A stretch of 64,000 bases of DNA. Source: Octopus sinensis (taxonomy: Eukaryota). A program made the position numbers and the translations under genes. The stretch covers positions 30,256,001 through 30,320,000 of the forward strand of contig NC_043009.1 in NCBI RefSeq assembly GCF_006345805.1, in the 5' to 3' direction. Of this stretch, positions 1-64,000 are shown piece by piece (positions within the stretch are counted from its first letter, which is position 1; every line of letters starts with the position of its first letter). The notes beneath the pieces are model-generated. The model had not been told where the DNA came from. It searched no databases and saw only the letters and a list, made by a program, of their open reading frames with translations.

Positions 1-199
1 AATAAAGAAACAATATCATTATATTTGTTGGTCTCTTGAATCAGAGATTTGTAAATGTTTTAAAATGTCCACGACTTTAATAACAGAGATAACGTATGAT
101 CTCTGAACTAAAATGTAAAATGTTTTTATAGAAGTCTTGATAGCCACATACAGAATGCTTGTAAAGTCAAAATCCAATGTAAATGGACAGTCGTTGGTA

Positions 200-3066
200 T
201 TAAGCCAACAAATATTGAGAAGACATAAATAGTGCGGAGATACACATACCATCGTATGCTATCTTCCGTACAGACAGAAGAAAAATAAGTCACGGTGGAG
301 TTGCAATGTACATCAGCGAAGATGTCCCACTATCAACCCTGTTATCGAACTCAAACACGGTGTGTGACACACTCATAGTACATCTAAAGCAACTTGCTAT
401 AGTGATATGCACACTATATCGCCCACCTGATGCCTCAAATCATGATGGAAAATTGGAGGAAAGCCTTAGTGCGATAAAGGAAGTACTAACACAACTGGAT
501 CAGCGTACTACTATGTTCCTGGTGGGTGACTGCAACTTCTCCAACATCAAGTGGCCTAAAGGAAACATAACCCCAGGAATGACGCACAAAAGCGAAATAA
601 AGCATAATCTCAACTTGATCTTACGAAAATGCCATTCATGGAGTAGATCGTACTCTCTCCAACCAGCCACAAAAATATCCCGAACCTCTGCTTTACAAAC
701 AATGTGAAAATTATCCACAACGTAAATATATCACCGATAATATTCTCAGACCATAACTTGGTAGAACTGACAATGTATGACCCGGAATTAACTAAAGCTA
801 AACTCCACACAGACGGAGCTCAAAACCTATCCAGTCGAAATTTCTATAAGGTATGCTGGAAATCACTTGAAAAACAAATACTTCAACAGGACTGACCTAA
901 ATTCCTCTCTATGCAAGGCACAGATATGAAACTCAATAAATTCATGTCAATACTGAGAGCCATACGCATTAAATATGTCCCAGAGAAGAGAGCCAATAGA
1001 CACGAAAACATCATTCCCTGAGACAGAAGACTACTAATGCGGCGGAAAATAAAGATCTTGAATCGTTTAAATAAACTCCTTAATGACTGTGTGAAATCCC
1101 ACCTGACAGAGGAACTTTCGAGATAGAAAATAAACTCAAAATTTTCCATGATAAAGAAATAGAAGAAAGAGAAACCTGGGCAGTCTAAAATATAAAAAGA
1201 AATCCTATAGCTTTGTACACGCTCTAAGACAGGGTTAATATTTGGTAAAAACGGCTCACTAACTGCAGATCCGGGGAAGATAAATGAAGCACTAAATAAA
1301 CAATTCCGAAGTGTTTTCACTTCTCCACTGGAAAATATGCAAACAAACAAGTCTGAGGAGTTTTTCAATGTAACGAATCTATTCGGAAAAGAGGCTACCA
1401 TCGACATCATCAATCTAAAAGAAGAGGATGTAATATCGGGCCATTGATGAGATGAGATCAAACTCAGGACCAAGCCCAGATGGACTTCCGACTGTTCTCT
1501 TAAAGACATGTAAAGAGGCTCTTGCAAAGTCACTGCAGATACTCTTTAGAGTTTCCTTGCATATGGTAAACTTCCCAACGTGCTAAAAGAAGGTGTAATA
1601 TGCCTTATTCATTAAAGACGGGCAGAGCAGATGCTAAAATCTACAGGCCCATCGCTCTGACCTCACATGTTAGCAAGACAATGAAACGCATTGTCAGAAA
1701 AAGGCTGATCACGTTCCTTGAAGAAACTAACCTTCTCACAAACACGCAATCCGGCTTCCGTCCAGGTAGGAGCTGCCCCATGCAGTTGCTGCAACACTTT
1801 GACTGGGCACTGAAAAAATAGCTAAACCAGTCAGCTGTAGATGTGATATACTTTGACTTTACCAAGGCCTTCGACAAGGTTGATCATGGCATGATATGTC
1901 ACAAGCTGCGAAACCTTGGTATTACTGGGAAACTGGGAGAGTGGCTGCATGAGTTTCTGAAGGGCAGGAGTCAGACACTTGTAGCCAATGGTGCTCACTC
2001 TGAAGAGACACCAATTATCAATGGGGTCCCACAGGGAACTGTACTGGGGCCACTACTATTTGTGGTAGCCCTGTCAGACATAACCTCCGTGATACAGTCA
2101 GCCAAGCTGACCAGTCATGCTGACGGCATGAAAGTATCGCAGGCAGTTAGGAACCAAGAGGGTTCCTAAAAGTGCAGAAAAATCTGAATGAAATATACAA
2201 ATGTGCTAACAAGAATAACAGACAGTTCAACGCTATGACATTTCAGGCACTCTACTATCGGTCCAACACCAGGCTAAAATCGGAATGCACTGGACCAGAA
2301 AGTAATACAATTCCAGAGCCAGAGTCGTGTGTGACCTGGGGTATCAAATGAGCAAAGATGCAACATACCATGTGCATATTACTAAAATGGCAACACCGTA
2401 CAGGCGAGTGGTTGGTTGGATGCTGATGACATTCAGAACCAGGAAAAAGGAGGCCTTGCTACTCCTATAATGGACTTTCGTTTTCAGCCGCTTGGACTAC
2501 TGCTCCCAACTATGGTCCCCAGAGAGTGTGAAACAAACTGAAACTCGAAGAAATCCAGCGCCAATACACAAAGAAGATTGACTTGATGCAAAAGATGGGC
2601 GACTGGGAGAGGCTAAAGGAGGTGAGTTTCTATTCCCGGGAGAGAAGACGAGATAGATATGCGGTGATATATATTTGGAATATCTTGGCGGATTTAGCTC
2701 CCAATTTTGGAATTGACAGCTATACTAATCCTCGAACTGGACGGGACTGCATCATATGAAAGAGCCCGTCTTCCCTATCTAAAATGAGGACACAGTACTG
2801 CAATTGTCTGAGTTTCAAGGGCCCGTAATTTTTCAACATTCTGCTAAGCAAAATGGTGCTGATTTGAAAGTTTCCAAGGAACGTCTAGACCGGATTCTAT
2901 CTGAAATACCAGATGAACCCATACCCTGGCAGGAGATACAAAGAAGAGCAGTTCCGTGCAACTCGCTACTTCACCAAAAACAATAACGGAAACAACACCG
3001 AGTAACTACAGGATGGTGCACCAGCATGACCTCAGCCACGGGCTGAAACTAGTTAAGAACTAAAGA
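200..3066 (+). mobile_element. Decayed CR1/L2-group LINE (APE endonuclease + RT), many stops and frameshifts
   Basis: APE motifs (HGGVAMYI, LYRPP, VGDCN, SDHN); RT motifs YRPIALTS, QSGFRPGRSC, YFDFTKAFDKVDH, GVPQGTVLGPLLF, degenerate YADD (SHADG); C-terminal LDYCSQLWSP near 2490; 3' UTR stem-loop 3033-3045. 5' boundary approximate. Confidence 0.92.
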
Positions 3067-6000
3067 GTAAACAAATAGGCGAGAGCGAATCATTATCATT
3101 TGACGCTTCTTACATCGTACGAATTTAGAAATTTCGAAAGGGAGTAGTGAAACAATTTATTTATTGTCTTTTTTCAACAATGGAGCTCGAAATAGATATG
3201 GCTATAATTAACAGTGTGTAAAGATAAGGTTAAAAAAGAATCATTTGGCTAGAAAATAATCAAAGTCTGCCCGTATGTTCATAGATGTTTGTTCGTGTCC
3301 TTTAGACAGCCTTGAGAGTTTTCGGAAGCTTTTTAAGGCAATAAATACACGCTATTATTTGTAGCTGCATCTACTTCGTTAGCAACAAATTATTGCATTA
3401 TCATTGGATGTTTCTTTCTCAGTAGCAGAAAGGGTCTCCCTCCTTCTCCTTCTCCCCCCTCTCTCTCTCTCTTTCTCTCAGTTGGATTAATTTTAAAGTT
3501 TATTTTCTTTCAGTAGTGCCTTTGTGCATCTTTGATCACGTGCATCCAGTAAAATTGGCGAAGAAAGAGTTTTACTTGTCAGAAGTAGAACACGAATACG
3601 GGCAGCCATATTGTATTTATCTAGAAATCTTTTCGCGTTAATGGAACCTTTGTTAGGGACATCACCATTTACCTCAATAAAAATGTATAAATCTTGTGCT
3701 AAAGAATGATTACGCAATATTCTAAAGCATAGTGGAATCAGTTTTCTAGTAATTTTTGTTTGTCTTATTCTAAATATTATTCTAAACATTATAATCTGTG
3801 GGAATTTGGCCAACTTTATTATACAAATTGAATGTTCTTTTATTCTCAGAAAAGGAGCTTTAATACTTGCTAGTTTCTCAAGATTTTATTCATTTAATGC
3901 AAATTTGATGAAGAAGCACGTTCTTTCAAGGAAGCAGGTGCTTGCCTTTAATTTATTTATGTCGTTCGCAGTTCCCATGATAGAGCCGCCCTGTAGCATT
4001 CACGTTATTTATCGTAAAGATGGCTACTAATTATCTTTAGGTTTGTTCGACAATCAATAAATTTCATATGGCTAATGGTGATATTGCAGTTGTGCAGCTT
4101 ATAATTATCTTATTTATGACTTTCATTGAAGTATTTTCCTGGCCGCAGATGATAAATAATATAGCTGATTTGATCCTGAATAAACCTGCACTTAAATCAT
4201 TTAATATGGATTAGGCGCTTCTTATTGTCTAGCTGAACAACACATATCTTTATGCTAATTGATGAACTTTCTAATCTTAATCTTAGCTAATTACCAAATG
4301 AAAGAATTATGATACCACAATATTTTACATCGACGCAGGTTTCCTGGGAGATATTTGTTTTTGCGTAATCCTTTGACAAGATCAAATAGAGTAATTACTC
4401 TCTTCTGTTACTTATCTTCATTAATTCCAAAGTTTAGAACACGTGTTGATATGGGCAATCCACTCCTCTGAACTCACAGTTACAAATCAGAACACTCTGG
4501 ACAATTATGCGATACCTTGAGAAAAGAATCTTATTGTAATATTAAGCTATCAACTATTTAAAATGTCTGTTGGCTAAATTCATTAAATTAATCCTTACTT
4601 CAGCGTGAAATTTGCTATCAGCATTTTATGTTAACTTGTTATATTGCTCATTGTTGAATTTAAGAGAGAAAATGATACTAAATTACGCAATATACTTCAG
4701 CTGTTTATGGGCAAAGTGACAGAAACTTCACCGTTGCTTCAAGGAATTCAATCCTCAAGTTCAGTAACAATGTGTATCGTTAAATGCACTTAAGAATTTA
4801 ATGCCCAGATTTCTTTCAGTCAATAATTCTCGGAATTGTTAACTTCAGCGGTATTTTAAGATATGCCGCTTCAGGTTTGTTCAAATAATTTTTTTTTTTT
4901 TTCTCCTTCTCCAGTTTTGTTTCGCAATATGACTGATTTACTTAAAGGTAAAAAGCTCAACGATTGCTAATTCAAGATATGAAGTTTGTTCAGTTAATTT
5001 TCTGAGTTTTACAGTTGATATTCTCCAAATCACAGGAGTATCAGAATATTGACGAAACAGTAATTCACCTCATTATTAGCAAGATGAATTCACTTAATCC
5101 CTATAATTACCATATTTACAATTTTATTGAAGTAGTTCCCCGATGGTATATGATAATTGATAAACACCGCTTAGCATCGGCGCTACATACATGATAATGC
5201 TACAAAGAGAATGAGCAGGAGCAAGAAGAGCAAGAGGAGCAGCAGAGGGAGGAGAATGGGTTGAGGAGGAGGAAGAGGGTTGAGGAGGAGGAAGTGGAGT
5301 TTGAGGAGGAGAGGAGTGGATGTGGGAACATCGATAACTGGAGAAGATGAGATCTATTCACTTCTTCGTATCGATAAACAACAAAAGCAGCTGCAGGGCT
5401 AATTCTGCTTAATGCAGCGGCCAGATATCGTCAAATTAAAGTCACACCCGTCCATAACATATACACTGTTTTATGTATCTCCAGACAAATTGGGAAACAA
5501 TAAAAGACAAGATGGCTGTCCTTTCTGTAATGGATTTTCTCAAAGATCTACTCCATCAATATGAAGCCAGGGTTAATCAGCAGTCACAGACTTGTCGTGA
5601 AATGGGACGCAGTTATTTTATACTCCTCTGTATTTTACAAACCGGTAAAGAGAACTGTTTACGCTAGTATCTAAAAACTCGTAAAACACAACATACTTTC
5701 TTTAAAAATGAAGAATGAACTGTACAAATTTGTCACAAGTATATACAAAGAGGAGATGGGCATAGCTGGAAGGCTTGTGACCGTAGATTTGCCAAATCAG
5801 TGCTGTCTTTACTTCTGACCTTGCTAATCAATAATAAGTTTATTTTAAAAGACCAACTTTGTTTGAAATCTTAAGACTGATTAGATATCGTATTCGTTTT
5901 AACAAAGGCTGTTCTTCATCTTTCTGACGTTTAAATAAGCGTTTTATTTATTTTGAAGAATTTCAATAAAAAAATTTCAAATTGTTTTCAATATATGACA

Positions 6001-7750
6001 CCACAACACCGTGAGAGAATTAGCATAAATTCTTGCGAAACGAACTGATGATCGTAATGTTTTCATTTACGACCATCTCCATTTTCTATTCAAAATTAGA
6101 AGAGTTTAAGCTTGACTTTTCTATCTGGGGGAGTGAGTACAATAAATTGAAAGACTGCTAATATATTAAATGTGGTTTTATATATGATATCACTCCCCGT
6201 AGTGCAATTACTTTTATAACATTGTGATTAAAGTAATGTATGATTCTAAAATGTTTAACCATTGCGTATAGCTAACACAAACTACTTTGCTTTCATGGAA
6301 GAAATCCAATTGTTTCATATTTCCTAAATATACAAACATGCACAATACCAACAAAGAAAATGATTTAGCAATTGAATATTGCATTTAGTGTTTTTCTTCA
6401 TTTTTACGGAGTAAATATACAAGATTGACTCTGTTTTAATGTATAAATTGTTATTATAATACATGTTGACAATCTCAAATCCTGTATCATGGAATACGAA
6501 AGCATATTGTCTTTTCCCTGGAGCGTTACTCATGTGCATGCCATTGCAAATATTGACTACCTTCTCCTCTATTGCTCACTCATCCCCAAATATATTCCAT
6601 CAGTGATGCTGTTTGTGTTATCTTATTTCTCTCTCCAGCAGGCTCAGGTAGCTGTGGCGATAGTGGAAATGTTTTAGCAGTGTTGAGTGGCATACATGAC
6701 AGTAATTTCAGTTGCTATCATGAAACTCCACCTCTTCAGTCGGATTCTAATTATATGACAAGCTTTATTTGATCCTAACAGACAGAATGCCACATTCAAA
6801 ACATCAGTTTTGTTTCAGCCCGGTTAAACATTAGACGTTTGTCTCCGGTTTTCTGATATTTTATTCTGCAATGTTTTGCATGATGTTGCATGAATGTGTG
6901 CAGCAAATAGATGTAGAATCTCTTAAGGATAATAGAAAGAAATAGAAGTAAAGAAAACAACTATTATTACCAATAATGCAGACGTAATTATTACAGAAAC
7001 TTGATAAGGTCCTGCTGACACGGCATCTAACAGTGGAAGCTAACATGGTATATTACGTAAAAGCAAAACCATAGTGGAATCGTATATATCGTTAAACTAC
7101 CTGCTCAATGCAATTGTACAATAGCAGTCAGAATATATATACCACATAGTTTACCTCTAAATCTCAGGATAGCATGCTGAAGAATAAGTTTTAGATAATT
7201 GTAGCCGCAGTGAAGATTAATAAGTTTACATTTCATTAACGGCAGTGCAATATTCCTCGGTAAAACCACTTAACATGCAATGGTCCATTTTCTCTATTGG
7301 GGTGGAGCACCCTGTGAACAATCGGAAAGCTAACATTATTATTATTATTTGATATGAGGTACGAATCGCACCCCATGCACACTGACTGATGTTTGAGATG
7401 TGAACAAGCACTCTGCTATTATATGTCGGCAATCAGTGACGTAGTCATCTCTCATGAAGTAGTTGGCCGAAGCTATTTTAACTGAACACTATTTTATATC
7501 CCCACATTAGATCTCTCTCACGCTTTCTCTCTCTCCCCCTCTCTCTCTCACTCTCTTTCTCACTTTCTCTGTTTCTTTTTCTACATAAATATGTGTGGGC
7601 GTATGTGTATTAATCTATCAATGTAATACTCCGCGATGTACACGGCAAATCAACTGGTATTTCACTTATCCAGTATGTCGAATACTTATTAACAATGTGT
7701 GTGTATGTATGTATGTATGTATGTATATATATATATATATATATATATAC

Positions 7751-8250
7751 GAACCGCTAAGCAACGGGGATGGAAACACTAGCATCAGTTGTCAAACGAT
7801 GGTGGGCGGACAGACACATAAACACATACACACAAATATACATACATACCTACATATATATATATACGATTGGTTTCTTCCAGTATCCATGTATCAAAGG
7901 TCCGAGGCTATAGTAGTCACTTTCCCAAGGCGCCATATAGTGGGACTGAACCCGGAACCATGTGGTTGGGAAACAAGCTTCTTATCTCTTTATTGCCCCC
8001 AAGAAGCTAAACATAGAGGAGACAAACAAGGAAAGACAAAGTGATTAAGTCGATTACATCGACCCCAGTGCGTAACTGGTACTTAATTTATCGACCCCGA
8101 AAGGATGAAAGGCAAAGTTGACCTCGGCGGAATTTGAACTCCGAACATAAAGACAGACGAAATACCGCTAAGCATTTCGCCCGGCGGTGCTAACGCTTCT
8201 GCCAGCTCACCGCCCTGAAACAAGCTTCTTACCACACAGCCACACCTACA
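7751..8250 (-). mobile_element. Octopus-type tRNA-derived SINE (family B, CA-rich body), interrupted by a nested SINE
   Basis: Matches copies at 44810-45375, 49238-49625 and 23150-23545 (GTGGGACTGAACCCGGAACCATGTGGTTGG...CTTACCACACAGCC). Confidence 0.85.
7985..8216 (-). mobile_element. tRNA-derived SINE (family A, OK/MetaSINE-like core), full length, with 15-bp TSD
   Basis: A/B-box head, core GCCTTTCATCCTTTCGGGGTCGATAAATTAAGTACCAG on the minus strand; TSD GAAACAAGCTTCTTA at 7970-7984 and 8217-8231. Confidence 0.9.
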
Positions 8251-8830
8251 TCCATGTCTATATTATCCGATGTAATATTTCAGTTTTCGAGGAGTTCTGT
8301 GTGGGATCTGCCAGATATTTGGAGGCTATTGTTCTTGAGTCATTTACGACTAATTTGTGTGTTTAATTTCTGTATAGAGTCCTGTAGCAAGAATCGCGAC
8401 CGGAACCTTGACTGCGAAATAACGATACTAATTAGCCATTTTAGTGAAGCAGGCAATTCATATATCAAAAATGGTAGTTTAGAATATATGGAATCAGAAA
8501 ATACTAAGAATATACGTAAGAAATAATTGCATATCTTGTGAAACATGGTGATGGCTATTATTATTATTATTATTCTCTTTTTCATTCTGCAGTGGTGATG
8601 AGTGATGGAATAATAATTCTTAATTGCTATATTACTGAGGCAAGTTCTGGTTGAAATGTATTTTAGCTAGCATCCCATGGCAACAGCAGGTTATAAAGCT
8701 AATAAGAAAATTCTCACTCCGACAGCGGTGCGTATAACAAGATTACATGTATCATTAAATCTTGCCATTCCAATCCCTTTCCATGACTAATCGTTTGCAG
8801 ATAGATATAGAGGGACAGACAGAAATACAA

Positions 8831-8834
<4 letters not shown>

Positions 8835-8904
<70 letters not shown>

Positions 8905-8944
8905 AGATAGATAGATTGATAGATAGATAGATAGATAGATAGAT

Positions 8945-8977
<33 letters not shown>

Positions 8978-9032
8978 TATACATGCATACATACATACAT
9001 ACATAACTGGATGTAGAGGTAACTGGATAAAT

Positions 9033-9097
<65 letters not shown>

Positions 9098-9255
9098 CAT
9101 AAATGACACATGAAGTCAAATATACATACATATTGTACTTTCCCTGGGTGCGTAAGTTTGAACAATATACTGACGTGTAAGAAGTGCTATACATACGCTT
9201 AATCTCCCTACTACCAAGTAACACAAACGCACATATATGTGTGTGCGTGAACCTG

Positions 9256-9294
<39 letters not shown>

Positions 9295-9297
9295 CTC

Positions 9298-9328
<31 letters not shown>

Positions 9329-9400
9329 TTATATATATATATATTTATACGCGTATGAGTGTAAGTGCGTGTGTGTCTGTGTGAGTGCGTATGTATGTAT
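8835..9400. repeat. Compound microsatellites (TA)n/(TG)n/(TAGA)n/(CA)n
   Basis: Directly visible. Confidence 0.95.
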
Positions 9401-9742
9401 TTGTATATATAGCTGTACATCGTATTTCTAGTCTTCAGAGAAGATACTTCCACGTTTCACATGTGCAGCCATTGCAATCCTTGCAATTATCCCGATGCCT
9501 TTGTAATATATTAGTGCAACAGTCCCAGACATGCTGTCAGAGAATATGCCATTCTATTATTTCTTTTACAATTTTGCAATATCCTGTTTGGCAATTTATT
9601 CTTGAATACATATATTTGATATATGCACATATGCAATTACTTCTAGGATTATATGCGCGTATGTACATAGCTATGTATGTATGAAGCGTGCTTGCATTTT
9701 CATACGTTTACATGTGAGAATGGACGACAGTTTAAAAATTCT

Positions 9743-9779
<37 letters not shown>

Positions 9780-9781
9780 AA

Positions 9782-9863
<82 letters not shown>

Positions 9864-10094
9864 GCAATAATTTACACAAGGAATAGATTGAGAGTCTTTT
9901 CGAAATTTGTGCTTTCCCACCTTTATTGGAACGTTTAGAGTGAGCAAGGTGAAACCTCGAAGTCACTGTGAGCACTTTCACTATCGATATTAATATGTAC
10001 TCTAATAAAATGTAGTGAGTATTTATTCAGTTTGATGTTCAATAATTTTTATATGGAAGCTGAGAGAAAAGCCAAAATTAATCTCTCACTCTCT

Positions 10095-10164
<70 letters not shown>

Positions 10165-10299
10165 CATACATACATACATACATACATACATACATACATA
10201 CATACATACATACATACATACATACATAATTGTTAAAGAGGACAACAAACGTTAAGGCAACAGAAACATCTCAAGTTATATAAGTTATTATCATCGGAA

Positions 10300-10370
10300 G
10301 GAATTCAAAGTCTTACAGCTGTTTCTGGGATATCCCAGAATATGGGACATTCCGTCATCAGCTGTGAACT
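10300..10370 (-). ncRNA. Penelope pLTR-type hammerhead ribozyme motif (stem I degenerate)
   Basis: Minus strand reads CTGATGA - stem II (ATGTCCC/GGGATAT) - GAAA - palindromic ACAGCTGT - A; lies just upstream of a PLE RT fragment. Confidence 0.6.
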
Positions 10371-10380
10371 AAACCCCCAT

Positions 10381-10418
<38 letters not shown>

Positions 10419-10477
10419 TGTATGTATGTATGTATTTATATATGTATGTATTTATGTATGTATGCATGTATATATTC

Positions 10478-11290
10478 AATTCTGGCTAGAGAACTATGCC
10501 AATGAACTCACACATTGCATAAAAATAAAATTCGTAATAGAGAGGCTAAAATTCATCTTCGAGAATAAATACTTTGTCTTCAAAGACAACTTTTATCGAC
10601 AAAAATAGGTGATTGCGATGGGAATGAGAATGGACCGCTCTTTGCTAACCTATTTATGGGATATCTAGAAATCAGACTTTGTTACAAGATACTAGAAAAA
10701 TACGGCAACCCATTCTATCTCTACATAGAAAATAACTGGAAGAGGTACCTGGATAACTGTTTCATTCTTTGGCATGAAAGTATAGAGAGACTTAAAGAAT
10801 TTCAACCACTTGTAAATGAACTTGACGTAAACATTTAATTCACGATGGAATATAGCCATCAACGAAATAGAAACAGATGTAAACTATAAACCCACGGACT
10901 CCAAGCAATATCCCGTTCAACCTAGCAAAAAGGATTTGACTATTGTTTATAATACAAGCACCAGGGACACACGATTACATGAACTAAAGGATACACTCAT
11001 CTCCAGGAACTAGCCACCATCACTAATTGATATATGCTTTCAACGTGCCCTACAGCTCAACATACTCGAACTCAGACATCCCAAATTAAAGAAGGATTTA
11101 CAACCAAAAGCCGTACCGTACATCACAGACAACACTCTTAACAATGAAGCCTTCAACACTATCCTCCAAAGCATTTCCCTACTAAAAAGATACTACAGAA
11201 TGAATTTCATCCATCATACAGAGCAAAAGACAGACCAAATCTGTGAAAAGTCTCCTGACACAAGCCCGAATACGCTTAACAACCTCCTAC
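10478..11290 (+). mobile_element. Penelope-like element RT remnant
   Basis: FENKYFVFKDNFYRQ..IAMG..ANLFMGYLE..WKRYLDNCFILW..I*FTME..YKPTDSKQY..PFNLAKRI; frameshifts and stops. Confidence 0.88.
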
Positions 11291-11328
11291 ATTACACACA
11301 CACACACACACACCACACACACACACAC

Positions 11329-11396
<68 letters not shown>

Positions 11397-12400
11397 CATA
11401 TATAAAGAATATATAAAAATTGTTACATAGAGAGATAGAGAGAGAGAAAGAGGTAAAATTATATAAATATACTTATATGTTTGTACATAAATATCCATAT
11501 ATAATTACTGTTATTTTTATATTTGCATGCCTTGTTAATATTTTGAATTAGCAATTAAGATCCATATTGTGTTATATTATTTATGTACATGCCATTGCCA
11601 GAAACTAGAAATATTTCTGCTCTACCCATTTAAGATGCCATTTAAAATACCCTATCAGTTTTTTGTAATGCTTGTATCTCCAATGCCGCATCCAGATGTC
11701 TATTTTCCCCTGAAGAGAATAAAAACCTTTCATTCATTAAGCCTTAAGTAATTAATTCATTTTATGGCATTAGAATTGCTAAATAATTTTGGTATTACCA
11801 TAGTTACCACATCTATAAACCTGTTTGATTATCTTAGCACCATCAGCGATAAATTTTTACTTATCGATTCCCGGATACTTATTAATGAATTAACCACTTC
11901 GAGTTGTTTGGATTCTGTAGATGTAGAGTTTGTTCCTGAAGAAAATTTTGACTCTGTTTTGTATTAGGAATATGTTCGCATTATTCGTAGACAAAACATA
12001 GTAAATATTATCCAGACAATAAGACCAAAACGATACATTTTCAATATAACTAACGAGAATCATATTCTGTTCAGTTGCTTTGTGCTAAATGAACTCATCA
12101 ATCTTGCCAAGGACGTTGTAAATGAGGAATATGTAAATGGAATTACGCAGCATTGGTAATTATATTTTGTATGTCTAACACAGAATCCATTTCTTTAGAT
12201 TGCAAATTACAAAAAGGAATCCATTGTCTTCCCAAATAACATATGGAAAGAAATATAATGCAAAACAGGAATACATTAACACACACACACACACTCACAC
12301 ACACACATGTATATACCTGCATATGTATGCGTGTGCGTCCGTGCCTGTATGTGTGCGTGCGTCTGTGTGCACATGTATGTGTGTGTTTGTATATATATAC

Positions 12401-12438
<38 letters not shown>

Positions 12439-13554
12439 ACGTATTTATGTGTGAGTATATATATATATATATATAAATTTATATATATTCAATTTCTCAT
12501 TAACAAATCCTTATGAACAAGTAATTTGTCATTTGGAAGAGGGCGAGTAACTGTAAAATAGTTCTCATTAACATATTAATAAGGATGTGGAGAAATGCTC
12601 CTTTGGCGAAGTAATTTCACAGCGCAACTAAATTATATAGATAGGACTCCATTTGTTAAGCAGCCTCTCCCTCTCTCTCTCTCTCTCTCTCTCCCTTTCA
12701 CCTATCTCTTTATTTATCAATCACCTTTTTCTTGCTCTCTTTTAAATATATGTCTACCTCTTTATGTGTGTGTGTGATAATGTTTGTGTACATATACCAG
12801 GAACTTTGTATCCTTTCATTAGATAATATAGCTGACAGTTCACTTATTATTTTCTGTTTGACTTTTTCTTTAAAAAATAAAACTTTCGGAAATTAAAAGC
12901 CATAATTTAGAGTGTTTAGGCATAAATTGCGTACTACCTCCTCGCCTCTCGCCTTTAAATATTAATGATGTTGGCAGAATCAGTGTATTATTCCTCTCTC
13001 TTTCTCTCTTTCTTCTTCTCTCTCTCTCTCTCTCTCCCTCTCATCCTTTCTGGATCTCTAGTAGAGTTTTGTATTTTCTTGTATTTCGCCATTCTTATTT
13101 TCCTTTTCAAGGGAAACTTGTAAAAGTTCAGATGCCCTCGGCCCAAGAGGAAAATGACTGTTATGAGTCACTCCTATCTCGTCTGCAGAAATCATTTCGA
13201 TACATCTACCATAGAGTTTAAACATCATGTCTTTCCAAGCCAAAGAAAGGCGGTGGGGTGATACAGTAGATACAGCTTATAAATAGATCCGCCCGATATA
13301 TGATATCAAGTGTTGGATATAAATCCACAATTGAGCAACAACTGGGTATTAAAAAAGCGCGTGCTGAACATTTCGCCGCTCCACGTTCTTCTCGAACTGA
13401 CGGCACTGCCATGGCAGTAAAAATTATCTCGAGTTGGCAATGACATCTTACTGTAGTACTTCGAGGCCAAGGATGTCTAGAAATCATCCGTCTTGGCCCA
13501 AAAGGTAAAAAAGAAAGGTAGATACATATGACAGGTTAGCGTGGGAGGTTAAGC

Positions 13555-13810
13555 AGTTGTGGTCAATGAAAAAGATGGTATTAGTACCAATACTTGTCGG
13601 AGCCCCGGGAACAGCGAGTAAAAATTTTGAGAAGCACATGGAACAAATAGGGGCTGCAATAAGCGTGGAGTACTTGCAGAAGACAGCACTGCTTGGAATC
13701 GCTCGAATACTCCGGATGTTGCTCGAAAAATAAGCGGTGTTACCTTAGTTCACTGGTAGTGAACAGTGGGCACCCTAGTACATCTCCAGCGTTAGAAGCT
13801 GTGCAAAGAC
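13555..13810 (+). mobile_element. R4/Dong-type LINE extreme 3' end followed by (TAA)n
   Basis: VLVPILVGAPGTASKNFEKHMEQIG..LQKTALLGIARILRMLLEK*, short UTR, then a (TAA)n/(TGA)n array. Confidence 0.8.
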
Positions 13811-13856
<46 letters not shown>

Positions 13857-13904
13857 GTAATGATGATGATTAATGATGATGATGATAATGATGATGATGG
13901 TGAA

Positions 13905-13949
<45 letters not shown>

Positions 13950-13962
13950 AATAATAATAATA

Positions 13963-14000
<38 letters not shown>

Positions 14001-14016
14001 AATAATAATAATAATA

Positions 14017-14058
<42 letters not shown>

Positions 14059-14060
14059 AT
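13811..14060. repeat. (TAA)n/(TGA)n compound trinucleotide array
   Basis: Directly visible. Confidence 0.95.
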
Positions 14061-14428
14061 ACAAGTAGGAGACGAAGTGGTTGTGGTGGTGGTGAGGATG
14101 AAATATAACATCATGTATTAAGGTTATTTTCAAAGATTGTCAACCTCTGTACGTCATCTTCAACAGAGTTTACCTATGTAAACTTCACAAAGATTTATTG
14201 AGTCTATGGAGTGAACTGCTTCCTGATAGCATTCTCGTACTCTTTTAAGTGCTTCTTACAAATATTACATGTTCAAAGAACAAGTTTAAGATGTCTTAAT
14301 TGATGCTAACCAAATTCCGGATAGATCTCTATTTGCATGTACTTACATTCATGAATATAAAACGTGTATAAACATAAGCACAAATGAAGATGCACACAAA
14401 CACACATATCTATTTATACGTGTGTATG

Positions 14429-14483
<55 letters not shown>

Positions 14484-14718
14484 AAGTATGTGTGTATGAA
14501 TGAATATGTATGTATAAATGTATATACATACATACTTACATACATATAGCGATACATAAGCATGTATGCATAAGCATGTATGCATGCATATATAGTTTAG
14601 CATATAAACTCTACGAGACAGAAGGAGAGAAGGTCGACTTTTAACTCATCGCATCCCTTCTACTTTTCCTATAAGAGGTCGTGTACTTTTAGGTGCGTAA
14701 TAATAATAATAATGATGG

Positions 14719-14758
<40 letters not shown>

Positions 14759-14773
14759 AAAGATGATGATAAT

Positions 14774-14822
<49 letters not shown>

Positions 14823-14890
14823 TAATAATAATAATAAGTAATAACAAAAATTTACAACCATATTAGTTACATTAATAGTAATAACAAAAC

Positions 14891-14936
14891 ATGATCTTCT
14901 TCATGCTCAACACTACGGCTAGTGGTGCTACACATG

Positions 14937-15010
<74 letters not shown>

Positions 15011-15029
15011 ACTACTACTACTAGTAATT

Positions 15030-15069
<40 letters not shown>

Positions 15070-15964
15070 CAAACAAGAAATCATACCACCTAATAAACAT
15101 GAAGAAGAAGAAGAAGAAGATGAAGAAACAACAAAAGCTATAAAACAAATGAAATCCAAACTAAAAATAGAACAGCAACGAGCCATGATAAAACGATGGC
15201 AAGAAAAGCCCCTTCATGGTAAATACTGCACTAAACTAGACGCAAAAGAAATAGACAAAGAAAAATCCCAGCAATGGTTGAGAAGCTCAGGACTCAAAGC
15301 AGAAACAGAGGGATTTTTAATTGCAGCACAAGACCAAAGCCTCCCCACCAGAAGTTACCAAAAACATGTAATGAAAAGAAATATTACAAGTAACTGCAGA
15401 ATATGTGGAGATGGACAAGAAACAATAAATCATATTATCTCTAGCTGCCCAGTCCTGGCTAAGAAGGAATATATTCACAGACATGACAGAGTTGGAACCT
15501 ACATACATTGGAAGCTATGCCAACATTATGGAATAACAACAGAAAAAAGATGGTATAGGCACACACCAGAAAAGGTCACAGAAAACGAGAAAGCAACCAC
15601 ACTCTGGGATATGCCGATACACACAGATAGAGAAATTAAAGCCAACAGACCAGATATAGTTGTCAGAGACCATGAAGAAAAAAAATGCTTTCTAATTGAT
15701 GTATCAATACCGGCTGATGACAACGTGTCTCTAAAAGAAATGGAGAAACTCTCAAAATACAAAGACCTGGAAATAGAGGTAACTAGAATGTGGAATCTGA
15801 AAACAGAAACAATTCCTATCATAGTAGGTGCATTAGGCATGATAAAAAAATATTCAGACAAATACATAACAAAACCACCAGGACTTACAAACACATATAA
15901 CATACAGAAAATTGCACTACTAGGCACTGCACACATCCTACGCAGAACACTTTCCATACAATAA
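14891..15964 (+). CDS. Open frame: microsatellite-derived N-terminus fused to the C-terminal CCHC knuckle and restriction-like endonuclease of an R4/Dong LINE (5'-truncated, no RT)
   Basis: LHGKY, ETEGFLIAAQDQSLPT, CRIC..ETINHIISSC, RHD, RPDIVV..LIDVSIP..EKLSKY, QKIALLGTAHILR; uninterrupted frame. Confidence 0.6.
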
Positions 15965-16061
15965 CCATCAGAGCATCACAACAAACCACAGCACATACCC
16001 AAGGCACACAGAGCTGCGCTCGGTAGTGAAGTGAAAGCATGCTATAAAAATAAAACTACTG
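15067..16061 (+). mobile_element. Young 5'-truncated R4/Dong-clade non-LTR retrotransposon inserted in (TAA)n
   Basis: Intact RLE-domain frame, ~97-bp 3' UTR, (TAA)n on both flanks (15031-15066 and 16062-16086). Confidence 0.92.
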
Positions 16062-16196
16062 AATAATAATAATAATAATAATAATAACGTTTTCTGATTA
16101 GGTCAGCAAACTGGAAAGGAAAACTAAGGAACGAAGAAGAAGAAGAAGAAGAAGAAGAAGAGAAGAAGAAGAAGAAGAAGAAGAAGATAGATGATA

Positions 16197-16244
<48 letters not shown>

Positions 16245-17024
16245 GTGATAATTATCAACATCATCATCATCATTGTCAATTTGATAATATGGGAGAGTGT
16301 GTGTAGGTGTAAAATGCGAGTGATGTGCAGAAGTTCTCTGAGTGATGATGGTGTACTGTGTTACCTCTTGTCTTTGTTCATTCCTGGGAGCAGAATTTCA
16401 ATACTTATTGATCGATACACTGAAGTGATTGCAACATTATCATCAAATAAACTGTGACAGAAAGTACGTGAGGAAGAAACTGAGAGATGAAGAAAGAAAT
16501 TGTAAATAGATTGAGAATAGATTGAGATTGTAAATCGAGTAAAAGAGACGTGCTATACAAGAAAATATAACGAGAATAAATAGGAGTGGGAAAGAAACAA
16601 TTTAAGAAAAATAGAGTGAAAGAGATACTGTGACGAATGAAAAGGAAATACGAACGAGATAATGAAGGGCAGAGAGGGATAGAGAGGGGGAGGAAAGAAA
16701 GAGAGACTGTGATAGAAAGAAAGAACCTGAATCTGGTGAAAGACTAATTGTAAGCGTATTGGAAACGAATTTTATTGGTGACGATATTTAGAGAAGTGGA
16801 GAGGAAGAATGAAGATGAAGAACACAATTAAAACACCAAGGAAGGTGAAAATAGAAGAAAGAGTGAAGGAGTGAAATGAAAATGTATGAAAGAAAGCTGA
16901 AAGAATGTAAAGGAATAATTTAAAGAATGGATATTTTGAGGAAGAAACTGAGGACAAGAAAGGAAATTTCATTCAGCGTGTCTTGAATGAACTTGGAGTA
17001 AAAGACAAGAAATACAAGAAATAT

Positions 17025-17392
17025 TTGTTTCATCGACCCCACTGCTTAACTTGACCCCGAGTGGAATGAACGGTAAAATCGATGTCGATAGAATTAGAGC
17101 TAGAAAGTAAAGACGGACGAAAGGCTGGTAACCATTTTGTCCAACGCTATAAAATTTCTGCCAGCTTGCCGCCTCAAATGTTACAATCATTGGTTTGGAA
17201 TATAGTATTTAAATAGAAGAAATATTCTTTTCTATTCTAGGCACAAGGCTCGAATTTTGTGGGGAGGGGCCAGTCGATTTATCGACCCCGAAAGATTGAA
17301 AGGCAAAGTCGATCTCAGCGAAATTTGAACTCAGAGCCTAACGACAGACGAAATACCGACAAGCATTTCGTCCGGCGTGCTAACGTTTCTGT
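17025..17392 (-). mobile_element. Two adjacent family-A SINE copies
   Basis: TCGACCCCGAAAG..GAAAGGCAAAGTCGA..ATTTGAACTCAGA..AAGCATTTCGTCCGGCGTGCTAACG. Confidence 0.8.
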
Positions 17393-17514
17393 AAATATGA
17401 AAATATTGAAAAGCGTAAATTCACAAATTTAATCCAGTAAATTTCTAGTCACCAATACACGCGCAAACACACACATAAATGCATACACACACAAATAGAT
17501 ATATGTACTCACAC

Positions 17515-17869
17515 TATCTTTCTATCTATCCGCTCAGTCGAAGTCGACTCTCGGTTACTCGTTGGATCAGTGTCCTCCAGTCAGTTCTATCCTGGGCCGC
17601 TTCTTTCAGATTGGCTATGTCCATTCCGGTATCGCTCTTGATGGTGTCAAGCCAGCGGGTTCTTGGTCGGCCTCTTCCTCTCTTGTCACTGACCATTCCG
17701 AGCATGATGTCCTTCTCCAGGGATTTTCTCCGCCTAATATGACCGAAATATGCCAATCTATGCTTGGTGATTCTAGCTTCTAGCGACATTTTCGGCCTGA
17801 TCTGCTTAAGAACTTCTCCATTGGTGAGCCCCGCTGTCCATGGAATCCGTAAAAGTCTTCTCCAACATC
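17515..17869 (-). mobile_element. 5'-truncated RTE/BovB-like LINE with 12-bp TSD and (TAGA)n-like tail
   Basis: Open frame CWRRLLRIPWTA..YFGHIRRRKSLEKDIMLG..RGRGRPRTRWLD..AQDRTDWR; TSD ATGTACTCACAC at 17503-17514 and 17870-17881. Confidence 0.92.
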
Positions 17870-17899
17870 ATGTACTCACACAGGCACTCTGAAATCAGT

Positions 17900-20160
17900 A
17901 ATCAATAAGATAGTGTTTCGAATTCTTTAAAGATTCTACAGTAACTCTGGCTCCTTTTTGCACACAACAATCTCTCAGCTCAGAAGCTAGAAGTCGCCTT
18001 GAATAGAAAGCTTCTGGGCGTCCTGATTGGTATCGTGTGGCGTCATTGGCATCGTCTAAAGTAGTGGTTCCCAACCTTTTTTACCTATAGATCCCTTTGA
18101 CTACTATTTTATTCTGGTGGACCCCCAAATCAATTCAATGTTTAAAAACTAGTTTTATAGGGACTTCTTTCAAAATTCCTATTCTGTTTGTCACGCATTA
18201 ATTTGTGTAGGTTGCACTATGCAAAATGTTAGGGGGAAAAAACCTAGTTGTTTTTTGCAATACATACATCTAAAGCAAAATGTTTTTCACGGGTTCTAAA
18301 AATACTATTGTGGATCCCCAGTTTACTATTTTGTTGCGTAGACCCCAAGTCTTAAATGGACCTTCAGGAACCATTTAAACCCCGGTTGAGAGACTCTGGT
18401 CTAAAGCATTGGTCTCAGCAAATGGCACAACAGGATCAATAGCGTTCACGGCACTGTCGGTAATGTGCTGCTTTAAACTCTCTAAAGCTTTCATTGCTGA
18501 AGAGGAACATGGTAATAACTGATGGACGGGTTTCTCAGAGATTGTCGGTATCAAACCTGAGTAGTAAGCGAACATATCCATTGCACACTTTAGTAAAGTC
18601 ATGTAATCCAGTTGAGGAACGTCTTCTTGTGCTCACACATGTTCTGAATCTACTCTAAGCAACCCCATACATTTAGAAGACATTGTACAGTTTTATTTTC
18701 TTAATGAATAGTATTTGCTTGCTGCTTTTAAGAACCTCATGTTGGACAATCTGGTTATGATCACAAACAGTTATATTGTAGATATATGCAAAAATGACCC
18801 GTCAGTTCTTTTTCAATTGTCGTCAAGTACACATTAAATGTTAGCAACACCGTTAGTAATTCCAAATGCTTCAAATGCAGTAAAAGGTTAGTCTCCTTTT
18901 ATCTGCATTTAATGGTAATTCTTAGTAGGTTTAGTATACTGAAGACATCATACTGTACCATTTCTACGACCATCCCAATACTTTGTAGAGAAGTTTAAAA
19001 CACTATAGAACAGTTTATTGTCTGTGACGAATCGAGGACCAATAACTTGTTATGGTTATCACCAGATATAGCCAACACCTAAGACCTTCAAGAAAATGAC
19101 TTAGTAGTTTTAGTAATACCCTCCTTTAAAAACTATGAATTTCTGCTCATTCAGAGAATGTCAATTCGATATGTCAGCTATGGGTTTGCAATCATTTATG
19201 AGTTTAGCAAATAGAAAAAAAAGGAGTAACACTGAAACATTTGTGAGACCACTTGACAGTCGTGCCAAGCGAAATTTTGAAAGAAGAGAAGTACTTAATG
19301 TAGATTTGTCCCAGGAGGACATCACAACAAACATTTAGGGTAACAGAGAATGTGACGCAATCACAATAATCATTCGAAAATCCCACAATGCTTTTGTACA
19401 CTCCAATTACCTTAGGAATAAGAGATGTAGTTTTCAATGAGACCTAAGCACGTGTAGAATTTAGCTATGTGTCCACGGATGTCTTGGCTTTTCTTCTATT
19501 TATTCTAATATCCATAATACCACATGTCAAACAGTGAGATGATGCAACAGAAAGCGCCGCTACTGTGGATACTGCTGAAGATGTAGATTGAGGAGATCCG
19601 CTCTCCTTAGTGTGATGTCTCTCGTTTATACAAATTATTACATAACACCTCAATCACAGAACATTTTGATCAAGACTACTTTTTGAACCGAGGAAACATT
19701 ACGGCATAACTGTTGAGGGTGAGATTGGATACATACAACTATAATATTCCTGATGAGATTTTGGAGAGTCAGCCATAGGTGCATTGAAAGAGGCTGTGTA
19801 AGAGATGCGAAGTGACTTTCAGCCATTTGCAGAGTATATATTTGATTGTAGGCCGTGTACAGAATCTAGAATTTATTTTCAAGTAAACGCTGTCTTTTAA
19901 GCGAGGAAGGAAGTCAATTATACAACCATCCTTGTATTGCTCAGCACTTACAACCTTAAATTTACGATCCTTTAGTCTTTGTAAATATTTGGCTGGTGGT
20001 TCGTTAGACTCTTGTCTGCAGCAGCCCAAACATGCCATGTATATATTTTATTCTGCACAATCTGTAAGTTAGCGACACCACATTAAGTTGAAAACTAGAA
20101 TTTGAACTCTTAAAAGCGAAAGATAAACTATTTTGCTCTGTTACTTCAACATTTCTTCCA
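17900..20160 (-). mobile_element. Decayed Ty3/Gypsy gag-pol remnant (RT, RNase H), interrupted by a hAT MITE
   Basis: RNase H-like ETNALD|..QSGRPEAFYSRRL..E; RT-like TAFEAFGITNGVA, MFAYYS; gag-like RQESNE..YLQRLK. Boundaries approximate. Confidence 0.75.
18062..18398. mobile_element. hAT (Charlie-like) non-autonomous DNA transposon
   Basis: Imperfect TIRs TAGTGGTTCCCAACC / GGTTGAGAGACTCTG; 8-bp TSD GTCTAAAG at 18054-18061 and 18399-18406. Confidence 0.85.
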
Positions 20161-22089
20161 GCTGACTATGTTTCAGAAATCTTGTCATATTTTTAAATTA
20201 CATTAAAAACAAGGCTAAAAACAAAATACAACTGAAACTCCATTCCACACTGCTACTATTCCTCCCACAATTTCTTTGCTTATTCGATTGCGATTTAACA
20301 ATAATGATAATGACTGGCTGTCAAGTTTGACAGCTGTTGGAGAGACAAGAATCTCTTATGTCTTTCGTATGGCATAAAGGGGCTCATGCTCGCTGCTCAG
20401 CCTTGCTTCATACCACATGGCCGTTTATTATATCAACTCATGTCACTTAATTTCTCTTTTATTGATGAGCGGTGTGTGTACAAAGCGCTATATGTATATA
20501 TGCATGAGTCTCTAGAGATCCAATCTGCGTATATATCTACTTATGAGTAACTCTCTTCTCCTCTCTCTCTTTCTCTCTCTGTGCACACACACACATGCAC
20601 ACATATGTATGGATGGATTTGTCACAACATGACTCACAATTTATGTGTAGGCATCTTTGTGTATTGTGTTACGTACAGATAGATGCGTTTAAAGATGGGC
20701 ATTTGAACAGGCTTATGTATCTGCGAATATTCACATATGTGTCTGTACGTATGTATGTGTGTGTGTATGTGTGAGAGTACGTACACGTGTGTTTGAGTGT
20801 GTGTCTGCGTGAATGCGTATATTTGTCCATGTATGATTTTGTACAAACTCGTTATGATATGCATGTGTGATGGTGCAAGAGTTTGTTCTTTTTCCGCTTT
20901 ACAAACGTATGAGTGAGTAGGAAAGCATACAAGTTGCCTTACGTGTATGTATATGTGTATACACACGCACACACATGCATACACTCATAGAGAGGGAGGG
21001 TGTGAGGGAAAGAGAGGGTGAGGGAAAGATAGGGGAGAGTGAAATTTGTATAATCTATGTATATATATATATATATATATATGTTTATGCCTGTTCGTGT
21101 GTATGAGGTTATATTAATATATCTGTGTATTTATGTATATATGTGTGTGTGTTGTGTGTGTATATATGTATGTATGTATCTGTTTGTATGTATGTATTTA
21201 TGTTTGTATGTATGCATCTATCATCTTGATTTGTGTTTTGTGTATATACATATATGTGTGTGTGTGTGTGTGTGTATGTGCGTGTGTATGTATGTGTGTG
21301 TATGTGTGTGTGTGTGTGTGTGCTGCAAATCATACAAAGAGTAAAATGAAATTCTATCAGTTTCAAACTAAATTTAAAATCAAAACCATCCTAAAATATA
21401 TAAAATTGGAAGAAAACGCAATTTTCAAATTGTATGAAATTTCATCGTAAGTTGTACACTTTACCTCGATATTTTTGCTTCTTTTTGTCCATATTTTTAT
21501 TACTTTATTAAATTTCAGTAATTTAAATACTTGGAATGAATCAAATCAGACGTACCATCTTTAGATTGGAATGACCAGACATTTCAGTGTTTCAGCATAT
21601 GGATATTTGTGTGGTGAACGTATATTGTTTTTTTGTGTATATCGTTACATGTGTTAGCGTTTCTGACACCGAGTGTGTATGTACGCGAGCGTGTTTTTGT
21701 GTAGGTAATGGCGTCTTTTTGTCCCTAAAGGATAGCGTGAATGAATGTGAATGTATAAAATATATTTGTAAATATAACTGTGTATCATGTTAAATGTTTT
21801 AATACGCCTTGTTCCCATTGAAATACGAAAGGATGGAATGTTTCTTACACAATGTGAATGCGTGTGTATGTATACACAAACACACACACACACACACACA
21901 CACACGTATGTATTATATATATATATATCATATAATATCTATATCTATTGCTATCTATCTAGCTATCCGTGTATCTGTGGATGTATAAATGGATGGCTCT
22001 ATGCATGTATCTATCCCTCTATCTATATGTGTATGTGTGTGTTTATATATATATGGATGCCTCGCGCTCGATTAAATAATAAATAATAT

Positions 22090-22179
<90 letters not shown>

Positions 22180-22182
<3 letters not shown>

Positions 22183-22470
22183 AGGACGTCACCAAGGTGA
22201 AATAGTAAATAGTGAGAAATAGTTAATACAGAGAAAGGACCCTTCATCAGATGTCGGCTGTCTATTTACTCCTCATTTCCAACATTCAACGACAATATGA
22301 GTCTTCATAGTTGCTCCCATGAAATCTAAAACAAAATTTAGTATTTATGGAGGGTCAAAGTTGGGAACAAAAGAAAATGACAGAGGAGACATACAAGTAA
22401 ACCGAACGTAAACAAGCATGAAGAGTAAAATAGTGAACGCTGGGAGAAAGGGGTAACGAAGAGAGGAATA
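22180..22470. repeat. Microsatellite-embedded interspersed repeat, possibly Penelope pLTR-derived
   Basis: Shares GACCCTTCA(T/C)CAG..GT(C/T)GGCTGT with 55000-55150; both follow (TA)/(TG) tracts. Confidence 0.5.
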
Positions 22471-22877
22471 TATAAAGCGAGACACTGAAGAAGGAAAGAA
22501 AATATGTACGAGTGAATAGTATTAAAAGAAAATGGAATGGTTTTGTCTACATAAAATATCTAAAGATAACTGATGAACACTTCTATTCATTTTCTTTCTC
22601 TACCCTGCTGCATACATATCCATTCTCCTCACTTAGGAAAAGACTTACAGTTTTAACTACATATATTTCGAAATATTTCCATCAATGTCGCCATAGTTTT
22701 GAAATGCGTTAACTGACGAGAGTTTACGTAATGCTTGCTTTTCCTATTACATATTACGTAAACCTGAAACGAACGAATTAAATGACTTCGAAATATTAGT
22801 ATTATTTTACTTCAATAACATAATTACACACACATACACACACACATACACACACACACTGTATATATGCATGCAAT

Positions 22878-23545
22878 GAAGGTGCGTAAGTGGCTAGAGA
22901 ATTCAAGATTGTAAGGTCGTATTTCGATACCTGTTGGCGCGTTGTGTCCTTCGACAAGACATTTTATCTCACAATGCTCCAGTCCCTCCAGTTAGCAAAA
23001 ATGAGTTGTACCTGTATTTAACAAGGTCAGCGTTGTCACATTGTGTGACACGCTGAATATCCCTGATAGCTACATTAAATGTGTCTGTGGAATTCTCACC
23101 CACTTGCAAGTTAATTCCATGAGAAGAGTTTTCCAGGAACAGGATGTTCCGTGTGGTAAGAAGATAGCTTTCCAACCATATGGTTCCGTGGTCAGTCCCA
23201 CAGCGTGGCATTTTTGGTGTTCTATTAGAGCCTTGAACCAACTAAAGCTTTGTAAATGGATTTAGTAGACGGAAACTGAGAGAAACCTGTGCTCTGTGTG
23301 TGTGTATTTCTCTGTGTTGTGTATTTGTGCGTGCGTGCGTGCGTACGTGTGTGTGTCTTTGTGTCTGTGTTTGTCAACCGGTGTTTGTGTCTTTACGTCC
23401 CCATAATTTAACGGCAAAACAGTCCGCTAGAATAAGTACAAGGATTAAAAACAATAACTGATGGGAGTCGACTGAGGAAAACTTTCAAGGCGGTGCTCCA
23501 GCATGAGCGCAGTCAATGGACTGAAACAAGTAAACGATGAAAGAT
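22878..23545 (+). mobile_element. Degenerate tRNA-SINE followed by a family-B SINE
   Basis: Head with TTCGATACC B-box-like motif and GTGTCCTT..CAAGACA core; family-B body and 3' tail GGCGGTGCTCCAGCATG..CTGAAACAAGTAAA. Confidence 0.75.
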
Positions 23546-24519
23546 ATATTATATGTAATCACGTGTTGCAATATGTTCGTACGTATGTTCATACGTATGA
23601 GTGTATGTGTGTCCGACATGTGTGTATAATTTAGTTGGTATGGAAGATAAGTGTAATCTATGAACTGACAGTACGAACAAGAAATAAAATTGTCGTAGTG
23701 TTCGCAATGCCTTCATCGTTTACTTATATGTCTTTGTCTTTTTGACAATGCATCTTTTTTCTGCTTTATATATATGTGTTGGTTAGACAGATTATGTCTG
23801 TAGATAATGCATTTTAAATTGTATCTGTATCCGCCAATTACAAATATAGAATTATTTATGAGACATAGTTAGGTGAGTCAGTAGGATTCAAGATTAAATG
23901 TTGAGCTCCGACTGATTCTTATCATGCCGGCAGCTCTCTGAGTGATCCATCATCAGCCTACTTGAGCTTACTGTTACAGTCTGTCTAGCTTTTGAAACAT
24001 CGCACTTGCGAGATTTACCACAACGTATCCATAGTCCAAGCACATAGCTGTTAAATGCTAACAAACTATCCCACAAGCATTTATATATTGTTCACTGTAA
24101 GCGGGCCATCATCGATGCAAATGAACGTCAAATGTTGATGACTTACTAGAACAGATTACGGAGTTTAGTTGACCAACTGATGTTATTATTTAATGACTTG
24201 TAGATACGTGGTATTTCGTTATGCAACGATAATATACCATAAAGTTTATTAAATGGTTTTATAAGTTAATATCACGTTCTACTGCGGTAGCAGTGCTCTT
24301 TACATTATTGTTAAGGTTATTTCTACATATATTCTATATCAATTTTAGCCAGCACAGATTTTTGTTATAATCACATTTTTCATTTTCGATTTCATTTTTT
24401 CTTTACATCTGACGTCTCGTATATGAAATGTAGTAGCAAAAATCAGCGCTGGCCATACTTTCTATGGAATATCTGTAGAGACAACCTTAACAATAAGTAT
24501 TATTTAGTTTTCTATTGGA

Positions 24520-24945
24520 ATTGTTAGCCCGCCGTACAAGAATGCTTAGCGGCATTTCGTCCGTCTATTCGTTTTGAGCCCAAACTCCCCCAAAATCGAC
24601 TTTTCCTTTCATCCTTACAGCCTTAATAAAATACGTATTAGTCGAATACTGAGTTCGATATATTCGACTTCCCCCTCCTCTCAAAACTCCTGGCTCTGTA
24701 CTAACAATGGAAGCCGTTATTTCGTATTCCAGTTCGAGCGTTGGTTATGTGTATCGTTAGAGCGTCGACAAAATGATTTGTGGCTTGTATTTGTTGCAGT
24801 GCTTTATGCTATGCGCTCAAAATCGACAGATATCTATTTTGCCTTTCATTCCTCCGTTTTTGACAAAATAATGTCCTCTTCAATCACCAGGGTGGATGTA
24901 ATCGACTAATTGCTGGTCTTGTGTCGAAATCAGAAACCATTATTT
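24520..24945 (+). mobile_element. Two degenerate family-A SINEs
   Basis: ATGCTTAGCGGCATTTCGTCCGTC, GCCTTTCATTCC, GATGTAATCGACT. Confidence 0.7.
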
Positions 24946-25279
24946 TATAGTCCTGTTTCCAAGATAACTTGAAGATCTCGATAAGAGAAACGAATTTGTT
25001 CCACCAAGCAGACTTGGTCTATATTCATTGTTAAAACACTCAGTCTACGAGTTAGTGTTTTATAGTAATTGTAGAAATTTAGGTTTTGGATGTTGGCAGT
25101 ACATTTATTTTCACTACGCTTTTAAATTCATTATTTATTGTATTACTAAGGATACTGTCTATAACCAATGTATCTTTCTCGGGATGTTGTGACTAATATA
25201 GATAATGCTTAGTCTCACCACTTTGCAGTCAATGTCTGCAGTTAGATATTGTGAAGGGAGATAATTCTACAGTACTAAA

Positions 25280-25760
25280 ATAGCAAAAGAAAAACAGATA
25301 TATTATTTACACAGGAATCTGTAATGTGAGAAATAGTTGGTGACAAAAGTCGCCAAGCCAAGCGGACTTGGAGAGAAGTTATGTACAAATTATTCAAGGT
25401 AAAGCAGGTAACAAAAATGGTCGAGAGAAGAAAACGATTGTGTATCCTACAATTCTCTTTGACAATCAATAATATAGAACCATTTTTGTTTGAGGCAGTT
25501 GCTGTGTCTGGTATATATGGCATTTGATCTTTAAATTGGACTGAAATTACACAAGAATGAAATACTTTGCTTATGTCAAGAGAAATATTACTTCCGTCAA
25601 ATTTCTCAACAGTAAATGGAGATAGGTCATTGGGTTGCAACTGATAAATATTTCCTACAGAATACTTAGTTTTAATATCCTTGAAAGTCTGGAATCGCTA
25701 ACCATGGGTCACTAGTTGTGAAATTAACAATGGTTATCATTCATGAAGGTCATACTGCTG
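25280..25760 (-). mobile_element. Very old LINE RT fragment
   Basis: SLDISKVFH resembles the RT motif xLDISKAFD; otherwise degraded. Confidence 0.35.
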
Positions 25761-28106
25761 GGTTTTTGATGTCTATAGCATGGCATTTCTCTAGATTCTT
25801 CTAGAGAAGTATTAATGTTTCGGTAGAATACAAAATTGTTTCGGGTGTTCAGTGCAAATAATCGCTACTGTGACCCTTGAAGAGTGTGAGCTATGCAACG
25901 GCTTGTGTTTCATTGCTACTTTATTTGTGGTTATGAATTAAAAATTGAGAAATGCTTGGATCAAAGATATTTTATGGTTTGTTGTATGTATTATATTTGT
26001 GAGTGTGCGTTCAGAATATGTGGACACGTGTTTATCTGAATAAGCAAGTATGTTTTACCATCAGAGATCCCGACTCCGTGAAATCAGGGACCCGTGTTTT
26101 TACCATAGTTGTCGTTCACATTTTTACAGTGACAAGGGATGGGACCTTTACGTGAGCCCAACAATTTAGCTTAGCATCGAGTAACCGGCAACTGTATGCA
26201 GTCTATTCAGATGAGCTGCATGTGTAATTGAAAAGGTAGTCTTTTCGTGCATTGTTTTATGCTAATTTCTACCTGGGAACTTGAGAATTGCTTTTAAAAG
26301 AGAAATGTCTAATATCTGTGGAAGACTCAGGGATGAGCACACTCATTCAATGAATATGATTATCTGAATACTCACCGCCGAAACCGACGGAGGATATATG
26401 GTTAACGTCCGTATATTGATATTCTGCCGGTTCATATCGGTAATATATCGATGCTGTATTAATGATGTGCATTAATATAGTAATGTCCATTTCTATGTTT
26501 GCATATCTGTTCAAAGGTGTGAAATTAATTATACAAAAAGCCTATCTCTACACCGAGCGTGTTTGTATGTGTGTATCAATATGCCACTTTGCTTTTACTT
26601 ACTGTGAGTATATTGCATCTATGTGAAGTTTGGAACTGAAATATTAAAACTGAAATGTAATTAACGAACCTCTCATTAGTGATAATGGGTTTATAAGTAA
26701 AGACCGACATAGAGAAGCCATAATTGAGTAGAATGCAACAGAAAATGACAATATGAAGAGCAGAAGCCACTTTCAAATAATGAATATTTATTTTAAAATA
26801 GCATTAATAAGAACAACATCAATGACCATAAACTATCACTTTATTTATCACAACGAATTTTACATGATTATTAATTTCACAAAGACTCGCGCACACAAAC
26901 ACAGAGCCGATGTCTGTAGGAGTGGCTAAGTGTTACTGGAATTCATTCCATTATGTTAATTACGTTAATTATATGAATTCATTGATTGAAGGATAAAGTT
27001 TAACATAACCTTGGTGGGATATAAATTTGCGCAAGCCAAATAAATTAAAAGGATTTCTTTAATTTCATATACTTATAACTTGCTCAGTAGAGATTGTCAA
27101 GATACCTAATGAAATATTGGTGTAAATTAGAGTTAAACACGGGAATTCACGTACACAACGCAACGCATTTAAATGGTACGCCAATGAATGGAGGAATTTG
27201 GCAAATGTACTAGTGCTGATTAAACAAGCCAAATTAATAAGGTTCCAGGCTAGAAGAATATCATTTGTAGGTTTGACGCGTGTTAAAAGTACAATTCAGT
27301 GTTTCAACGGTATTTCGCTTGCAATGAGTCTATTTAAATGAAATTAGTTATTTTCTGGTTGTTCCATTCACATCTACAATCATGAAGATTAATATTCAGT
27401 TTCCGATTTTAAAAAAGAGCTATTTGCCTTATAATACATATGTTGAGCTGGCGAACAGCCTTGTAGCTATTGTATTGACTACAAGACACAGGAAAAGTAA
27501 AAGTCGCCCTGCTGAGACTTGAACTCGGAATATGGATGGATAACAGTCTTCGTGGTAAAAATATTTACCACTTCTAGCAATTCACTGCCTCTCAAATTGT
27601 TCACTGATATTATTCACTTACGTTTGTAATCGTCTGATTTTAGCGAGACAAATCTCCATCGAAAATGTTAAATGTCAGTTTCCCAGTCTTTAAGAAATGA
27701 GCTTTCCTTATTATAAGCTCTCTTTATAATTATTCAAGCTTGGGAATGAAGTCAAATTGCAGGAATCATAAGACTTTCAGTAGGTTAGAATTAGCAGTAA
27801 CAATAGGGAAAGTTTAACAATCAGTTCTATAATTATATTGACTGTAATGATCGGTTATCCACATAACGATCAGAGGTAGAATCATTCTATCTAAATATAA
27901 TATAAGGTTTAAATCATTGCATTTCTTCTTTTCATTGTTTCTGATGTCAATATATTATATCCGGTGTTATTCTGTGCCATATCCACAGTTTGGCGCTGTA
28001 GCATGTATGGTACCCAAACTCACCGTGTTTCGCCGTATTTTTTATTACAATTTCGGTATTATATATTACATATTACTTAATAATTGATACAGCAGAATAG
28101 ACTATA

Positions 28107-28979
28107 CGAGGTAGTATCGAGTCTTGGCCTAGTTCTGTAGCTGGCTAACAGATGGCAGCATACGGTGAGAACCAGCGGTCTTCTTCGCGAGGTAGTGTGC
28201 CGAGTGACAGCACTGTGTTCATTTCACAAGTTGTGATTTTTGTGTTTTTGTGATCACGTGTATAATGCAGTCATTTGATTTTTGTCATAGGCAGGAAGTT
28301 GGAACGAAGATCCAGTGTGAAATTTTGCGTTAAACTTGGGAAGTCTGCTACAGAGTCATTGAACGTGCTTCGAAAGATTATGCTGACGAGGCAATGGGTC
28401 GTATGGAATGTTTTGAGGCAATGGGTCGTATGGAATGTTTTGAGTGGCAGGGCGCTTCAAAAGCGGAAGAAAGTCCCTAGAAGACGATGATCGATCTGGA
28501 AGACGTGCCACGATCATCACCCCCGGAAATGAGATATTGTGCCTTAAGAATTCGTTCTCCAGAGTCAGACTGTCAATCTAAAGCTCTACTGCGACGTTTA
28601 TAAGTGTCTGAAGGAGGACATTCTACAAAAGTGACAAGATCTGTGGAGCGCGAAGATTAAACTCTCCTCACCCATGTTTCTCGCCAAAAACAACACAATA
28701 TCGCTTCTGTACCCGCCCTAATCACCAGATTTAGCACCTGCAGACTTTCCCAAATTGAAAATGCAGCTCAAAGGTCACTGTTATCGAGTTCCAGAGTGAA
28801 TCGCAGAAGGACCTCGAATAACTTACAGAAAATGACTTTCCAGACTGGATTCTAAGAGTATGGCAAGAACGCTGGGGCCGGTGTACTGTTGTTCAATATG
28901 ACTATTTCAAAAGAGATGATGTTAAACGTTAGGGAAATATAGTATTTTTTTATCAAGAGATCCTTTTGATACCACCTGG
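28107..28979 (+). mobile_element. Decayed mariner (Tc1/mariner) element with internal deletion
   Basis: TA-flanked imperfect TIRs (TA|CGAGGTAGTATC ... GATACCACCTGG|TA); KFCVKLGKSATE HTH; PP*SPDLAPADF motif; internal 27-bp tandem duplication 28388-28441. Confidence 0.88.
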
Positions 28980-29144
28980 TAAGTAAGGAAATTATCAAAC
29001 AGAAAATTTTAAACAGGAATCCGTTATAAGAAAAGATCGTTGACACGTTCACAACTATCATCGAAGCAAGCAATCAATTAACCAACATATTAATTAGTGG
29101 ACTATATCTTTGAATAATATCTTTTGCTAGTCATTTGGTCTAAT

Positions 29145-29355
29145 AATATTTTCTCCTCTAGGCACAAGGCCCGGAATTGTCGATGAGAGGCCAGTCGATT
29201 AGATCGACCCTAGTATGCAAATGGTACTTAATTTATCGACCCCGAAATGACGAAAGGAAAAGTCGACCTCGGCAGAATTAGAACTCAGATCGTAAAGACG
29301 GATGAAATACCGCTAAGCAATAAGCCCAGCGCGCCAACGTTTCTGCTAGCCGTCT
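29145..29355 (-). mobile_element. Family-A SINE
   Basis: GGTACTTAATTTATCGACCCCGAAA..GTCGACCTCGGC..GAACTCAGA..ATACCGCTAAGC. Confidence 0.85.
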
Positions 29356-30140
29356 TCATTCGGTCAAATAATAAACACATACATCGTTATTTTTGACACG
29401 TTTCTGCTTTTTCCAGAGTTCATTTTTATATCGATATACTTGAAAGTTCTTGCTGAGTTTGTCTTACATCCAAATTGAAAGAGGGTAAAGGTTATAGGAC
29501 TGGATGAAGTTTCTTCCTCGCTTTCTCGAACCAAAAACCAAGTTTTAAAACGATTTTCGTAACTTACTCAAAATTCTCGAGCCGGGCTGTTCACTCGAAC
29601 TTTTAAAAAAGGTAACCAAATTTCATTTCAAATGTCGATTAGATTCTTTTGTTTCTACGAACGGAATACTTTAAATAAGGTAATTCAAAACATGCAACAT
29701 CATGATAAAAAAAGAGATTATCACAGATGGAATGCCTTTGGTCATCGAAGTATTAATTAGGTCAGTACAGAGATAAACAAAGCAACATCTTGAAAATCAT
29801 ATTATTAACCAAGTTAGCATATTCAGACATTCCTTCTCATTTACAACTAAGCGACATATTCATTAATATATTTTTTAATGAATAAATCAGTTTTAAAAGG
29901 AAACTCCATTAACATATCTGATGTAGAGCAGATTTTTTGACGAGTCAGAGAATTTAAGAGAAATTGCAACATGTAGCATATATTATTATTCTTTTCTTAA
30001 TCTGAATTTTTGCTTTTTTAAACTTCCATATTGATAATTACAAAATCTGTCACAGTAACTTCTGAAAAATTATTCGCAAAATAACAGATATATATATATA
30101 TATATATACTGAAACAAAATGCGATAATAATAACACCGAC

Positions 30141-30249
<109 letters not shown>

Positions 30250-31273
30250 GTTATATAATGATGATGTTGATGATTATAGCTATTGGCTCTAAGATATTAT
30301 TCTTTGGAATGCGCTTTAATTAGAGGTGACAGAAGGTGGTTGAAGTCAGACATCATATTGTCTTCGTTCTAACGGATGGATGAGGCTGGTATCGGGTCAT
30401 ATAACCAAAGTGGAAATCAATGAAGGAGTTCTTTTTAAGATTTCATACATGCATACAAACATGAATACATATGTGTGTGTGTATGTATGTATATGTGTGT
30501 GTGTGTGTGTTCACATAAATAAATTAGGGTATCGGAATACCATTTGCTAGAGATAGGAGTTAACTCTCAAAAGCCACAGTGAACAAAATAACCATTAAGT
30601 ATCGAATTCGATGGACTAGGTTTACACTATCACCAATATAAGACAACGTTTAGGTCTTCATGATGTCTGTTTTTAACTGATAGATATAACGATTAAACAT
30701 CCTACCAGTTACCGTCTATTTTCTTAAGTTATGAAAAAATGCATTAAGTAATGTTCATTAAAAAGATGGGATTATCAGAGTCAAAATAATTATCAATATA
30801 TGACTAGCTCAGTACGGTTGCTGTCGAGCTACACTGAGAACTGCAACATTACAGTGCAGTCTTCGTTAATTCGTAAAAAAAGAACAATTTTACTGGGTCG
30901 CACGCCTCAGTTACCAGTTACTTTCAAGCGAGAATACTTTTAGTTGTTTATTTCTTCACAAGCAGACATGTCTGTTGCTTTTGACTCAATTAAACATTAG
31001 AAATATAACGAGCTAGGTGGGAGACGGGCTGTACCTGTAATCAGGTTGTACACGTTTATTGCTGAGTGGCGTGGATCATCATCGAATGATGTCTTATTCT
31101 TGGACAGGTGCCGGTATCGAAAAAATGACCTTAAATTTATGAGCCAAACATTAGTTATGTTCTTTCTTTTTTGGGGCGACTTCTCAATACAACAGATTTC
31201 TTTAATCTGTATATGGTGCCGATACGACTGAATTGTTTGATTGCTAGGAAAATAAACGGCAAGACTAAACAAC

Positions 31274-32472
31274 TTATTACCTCTGCCTTAGCGAAAGCGA
31301 AGGTGTTGTTTTCAGTCGTGTTTGTCTGTTTGCCCGTGGACAAAATATCTCAAGAACTGCAGAATACATTCGAATAAAACTTTCAGAGATGTTTGGCCTC
31401 GTGATTGGCACGAACTGATTAGAATTTAGGATCGATCCGTGAGCGGACGAGGATTCTGGATTATTTGTTATACTTACACTACTTTACATGATTGCGATCT
31501 TACGTTCACTTTCAAGTCTTTCTCCATTATCTCCCTTTAGGCTGTTTCCAAAGTTTTATTTTAGTTTCTCTATTATTAAGTTTACTCGCGTCTCTATCTT
31601 AGTAGAAACTGGTGGAAATCAAACTACAGAAACAAACGGCTGCAAAACCGTTCAGAAATTAAATGAAACTAACAAAATTTATAATATATTATATATGTGG
31701 AGGCGCAATGGCCCAGTGGTTTCGATTCCCAGACCGGGCATTGTGAGTGTTTATTGAGCGAAAACACCTAAAGCTCCACGAAGCTCTGGCAGGCGGTGGT
31801 AGTGATCCCTGCTGTACTCTTTCGCCACAACTTTCTCTCATTCTTTCTTCTGTTGGCCTGCTCGATTAGCCAGCGGGGTTGTGTCATTTGAAGGCTAAAA
31901 CAATGCGAAGCGTATTGTGACCAGCGATGTGTAGCAACATCTGATAGCCTGGTCGGTCACGGTGATCACAGTGATATTATATATTATACATACATATTAA
32001 CACTTTACAGTATACTTACATATATACATACATCTATACATCGATCGAAAACGACAGGAATACTAAAGGAAGGCCAGAATTTAAGAGAAGAGAAAATCAA
32101 AAGGTCTCATGCTATTCATTAAAAAAATTCCTGAGTGGAACTTATTAATTGCCACCGCCTTTGAAACTTCTTTGAATGGTGAATTTATTAACTTTGGCTT
32201 GTGTTAGAAAAGGATAAACTATTTATTACTGTTGCTAAATTTTCTACAGCCAACTTCATATTCCACGATGACCATTGGGATCGATCGGGTACCGGACAAG
32301 GATTCTGGATTATTTTCCATTTTTTTTTTATTTGTTGAGAGTGATCGGGTTCGTTTTCAGTTATCTCGAGTTTAATTCACTCATTCTCATTTTAAAACTC
32401 ATGTCTCACTAATCGTTGAGCGGACGTTGGTGTTGCCTTGGTGGAGGTTTGCGCTTTCTGAGTTCTCTTGTT
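31274..32472 (+). mobile_element. Helentron/DINE-1-like non-autonomous element (HINE)
   Basis: 5' TTATTACCTCTGCC, GTCT/GTTT-rich tract, 3' sub-TIR GGTGGAGGT followed by a short hairpin-like end and TT; internal repeat GGATCGATC..GGATTCTGGATTATTT near 31428 and 32278. Confidence 0.7.
31698..31976 (+). mobile_element. tRNA-derived SINE (family C, head partly deleted) nested in the HINE
   Basis: GGAGGCGCAATGGCCCAGTGG..TTCGATTCCC (A/B boxes); tail (TCACGGTGA)n; inserted in a TA-rich tract. Confidence 0.7.
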
Positions 32473-33069
32473 ATATTTACTTTTAGTCATGAATATTAGG
32501 ACAAAAAACTACTATCAGCTAAAAGTACATTACGAGGTATCGAATTGAAGTATTCCATCTACGGTTCAATTCTTTTGCAGATACATTTGCAATGTATTTG
32601 AGCAGAAATTTCTATCCCAGACAACTCATATAAAGTCTTCATTAAAAATAAGTTCCAGTTACTCGGGAAATATAATCAACACTAGTGTGGCATTATTCTC
32701 AGAATTAGGTTAGATTCACATTTCTTTAATAGCATGCAGTTTCAGTTAACAGGAAACCTCAATAATTCCTTCGCCTAAGGAGGAATATTCATTCACGTTA
32801 ACACTTATTAAAGGACGGAGTCTATTTAGAGACGGTTCTCATGTTCCATGTCACTATATGATATTAGCATCATTTTCCTTCCAGACGAACTGTGAATATA
32901 ATATTTAATGAGGAAATACTACTCAAAGTTGTTATATTATGAATAACCTTTCCATACAGAAACTCAGAAATACGTTTTTCATTCAATGACATGTTCTAAC
33001 TTATAATTGGATATGTACTACAATATAATAACATTTTCTCTTTAACTATATAAAGGTGAATACACGTAC

Positions 33070-33104
33070 CCGTATATATATATATATATATATGTGTGTA
33101 TATG

Positions 33105-33161
<57 letters not shown>

Positions 33162-33291
33162 AATATATATACATACGTACATATACATATTCATGAATAT
33201 GTAGCTTTTGGTTATTCAATTTCATAAAAATAGTTTTTAAGTGTGAGGTATGGTTTACCTTGTTAATTTATCGATGCAGGGGAAATACCGT

Positions 33292-33334
<43 letters not shown>

Positions 33335-33457
33335 CATACATATATATATATGTGTGTATGTATATATATATATATATATATATGCATATGTATATAGATG
33401 CATGCATATATGTATGTGTGTATGTATATATATATGCATATATATATACATATATAT

Positions 33458-33511
<54 letters not shown>

Positions 33512-33820
33512 TTTATATATATGTATATATATATGCATATATATATACATACACACATACATATATGGATGCATCTATATATATATGCATATATATATAT
33601 ATATATATATATACATACACACATACATATATGCATGCATCTATATATATATATGCATATATATATATGCACATATATATATATATGCATGCATCTATTA
33701 TATATATTATTTGCACATATCAATATATATATATGTATATAAAGCACATACGCACACATATATCTGTGCATATATATATATACGTACATATATCTATATA
33801 TATGCATGCATACAAACGCA
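33070..33820. repeat. (TA)n and degenerate TATATATGCA-type minisatellite
   Basis: Directly visible. Confidence 0.9.
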
Positions 33821-34079
33821 TAATCCTACATGTGTGCGTCTGCGTCTGTGTGCATGTGTAAATATTACATCAAACTTGACAGGCGACTCTGATTGTTGCC
33901 TTTGGTGGGACTGTTCGCCTAAAATTTACGTGAATCTGATTTAATCTAATCGAAACTTTCTATCACAACGCTCTACAACTAATGAGAAAGTTATAGCCGG
34001 CCTGGTTGATGTTTATGTGAAATTATAAAGGCAAGTAACATATCTCTAATACAATCATATATAGAAATTATGGTGTGTA

Positions 34080-34495
34080 TTTGATTGATCTACTGGTGAT
34101 CTACCTGCTGGTGCATTCGGATTTGGTGTCACACGGTACACTCTTTAAATTATTGTAGAGTTACTTCCTTTGTAACTTCATATTTGATATTCCAACGGCT
34201 CTTTTGAAGGTATCGACAAAGCGTTCTGCCATTCCGTTAGATTTGGGAAAGTATGTCGCCATTGTTATATGTTCTACCGCGGAAGTGTCCAACTATTTTA
34301 AAGTTCGCTAGACACAAATTTCGTTCCATTGTAACACAAATCTTGCAAACAATTCGTGTAAAAAATTTATCACAGTTGAGGAATTCGGCTTTTTGCAATT
34401 ACAAAGTTCTGTCCATTTCGAGAAACTTTCAGTTACAACCAAGTAGTGAGAAACATTAAAAGGACCAATGAAATCGATTAAATTTATCCACATGC
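34080..34495 (-). mobile_element. Ty3/Gypsy integrase remnant
   Basis: IDFIGPF..YLVVTESFSKWTE..LHELFARF; SNGMAERFVDTFKRA; YRVTPNP..GRSP. Confidence 0.85.
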
Positions 34496-35388
34496 TTTAT
34501 GGATGTATAAACGAATGGTTGAGATCGTTATGGAAAAAATATAATTTCAGAAGTGAGGACTCTACAAAAAATTCTATAAATCTCTTCATGTGAAGCCCAG
34601 ATATTTCGGGTGAATTCCTTAAGCTAATAGAAATAAAAACCAACTGCTGTAGAAAATTGATTTTGCACATATTTTCTTTTATTCCCATTACTTAGTTCGT
34701 CTACTTACAATGTTTAGCAGAGAGAATATAATACATGCGTTCCTATCTAAAAAGAATTAGCAGCCCAATTGTGATCCTCTCCATAAACATATTTCCTCCC
34801 CGAGAAACATCAGACTCTATTCTAACCGCTTTCTCTAACTCTATCACTACGTTATTTCTATGGAAGCTCCCCCTGTCAAAGTTTCTCTTCTCTTTCACAG
34901 CGCCTTCCTCCAGAAAAAAATATAACTGAACACAATATGAAATAGCTTTAAGTGTGAACTACAACACAAGCAGTACGTCCACTGGACTGAAGTCTACCTC
35001 CCGCAATGGTTCATAATACTGCAACATCGATATTTCTATTCATGTTTCAATGCGTCTGCCGACAACTAACAATCACAAAGAAATGAAAATTAGTTAAGTA
35101 AACGAATGTCTGTCCTTTGAAGTATTAATCTTAATAAAATAATAATATCGTAAAACGTCATGAAACAACTAAATGAACGACTAGCTTCTGTAAATACTTA
35201 GCATATATATTTATCAACTTTCAAATATTTAACTGTATTATGAATTGAATACAATTGCCTGTAATTGCAACTGTGCTCTTTGTTTTGTTATATGTGTACT
35301 TTTTGTAGAGAATATTCATCACAAATATATCATTCATTGGCTTCTGCGCACTTGGTAGATACGAGTTACTAATACAAAGCAAACGGTA

Positions 35389-35448
<60 letters not shown>

Positions 35449-35551
35449 GATGATGATGATGATGATGAAAAACAATAATAATAATACTATAATATATCAA
35501 CAAATGCCCTTATACTTATGAACATGCGTCTGTCATAGAGAGCTTGATAGG

Positions 35552-35655
<104 letters not shown>

Positions 35656-38600
35656 ATGTAGTATGTATACATATAAGTGTACATATCCACTCACATCCGT
35701 GTGTATATATTTATACATATATATATATGTATATATGTATGTATGTATGAATGTATGTATTTATACATGTACATATATGTTGTGTGTCTTCACGTGTGCG
35801 TGCATGTGTGCGTGTGTGTCAATGTGTATTTCTGTCTATCTGTGTTTGTATGTGTGTTTCTGTATGTGTGTGTGTGTGTGTGTTTGTGTGCATAGTGAAC
35901 GTGTTCAACATCTATAGCACTCTCTAAATGTGATACAGTCGTCGTCCATTCAATAATTAAGCTTTTGTTCATTTTGGATTTCATTTTAATAATGTTTTTT
36001 GTTTGATTGTTTTTCTTCTTGTATCTGTATTTCCCAATATTTTGTTATTGAACACCTTGCTCCTAGTTTTGAACTCCTTACACCCATATGAATGTCGAAA
36101 TTATTGTAATAATAGCTGGAGGAATAGTTATTGAGAAATGAATTACTTCTTATATTTAATGATTGTCTTTGTATTAACGAAGTACTTAAACACTTAATGG
36201 CATACACTTTTTGCTAACATTATAAATAAACTAATAACCTAATTCTTTCTGATTCACCAACAGATGAAATATGAATTTAGGGTAGAATATACAGCAAATC
36301 TACAATTTGAACCGATCATGATGGAACATGCATGCTATACGGAAACTCAAATTATATAACCGTCGACATTTCAAGAGCTATCTCAACAATAGATACATTT
36401 AAAGCAATAACAAATTTTTTAGGAAAAATAAACATTAGAAATAACATAATCGCAGCAAGAACATTTCATATTGATTTTATCAGTAAAGATATTATGTTGT
36501 TTGATCGGTTTCTTGTATATTCTGGCAGATTTTGTGCACTCCAAACAAAATGTAACATTGTTCTATTATCTGTCTAGGCTATGATATAAGTATAAGCTAA
36601 CACTATGGCTCTGATTCAATTCTATTATCACCACACCAAAATGTGGTGAAGGAATCAGTCTGACCTGGAACGTGTTGAAGGGAAAGCATCTGTAGCAGTG
36701 TATGATAGCATCTTAGTTTGTGGCAGGATGCCAACTGTTTTGAGTTGAACGATAGATATAAATTTCAAGTAGAAATGCTCAATTTCTAGCCATATATGAT
36801 GAAACGTAAAATATATTTGTAAAGGGATTTCATTTGAAAAAATTCATTGATGAGTTGGGTTTGAAAATGGGTGTATATAGCGGTTCCTTTTTCTAAAGAG
36901 AGAAACGGAAATTAGTTTGACACAAGTTTGTAAACTACTTTTATTTTCCTTTCAACATTTGCTTGAAATTTCCTGCTAGTTAAATTTTCATAAGGAATTA
37001 GATTTTATCTTAACTGGAATACTGCTTTGATATGCTTTAAGGGAGGTTTACGATGTAAATCCCACAGGCCACCGAAATTCTCTCGTGAGCTGTAGCTATC
37101 GCAGATGTTATTGGATTTGAATGAAACAATAATGGTCCGAAAATCATAAGAACCCTTTATTGATGAGATATTTATGCTGTCCGTTGTTTTGCCCTGTATA
37201 ACGCAACAGGAGATATAGGTCATCATCAACGCAAGAAGAGATATAATTAAATGAAAATACCCGTATATAATCAGGAGAAACTGTTCCTATATATTACAAG
37301 CATGTTTAAACACCGTTTTAAGACAGAATATATTGAATTTTTTTACACCAAATTTAAAACAGAAAATAAGTGGTTCCAACAATCATTTCTAAGATAGTAT
37401 GTTCTTAAATGGTTATATGATCAGCGAGGTGCATGTAAATACTTTTCAATGAGAGTAAATACTATATTAGAATTATTGGTTTGTTTTTGATTTCTCTTTT
37501 AAGTATCAAGAACAATTTGAAAGCAACTCCACGGAATAAACGTCGCCAAATCTTAAAAAATATCCGCAGCGTTTTTTTCTTGCCACTTTTCCGATGTCGT
37601 TTGCACAGATATATAACCAAGATGGCTAAACTGACTGGCAAGAAATTCCTCCCAAGCACACGCACAAATAAGCTTTTATTCTTATCTTATAACCACTACT
37701 ACAAAATCATCTCCCCGGTGCCAGTTGATCTGATTCCACCTGCTCCTCCACTGAAACCCCTCAAGATTCACTCATGATTCTCCCTTTCTCCACACAAGGT
37801 TTGTTCATTCACTAGCCACTCCTCTAACTATTCCTCTTTATAACTTCTTATTCCCAGAGTACACCCTTCTCGAATTCATTTGTTTTACATGACTTTTTCA
37901 AGGACACCTCAACTTGCAACTCTTGAAGTGAAATGTTTACAGCGATAAATAAGGTCTCTTTGAATACTGGCATTCGTATTTAAGGCCAGAAGCAAATCCA
38001 ATCTGCATGAACTGATATCATCGAAAACAGTCAAATGAAATCGACGACGTAGTCCTAATCATGCTGTGGCAACAATACTTCTCGTACTACCTCAAGGACA
38101 GTTTTGCTGTAACACAGAGACATATACCTTCATACGCACACATGTGCGCGCACATACAAACTCAAACACGCATATATACACAGTTATGTAGGACCACACC
38201 CAAAGAAAACGCAAAATTCACTGGTATCGAGTCGCATGTACAGAGTTTCTTCCAGACCTCTTGGATATCATGATGAATTCAGACAACGCTAAATAGAATC
38301 TAATGTATAAGATACTGTAAATTGTTTATATGGTGTATGCCTTGGAGTTATTTCTATAAAGTTACGCGGAATACATAATAGCAAGGTAGTTCCTTTCTTT
38401 GGTTTCAACGGAGGAAAACACTCGGAATAATCTGGAACAACAACTCTGTTGTGCCGAATTCATATTAAACATTATCTAGGTTTAAAATAGATTTCTGTAA
38501 GGATTAATTTTGTTTTCTCGTTAACGAGATCAGTAAATAGGTGCATTAGAGAGACAAAGTTCTGCACCAAATCTCTAAAAGCATGGCAAGATTTACAAAT

Positions 38601-39420
38601 AAAGCAAAACCTAAACCTAGTTTGTGTGCTTTGAGAGAATACAAATAGATTTGATCTCGTAATGTCATATATACGGTTTCACAGAGATGAGAGAGTTGCC
38701 AGAAATTATGTTTTATAAAACTAACATTACAGATTGTTGGGAAATTAATTATATTTTGAATCAGAGAATGATGATTATTAATTAATGAAAGAATTGATAA
38801 ATGAGTGAATATTTGATAAAAATTTGTGACATTCTGATATTCGTAATTTACCTTTTACGTCTTCATATCGTCATCATTTCGACGTTTGCATACATCATTT
38901 AACGAAATCATGCTGAATCTGTGTGATAATGATGTGTCACTCAGTGGTAGTGAATAGGATTAAAACTACTACGTAGTTTAAAGTTTTGATTTCGATTTCA
39001 CCCAGCAGACAGAATTATATTTAACCACTGAATTATGTATCACTATTAACGTGACGGTGAGATTAATTAATAAATAATTTCTTATACATAGTGATATACT
39101 GACCAAATAGAAAATGAATTGGTCTTTAGACTGAAAAGTCATGAGACTTCGACTATTATTGCTCATTCTCGATTTCATGTTGGAAAGCCTATGCCTACTT
39201 CTATGGCAGAAACAGAAACGGAATGATTCTTAAAAATACACTTTGAAATATTGATTTAATATTCATTCGAAGAAGGCGAATAAATCTATACTTTCTGGTG
39301 ACGCTTACTCTATTACCTATTATTGTAAAATGTTAAGTATCTACTGCATACCATTGTCTCAAAGCTACGATCAAACTACTTGTCAACATGCTTCACCTCA
39401 ACTAACATATATGTTTCCAT

Positions 39421-39468
<48 letters not shown>

Positions 39469-40762
39469 ACACACACACGCACGCACATACACACACACAC
39501 GCACATACACACACACACGTCATCTGTTTATATCATGCGGTAACCCAATGAGTTTAATACCAAGTATTTTTCTGATAACACAAATCCTCTGTGTTTCTAA
39601 CGCGCGCATTCATCATATTTGATGGCTAATAATATTGAGCTCATTTCTTTTATGCAGATATAGCTTTCACTCGCTATAATTCCCTGTCAAATAACCGCAT
39701 AATTCTGACACTTCATAAAGCACACCTCCTCCACAATGTGAGAAATTCGTTCTCATCAAATACAAGCTGAAATTCCATAAATGTTATGAAGACACCAGGA
39801 ATTCTTAGCATAAATTTCAGATATTTTCATATTTTATATCTCCATACTTTATTTATTCATGAGAATGCAAATATGGCCACGTATCTGGTGTCGCTGTTTG
39901 GCATATTAGTTATGGAATAAAATTATGGATGCGCCTTACAGTTAGGGCTTACGTTTTGGACATTTCTGAATAATTTTTGCTCTTTTCTTCAGCGAATGAA
40001 CAGTACAAATATACATTTACCACTAATAAGTATTGGGCCCAGCAAAAACGTAATTTTATTCAATGACTGACTCTTCTTTGTCATTTGGTTGCTGTTTTTA
40101 CTATTCAGGAAAAACGTACTGGCATTTAATAAATAATGTAGCAAATATATTAGAAATGAAACCAATTTCTGTTCAAAGAAGAACTGGATAAACCGGAATA
40201 AAGTATTGCAATTGATAATAAATTATCAACTATCATATTGATATTATATAAACTCATTCAGAGTATATAGGAAAGTTCTTTTGATGTTTAACCCCAGGTA
40301 CATCCTCTTAACCAAGGACGTTTCAAATTTCAATAATGCAATTTCTTTTTAATAAATTTTAGAAACAGATAGACTCAGTTTCCATAGAAACTTGTTTAAT
40401 GATTACATTATAAAACAAGCAAAAAAGTGAAATGTTTGTTGTTTTTGTTACTTTTGCTTTTGTTGTTGTTCCATTTTAGCTCGTGTATGCCCCCCCCCCC
40501 CACCTCGCTATAGCAGATTTCCTTATTGTATTTCTAGCCATGAAATACCTATCTTTTCTTCTTTCAAAATATATATTGAACCACATAAAACAATGTGCCC
40601 TTCTTTGTTGATGATGAAAGAACGATTGTTTAATAGATGTTTAGCTGCTTTTTCAAGCGCTTCAACTGACGAAGCAGCTATTCATTGGTTAGTTGCTGAA
40701 ATCCGGGTTCTGTTAGCAGCAGTAGTGGTGGCGCCGGTTGTAGTCAGTTAATTCTCATATAG

Positions 40763-40807
<45 letters not shown>

Positions 40808-40901
40808 TGTGTGTGTGTATATAAGTGTGCTTATGTATTTATATGTATAAACAAACACACCCACACAGACACACACACATATATATGTATATATGTATGT
40901 G

Positions 40902-40933
<32 letters not shown>

Positions 40934-41100
40934 AGTGTGTGTGTGTGTGTATGTAAATGTGATATATGACAATTATTTATATTTATAAATAAATTCCTCT
41001 ATTTACATAATATCGAGGTATCTTTCTTTCTTTTGTTGTCTTACTATTTCTATCAATATATATATATATTCGAAATAAGCAGTATGATATCAAGCAGTAA

Positions 41101-41187
41101 TGCAGTACGACCGTTTCAAGCAGATTCATTTAATTGAACAATGCAATCATTACATCAATGTTAATGCACTGCTATCTTCAGATGCAC
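41101..41187 (-). ncRNA. Type I hammerhead motif with long stem II
   Basis: TGCAT-CTGAAGA-TAGCAG...CTGCTT-GAAA-CGGTCG-TA-CTGCA on the minus strand. Confidence 0.7.
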
Positions 41188-41929
41188 AAATAGTAGGATT
41201 TTTGAAATTAATAGATAATATGTATATCCTTCCGGATATTCATATGAAAGTGCCTTGAAAGATCTTTATAGAAACCACCAAATAATGAAGTCCAAGAATG
41301 GCTATTAAACTGATTCTATATAATATTCCTTGTAATGTTTATAATTGATACATACACACCATTTATCTATTTTGGCTATGATATCATTTTGGAATTCTTA
41401 AATCTTATTTTATACAACGTAACAATATGGCTTATAAACGTTACTCCATCGTACCCCTAATAAATTTTCCCTGTATTAGCATCTTAAATTTCTTAGTGTC
41501 TTGCACCTTTAACTGGTAATTAAAATCATGATTTAAAGTCTAACCCTACGCTGCCTCTTTTGTATAGAGAGTTGCTCCTATCAAATTCACTCTTCCTAAT
41601 GTCGTATTGCCTTTCTCTTGGGGAAAAGAGACACCTATAAAACATTTTACGACTATACCTAGCCATGAGTTGTCAACTCACTTTTGTTCTTAATTTAAAT
41701 TAGATATCGTCTTCTAGTCTCAGATTTAATAGATGATAAAGAGATAAATATATTAGAAGTGAATCACAATCTATGACCCCACTGCTCCATGCGATTCAAA
41801 GGAATTGTAGTCTATTCTTAGCCACTTTACTACAATAGCAAGAACATAGTTTTCTTCCAACTCCTTACTCTGTTAAATTATTTAAGAAAAATTATATTAA
41901 TGTCCTACTTGTTAAAAATTCTATATTTT

Positions 41930-42017
41930 GTGCAGCTGAAGATAGCACTGCATTTAAATTGATGTAATCATTGCATTGTTCAATAAAATGGAGCCACTCG
42001 AAACGGTCGTATGGCAT
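41930..42017 (+). ncRNA. Type I hammerhead motif with long stem II (more degenerate copy)
   Basis: TGCAG-CTGAAGA(41936-41942)...GAAA(42000-42003)-CGGTCG-TA-TGGCA. Confidence 0.62.
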
Positions 42018-42045
42018 CATTACTTGATATCCTGTTACTTATTTC

Positions 42046-42096
<51 letters not shown>

Positions 42097-42404
42097 TGCG
42101 TGTGTGTCTGTATGTATGTATAATTATAGCTACACCATGCTTGAATATCGAATTTCTCTTCATAATTGATTATTACTATCTGTCCTAAATAAAAACCTTT
42201 TTCCTGTAAATAGAGTAACTTTCAAATGGTAGGGAAATAATATATTCATTTGAGATTAGTGTTACTTTTGTTACACCTACTACCACTACTGCCGCTGCCA
42301 CCACCACTACTACTAATAATAATAATAATAAAGAAGAAGAAGAAGAAGAAGAAGAAGAAGAAGAAGAAGAAGAAGAAGAAGAAGAAGAACAACAACAACA
42401 ACAA

Positions 42405-42650
42405 CAAGAATTCTCGCATTAGAAGCAATTTCCAAGGTCTTTGAGAAACATATTAAGAATATTGGGGCTGCTGTCAGGCTCGAAGTGATCCAGAAGTTAG
42501 CATTGTTGGATACAGCTCGCATTCTAAGGATAGTATTGTCTCTTTGAGTCACAGGAAAAGGCACTACTTGAAACCATTGGAGATTTATTATTGCCTGCTT
42601 TCAAGTAAAGAATAACCGGTAATTAAGAACTATCCGAGAGTCTTTCAGAA
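42405..42650 (+). mobile_element. R4/Dong-type LINE 3' end between trinucleotide arrays
   Basis: FEKHIKNIGAAVRLEVIQKLALLDTARILRIVLSL*, followed by (CAA)n/(TAA)n. Confidence 0.75.
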
Positions 42651-42663
42651 TAACAACGAAAAT

Positions 42664-42698
<35 letters not shown>

Positions 42699-42710
42699 AA
42701 CAACAACAAC

Positions 42711-42769
<59 letters not shown>

Positions 42770-43280
42770 CTAGCTAGTTAGATCCCTGTAAACTTTACGG
42801 AAAACAAAAAAAAATGTACTTCATTTAATACCTATCGAATAATTATGTGTAAGTAGGACCCTGGGAAATTGAGCGAAATACAAAAGCTGTAAGTACCTTT
42901 AAATAGTGACCCATGCCACCATCCTTTCAGTTACCACTCACGCAATCTCTGATTCACTCTTTTTCTCACTCATTCCTTCTCTGTCCCTCCTATCTCTCAC
43001 TTTGCCACTCACTTCAGCCATATCTCCTCTGCATAACACCTTTTTATTTCTGCTTTTCATCGCACCTCTCCCTTCAAGAGTAGAAAAGTGACAGTGACAT
43101 TAACAGGTATTTGCTGAGAGAAAGAGGGAGAGAGAAAGAGAGAGACAGATAGAGAGGGGGAGAGAGAGGCTGTGTGAGTGAGAGAGAGATGCAGACAGAC
43201 AATAAGTGTCAGACAGATAGACAGACAGATAGATAGATAGATGGATGGATGGATAGATGGATGGATAGATAGACAGACAA

Positions 43281-43403
<123 letters not shown>

Positions 43404-43511
43404 GATAGATAGATAAACAACATTTCTTTTTGCAATTTCTATATTTTCAACTGCTTTATATATATGGTGGAAAACGAAACGTTTTCCAGTGTTTTCGGTA
43501 TGACGATATGA

Positions 43512-43965
43512 TATTGTGTCTAAAGCCAGCTAGAGACGACGATCTCTTGGGGCTATAAAGCTACAGAAACACCCCCTCCCCAATGTGGTTAGCCATGATA
43601 AGATGGCTTCTATACTTTATATTATCGAGCGATTACTGTTTCAATCTCATTCTGAGATATAATTATGCTTACTGTTTTCGACATCAGTGGCAGACGCCAC
43701 TAGAAAAACTTATATATTTGCAAAGCAGCCTTCACTTTCATCGCGACCTGGTGGTTACCCGTTGACAAGGGACAAAAATCCCGAAACTAGTTCGAGCGTA
43801 TCACTCAGGCTTGCGAGGAAGGGATGGCCTCCCTTTGCAAATACTCCAAGGTCACTGATATTGTGTCTAAAGCCAGCTAGAGACGAAGACCTCTTGGGGC
43901 TATAAAGCTACAGTAACACCCACTCCCCAATGTGGTTAGCCATGATAAGATGGCTTCTATACTTT
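43512..43965 (+). mobile_element. Retrozyme-like insertion: 347-nt unit with 111-bp terminal redundancy and 9-bp TSD
   Basis: Direct repeats 43509-43619 and 43856-43966 (4 mismatches); ACGATATGA at 43503-43511 and 43966-43974; central HHR. Confidence 0.8.
43741..43816 (+). ncRNA. Type I hammerhead ribozyme, U3:A8 core variant
   Basis: TTGACAA(43762-43768)-GGGA caaaaa TCCC-GAAA(43783-43786)-CTAG-TT^; extended stem I CCCG/CGAG, GTGGT/ATCAC, CCTG/CAGG, TCGCGA/TTGCGA. Confidence 0.75.
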
Positions 43966-44809
43966 ACGATATGAGAATGGTTTGATTGAATTTCGCCATT
44001 ATTCTCTAACCACTTCCTTGCTTTACTCAATCTATCTCCCGAATTCTCTGTCCTCTTCTCTCTGTCTTCCTCCTTCCACCCCTCTTACTTGTCTATGTCT
44101 CCTTGCCAGTCACCCATCCTCCTGCGTTGAACGTGTTATCTCCCCCTCTCTCTGTGTTTCTCCTGCCCTTCGCCCTCCCTCCTGTCTCTTTGCCTGTCAC
44201 CCATCGTCCTGTGTTAAACGCGTTATCTCTCTCTCCATCTCTCCACCCTCCCTTCCCTCTCTGTCCCCTATGCCGCCTTGCGCCTCACCTGTGGTAACAA
44301 AACGTGAAAGTGACAGTCAATATTTGCTGTAGTTATTTGTCTTTGATTAAACAATGTCTCTATGTATCTACTTCTCTTTCGACGTTATAAATCAGTCTTC
44401 TCTGAAAATACTGATAAACATTTAAAAACACAAAACGAATGCCACCTTCCTTTCTGTCAGCGTTCACTGTCTCTCTCACTCTCTCCATTTCTCTCTCACT
44501 TCCTCTACGACCCTCCTCTTTCTCTCGCTTTACCACTCACTTCAACTATACCTCCTCTACTTAACACCTTTCACCCAATAAGTTACGCATCTCCTTCGCT
44601 ATCCTTCATTTTGTGTGCTGGTGCCACGGAAAATATTCCTATACTGTGACACTTATAGAATATAGAAAGAAGTGTAAAACCGATAATTATATAATTCACC
44701 CGAAATATCTCAGTTACGCAAACGTAAACAGAATTACTATTTAGCCTTAAAATACATCGTACATATTCAAAGAAACTTCTTGGAGTTGTGTTATGGACCG
44801 TTCTTCTGG

Positions 44810-45375
44810 TATTCTTTTATTCTTTTACTTGTTTCAGTCTTTTGATTGTGACCATGCTGGAGTCGATGAAATTGACACCTCGACTTATCTCCTGTAAGCC
44901 TGATGTTTATTCTATCGATTATTGCTGCCGAACCGTTAAGTTACGTGGATGCAAACACACCAACATTTGTTGTCAAGCGATGGTGGTGGGTAAGGGAACA
45001 AATTCAAGCACAAACACACACACATAAATACACACTTATATACATATAGGCGGCGAGCTGGTAGAAACGTTAGCACGCCGGGCGAAATTCGTAGCAGTAT
45101 TTCGTCTGTCGTTACGTTCCGAGTTCAAATTCCGCCGAGGTCGACTTTGCCTTTCATCCTTTCGGGGTCGATAAATTAAGTACCAGTTTCGCACTGGGGT
45201 CGATGTAATCGACTTAATTCCTTTGTCTGTCCTTGTTTGTCCCCACTACGTTTAGCCCGTTGTGGGTAGTAAAGAAATATATATATATACATATACGACG
45301 GACTTGTTTTAGTTTCCGTCTACCAAATCCACTCACACGGCTTTGATCGGCCCTAAGACTAAAGCAGAAGACACT
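44810..45375 (-). mobile_element. Family-B SINE interrupted by a family-A SINE
   Basis: Tail TTCTTTTACTTGTTTCAGTC..CATGCTGGAG; GTTTCCGTCTACCAAATCCACTCAC. Confidence 0.85.
45049..45277 (+). mobile_element. Full-length family-A SINE
   Basis: GGCGGCGAGCTGGTAGAAACGTTAGC..GAGTTCAAATTCCGCC..GCCTTTCATCCTTTCGGGGTCGATAAATTAAGTACCAG; flanked by TATATACATATA on both sides. Confidence 0.92.
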
Positions 45376-45874
45376 TTATAAAATATAGACTTGAATTCGT
45401 GTAGCCACCTATTGGTAACGTTTCTCCCCCACGCATTTTGTAGGGGTTATTACCCATTTTTCTAGGCTCTTTTCACAGCTATAACCCGTTCGAAGTATTC
45501 TTTACCTTTTGTATGATGAAAAAAGTGAGGTGAGGACTTGTTTGTAATTTGTAGAGAAAACATTAAACGTGCCTGGAAAAAATATAAAGGCATGAAGAAC
45601 TATCAAACAAGGCGAATAAGTACCGGGGGTGGGGGAAAGAAGAGAGAACTAACACTCGATCCTTCTAGAATTCCCAGAAGGAAAACCTAAACATCTGAAA
45701 GACTTTCCCTCTATTCATTACTAAATTTCTTTCCTTCTTCGTTGTTGAATATAAACGAGCTAGGAAAAATCGATTGTGTTTCAGTCTAATTGTCCAATTG
45801 TAATTTTAAATGACTGAGACTTTCCTTTTCCTCTCTATATCGCTTCACTCCGTTTTCTCTACAGTTAAAAGAGT

Positions 45875-46487
45875 GAAGATGCGTGGCTCAATTGATAGTG
45901 GTGTTCGGCCCACGATCGTAAGGCCATGAGTACGATTCCCGGCGGCGCACTATGTTCTTGAGCAAGACACTCTACTTCACGTTCCTACCGTTCCCTTAAC
46001 TGATTCGCACTCTTACCATGTATACTGTTTTGTCCTGGTATACAAGATTGGCTACAGCAAATATTCTGCTCAATGCTACAGATTTGCTTGTCAGCAATAC
46101 TTCACCTTAACCAGTTGAGCATGTCCCTTGGTGGCTGACGATATGTGCATCTCTGATCACGAGCAGAAGCAGTGGGAGAATGTCATAGCCATGTGTTGAC
46201 AGAAATTATTTGGGGTTTGAATAATTCACCTCTGGAAACATGGGTGTTTTGTTCATCAACCATAAACAAACCTTATTCAGGGACAATTTCAGAGGGAAAT
46301 TCTAATTCAGCCCCTTCAGCAAGTTCATGTGCTGTTTATCATGATATAAGATCGCCATGTCGCGCACATATGGTTGTGATGCATGTGCCTGGTGTATTTT
46401 TATCAGACAGGTAGCCATGTTGGTTATATCGGGCTTCGTATATTTTACCCCAGTGTCACTTTCATGGCATACACTGCTCTCTAATTC

Positions 46488-46490
<3 letters not shown>
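45875..46490. mobile_element. tRNA-SINE head (+) followed by another interspersed repeat ending at (TAA)n
   Basis: GCGTGGCTCAATTG..GTACGATTCCC..TGTTCTTGAGCAAGACAC; the remainder is unclassified. Confidence 0.55.
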
Positions 46491-46543
<53 letters not shown>

Positions 46544-46564
46544 TAATAATAATAATAATAATCT

Positions 46565-47345
46565 CAGGGTGCCGAGACTAAATGAAACCTCGAAGACGAA
46601 TGTCACATGCACAGACCTGTTGAGCCTGAAACCTTTTCGTATCTCTCTCGTGTTGCGAGCAGTCTATAACAAAGTCTCAATGCCAACAAACCAGCCCAAA
46701 GAAGGCCAGATGTGTAGATTTTGTGAAGAAAGCGGCACTCTGACAGACATCTTGTCAGAGGGTGAAATAACTCTAGCTCAAAGATAATACAAGTACTTCC
46801 ATGACAAAGTGTATGCAACACTCAATCATACCGTAATGCAGGAAAGGTGCAAGACGAGTCATTATCAGTGGAAAACAACAGCAGTAATTAAATTCGTGAA
46901 AGAAGAAGAGAAGAGGTCATTAAAGACAGCAAAAAAAGACACATCGCCTGCTGAATGGATCCCAATCATTGGGATATGAAAGTAAACGTGGGAGAGTAAC
47001 TACGATTTACCCAGGTCGTTCATACAACTCTGAAGCCAGATGTGGTTCTGTGGTCTGCAAAGACCAAGACAATTATCTTGAGCTTGCAGTCTCGTGAGAA
47101 GTAGGGTGTAATCATATGAAAGATGCCTGCAGGATTGCAGGGAGAAAGGATGGTAATCGTGGCTTTTCCCATTGAAGATGGAAGAGACAGCAGAAAGAGA
47201 ATCATGCTGATTATAGTGTAAGAGATAGTAGATAAAATGGACGTCAGGAGATGTAGAGCAGTGTTTTTGCCATCTCTGCTGACCCACCAACAGGAGGGTT
47301 CAGGATCAAAGTATCTGGTAATCGTCGGGTACCATCTAATGGCAG
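46565..47345 (+). mobile_element. Decayed HERO/NeSL-like RLE LINE C-terminal fragment
   Basis: CRFCEESGTLTDILS..YFHDKV, WDMKV, TTLKPDVVLWSAKTKTII. Confidence 0.7.
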
Positions 47346-47374
47346 CAGTTCCTCCAAGTCAAATCTTTATTCAC

Positions 47375-47592
47375 TTTGGTGAATGGAAAAGAAGCACATT
47401 CTTTTAGGTGTTATCAACCAAATAATAGATCGTGATTACTTTGAATTGGAGATGGAGACGTTGGATAGATTAACACTGAAGAAAATGCTTGACAAGACTG
47501 TGTTGCGCTCAAAGGCAAAAGTTATAAAGATATATATATCGTGGAACGTACGAGGACGGGGATTTATAAGTGTAAGCGATTTTGTGACTAAA
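47375..47592 (+). mobile_element. R4/Dong-type fragment (post-RT region)
   Basis: METLDRLTLKKML..IYISWNVRGRGFISV resembles the LYxxRxxGGRGL motif. Confidence 0.5.
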
Positions 47593-48870
47593 GGCATTCT
47601 TCAATCATTTGGTATATTCTCCTTACGTATATACTTTTGGTGATTTCTGGTAGGAAGTCTTTGATTCGCTCCCGCCAGCAAGTAATTTTTAATCTCAGCT
47701 CTAAGACATTTTCTTTGCAGTACTTTTCGATTTAGGTGCTGCTCAACTCTTCAAGTATTATCTATGTTTGGGGCATTATTCTTCCATCCACTTTACTAAA
47801 GCATTAGGAATCGGTAATTCCTTTGTTGCATTCAAATATATACGAAGTTTTAGCTGTTTCATTTTTGTCTAACAACTATCTGGTACCCCCACAGTTGGTT
47901 TCCACAGACACGGAAATCAGTTGTGTTTTTTTTTATATCGAGGGTTCTAGCTATTTGTATAAGATTCTCATTTTTCTTCAATAACCGTTTTTTTACGATC
48001 TTGCACCAGATAATGCGATAAATTTCTGGTTGTATTCGATCCTACCACCGAGTATTCGTAATGAAATATTTTCTTGACCGATTTGGAATAGCATATTCTA
48101 AACATTTAATTTTTATTTCTCTTGCATCTTGTGAATTATTCAAAATTCACCTAAGGATACAATATTTATAACTTATTACTGTAGGACAACAACATCTTGC
48201 TACCTATTACCTTAATCGTTGCACTATTTCTATATCAATTATTAATCTAATACATCTCTAATACATCTTCGTCATATTCACACCCATTTGCCTGTCTTAT
48301 ACGTTGTCTTGTTCATTGAATTCCTCTGCATTTGTAATTCTGCGCTTGATTTAATTGTCTTATGTCTCTATCAAGCATGATACTGTCTTAATTATATTTC
48401 TTCTCTTCAAATTTGCCTTTGCCAATATTTCTAATCCAATGTGATCTCCGTTCCTCTGGTAAACCTGCGTAGATTATATAACAGTTTTCCTGCTTGTTTA
48501 TTTGTTGTGTACAATCTGAGGTCATCTATATATAGCAGGTTATTGCTCACCATCATGCAGGATTTGCATCTGTCCTCAATTCGATTTCATGACTTGATTA
48601 TGTGTGTCTGCAGTAGACGGAAAGAAAAGAATAGTGATAACGATTCATCTTGAAATATTCTTCTTTTGATGTTTATGGTTAATGCTTGTAATCATTTCTT
48701 TTTTTAATCATCTTTTCTTGTAATCATCTCAGTAGAATTGTTTACCATTCAGTGATAAAAAAAAATTAGGCGTATCTTCATAATTTTCGTGGCATCCTGC
48801 TCATAACCAATATTTGCAGACTCCATGTATATGAGTCGTTGCCATACCCATACTTGTCACACGTTTTTGT
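47593..48870 (-). mobile_element. Heavily decayed R4/Dong-type LINE on the minus strand
   Basis: Minus strand AEIKNYLLA..QD.LPTRNHQKYI.. parallels ETEGFLIAAQDQSLPTRSYQKH of the 15-kb copy; distal boundary approximate. Confidence 0.55.
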
Positions 48871-49237
48871 TTTTACTTGAGTGTTTGAGGTATAAAAATA
48901 ATGCACTTGGCAGGTTTATCTTCTTTTAAATAATATATGACTAATGAAATGTTAATTATAATATGCGTTTGCAATAAATGCAATAAATACAAACATATTT
49001 TATACTTTATTAAATAACAACAAATCATAACGAGTTACAATGAGAAATTTCGAGGCACTAAAACGATATGAAAGAAAAAGTTTCTATTAAGTTTATTTTA
49101 TAACAAAGAATTATCGGGAGGATAAGATGCAAGCAGAGCGAAGTGCTTTCCCGAATCTCAATAAATATTTTCATCTAAAAGAAATAAATGGCAATTGGCC
49201 CAAATACACCAAACATTTTAAACATCATGGATTAAGC

Positions 49238-49625
49238 ACTCTTTACTTGTTTCGGTCATTTGCCTGTGGCCATGCTGGAGCATCACCTTTAGTTGAGGAA
49301 ATCGACCCCACCCCAGGACTTATTCTTTGTAAGGTTAGTACTTATTATATCGGGGTTTTTTGCCGAACCGCTAATTTACGGGGACATAAACACACCATCG
49401 GTTATCAAGTGATGTTGGGAGGAGAAACACAGACACACAAACACATACACACACATACATATATACAACAGGCTTCTTTCAGTTTCCGCCTAACAAATCC
49501 ACTCACAAGGCTTTGATTGGCCCGAGGCTATAGTAGAAGACACTTGCCCAAAGTGCCACGCAGTGGGACTGAACCTGGAACCACGTGGTTTTTAAGCAAG
49601 CTACTAACCACACAACCACTCATAC
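49238..49625 (-). mobile_element. Near full-length family-B SINE
   Basis: Tail, CA-rich body and head CTTGCCCAAAGTGCCACGCAGTGGGACTGAACC. Confidence 0.88.
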
Positions 49626-50519
49626 GACTACATGTTGTTGATGCTTCTGAAATTTGCTCTGTTGAGCTACGGATTAAGTTGACCACACTTTGACCACAGT
49701 AATTAAAATATATATAAGACACTGACAAAATCCATAAATATCAGGTCCTATAGAATTTATGTATCTCCAGTAATTCTATCACACAGAGGAAATTCCTCGA
49801 GCATCTTGTATCCTGGAAAAACCACTAACATCAAAGGTGAAGGGAATTATTTTCGATATGGAGTGTTTAATTTTAGGTGCTTTTCAGTAGGAGAAACGAA
49901 ACGACTAGCATCCAGTGCACACTACATTCACTTAATAACTGATTTTTGATTTAGATGCAAAGCCAGCAATTTTGTGAAGGAAAGAAATTCACTTGCGGCA
50001 ATTCCAATACTGTTACATGAATTTATCCATTCTGAATGGATGAAATGCAAAACTAACATCGGAGAGACTAGACACAGGCAGAAATGAGTCAAAATATCAT
50101 ATCCCAAGGTAGGTTTCTAGCTCCTTATTACCTCGTCCACCACAGCGGCCCACTTTTACTAACGTAGGCACAAGGTTAGAAATTCCAGAAGGCGTGTCAG
50201 TGGATTACAACAGCAAGAGTATCGGATTATTATTACTTTATTTTAACGATCTCATAACGTAACCAGAGAAGTGAATAGCAACGCGTACTGGTGAGAGATT
50301 TGAACTCACAATGTACAAAATTGAATCATAATTGTTTCTGACTTAGGTACAAAGTGAGTTTTCTTTCTTTAAAGGGGGTCTGAGCATGTAATTAACTGGT
50401 ACTTTATCGATTCTGGAAGAGATGGAATGCAAACTTGGACTCAACGGGATTTCAGTTAAAAACTTAAAGATCCAGGAAAAATGCTGCTAGTGATGTATTA
50501 ATAATTGTGTCAGCTCAGA

Positions 50520-51430
50520 TAATAATAAATACCAAACAGAAAAGAAAGGGTTAAACTGTCATCGAAACCCTAAAACAACGGGTGCGGTCTAAAACGTTAA
50601 AGGTGAAACGCTACACTGATCGTATATCATAGATCCAGGAAAACCAGTTATTCTTAAATAACCAGAGGCAGTTTTTTTTAACCGCTAAGGGAGAAATACA
50701 GAAGATAATACACCACCTGAAGCATAAGAAACTTGCCAATTTTGGAATAACATCTGAGAGCAAGAAATTTCACACAAACACAGTGTTGAGTGGATTCATT
50801 CCGTGATCCGAACTCCATCACCCGAAGGCTCCACGGCAGGACCATGTGAGCATAACAACGGAAGATATCATTGCACAGGTATCAAAACTGCCAAACTAGA
50901 AAGCAGCAGGACCAGAAGGAAATCAAGGCTACTGGCTCAAGTGGTTTAGGGCAATACACAAGAGTATTGCGTTGCAATTAGACAATTGCTTACAGAGCGG
51001 TACAGTTCCGGAGTGGATGGTTAAGGGAAGAACAAATTGTTAATGAAAGATCGGTCAAAGGGCAATGAGGTTGGCAATTACCAACCCACTGCTTGTCTTA
51101 ACCTCCTATGGAACGTATTAACAGCTACCTTCGCAGGGAAAATATATACGTTCCTTGATAAAACAATCTTCTGCCAGAAGAACAAAATGGATGCCGAAAA
51201 GGATCCAAGGGCACCAAAGACCACCTGATGATAGACAAGGTTATAATAGAAAATTGTAAACGGTACCGAAAAAAACTTATGCATGGCCTGGATAGACAAC
51301 AAAAAAGTTTACGACATGTTGCCGCATTTGTGGATTTTGGAGACACTTGACATGTGCGGAATAACTGAGAATGTGTGTTCATTAATTAAGAACAGCATGC
51401 CTAGTTGGAAAACGTGTCTTTCCTGTAACA
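50520..51430 (+). mobile_element. R4/Dong-type LINE RT N-terminal fragment
   Basis: [70 protein letters not shown]. Confidence 0.85.
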
Positions 51431-51564
51431 AACAGCACAAATTAGAACGTAGCGACAGGCGAAATACCGCTAAAGATTTTGTCCAGCGTGCTAGCGATTC
51501 ATTCGGCCAGATCACCACCCTAAGAATAATAATAATAATAATAATAATATTAATAATAATGATG

Positions 51565-51638
<74 letters not shown>

Positions 51639-51689
51639 TAATAATAAAAAAAAATAATAATGATGATGATGATAATAATCCTTTATACT

Positions 51690-52410
51690 ATAGACACAAT
51701 GTCTGGATTTTGTGGGGAGGGGACAGTCGATCACATCAATTCCAGCGTTTCACTAGTGCTTATTTTACCGACCCCAAAAGGGTGAAAGGCAAAATTGATT
51801 CCGGCGGAATTTGAACTCAGAACGAAGCGACCCCTAAGCATTTCATCCAGCGTGCTAACAATTCCGCCAGCTCACCGTCTTAATGATGATGATACTAACA
51901 ACAACAACGACGACGATGATGATGATGATGATGACGACGACTATGATGGTGGTGGTGGTGGTGATGATGATGATGATGATGATGATAGAGTATTAAGCAC
52001 TTGAATGGCTTGACATCTTTTTAATCCCTAAGATTACAAGCGGTAACCCGCTACCCGGATAGATTCTACCAGGAATAAAGCCAGGGCATGGTCAGCAATT
52101 TAGCGAAGAAGATCAGTCAATTACATCTACCCCAGAGTTCAACTCGTCTTTATCGTCTCCTGAAAGGCAAAGTGGACTACGGGAGCATTTGAACTCAGAA
52201 CTCAATGCTGGAAGAAATTCTGCTACGCATGAAAGAACGGGATAAGTCAATTTTATGGGGCCCAGTGTTCCCCTGGTACTTATTTTATCGATCTCGAAAC
52301 AATAAAAGGCAAAGTCAAGCTCGGTGGGATTTGAACTCAAAGTACAGCCAGAAGCAATGTCGCTAAGCATTTTGTCCAATGTGTTAATGATTCTGCCGGC
52401 TGGTCGCCTT
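51690..52410 (-). mobile_element. Cluster of family-A SINE copies with trinucleotide repeats
   Basis: Repeated AAAGGCAAA..GGATTTGAACTC..CTAAGCATTT motifs. Confidence 0.75.
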
Positions 52411-53517
52411 CCGTGATGTTGATAATGATGAGGATGGAAGGAAAAGAAGAAGAAGAAGAAGAAGAAGAAGAAGAAGAAGAAGAAGAAGAAGAAGAAGAAG
52501 AAGAAGAAGAAGAAGAAGAAGAAGAAAAGAAGAAGTACAATAGAAAACTAATTTTCCCCTAGATATTCGGATTACATAATTGTGTGCAAAATGTAGAAGA
52601 ATTTATTTAGAGATCACAAAGTAAGCTGAATATTCAAAGTGTCCAATATTTAAATCAAGGTTAACGTAATCGATCTGGACTTTCTTGTGTCTGGCTTAAG
52701 AACTCTATTTCTGAGAGTACAACAAACAAAAGGGAAGAGTTGTTTGGAATTGAAAGTAACAATCGAAAAACTAAAAGAAAAAAAACAATAGAAATCTATG
52801 TTCTTGAATGTATTTAGACATTATGATTGATTCCTGAAACATTAGAACATGATAAGCAATATGCTGATTATAACTAACGTTGTTCTTTGACCTAGAACTA
52901 TTAAAAGATAAAATCCTCAGAAGATATAATTTGGAAAAAAAAATTATCGTCGTCTTTGTTATTAAGCAATTGGTGTTATCTCTTCTCCAGCATAACTCTA
53001 AATGTGATATGATGGTGTCTGTATGGAAGTCGATGCCTGCTATCACTTTGGTAAACTTGGTTAAAAGAATAAAAGAATATAAGTTTCTCTGATAAGACTG
53101 ATAAAAAATTAAATCTTTAGCCAGAAAATAAACTTTATTTGACTTTTCAACCAGATGGTGAACTGGTTAAATATTTGAATAAGCTGCTCAACAGCAGAAC
53201 AGCAGCGCTGTTATCATAAACAGTCAATAAATTTCTCTATTCTCCTGTCATATATCGTTATACATACCAACCTATGAAATTGAAAATGGAATTTCGAAAA
53301 TTTAATGAGTTTTCTTTATCAATTTCATGCTTAAAATTTATTATATAGCATTACAGAATTTCCTATAATATTATTGATATAAAAGTAAATTTTAAGACAA
53401 TGAATTTCGCGACTAACTGTATTTCAGTATATCGATTAATACCTCTCGGTTCTGAATTAAACACTGCAGGCACTTCGGTTACTTAGCTGTGAAAATGACA
53501 TGTGTATGTATGCGCGT

Positions 53518-53557
<40 letters not shown>

Positions 53558-54374
53558 CCCGCACACGCCTATATGTATGAGATTAAATGGGAATCCAAGA
53601 AGATTTATATTGTCTGGAAATGGTGACAGAAAAAGTACAGTAAAATAGCTGTGGATAAGTCGTAGCAAACGTTTCGGATAGAATTCTTCGTCTAGGTAAA
53701 GACGTCACAAAATTACAAGAAGGACAGACGTGTTTTACGTAAACTATCTTTGAGAAACTGACTGCAAATGATGAAGGACACAACACTATATGAGCTTGCT
53801 AACAGAGAAGGAAATAATAGCAGAGAGAAACTTGATGAGAGACATAGAAAGGAAGAGAGGTATAAACTGGAATAGAAGTAGGCGTGGGCGAGGAAAAAGC
53901 GAAGGGAGGAGGGCCTGGGGGATAGGAATAGGGTTACATATATAAGAAGAGGTGTAGGACAACAAGCAAAAAATGATAGTTTTAGACCGTCTCTGACATG
54001 GTTTCGATTTTGAATGCTTAAAATTCCTTCCCTTTCTTTTCAGAAATGCAGCACAAAAATAAATTAATAATGGAACGTTCATTACATTGAAGTAGGTGGC
54101 CACATGCTGAATTGACACACTATACTCCAAATAGGCTCACGGAAAAAGGTCAGCAAAGCAAAGGTTTGTTTATCGTATTTAAATTACTCTGAACATTTTG
54201 CAGATTAGTTTATGTCAACGGAGGGTAGCAAGGTGAAAGGTGGGTGGGAGAGAAAGAGTGGAACGCAGACAGTATGTGTAAATGAAAAAGGTAGGATGGC
54301 GATAGTGTGGAAGGTGGCCTAGCTTTGGAGGGGTGCATGTTCCACAATCAATCGAGAGTACCCTATAGCCACTC

Positions 54375-54760
54375 CGATGTATAGATCTATCCATCCATCC
54401 CTCCATCCATTTCTTCCGTCTATAATTCTTGGGAAAGCCATCTGGGTCGAATATTCAAGCACACCCTCACCCCATGTGGTCAGATCAGAAGCCTCTTAAT
54501 TACAATTTCCCGCTGGATTCTTAAACGTGTCTAACCAAGATCATGGATATTATCCAACCATTTCGTTCTTCGTCTAGCCCTTAGGTCTCCAACAGAGTGG
54601 CTCGAATTGAAGAATCTTTCAGATCTAGAGTGACTCTATGATCTCCGAATTACTCAATACGTCGAAAAACGTTACTCCAGATATCCTTCAGAAGGACCCA
54701 TTTCTGCTAGTTGTGTTAACGGTCGACCCCTTTTCGTCATTAACCTATGTCCATGAGGAT
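54375..54760 (-). mobile_element. Decayed RTE-like LINE 3' end
   Basis: Minus-strand RRTKWLDNI-like motif; (GGAT)n tail. Confidence 0.45.
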
Positions 54761-54828
54761 AGGTAAGGAAAAGGACGAAAATGAAATTGGAAAAATGATT
54801 TAGATTTTTAGCAAACTTTCTTTATAAA

Positions 54829-54876
<48 letters not shown>

Positions 54877-55219
54877 TTATAAACACACAGTCACACACAC
54901 ACATATATATAATAATATAGCTAATATATATATATGTGCATATATACATACGTATATGTACATACTTACATCTATACGTATGTATATATGCATATGTGGG
55001 CACAAGACGTGTACAACAAACAAATACGAAGTATGAGTACATGGAATATGAACTACTTTTTCGAACAACAGAAGATACAAATGGAAAACAAGACAAACAG
55101 CATAAAGAAAGACCCTTCACCAGTTGTTGGCTGTTTTTCTACTCTCAGAGGAAAAATACAGCAAAAACCAAAGCAGGACGAGTTTCTCAAGTCATTTATA
55201 ATAATTTAATTAGGGTAAG

Positions 55220-55310
55220 GTGAATTTGAAGATTTACAGCTGTTTCTGCGTTATACCAAGTGATAGGATAGCATATCCGTACACAGGGCATTCCGTCATT
55301 AAACACAAGG
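55220..55310 (-). repeat. Degenerate second copy of the pLTR/HHR motif seen at 10300-10370
   Basis: TTACAGCTGTTTCTG ... CATTCCGTCAT shared with 10313-10358; core mutated to TTAATGA. Confidence 0.55.
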
Positions 55311-56933
55311 TGAGTATGTAAGAAATTTCTAGACAGAGAATTTCACAGTTTATAAGGAATAAAATACAAGAATAAAAGTAGATAGAAGTTATACATATTC
55401 TTTTATTCTTTTACTTGTTTCAGTCATTTGAATGTGGCTAAGCTGGAGCATTAGCTAATGTCTACTTAACTACGGTCCAATTACAAAATTTGTCTGCGGT
55501 TTCTTAATGGATATAGGACTGACATATGACTGACATATAAGTTTCTTTGGTATGAAAAACTCATTAGCGTTTCAATCGATAACTTAAACTAAAATGAATG
55601 ACTGTCACTGTATTGCGAAGGTAAGCAATAATTGACAACCTCTACATCATTAAGTAAATGAATAAATTAGTAAATAAATGAATGAAAATATAATTCGAAT
55701 GAGAAATTCAAATGTGTTATTTCGATTTTAAAGATCAGTTACCATGTAATATCGGATATAACTTTCCCAGCAGTAAAAAATGCAATGCAGGATGTCTGGC
55801 TTAGCCATATAAAGTCATGTGAACGAAAGCTGTTTTTGTATTTCAATAATTAGAATTAAAAGTGGAACACATTTGGTCGTAATGTCAGGAAATTTCAGCT
55901 AATTGACTTAGTCTAATACAAACATGACAGAAATAAAGTAAAAACACTATAAATATAAAGTAGTTTTGCTGATTTAAAAATTCTGAAACTTTGATTTAAA
56001 CAAACGCACTCTGCTCTAATATTGGTGTCACGTCACTCTATAAGCGTTAGAATAAACATCACACCAATATTTTAATCACAGCCTGCTCGCCCGTAGGTTT
56101 TGGAAAACGAATGACGAACACAGCAAGAAACTTTTAAATTTATAGTAATCCATACATTAAGTGATGTGGTGGCAGTAAAGTTTCAATTCAAACTAGAGTC
56201 TCTCATCTGCTTATCTGTATATTTGTGTGAAGTGAGCTATAAATACGGCGGGGTATTATCGGCATTTGTCAATGACGTATAAAAATACGAAGCCATCGTG
56301 TAAATTAAGTTAGCTCAAGAGAAATGCTAAGCAGTGACATTTCTTAGGTTTCTTTTCTTGTCATTACACTAATGTGAAATCCCTAAATTTGACTTTGATG
56401 GGTTCTCTGCTAAATGCACATAACATCTATTTTGGTTTCCATTCTTTAAAGAGCACCAATAAATAATACAGCAAGAATTTTCTCTTGCGCATTCATTTTA
56501 TTAATTATATTAACTCTACGTTCAAAAGCCATACCCGGGATTTTCCATTAACAGTAAAATTTCCTTCATATTTAAGACGAAAGAAAAAAAAAATAGAAAG
56601 AAGTAAAAATAAAAGGAGTGAAAATAAATTAAAACATACATTAAAATTATCCAAGAATTGTGGACGGATTAAACGTGTAATCTAGAATAAATAGTGACAT
56701 TTGAAAAATTCTTTAAAATATTTCACATTTTCAATCAACAGAAATATCATATACGTTTCTCAAATCAAAGATATTTGAAATTATAAACTGATATAGACGG
56801 CGCTGAATAGGAATGTGTATATAGGATGTAGTGCGTGTGTATGTTTACAAATAAGGAATACGCTTACGAAATATATATGTATAGATATAAACAAACATGT
56901 AATATGCCAAGAACCACACCATACACTTCTACA

Positions 56934-57012
<79 letters not shown>

Positions 57013-57021
57013 ATATATATA

Positions 57022-57129
<108 letters not shown>

Positions 57130-59269
57130 ATATATATATATATACATATATATATTGGTAGTAAATATTATCTAATCCGTATGTATGCCTAAGTCATATA
57201 CGTGCTACAGAAAATGTAAAAATGCTGCACTGGCGTCTTATTTTGAAGAAGAAACACGTGTCCGTTGTTGACCTCTCGCCTCCAAACAATTTGACTGTCT
57301 CTTCCGAAATTGCATATGCATTTGAAAAAATTGTTGATTCTTGTATAATAATTATCTTTCCTACTCACGCACTTCCCATTTGCAATTGGCAGCAATTGTC
57401 TCCAGATGCTCGCTTATCTCTCTCTCTCTCTCTCTCTCCTTCTCTCTCGAATAAAAGATGATTTAAAAAATTTACGAAATCATCGCGTATATGTGGTACA
57501 CTTACATATTGTTTTACATTTTGTTTTCCAAATTCAAGAAATTGTCATTTCTCTTTGCGCTTTCTTGTTATATAGAAACACTGAAACACGTCCATACATT
57601 TATATATATATATATGTGGGGTAGGGTATATACCCACACATACATAAATACAAAGATACATACATAAATACATGCATGCATGCATACATACATACATACA
57701 TACATGCATACATACAAAAATATCCTGTTGTTGATGTTGAAATTCCAATGAAGAAGCGTTGAATCTAGGTTAGAAACCGGCTCTTTCTTTATTTGCAAGA
57801 AATCTTGAAATAAAACTTAACAATGACGTACATACATACATAACGTAGTTAGATAGAAAAGACTTTTTCCGTTGGAGATGAATAAAATATTTTATCCGTA
57901 CGTTTTATTATTCTAAGTTGTAAGTTTCTCAGCATAGTTCCATAAATTTATTAGCGACTGAACTGCCACCTATTGGCAGTAGATTTGTAACGGAATATGT
58001 GTTACTACAGTTTTAGTGCACAAACCAACGTCTAGTTTTGGTACTTACAATACATTATGGTAAGCATAAATTATACACATTTAAATGTATTATATTCATG
58101 TTAATCTTTGCAATATTATAAGTGTGATTTCGCTTTATTGATTAATCTCAAGTTTTGCTGGAAATATTGCTATAGTGTTACATTTGGCTGAATTAGAAGA
58201 GTGTAAAGTTACATCAAATCTCATTAGTTTAACGTAAACATCTACGATTCTAATTTTATTTCTAGTAAATAAGATTTAAGATGATAGAATTAAGGCAGAT
58301 ATAATTTGTGCAATATTTGCTGTTTAGGATATATTTCTGCTACTTTTTATTGCTCCACGTCTATTGCTAAGCGGTAGTTTTTCGTACATTTTCATAAATT
58401 GAATCACTTGAAATTATTTAAGTAAATTATTGTAGAACATAGAGTTTGCCTTTACTTAACACTAATAGCAACCAACCAGCGAGTGAAGTGTCGTCTACGT
58501 TTTTCTCTTTTTTTCCCCCAGTCAAGCAGATCGGTGTAAATAAGAAGTAAGAGAGAAATGAAACATATTAATGCGCCATGGAAGAAACATGTGTTTTTAT
58601 TATTTTATTTATTTATCTTTTGTTTTGGTTACATCTCATCACAGGGAATTATTCTTATCGTATTCAAAACTGCATTATATATATCTTATATGCTATGAAG
58701 TTCTACGATCAGAGTGTACCATTAGTAAATACGGTGCGGCAGAAGTATAACCAACGTCGATCCAGCCATGACTATCTCTTCTAGATTTTCCACACAGTGT
58801 ATCTAAATTCACCATATTCATTGAGCCCTTCATAATGTTTTATTTTTTTATAATTATTTTGGTAGGAATTTATTTACAGAATGAAATCTTCGGTATATCA
58901 TTCTAGGAGGGACTGTCAAAAATCAATAACCGTGGAAAGCTTCCCATACCGAATGCAACGGGTCCCATTGAGCTTCTGTGTGTCCATATTTGTAAATATA
59001 AATTTAAGTTGGGCATGATTCAAGGGATAGCAATTACTGAAAGGCATTTATGCGCGAATTACAGGAAACAGCAAATGCTGGGGATAGCAAAACCTAATCC
59101 ATGAACGTTCGTAGGTAAAACTTGTGTGAAATATTTCGTGAAATATCCAGTTTCCAATATATGCCCTCCATGAAGAAGGGAAAGTATACAGAACAAGGGA
59201 TTTTGAACTCATGGCAAACTGGATTTTATTGCTGATTTTAAAGAACTTTTTATAATATTAGATACGTAG

Positions 59270-59770
59270 TTAAGGAGGCGAACTCTCAGAAAAATAATTA
59301 ACATCATTCCTTCTGAATTTACGTTTTGCGTTCAAATACTGTTGTGTTCAACTGTACCTTTTATCCTCCCGGGGTCGATAAAATAAGTAGCAGTTGCGCT
59401 CTGAGGACATGTAATTGACTTACCTCTTCCCACAATGTGCTGGCCTTTTGCCAAAATTTAAAACCAGTATTAGACAGAGCGAAGGTGGTGAGATGCTACA
59501 ATCATTAGCACTCCAGGCTAAATGCTTCACGGTATTCTGTCCGATTTTGCCTTTCTGAGTTCAAATTCCACCCAATCGACTTTTCCTTTCATCCTTTCAG
59601 GGCCAATAAAGTAAGTACCGGTCAAAGTTAGGGGATGGGTGTAATCGACTAACCACTCCACCAAAACTCACGCTCTGTGCAAAAATTTGAAACCAATATT
59701 ACGCACGACGTTTTTAGTATTTTGTTGCTTCTATCAGTCATTTGAATTCGTTCATGCCGGAGCACCGCCA
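59270..59770 (+). mobile_element. Two degenerate family-A SINEs plus a family-B tail (-)
   Basis: GGGGTCGATAAAATAAGTA, GAGTTCAAATTCC..CCTTTCATCCTTTC, TGTAATCGACT. Confidence 0.75.
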
Positions 59771-60451
59771 TGACTTTCTTTTTTTATATAGGTACATCAT
59801 TTAGGAGATAATCACAAGACAATAAGTGGCTGCATTTTGGTCGAATTAGGGCTAGTAAACACACAGAAATTAAGGGTACCAATGTCATTAAAGAAGCGGA
59901 AGAAAGGAAGAGAGAGTGAGGCAAGTGGACAACGTGTGCCGGTGCGATTACGTTAGAAATATATTGGTTTGCAAAGATTTCCTCATTATTCAGTAGCTGA
60001 CGGTGTTTTGTTTGTAATCTAATCTGTTTGTAAATATATAAGTACGCATGTGTTTTGTAGTAGATGACCGTAATTATGACCGCCATTGACCGTACAGAAC
60101 TGTAGCATTTGTGCCATACTTTTTGAAATGTGTCTTTCTGGCGATACTTTTAACTACCAGTATAAAATTTAATCACGAGTGATGTTAAGAGGCTTATTCT
60201 TTGTGTTGTTTATAAATGGGTAAGAAACCCGTGTAAGATACTCCGTTGGTCTCGACGTTGAGCAGTTAGTTGTTTCAACAACTGTAATATTTTTCTCATG
60301 AAACCGAAGTTAAAGCGGTTGGTTATTCGAGTGTATTAAGGGAAATTTCCGAGCGAAACAGTGCTGCATAAGTGAGCCTCTGACTTCTAGGTGTAATCTA
60401 TAATATATACATATGCCTGTACACGTACACACACTTGCACACACACACACA

Positions 60452-60542
<91 letters not shown>

Positions 60543-60685
60543 CATGTATAATACGAGGTTGAAGCGTAAAACAATGATGTATATATACAAAAACTTGCAA
60601 ATAGTTCAAATATGCTTTAAGTGTATTCGAACTCGTAACGAAGCCATTCTCTGTATTTAGTCATGGAGAAAATTTCTCGCTGTAT

Positions 60686-60733
60686 CTGGTACTGAAGAGG
60701 AGATAATTACCCTGAAATGCAAGCATCCATCAG
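60686..60733 (+). ncRNA. Type I hammerhead motif inside a long fold-back
   Basis: CTGGTA-CTGAAGA(60692-60698)-GGAG..CCCT-GAAA(60714-60717)-TGC AA GCA-TC^-CATCAG. Confidence 0.62.
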
Positions 60734-60902
60734 TCTTGTTGAGGGGCGCTTCGAACAGTATTTACATCTTGTCTACCGAGAGAAATTTTCTCAGTAACAA
60801 AATACAGTGAACGGCTTCCTTACAAGGTAGAAGATGCCACAAGCATATACGAAACGGTAACATGTTTGCGTGTATGTGTATGTATACACACACACATACA
60901 TA

Positions 60903-60969
<67 letters not shown>

Positions 60970-61020
60970 GTAAGTTGATAGATAGATGATAGTTAGATAG
61001 ATGATAGATGGATAGATAGG

Positions 61021-61051
<31 letters not shown>

Positions 61052-61103
61052 GCAGACAGACAGACAGAAGACAGACAGAAGACAGACAGACAGATAGATA
61101 GAG

Positions 61104-61136
<33 letters not shown>

Positions 61137-62269
61137 TAGATAGATAGATAGATAGATGTAAATTCATACATATATGTGTGTATGTATAGAGACAGACATG
61201 TACAAATACTCATATATATTATAGAGAGAGGCAAATTGAGAGAAAAAGGTGAAGGAGAAAAAAAGAAGCAAATCGACTTCTGTAGTGCATAGATATTTTT
61301 TGTTATCGACTCAGAAACGATGAAAGGGAGTTAGGATGTCGGCAAGATTTGAATTCGTATCGAAGGGACTCGGAGCGAATACAGCTAGATGTTCAATCGT
61401 ATATGCCAATGAATCTGCTAATTGGCTGACTTTAAGGAATATCTAAACATATGATGTTATATATAAAGTATCATTATATTCTATATGTCTGTTGCTAAAA
61501 TTTTGGCTTGTATCGTATACGTTTGCAGTAACGAAAAAAATCTGCAATGCTTGAAATATTTTGAATACAAGAACACAAAACGTAATAGAAACCAATAGAT
61601 AAGTAAATAAAACGTTTTCACACTTTACAGCTGTAGTATAAGCATCGAGATTTCACACTTTAACTCGCTGGTTATAAATTGTGTAGTCGCGTGAATTGTC
61701 TAAAACCGATCTCTTAAGAACATTTAGGTTAATTCTTGCATGTTATTGAATAGTCTGTAACCTAGATTTATTGTAATCACAATCATAGCAATTTTCGTCA
61801 TTGACGTCTACAAGTATCTCCTATTCTTACTATTCTTTTATCTTCGCCATCTTCATTCACATCATCGTCATCATTATTATCATTATCATCTTCACCACCT
61901 CTTCCACCACTACCATCTCCTACCCCACCACCACCTTCACCACCATCATTAACATCATTATTATATTGTCGTCTTCCTCACCACAGTCATCATCATCATA
62001 GCCGTCGTCGTCACTATCGTAATCATCACCAACGTAGTCAACATCTTTCACACCATCATAAACATATAACTCTAACGGAATCGTTAAGGGCCCAGGGGGA
62101 ACATTATTTGTATTATTGTTCTAGATTCTAAACACACTTATTTCAAATCTTGCGTAAAGGAATTATGTCTTTCCCAGATCGTAAGTGCAGGAATCGATTT
62201 AATTGACTAACACAATCCGCCAAATATGTAACTTTGTGCTTATGTTAATTAGCCATAACTCAACACAAT

Positions 62270-62700
62270 CTGGAAAGAGGGTGCTCGAAACAAGAACATT
62301 ATAAATTGAAGTTCCTGAAGACACTGTTTTGGTCTGTTGCCTACATGTGAAAGCTACACTCTAAGAGCAAACGACACTGCAAAACTAAAGAAATAACATG
62401 CTACAAAAGAGCGCTACTAATTGGTTATCCAACAAATTTGTCAGCACTCCGGGAAATGAGAACAATAAGAAAAAGTTGGGCAGCAGCTACAAATGAAGAG
62501 CTGCTGTTATCAGAGCCCAGAAATTCAGCGTTGAAATCTTCGAAGGAAGAAACCTCATCAAACGTGACAAGGAAAGACCGAGAAGTTCCTGGTTGGATGA
62601 TATCAAGGGATAAACCGGAGGATTTTTAACTGAATGCGCAACCAAACTTAGGGTTCGGAACAGATGAAGAGATATAGAGCATCTATTTTCTCAGACTCAC
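62270..62700 (+). mobile_element. Decayed RTE-like LINE 3' fragment
   Basis: CESYTLRANDTAKL and IFEGRNLIKRDKERPRSSWLDDIK. Confidence 0.55.
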
Positions 62701-63467
62701 GGCAATGAGGATTGGAATAGACGAAGCAAGGTGAAATTAATCTGTGGTTTATTTCCGACAAGATTTTTACTGTTATTAAAATTCCCTGTTGCAACCGACT
62801 GAAACTATGGACATCATCCAATACTCTCTGTCTTATTCAACGACGCGTAATTCTCCTGCTGGTTGTCTCGGTGTCAAGAATCGCTCTTGAGATTCTTTGA
62901 TATTTTTCCTGCGTCATTCAAACCACGTGTATGTGGACTTGTCCATGTTAAGTAGCGGTTAGACCTAGACTAACTCCTTGATCGCTTCTTTACACACCGT
63001 GCTGACTTACGTTACTCCGCGGATACTTTCGAGGAATCCTGCATTAGTGCTTGAATACGAAATCTTACTGTCGTTATCCTAGATTCGTACCTACAGGCGA
63101 TGATAAGCACTAAAGCCTAATTGAAGATAGCAAGTTGTGATTGTTTACTAACCATTCTTCTTCTTACGATCAAATGTCGTTATCTCATTACTGCACCAGC
63201 ATCTGCAAATCTAACATTCAATTCAGCCGCCTGCCTCCATATTTATATATGAACGAATGCTTATACTTTATGAGTGCATGCATAAGATTTTATTCTTATA
63301 GTCTTTCATTGGTTTCTGACAACACACAGTGACATTACTGGGTATATATTACATACTAAAATATACTGTATTTGTAGTTCTCGATTAATGCTATATTCAA
63401 GAATACTGGTGAGAATATAGATATATGGATATCTACGCAGGCAAAAATACACATATATATATATGAT

Positions 63468-63486
63468 TAGATAAATAGATAGATAA

Positions 63487-63565
<79 letters not shown>

Positions 63566-63586
63566 CAAAGATAGATAGATAGATAA

Positions 63587-63671
<85 letters not shown>

Positions 63672-63684
63672 CAGACAAACAGAT

Positions 63685-63766
<82 letters not shown>
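63468..63766. repeat. Long (TAGA)n microsatellite (~300 bp)
   Basis: Directly visible. Confidence 0.97.
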
Positions 63767-63767
<1 letters not shown>

Positions 63768-64000
63768 CATTTGTATTCTCTATTTAATCATGAAGCCAGT
63801 GATAAAGACATGATCACAGCAAACAGTTTCAACACTTCATATCTGAATAACTTAGAGAAATTTCAGACACTGTGGCTACTAACATGTTCAGATACCTGGT
63901 GTGTCTGTGATCAGACAGTCATTGCCTTGCACAAGGAAATGAGACAACACTGGTAAAATCTTTCCAAGTTTTTTCTTTCTATTAAGTAAATAATATAAAT

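Follow-up and report, generated by a model that had tools for sequence, protein, structure and literature searches.

Two outward-facing copies of one hammerhead-bearing 3′ end, set in (TA)n with non-coding DNA between them, occupy a 980-bp span (41069–42048) of the 64-kb stretch of DNA analysed here, which is referred to below as the window. The locus probably arose long ago from a single head-to-head insertion of a Penelope-like element (PLE) of the endonuclease-bearing type and has since decayed. The PLE origin of the two arms is well supported: their U-closed helix II, the position of the motif, and the (TA)n target are shared with PLE ends in the literature and with the end of L001, one of the two PLE loci found in GTDB contigs. 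The features of the element are listed in Table 1.

Table 1. Features of the head-to-head element, in window coordinates
Feature	Position	Strand	Remarks
Left (TA)6 target microsatellite	41057–41068		
Left arm, PLE 3′ end (pLTR-like), outward-facing	41069–41203	−	135 bp; putative short inverted copy
Left type I hammerhead	41100–41187	−	Core CUGAAGA 41181–41175; GAAA 41117–41114; palindromic helix III; predicted cut after 41106
Interior	41204–41913		710 bp; without coding signal; unmatched in the rest of the window
Palindrome, candidate fold-back junction	41218–41245		28 bp (11 pairs, 1 mismatch, 4-nt loop); starts 15 bp inward of the left arm
Right arm, PLE 3′ end (pLTR-like), outward-facing	41914–42048	+	135 bp
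Right type I hammerhead	41930–42017	+	Core 41936–41942; GAAA 42000–42003; predicted cut after 42011
Right (TA)22 target microsatellite	42049–42092		

Architecture of the element

The two arms align over 135 nt without gaps and are 81.5% identical (Jukes-Cantor distance 0.21; blastn E 1.7e-33 for arm against arm within the window). The 25 differences comprise 13 transitions and 12 transversions. A previous annotation of this DNA, made from the letters alone and called here the sequence-only reading, described diverged inverted repeats of ~145 bp; they are inverted and diverged, and their length is 135 bp once the TA flanks are excluded. It also placed (TA)n on both sides, and both microsatellites indeed adjoin the arm ends. 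The outermost base is not the same in the two arms, and the inverted repeat has no convincing extension into the interior (local score of 46 against a shuffled mean of 52). Inside the element, (TA)n runs do not exceed three units, and the inner junctions retain no (TA)n. The 64-kb window contains no third arm and no other copy of the arm or interior sequence. The element contains no tandem array, and the arm copies are inverted, not direct. The element shares with MITEs its terminal inverted repeats, its small size, and its lack of coding signal.

The differences between the arms show mild clustering (p = 0.039) and avoid the 19 core bases (p = 0.015, a value biased by how the motif was noticed); together, the clustering and the spared core could reflect two different templates for the arms. 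The tail of the left arm (41069–41106, minus strand) contains TACTGC three times. In the counterpart segment of the right arm (42012–42048, plus strand), the TACTGC units are altered, and two of them carry the same pair of transitions. Chance could account for this pattern, or it could point to two templates. The host DNA just outside the left (TA)6, at 41027–41069, weakly resembles the last 15–20 bases of the arm plus TA (72% over 43 nt, mostly TA, and possibly by chance). The window has a high AT content and a high density of microsatellites and LINE relics, as in invertebrate animal genomes.

Hammerhead motifs of the two arms

Both arms contain CTGAAGA, a 57-nt segment, GAAA, CGGTCG, and TA in an outward orientation, starting at 41181 on the minus strand and at 41936 on the plus strand, in agreement with the sequence-only reading, which had estimated the stem II region at ~55 nt. 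Read outward, each arm is organized into helix I, CUGAAGA, the stem II region, GAAA, C-GGUC-G, UA, and the second strand of helix I, and the predicted cut site is located 37 nt from the terminus in both arms. Helix III is formed by 2 bp with a palindromic loop. The segment ACGGUCGU pairs with itself through 8 bp, including two G:U pairs (−5.8 kcal/mol), as expected from the earlier description of a self-complementary, dimer-type stem III. The perfect stem I that had been proposed from combining TGCAG of the right arm with CTGCA of the left arm is also recovered; helix I is imperfect in each arm taken singly, with five of the six pairs formed (41187–41182 with 41105–41100 in the left hammerhead). 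The stem II region of the left hammerhead (41174–41118) has an intact 5-bp base, and the base of the right one (41943–41999) is broken, with two of five pairs remaining. The G10.1–C11.1 pair is absent, and the positions are occupied by U·U in the left arm and U·C in the right arm. This absence does not exclude PLEs, since the same variant is present in 15 of 26 Hydra-clade rows and in L001.

Each of the 29 proposed pairs is present in one arm or in both, and 50 of the 58 cells are paired, compared with 22–50% for slid controls; the count is partly circular, since the structure was drawn from the same two arm sequences. There are no compensatory changes between the arms, and no pair is altered on both sides. 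Because every pair forms in at least one arm and none is compensatory, the arms appear to be decaying copies of one ribozyme-bearing end. The sequence-only reading had made its case depend on stem I and stem II pairing, which is present in the two-arm alignment, with the right arm decayed.

The full motif was defined, after it had been seen, as a core with a palindromic helix III, a helix II of at least 4 bp, and a helix I of at least four of five pairs. It occurred in 1 of 150 shuffled 64-kb windows, that is, 0.0067 per window. The real window contains one match to these criteria, the left arm; the right arm fails in helix II. Cores with a helix III pair number 12 in the window, against 5.3 per shuffle. 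Rfam searches of the window and of the element gave no hammerhead match at E ≤ 10.

In the predicted fold of the left arm, helix II is kept, with a pair probability of 0.88 at the base and 0.68 in the rod; the right arm has 0.00 and 0.11 at these positions. The predicted pair probability of helix I in its active register is 0.02 in the left monomer and 0.00 in the right. The hammerhead was rejected as the minimum-energy fold of the left arm, in which helix II is recovered but helix I pairs in another register. In a read-through RNA, 115 (plus strand) or 104 (minus strand) of the 135 arm bases are predicted to pair with the opposite arm. Since each strand carries a single sense hammerhead, the dimeric helix III has no partner in cis. 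The arm–arm pairing and the single sense hammerhead per strand make present activity unlikely, and, given the predicted misfolding of the right arm, cleavage today is unlikely as well. The sequence-only reading expected transcripts of either strand to meet a ribozyme near their 3′ end. One sense hammerhead per strand is present, but the functional import of this is weak, given the predicted arm–arm duplex, the unpartnered helix III, and the misfolded right arm.

Interior

The 710-bp interior gave no coding signal in any test, which upholds the earlier description of a ~700-bp interior without a recognisable ORF. Pfam searches of the six frames detected no coding signal and no transposase, and the stop counts in the six frames equal the shuffled values (lowest fraction 0.07). 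Against a profile of 120 PLE sequences, all six frames scored below zero or were unscored, whereas a control relic reached 85.9 bits; the profile is made of Neptune-like proteins only, and so excludes an interior relic of another PLE clade less than fully. A short-motif scan for Hydra-clade motifs (RWK, DKT, CxCX5C, no CCHH) found nothing coherent in the element. The element also contains no linked RT and GIY-YIG ORF, which lowers only its membership among autonomous elements and makes it at most a non-autonomous or truncated product.

Two candidates for coding relics were rejected. A GIY-YIG-like stretch noticed by eye at ~41290–41360 (plus strand) gave two phmmer matches among 1.84 billion representatives, both of which were tandem-repeat scoring artefacts. 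A weak RT-like tblastn match on the minus strand (best E 0.024 among 120 queries) was followed by a homolog search of that frame, in which 0 of 768 candidates matched at E ≤ 10. The database-wide search thus covered two of the six interior frames, and Pfam and the profile all six. A bacterial promoter scan was at chance level and is not relevant here.

The palindrome next to the left arm has a z value of −2.7. It was noticed post hoc; a comparable palindrome occurred within 45 nt of a junction in 11 of 2000 shuffles and anywhere in 64 of 2000.

Other PLE loci

L001 (1852–1944) and L002 are animal-type PLE loci; the short contigs that carry them are assigned to bacterial genomes in GTDB and are probably host contamination. 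The end of L001 carries a hammerhead with CUGAAGAU..UGAA, whose helix II is U-closed and whose helix III is palindromic, and (TA)n follows ~52 nt later. By eye, a tRNA-SINE-like start is present after this TA run. L002 contains no convincing hammerhead.

A second PLE relic in the window, at 10229–11290, is Neptune-like by protein similarity and lies between microsatellite runs. A broken RT/thumb region is encoded on the plus strand at 10474–11272 (tblastn E 1.6e-21). Upstream of the RT, a minus-strand hammerhead core at 10361 has a palindromic ACAGCUGU helix III and has lost helix I. This relic is an inverted pLTR of a different family, unrelated to the element at 41069–42048, with the same inverted polarity.

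Comparison with known PLE systems

Inverted outward-facing pLTRs, and hammerhead pairs 100–700 bp apart on opposite strands, have already been published. In the parts of Arkhipova 2013 consulted (PMC3846280), head-to-head is the commonest PLE arrangement, palindromes occur at inverted junctions, and unrelated non-coding DNA is captured between pLTRs. In those of Craig 2021 (PMC8557442), inverted 5′-truncated copies flank the PLE unit, a (TA)n preference is described, and Penelope-13_HM has hammerheads on both strands. The head-to-head EN+ PLEs (Penelope/Poseidon, Neptune, and Hydra; for example, Pen2_Av derivatives and Penelope-13_HM) thus resemble the element in the inverted 5′-truncated copy of the end, the outward 3′ ends, the hammerhead on both strands (Penelope-13_HM), the palindrome near the inverted junction, and the (TA)n target. 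The element differs from them in having no ORF relic in its interior and no tandem direct pLTR.

The PLEs of Schistosoma mansoni carry two minimal type I hammerheads on opposite strands, ~100–700 bp apart, compared with ~755 bp between the cores here (Cervera and de la Pena 2014, PMC4209133, in part). As in the element, their helix III is palindromic and of the dimer type, and helix I has 4–6 bp; their activity in vitro is low. Their stem II helix has 7–8 bp, in contrast to the 57-nt region here, and the element differs further in its missing G10.1–C11.1 pair. For a PLE of Anolis, hammerhead cleavage is described as dispensable for insertion in vitro (PMC11167929, in part).

Among the Hydra-clade hammerheads in Craig 2021 File S2, 15 of 26 rows, counted by eye, have U at position 10.1 opposite U or C at position 11.1. 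They share with the element this CUGANGAU...(U/C)GAA closure and the (TA)n preference, and differ from it in a helix III of 3–4 bp with a loop of 1–3 nt and in a stem II of ~25 nt or less. U closure is not diagnostic of Hydra, since it is also found in the Neptune-like locus L001. A look-up of 6 + 6 short k-mers in the Craig 2021 supplement matched the arms to none of the published consensus sequences compared. A Naiad origin was rejected, as the Octopus Naiad 3′ ends in that supplement are, by eye, unlike the arms. Non-LTR retrozymes are likewise non-coding, have a type I hammerhead, and have been proposed to be PLE derivatives (bioRxiv 10.64898/2026.07.22.740005, in part); they form direct tandem repeats, whereas the element has an inverted pair. 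The stem II region of 57 nt compares with at most ~54 nt in 34 rows of File S2, as judged by eye. Of the traits of the element, only this length of stem II lies outside the published examples compared.

Origin of the locus

Ends of this kind are pLTRs, and in PLE biology reverse transcription is primed at a nick made by GIY-YIG in AT-rich DNA. In the insertion that we propose, the (TA)n tract would have been nicked by the reverse transcriptase/GIY-YIG protein of a PLE, provided in trans. A 5′-truncated template of ~845 bp, comprising a non-coding 3′ region, spacer, or captured DNA together with the ribozyme end, would then have been copied. This long 5′-truncated copy is probably on the plus strand, ending at the right arm. 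A second copy of ~135 bp may have been laid inverted at the 5′ end of the first, probably through fold-back priming at the palindrome by the left arm; it is the position of the palindrome that points to the left arm as the short inverted copy. The arms would have been near-identical at insertion and would since have drifted apart by 18.5%. The ancestral hammerhead was presumably of the dimer type, active only in tandem or in trans, and the locus is probably inert now. Against a PLE insertion, no PLE protein relic ties the interior to a PLE.

The symmetric outward ends, the (TA)n at both of them, and the non-coding interior would also fit a family of non-autonomous PLEs in which the 980-bp unit, inverted pLTRs included, has become fixed and is copied whole into (TA)n from either strand by a PLE protein acting in trans. 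Moreover, pLTRs suffice in cis to mobilise unrelated DNA (PMC3846280, in part), and non-autonomous Chlamys PLEs are known (Craig 2021, PMC8557442, in part). We nevertheless consider such a family unlikely, because a one-off inverted insertion, which PLEs routinely produce, would have the same anatomy; the 64-kb window holds no second copy; the exact hammerhead-plus-flank pattern has 0 matches in GTDB contigs, which is a weak test for an animal repeat; and a full-length RNA is predicted to form an arm–arm duplex hiding both ends. A multicopy MITE-like family with fixed inverted pLTRs is not described in the literature searched, most subscription papers and Repbase lying outside it. It is doubtful that the element is a multicopy retro-MITE, that is, a 980-bp unit with two inverted PLE ends and hammerheads with a 57-nt rod-like stem II, likely to be annotated as a DNA-transposon MITE. 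The sequence-only reading of a MITE-like, non-autonomous Penelope derivative with inverted pLTRs and TA targeting is therefore retained for the PLE termini, the inverted outward-facing pLTRs, and the (TA)n at this locus, but not for the MITE-like family, which has a single copy in 64 kb.

The arm divergence of 18.5%, the clustering of the differences, and the lack of a PLE signal in the interior could be explained by two independent insertions of solo pLTRs or short PLEs into neighbouring (TA)n tracts separated by host DNA, and solo pLTRs are known (PMC3846280, in part). This account, which the sequence-only reading had named as the one that would overturn its own, is very unlikely: just two copies of the arm are present in 64 kb, yet they lie 710 bp apart and back to back. 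The missing third arm, together with the lack of (TA)n of more than three units inside the element, including its inner junctions, disfavours separate insertions. The size, the long imperfect inverted termini, and the TA flanks fit the description of MITEs (PMC8969392, in part), which, like the element, are shorter than 1 kb and non-coding. Here, however, retroelement ends with a ribozyme form the termini. It is highly improbable that the element is a true DNA-transposon MITE, with the 135-bp arms as terminal inverted repeats, TA as the target, and a hammerhead that arose by chance or was captured, given the rarity of the motif in shuffled windows, its PLE-like distance of 37 nt from the end and PLE-type U closure, the absence of a transposase relic in the six Pfam-searched frames, and the difference in the outermost base between the arms.

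As a single decayed insertion, the element contributes a further PLE family end, one whose stem II is unusually long. The locus also shows how repeat annotation can mistake PLE products for TA-targeting MITEs. Its layout is ordinary for PLEs unless the element belongs to a repeated family that moves as one unit. A true uniform family would mean that inverted pLTRs are heritable as a unit, and would provide a handle on how inverted pLTRs form and on what PLE hammerheads do. A true retro-MITE would be a natural minimal two-ended substrate for asking which strand PLEs use as a template.

Other features in the window

An exact 27-bp tandem duplication at 28388–28444, located after CTGACGA, fits a loose hammerhead pattern without helix II. 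An open frame of 359 codons at 14885–15964 (plus strand) lies between (TAA)n/(CTA)n runs and contains a zf-RVT domain; it resembles the C-terminus of a LINE, putatively of the Dong/R4 type. A relic at 13515–13724 is related to this frame (tblastn E 5e-7), and a piece at ~42400–42550 resembles it by eye only. A broken LINE at 219–2169 (plus strand) has matches to an AP-endonuclease (Exo_endo_phos_2) and to RVT_1.

Follow-up and report, generated by a model that had tools for sequence, protein, structure and literature searches.

Metazoan non-LTR retrozymes have been described from coral, mussel and axolotl, with Penelope-like elements (PLEs) proposed as candidate mobilisers (PMC7229834). A later account treats retrozymes as PLE derivatives in 35 species, with no mollusc in the part of that text available to us; in Xenopus, 24 of 57 retrozyme families matched transposable elements, nearly all of them PLEs (bioRxiv 10.64898/2026.07.22.740005). 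PLEs leave partial tandems, an inverted 5′ copy and a one-sided tail (PMC8557442); the tail pattern has been attributed to two internal priming sites, and an anole PLE inserts in vitro without needing hammerhead cleavage (PMC11167929). Newt satellite 2 carries an snRNA-type Pol II promoter established experimentally (Coats et al. 1994, as cited in PMC2220036). Target-specific LINEs of the Tx1 clade include Tx1L (in the Tx1D transposon), Keno (in U2) and Tx1-Mar (in Mariner-N4) (PMC4494074, PMC4640811; target-specific LINEs are also treated in PMC8869645, and PMC6155905 is further related literature). In the giant squid, 235 Rfam hammerhead-1 matches were counted, with no analysis (PMC6962438). 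The main text of PMC7229834 names neither octopus nor cephalopods. Searching the literature outside Repbase and subscription papers, we found no report of an octopus or cephalopod hammerhead family, and a prior entry is possible.

The window analyzed here, 64,000 nt of Octopus sinensis DNA (contig NC_043009.1, positions 30,256,001 to 30,320,000), contains one insertion that an earlier note had proposed as a cephalopod retrozyme. We compared this copy with its relatives across the genome.

The window copy and its family

The features of the insertion, in window coordinates, are as follows.

43416–44140 (no strand assigned): older dispersed repeat interrupted by the element; paralogues 71–88% alike over the right flank
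43503–43511 (+): left target-site duplication (TSD), 9 bp, of which the last 3 nt fit the element as well
43509–43619 (+): first 111-bp repeat, unit 1–111, beginning at the variable 5′ start of the window copy
43509–43855 (+): one monomer, 347 nt, compared with 357 nt for the family monomer
43591–43608 (+): hairpin 1, read from sequence, about 10–16 nt upstream of the short 3′-end site (unit 111–118)
43643–43659 (+): hairpin 2, in the "tail" between both 3′-end sites, about 7–15 nt before the long end (unit 158–166)
43683–43688 (+): ATCAGT, a likely U1/U2-type proximal sequence element, which in the window copy lies 57 nt upstream of the predicted +1
43736–43756 (+): site duplicated by LINEs in other copies (unit 235–255), empty in the window copy; predicted +1 at 43740
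43740–43815 (+): type I hammerhead with a long bulged stem I
43856–43966 (+): second 111-bp repeat, stopping at the family's short fixed 3′ end, the putative start of reverse transcription
43966–43974 (+): right TSD, 9 bp, single copy at empty paralogous sites

The direct repeats, 96% identical with 4 mismatches and a spacing of 347, were recovered exactly where the earlier note had placed them. The 9-bp duplication that it reported at the flanks is a genuine TSD, because empty paralogues of the interrupted repeat carry the 9-mer once. The search for such empty sites, which the note had proposed, yielded the exact 9-mer, once, in two of the 16 paralogues displayed (L244 and L246) and a variant differing by 1–2 bases, also once, in four more (L243, L245, L247 and L253). 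Retrozyme membership is associated with TSDs longer than 4 bp, a length that the window copy exceeds; in other copies the TSD is often unresolvable within (TA)n. No ORF of at least 120 aa lies within the element, in keeping with the reported lack of coding capacity.

Genome searches returned 1,640 candidates with the full monomer and 1,911 with unit 1–170. For each family search 40 candidates were scored, and every count given here describes best-scoring candidates, that is, young and long copies. Thirty full monomers are mostly 355–358 nt long and carry 3–24 substitutions relative to their commonest letters; by the same measure the window copy has lost 10 nt and carries 10 substitutions. The 347-nt unit of the earlier note thus holds as the spacing in the window copy, whereas the family monomer is 357 nt. 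Judged by sequence, the window copy is a truncated member of a dispersed, non-coding 357-nt hammerhead family with over a thousand candidate copies. Dimers and trimers occur (L003, L016), and the monomer falls within the tandem, multi-copy, non-coding class of 170–400 nt by which retrozymes are recognized. Together with the variable 5′ ends and the TSD, these copies bear out the proposal of a multi-copy non-LTR retrozyme moved in trans.

The family resembles the metazoan retrozymes of PMC7229834 in its 170–400-nt tandem unit, type I hammerhead, absence of an ORF, low GC, long TSD and strongly self-paired fold. It differs from them in that the ends are mapped and are of PLE type, the core is U3·G8 or U3-A8 with a GUU triplet, and its RNA circles are a prediction. 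Two distant sister retrozyme families (L101–L107 and L109–L119) have the same pair of 3′ ends with a hairpin before each, and stem III palindromes of different sequence. At L004 and L015 the right flanks share, after a (TA)n run, one 1.3-kb repeat (93% alike).

Tandem units are 0–3 nt apart within one insertion and a mean of 15 apart between insertions. In 9 loci, minor variants recur in every repeat, also across opposite arms; in 4 they do not, these being the window copy, whose two repeats differ at a subfamily-diagnostic base, and likewise L014, L026 and L028. By this comparison one template per insertion is the rule, with a circle and a homogeneous multimer indistinguishable from these data.

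Hammerhead and promoter motif

The type I hammerhead reported in the middle of the element is present, although its core (43762–43768) is non-canonical, with U3-A8. Stem II is formed by 43769–43772 and 43779–43782, GAAA occupies 43783–43786, stem III is a palindrome at 43786–43791, and cleavage is predicted after 43792. Of 26 parsed copies, 18 have U3·G8 and five, the window copy included, have U3-A8; the cleavage triplet is GUU in 23, GUC in two and another sequence in one. In older subfamilies, which are about 74% alike, the core is C3-G8 or U3-A8 and the triplet is GUC. At E ≤ 1, Rfam gave no match for the window copy; sister copies match Hammerhead_HH9 at 31 bits (E 2.6e-4), under the gathering score of 52. 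The U3-A8 variant is already known from PLEs, and a palindromic stem III marks dimer-active hammerheads (PMC4209133). Stem III is palindromic in every octopus subfamily examined, a feature shared with PLEs. Another young family (L372, L374, L375, L379 and L380), which bears GIY-YIG and includes several open frames of 781 aa, has a terminal hammerhead near 4400–4900 or 1354 with U3-A8, a palindromic stem III and a GUU or GUA triplet; such cores are therefore common in the O. sinensis genome.

Across eight subfamily rows, 93.9% of cells pair compared with 26–50% in slid controls, and 6 of 25 hammerhead pairs vary on both sides, pair 3–8 being seen as UA, UG and CG; the rows are kin to one another and the structure was drawn from the same rows, which makes this support rather than proof. 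The alignments indicate that the units contain a type I hammerhead whose structure compensatory change has maintained among subfamilies that differ by about 25%. The monomer fold beats shuffles (z −3.95), as does the circular fold of a sister copy (z −3.5, with 0 of 60 shuffles as good). Cleavage at a GUU triplet is slow. Ribozyme activity may be weak, given the U3·G8 core and GUU triplet of the young subfamily and the three stem I bases lost in the window copy. Among Xenopus retrozymes, eight of nine were without cleavage in vitro (bioRxiv 10.64898/2026.07.22.740005).

ATCAGT lies 57–60 nt upstream of unit 239 in 29 of 30 monomers. The same motif stands 57–61 nt upstream of U2 at 23 of 24 loci, the exception being a LINE-split gene, and at −56 to −59 of U1 at 22 of 25 loci, with a variant at that place in the other three. 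The chance rate at such spacing is 0.25% (19 of 7,712 mock sites). A chimeric locus, L145, reads in order the U2 promoter, U2 bases 1–14, retrozyme 239–255 (the first 17 bases, as a leader) and a LINE; since the leader starts at unit 239, the LINE RNA behind this locus likely began there. The retrozyme is likely transcribed from its own internal U1/U2-type Pol II promoter with a predicted +1 at unit 239, an assignment based on motif spacing and this one chimeric junction. A U6-type Pol III promoter, which a TATA-like stretch and a run of five T at unit 171–175 had brought into consideration, was rejected because U6 flanks carry another motif and U1/U2 flanks bear that of the unit. A tandem array of variant U6 genes (L205–L216, C1:141.9 Mb) has an upstream motif unlike that of U1/U2.

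In the 130 nt preceding each of 22 other hammerheads, PLE-associated or not, no ATCAGT-type motif was found; the octopus unit differs from these in having an snRNA-type motif of its own. It resembles newt satellite 2 in combining a hammerhead repeat with an internal snRNA-type promoter. The newt promoter is reported from experiment, whereas that of the octopus is assigned by motif and spacing only, the motif being the animal's own U1/U2 element.

Site-specific LINEs in the unit

When the family was masked and flanks were compared, three copies proved to be interrupted at unit 255 by one common sequence. A 1.4-kb neighbor common to three copies was considered as a PLE parent and rejected, as it turned out to be a LINE. 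The inserted LINE is 5.55 kb long and has ORF1 and ORF2, the latter an open 1,134-aa frame in L063. Pfam domains are a zinc knuckle in ORF1, just below the cut-off, and APE, RT and zf-RVT in ORF2. Its best relative of solved structure is human L1 ORF2 (E 1.8e-61), the nearest named relative of a LINE protein of this genome is from Argonauta hians (64%), and a protein-cluster atlas search returned generic RT-endonuclease clusters only.

A search with the LINE 3′ end gave 378 candidates, of which 30 were fetched. Twenty-eight continue into unit 235–237; of the remaining two, one runs into a full U2 gene (Rfam 183.6 bits) and one into 9 target bases alone. A second set of 20 places, reduced to 16 by dropping 4 repeats of earlier places, has the target in 15 and no LINE 3′ end in one. 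The LINE thus lies at the predicted start site of the retrozyme in 43 of the 46 copies examined, all best-scoring candidates, compared with the >20% of copies in one target that defines target specificity in PMC4494074. In long fetches, 9 of 12 have the unit on both LINE flanks with 235–255 duplicated. LINE insertion at unit 235–255 is site-specific, and the insertions are probably independent. These insertions and the promoter motif go beyond the earlier note. Two head-to-tail arrays, L061 (C22:28.41 Mb) and L062 (C6:92.14 Mb), contain two and three 5.55-kb LINEs with only the 21-bp target between them.

A 1.63-kb element (L064:6154–7780, − strand; 199 candidates) has a frameshifted ORF1-like region and a LINE-like end, and ORF2 is absent. 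It is best described as an ORF1-only, non-autonomous LINE derivative at the LINE's target site. It is followed by the hammerhead unit at 16 of 25 loci, by U2 at one, by a doubtful unit at one and by unrelated DNA at seven. Besides the unit itself, two distant sister families serve as its hosts. The idea that these hosts are unrelated was rejected, as they are distant homologues of the unit (scores 49–67 versus shuffle maxima of 30–35); they therefore offer no independent promoter evidence. At L327, L335, L045, L108, L332, L336 and L111, the same target holds a sister LINE about 82% alike and at least two 5′ ends of other elements. Elsewhere in the window, 219–2040 and 14885–15964 are other non-LTR fragments (endonuclease and RT pieces, and a zf-RVT-bearing C terminus), distinct from the site-specific LINE.

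Like Tx1-clade LINEs, the octopus LINE combines APE-RT, an ORF1 zinc knuckle, one fixed multicopy site, tandem insertions and a likely reliance on host transcription. Unlike them, it has as its targets a hammerhead retrozyme and the extreme 5′ end of U2, whereas the Keno site is internal to U2. Where we speak of "Tx1-like" or "Neptune-like", resemblance is meant rather than tree placement. Our search of the literature outside Repbase and subscription papers turned up no LINE that targets a hammerhead repeat, a retrozyme, a PLE derivative or an snRNA start.

Insertion ends, mobilization and competing readings

Among 58 outer 3′ ends from 37 distinct loci, 25 lie at unit 108–120, 24 at 156–170 and nine elsewhere; the two sites, about 45 nt apart, hold 49 of the 58 (P 3.5e-45 versus uniform), and the window copy ends at one of them (unit 111/112). 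A hairpin placed like hairpin 1 is also found in the two distant sister families. Head-to-head arms are present in 21 of the 37 loci, 12 of which pair a long with a short end. The 5′ ends are scattered round the unit, a heap at positions 1–3 being at least partly a query-edge effect. Many insertions are flanked by (TA)n or other AT-rich DNA, and none of the examined flanks showed a poly(A) tail. Of what the earlier note expected, multimers are borne out and the 5′ ends do vary; circularly permuted endpoints are not supported, the 3′ ends being fixed. Its "1.3 copies", taken as a circle read slightly more than once around, gives way to a fixed priming site with 5′ truncation; nor would one circle, read 1.3 times, be expected to leave the discordant diagnostic base of the window repeats.

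Two 3′ ends tens of nucleotides apart with a tail, 5′ truncation, partial tandems, an inverted 5′ arm and AT-rich targets are all features of PLEs, whereas the octopus unit lacks an ORF and its tail is about 45 nt rather than the reported 30–40 nt (PMC8557442, PMC11167929). An autonomous RT+GIY-YIG family of the same genome (784-aa frame) also has two 3′ ends about 40 nt apart, long and short inverted pairs, and a U3-A8 hammerhead. Of the two mobilizers that the earlier note had suggested, Penelope or LINE, the footprint supports the former and speaks against the latter: the retrozyme was probably copied and inserted by Penelope-like machinery. Three protein-led searches for a PLE parent, one of them with 5,029 GIY-YIG candidates of which 150 were scored, yielded autonomous-looking PLE families; among those sampled, no terminal repeat resembles the unit beyond shuffle level, a difference from the PLE-matching families of Xenopus. 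A decayed PLE fragment in the window (10474–11284, + strand) is 62–68% similar in amino acids to the 784-aa frame, which has 4,585 candidates genome-wide. A second abundant PLE-like family ending in GIY-YIG (L262–L291; 7,563 candidates) has no similarity to the unit.

Contigs from three runs of three studies, presumed by guess to be RNA, span the unit; one returns by 357 nt, as tandem DNA would too. A drop in depth over the promoter part is uninformative, since the large, probably DNA, run has it as well. One pass from 239 to the priming sites would yield no more than about 280 nt and leave out the promoter, so that a circle or multimer is required for full units.

On balance, and with moderate confidence, we favor the following account: the window holds a truncated copy of a 357-nt hammerhead family whose units are probably transcribed from an internal U1/U2-type promoter, probably cleaved and circularized by the ribozyme they carry, and probably reverse-transcribed and inserted by Penelope-like proteins, with LINEs at the predicted +1 in other copies. 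Pol II would initiate at unit 239 (43740), 59 nt past ATCAGT, and read across tandem units. Hammerheads would cleave 55 nt downstream, most likely as dimers because stem III is always palindromic, to give 357-nt monomers and circles. At an AT-rich nick, cDNA would start at unit ~115 or ~161, each right after a hairpin, proceed round the unit and stop at random, often with both target strands primed to yield the long and short head-to-head arms. The LINE, the ORF1-only element and further families enter at unit 235–255, where they may borrow the promoter and begin their own RNA at the retrozyme +1.

The same family, promoter and mobilization could instead involve a linear read-through multimer from tandem loci, with a weak or dispensable hammerhead and no circle. 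We regard this as unlikely but worth keeping in view: dimers and trimers exist, the anole PLE dispenses with cleavage in vitro (PMC11167929), four loci have discordant repeats, and the core is non-canonical with a GUU triplet. Against it stand the compensatory change that has kept the hammerhead, the circular fold far above shuffles, and the fact that most sampled loci have fewer than two units, which makes sources of long linear template look scarce. Random priming of a circle, possibly by a LINE RT, with both ends permuted, would suit the dispersed 5′ ends and the active-looking LINE physically associated with the family; it is largely refuted by the end map and highly improbable, as the 3′ ends are fixed, the inverted arms overlap in sequence, flanks are often (TA)n with no poly(A) tail seen, and the LINE lies within the unit, bounded by a duplication of its own. 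The terminal direct repeats and TSD of the window copy would suit a TRIM, or miniature LTR element, with LTRs of 111 bp; repeat length and 5′ ends vary among copies, multimers and inverted arms occur, and the chance of this reading is negligible. The note had likewise reported no LTR hallmarks.

It is also improbable that the LINE is a passenger, a LINE-in-retrozyme composite of single origin hitch-hiking on PLE machinery. Composites do terminate at the retrozyme's two 3′ sites, and L146 is 5′-truncated inside the LINE with no upstream unit, which makes some co-mobilization likely. Yet in L328 and L332, LINEs 98% like the young LINE lie in host units that match the young unit at only about 74%, and their duplications are of the host type; the 5′-truncated LINE of L334 has unit and duplication on either side; LINE–21 bp–LINE tandems make up 5 of the 30 fetched 3′ ends, mixed tandems of different element families occur at L326, L327, L335 and L337, and one LINE lies at U2. 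More tentatively, and with rather low confidence, three tiers of parasite might share one promoter: Penelope proteins would spread a ribozyme circle bearing a U1/U2-type promoter, and LINEs would be tethered to the snRNA transcription machinery instead of reading DNA sequence, the retrozyme supplying promoter, harmless landing site and occasional rides. Tethering would account for hits at the same spot in retrozyme families no more than 60–75% alike and, in U2, at its first base. Counting against promoter-guided targeting, the first six bases of U2 and of the young unit are identical, the LINE host families are homologous to one another, and no LINE end was found upstream of U1 (0 of 25 loci).

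In this new retrozyme family a PLE footprint is to be expected, the likely U1/U2-type promoter has one precedent, and dedicated site-specific LINEs have none that we found. The enzyme that moves retrozymes has so far been argued from co-occurrence and terminal-repeat similarity; the octopus family displays a Penelope footprint copy by copy, and its two fixed priming sites make an anole-type in vitro assay directly applicable. It also provides a likely promoter for an invertebrate retrozyme, known experimentally only in the newt. The LINE is a young, intact L1-type element that has one precise target outside genes, inserts mostly at full length and carries a leader derived from its host. As a natural site-specific integrator, it offers a case in which targeting by sequence can be weighed against targeting by promoter.

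Follow-up and report, generated by a model that had tools for sequence, protein, structure and literature searches.

A U3:A8 hammerhead in a non-coding retrozyme repeat probably mobilised by Penelope elements in an animal genome

Introduction

Metazoan non-LTR retrozymes are non-coding repeats with units of 350-390 nt in mussel and 330-350 nt in axolotl (PMC7229834; 10.64898/2026.07.22.740005). They are described with a canonical type I hammerhead, a weak palindromic stem III, a self-paired circular fold and co-existing Penelope-type elements (PLEs) (PMC7229834). The repeat reported here, family A, has these features and a non-coding unit of 357 nt. Unlike those retrozymes, it occurs mostly as dispersed copies of 0.6-1.8 units with inverted 5' parts rather than as long tandems, its core is U3:A8 or U3·G8, and it is known here from sequence alone.

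The swap of the hammerhead 3-8 pair to U3:A8 is already published (PMC3088659; PMC4209133). U3-A8 hammerheads have been described from nature (Perreault et al., 2011; PMC3088659), and the minimal hammerheads of the Schistosoma PLE Cercyon have U3:A8 in about 1,300 motifs (PMC4209133). Family A carries the same compensatory swap and is likewise missed by CUGANGA descriptors; it differs in that the swap lies in a retrozyme hammerhead of canonical size and appears to be ancestral there, with a later relaxation to U·G. A natural UUGACGA core is described in a halovirus variant with a 2-nt insertion (PMC7151607). A literature search largely confined to open-access main texts found no U3·G8 retrozyme families, though such cores may already be listed in print.

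PLE insertion involves two internal reverse transcription starts that bound a tail (PMC11167929), and PLE insertions include inverted 5' copies (PMC8557442). An anole PLE still inserts normally in vitro when its hammerhead has been inactivated by mutation, and its chief template is unprocessed RNA (PMC11167929). Family A insertions resemble those of PLEs in their two fixed 3' ends with a short tail, 5' truncation, inverted 5' copy and partial tandems. They differ in having no ORF, a tail of ~45 nt compared with 30-40 nt, and no homology to the sampled pLTRs.

Newt satellite 2 is a hammerhead repeat with an internal snRNA-type promoter (Coats et al., 1994, as cited in PMC2220036). Family A may be organised similarly, but its promoter is inferred from one motif and a spacing, in an invertebrate-type genome. 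The LINEs Tx1L, Keno and Tx1-Mar combine an APE endonuclease, RT, zf-RVT and a CCHC ORF1 with a fixed site in another repeat, and they stack in tandem around the duplicated target (PMC4494074; PMC4640811). A LINE that interrupts other copies of family A is alike in all of these respects; its target is the hammerhead retrozyme and the U2 +1 region, whereas Keno inserts at U2 nucleotide 39. In a literature search largely confined to open-access papers, no LINE targeting a hammerhead repeat came up.

Results

The window (the whole stretch of 64,000 nt that was analysed) comes from an animal genome of 2.7 Gb that is rich in microsatellites. It contains one family A insertion with the following features.

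43503..43511, + strand: candidate target-site duplication ACGATATGA, left copy, 9 bp, overlapping the first bases of the insertion
43509..43967, + strand: whole insertion, 459 bp, about 1.3 units of the 357-nt non-coding retrozyme family A repeat (BLAST against family copies)
43509..43619, + strand: terminal redundancy, first copy; the second copy is 43856-43966 (96.4% over 111 bp)
43683..43688, + strand: ATCAGT motif 57 nt before ATCG, putative proximal promoter element of snRNA type
43736..43753, + strand: 18-nt site duplicated by a presumed Tx1-like LINE in other copies, empty in the window copy
43740..43743, + strand: ATCG, putative transcription start, equivalent to U2 snRNA +1
43751..43761, + strand: stem I 5' arm, with distal GUGGU, internal-loop UAC and the CCG left of the 6-nt proximal arm (private 3-nt deletion)
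43762..43768, + strand: core strand U3 U4 G5 A6 C7 A8 A9 (U3 = 43762, A8 = 43767)
43769..43782, + strand: stem II GGGA-CAAAAA-UCCC, with two-sided changes between families in 3 of its 4 pairs
43783..43792, + strand: GAAA (43783-43786), palindromic stem III ACUAGU (43786-43791) and U17, predicted cut after 43792
43793..43804, + strand: stem I 3' arm, with CGAGCG, loop U and distal AUCAC
43966..43974, + strand: candidate target-site duplication ACGATATGA, right copy

End mapping places the 3' end of the insertion at the commoner of the fixed ends of family A. The candidate duplication ACGATATGA has one more chance occurrence in the window, at 49063.

The hammerhead fold in the window is a real motif. 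From 43751 on, the site reads GTGGT TAC CCG TTGACAA GGGA CAAAAA TCCC GAAA CTAGT T CGAGCG T ATCAC. It contains the elements that the preliminary description had listed, namely the core UUGACAA with U3 and A8, stem II GGGA/TCCC with its CAAAAA loop, the stem III palindrome ACTAGT, and the GUU triplet with its predicted cut after 43792. Three helices surround the core and stem I is open-ended, as in type I hammerheads. The core has G5, A6, A9, G12, A13, A14, A15.1:U16.1 and H17, columns that are invariant in the alignment, and its 3-8 pair is Watson-Crick (U:A). Stems I and II fold in this region with a z of -2.9. A relaxed type I descriptor, suggested earlier as a check, matched this single site in the whole window and gave 1 match in total in 200 dinucleotide shuffles (mean 0.005). 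Rfam returned no match at gathering score across the window and no hammerhead at E<=10 within 43400-44100, which agrees with the expectation that standard searches overlook the site.

Stem I of the window copy is damaged. Three nucleotides are missing from its 5' arm (...TACCGCCCG in the family, ...TACCCG in the window), a loss found only here among 126 copies reaching that far upstream, two others of which lost 1 nt. The placement of an internal loop for a loop-loop contact, once proposed at this site, is therefore a feature of family A, where a UAC/U loop and a 6-bp stem I set loop 1 against loop 2, and not of the window copy. Because of the deletion, the distance from core to internal loop is wrong, and the window copy is likely to be a poor cutter, as predicted from its broken stem I. 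It carries one hammerhead only. Cleavage as a dimer is a plausible prediction, since a stem III of 2 bp, closed by a loop of 2 nt, is unable to form within a monomer.

Family A is a 357-nt repeat without an ORF, with the unit length taken from tandem copies in locus L019. The genome search gave 866 first-look candidates, and the exact core pattern had 312 matches (reversed control, 0). Its fold is a canonical type I hammerhead with a 6-bp stem I (one C-A mismatch), a UAC/U internal loop, a distal GUGGU/AUCAC helix, a stem II of 4 bp capped by a 6-nt loop, and a palindromic stem III of 2 bp. The label of minimal hammerhead given to the site earlier does not apply: stems I and II and both loops are of canonical size, stem II having 4 bp rather than 7-8 and stem I 6 bp where that of minimal PLE hammerheads is short, and there is no extra base between positions 9 and 10.1. 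Its multicopy, non-coding unit, within the range of 150-450 nt, and its single type I hammerhead class the repeat as a non-LTR retrozyme. Folded as a circle, the unit is predicted to pair with itself (z about -4.8 against 60 shuffles). Head-to-tail dimers are present but few (L019, L036), and no PLE ORF was found beside the unit.

Sister families differ from family A at the 3-8 pair. Family B (3,807 candidates) has C3:G8, which also occurs in L267, and family C (1,468 candidates) has U3·G8 with GUC; the candidate sets of the families may overlap. The fold was compared over 20 hand-picked sequences (19 distinct) of four families: 93.8% of cells are paired, as against 24-52% in slid controls, and 6 of the 18 pairs show changes on both sides. 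The 3-8 pair of the 19 distinct sequences is U·G in seven, U:A in six, C:G in five and other in one. The stem III palindrome is kept in sister families as ACUGCAGU, ACUAUAGU and ACUCGAGU. Families ~22-25% apart keep G5, A6, A9, G12-A14, A15.1:U16.1 and the stems intact.

Some details of the relatives were noted in passing. In family B (L101-L130) the core is canonical, but stem II has a C-A mismatch at its base and the internal loop reads UGU. Family C (L170-L199) has a G·U closing pair in stem II and a 3-bp palindromic stem III, and its copies are 96-98% alike. Further relatives have C3·A8 cores (CUGAUAA, CUGACAA) or U3:A8 (UUGAUAA, with a different stem II), including L271:2166-2237.

U3 is near fixed in family A (303 of 312 cores). 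Nine cores have another base, four of them C, and truncation or deletion junctions account for five of the nine. A8 is present in 73 of the 312. Among the first 100 matches listed, every core without A8 has G8, which puts U3·G8 at about 230 of the 312. A suggested check of whether U3:A8 is fixed thus came out positive for position 3 and negative for position 8. In a LINE-anchored sample chosen regardless of core, 18 of 18 were U3·G8. Both A8 and G8 letters occur among eight sequencing runs (contigs only, five of the runs presumed to be RNA), with G8 at larger depth. At position 17, C was found in 55 of 67 U3:A8 copies and U in 73 of 74 U3·G8 copies, in a sample enriched for A8 by the choice of loci.

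Two trees give a ladder in which U3:A8/GUC copies are basal, U3:A8/GUU copies come next and U3·G8/GUU copies last. The maximum-likelihood trees were made with positions 3, 7, 8 and 17 masked and the sister families as outgroups. Rows dropped before the trees were eight truncated or misaligned matches, most family B rows, copies with short 3' parts, and locus L067. Supports within the family are low to moderate (0.6-0.93), with 0.82 at the family root. Parsimony puts A at the family A root for position 8, with 8 changes compared with 37-46 for shuffled labels. Terminal branches measure 0.016 (n=50) in the A8 group and 0.010 (n=67) in the G8 group (p=0.001), and U3·G8/GUU copies form the youngest and largest group of family A.

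Under the preliminary description, a CUGACGA family consensus with two deaminations in this copy would have told against covariation. CUGACGA as the consensus is ruled out by C3 in 4 of 312 cores, and CpG deamination as the source of A8 is ruled out by the absence of a CpG excess (10 of 757 CpG sites changed, compared with 61 of 5438 other C/G sites). Together with a consensus other than C3:G8 and an A8 reconstructed as ancestral, this supports inherited covariation, and not decay by deamination, as the origin of U3:A8 here. The wobble U·G core amplified twice, in the young branch of family A and independently in family C with GUC kept, which is less expected than U3:A8.

Copy ends bear on how the repeat spreads. 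Positions were counted from the putative start in 151 copies found by the core pattern, a set enriched for A8. The 3' ends of 117 of them fall in two peaks ~45 nt apart, 70 at +233-238 (72 counting all when this peak is widened to +231-238) and 47 at +277-284. The 5' ends are spread evenly, 111 of the 151 copies reach upstream of the putative start, and there is no pile-up of 5' ends at that start. Nor was there a 5'-end pile-up at the cut site among 24 upstream units at LINE 5' ends. Both orientations occur in 53 of 130 loci. Fixed 3' ends with an optional tail, 5' truncation and an inverted 5' copy are the marks of PLE mobilisation. Copies that extend across the cut site as well as the start would require a template that is either circular or an uncut multimer.

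Intact 780-aa RT+GIY-YIG ORFs are present in the genome. No pLTR homologous to the unit was found in 30 GIY-YIG loci or 8 extended PLE loci (5,029 candidates in total), and no PLE ORF was flanked on both sides by the unit in the loci examined. As a separate observation, a minimal hammerhead-like U3:A8 motif (UUGAUAA, CAUG palindrome) lies some hundreds of bases past the ORF in an abundant Penelope family whose 780-aa ORFs are intact. The UUGAUAA minimal motif occurs in 15 of the 30 GIY-YIG loci (L234-L259), plus L264:4163, and its stem I is weak and A/U-rich.

The ATCAGT hexamer lies 57-61 nt upstream of U2 +1 in 24 of 30 U2 loci. Its spacing to ATCG is again 57-61 nt in 81 of 110 family A, 11 of 16 family B and 11 of 17 family C sites, counted where upstream sequence is retained (most of the rest being truncated), compared with a background of 0.00036 per base. 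This one hexamer and its spacing suggest a U2-like promoter inside the unit. The U2 genes themselves (L272-L301) have at least two lineages of upstream sequence, both with ATCAGT at -57 to -61.

Other family copies are interrupted by a 4.8-kb LINE (APE endonuclease, RT, zf-RVT and CCHC ORF1) with an 18-nt duplication equivalent to 43736-43753; the window copy is without it. We take the LINE to be Tx1-like, a name that no match carried, and its domains fit an L1/Tx1-type ORF2. Keno as its identity is ruled out by an insertion site other than U2 nucleotide 39. Thirty LINE 3' ends (from 40 matches among 185 candidates) are followed by family A in 19 cases, sister families in four, a duplicated target plus another LINE in five, U2 snRNA in one, and nine target bases then unrelated DNA in one. 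The target motif precedes all 30 LINE 5' ends examined (of 40). The LINE inserts into all three families (A, B and C) as well as into a U2 gene, and it stacks in tandem (including L071-L100 and L200-L229). The LINE copy at a U2 snRNA gene start (L260:1190-1260, L084) bears retrozyme-derived bases at its 5' end, which suggests that its RNA was transcribed from within a retrozyme. Older LINE subfamilies (~80-86% identical) were seen in the older A8 copies L041, L068, L149 and L355, and in L297 another LINE-like 3' end lies directly before U2 +1.

Discussion

The window copy is probably a Penelope-mobilised retrozyme repeat, one of hundreds of copies, with an inherited U3:A8 type I hammerhead whose damaged stem I would make it a poor cutter. 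Intact masters would be transcribed from the U2-like promoter within the unit, with a start near the equivalent of 43740. Two hammerheads in one RNA would pair their palindromic stems III and cut after GUH, and the cut would release a unit-length RNA able to circularise. The Penelope RT/GIY-YIG protein would then start reverse transcription at two internal sites ~45 nt apart. Copying round the circle, or through uncut RNA, would give 5'-truncated, often inverted copies of more than one unit, like the window copy. In the master lineage, the 3-8 pair and triplet would have passed from U:A/GUC through U:A/GUU to U·G/GUU, with C:G or U·G in the sister families.

Deep mutational scanning of a type III hammerhead gave low activity for all changes at positions 3 and 8 but C:G to G:C (PMC9901934), so U:A may be weak, and U·G too. 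The 3-8 pair of family A remains able to pair, yet spread does not require it to be Watson-Crick, in keeping with a slow ribozyme being enough. A slow ribozyme could persist because hammerhead cleavage was dispensable for insertion in vitro in the anole study.

A less likely possibility is that family A can now do without its hammerhead, that the repeat spreads by uncut read-through RNA, and that the changes from A8 to G8 and from GUC to GUU are drift in a dying ribozyme. Its main support is the normal insertion of anole PLE hammerhead mutants, with unprocessed RNA as main template (PMC11167929). The master lineage has gained three weakening changes (the C2.3xA1.3 mismatch, U17 and G8), the cut site is spanned intact in every sampled copy, and lineage changes show no visible deficit within the hammerhead region (3 of 12 differences between old and young copies). 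Loss of function fits poorly, however, with core bases and stems that are intact across families ~22-25% apart. Both core changes are also of a tolerated kind (still pairable; NUH), and family C fixed U3·G8 independently while keeping GUC.

More tentatively, and with less than even confidence, U3·G8 hammerheads, nearly dead by mutagenesis scores, may be working slow cutters that took over two independent and recently amplifying lineages, with slower cutting sparing the Penelope template. The 3-8 pair would then have walked from C:G to U·G, U:A and U·G again, under a U2-type promoter, with a LINE parasite at the start whose RNA is co-transcribed.

The A8 of the window copy was very probably inherited from older family members, judging by its neighbours and its upstream sequence. 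It is unlikely to be a private G-to-A change in a U3·G8 copy, which would make the Watson-Crick pair accidental. Such a change would account for the one derived site (43887) that the window copy shares with G8 subfamilies and for its placement in the tree beside the G8 copies L049 and L060, and three other isolated A8 copies inside G8 clades (L133, L354 and L025) show that G8-to-A8 changes occur sporadically. Against it, the upstream diagnostic sites and the first partial unit have A8-group states: the upstream 60 nt match the A8/GUU group and not the early G8 group. A8/GUU copies form a group of their own of about ten, the nearest neighbour of the window copy (L146) is A8/GUU, and a CpG excess is lacking.

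It is very improbable that the repeat belongs, as terminal repeat (pLTR), to an autonomous element such as a PLE or the Tx1-like LINE: two unit copies do flank the 4.8-kb LINE in L061 (L061:2081-6919) and L062, but the LINE breaks into the unit and duplicates 18 nt of it, is found in families A, B and C and in U2 alike, stacks in tandem and has its end flagged in only 8 of 151 pattern-found copies, while the sampled PLEs carry a different, minimal hammerhead-like motif. For the LINE, the duplication and the mixed targets rule out the unit as its LTR or pLTR.

For the preferred reading of an inherited hammerhead in a Penelope-mobilised repeat, subfamilies in one genome that differ at positions 8 and 17 and little else are ready constructs for asking how much cleavage spread needs. 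That question bears on Penelope-type elements as well, as hammerhead mutants insert normally in vitro. Whole abundant families are missed by CUGANGA descriptors and Rfam. The transcription of a retrozyme is linked here to a putative snRNA-type promoter and to a site-specific LINE.

The repeat search over the whole window was swamped by microsatellites. Two other repeats were seen in it. A dispersed repeat of ~200 bp, probably a SINE, occurs in both orientations at 7983-8186, 17277-17390, 29193-29350 and 45057-45279. The segments 41045-41203 and 41914-42072 form a 159-nt inverted repeat, 82% complementary and 710 nt apart, that is possibly a MITE.
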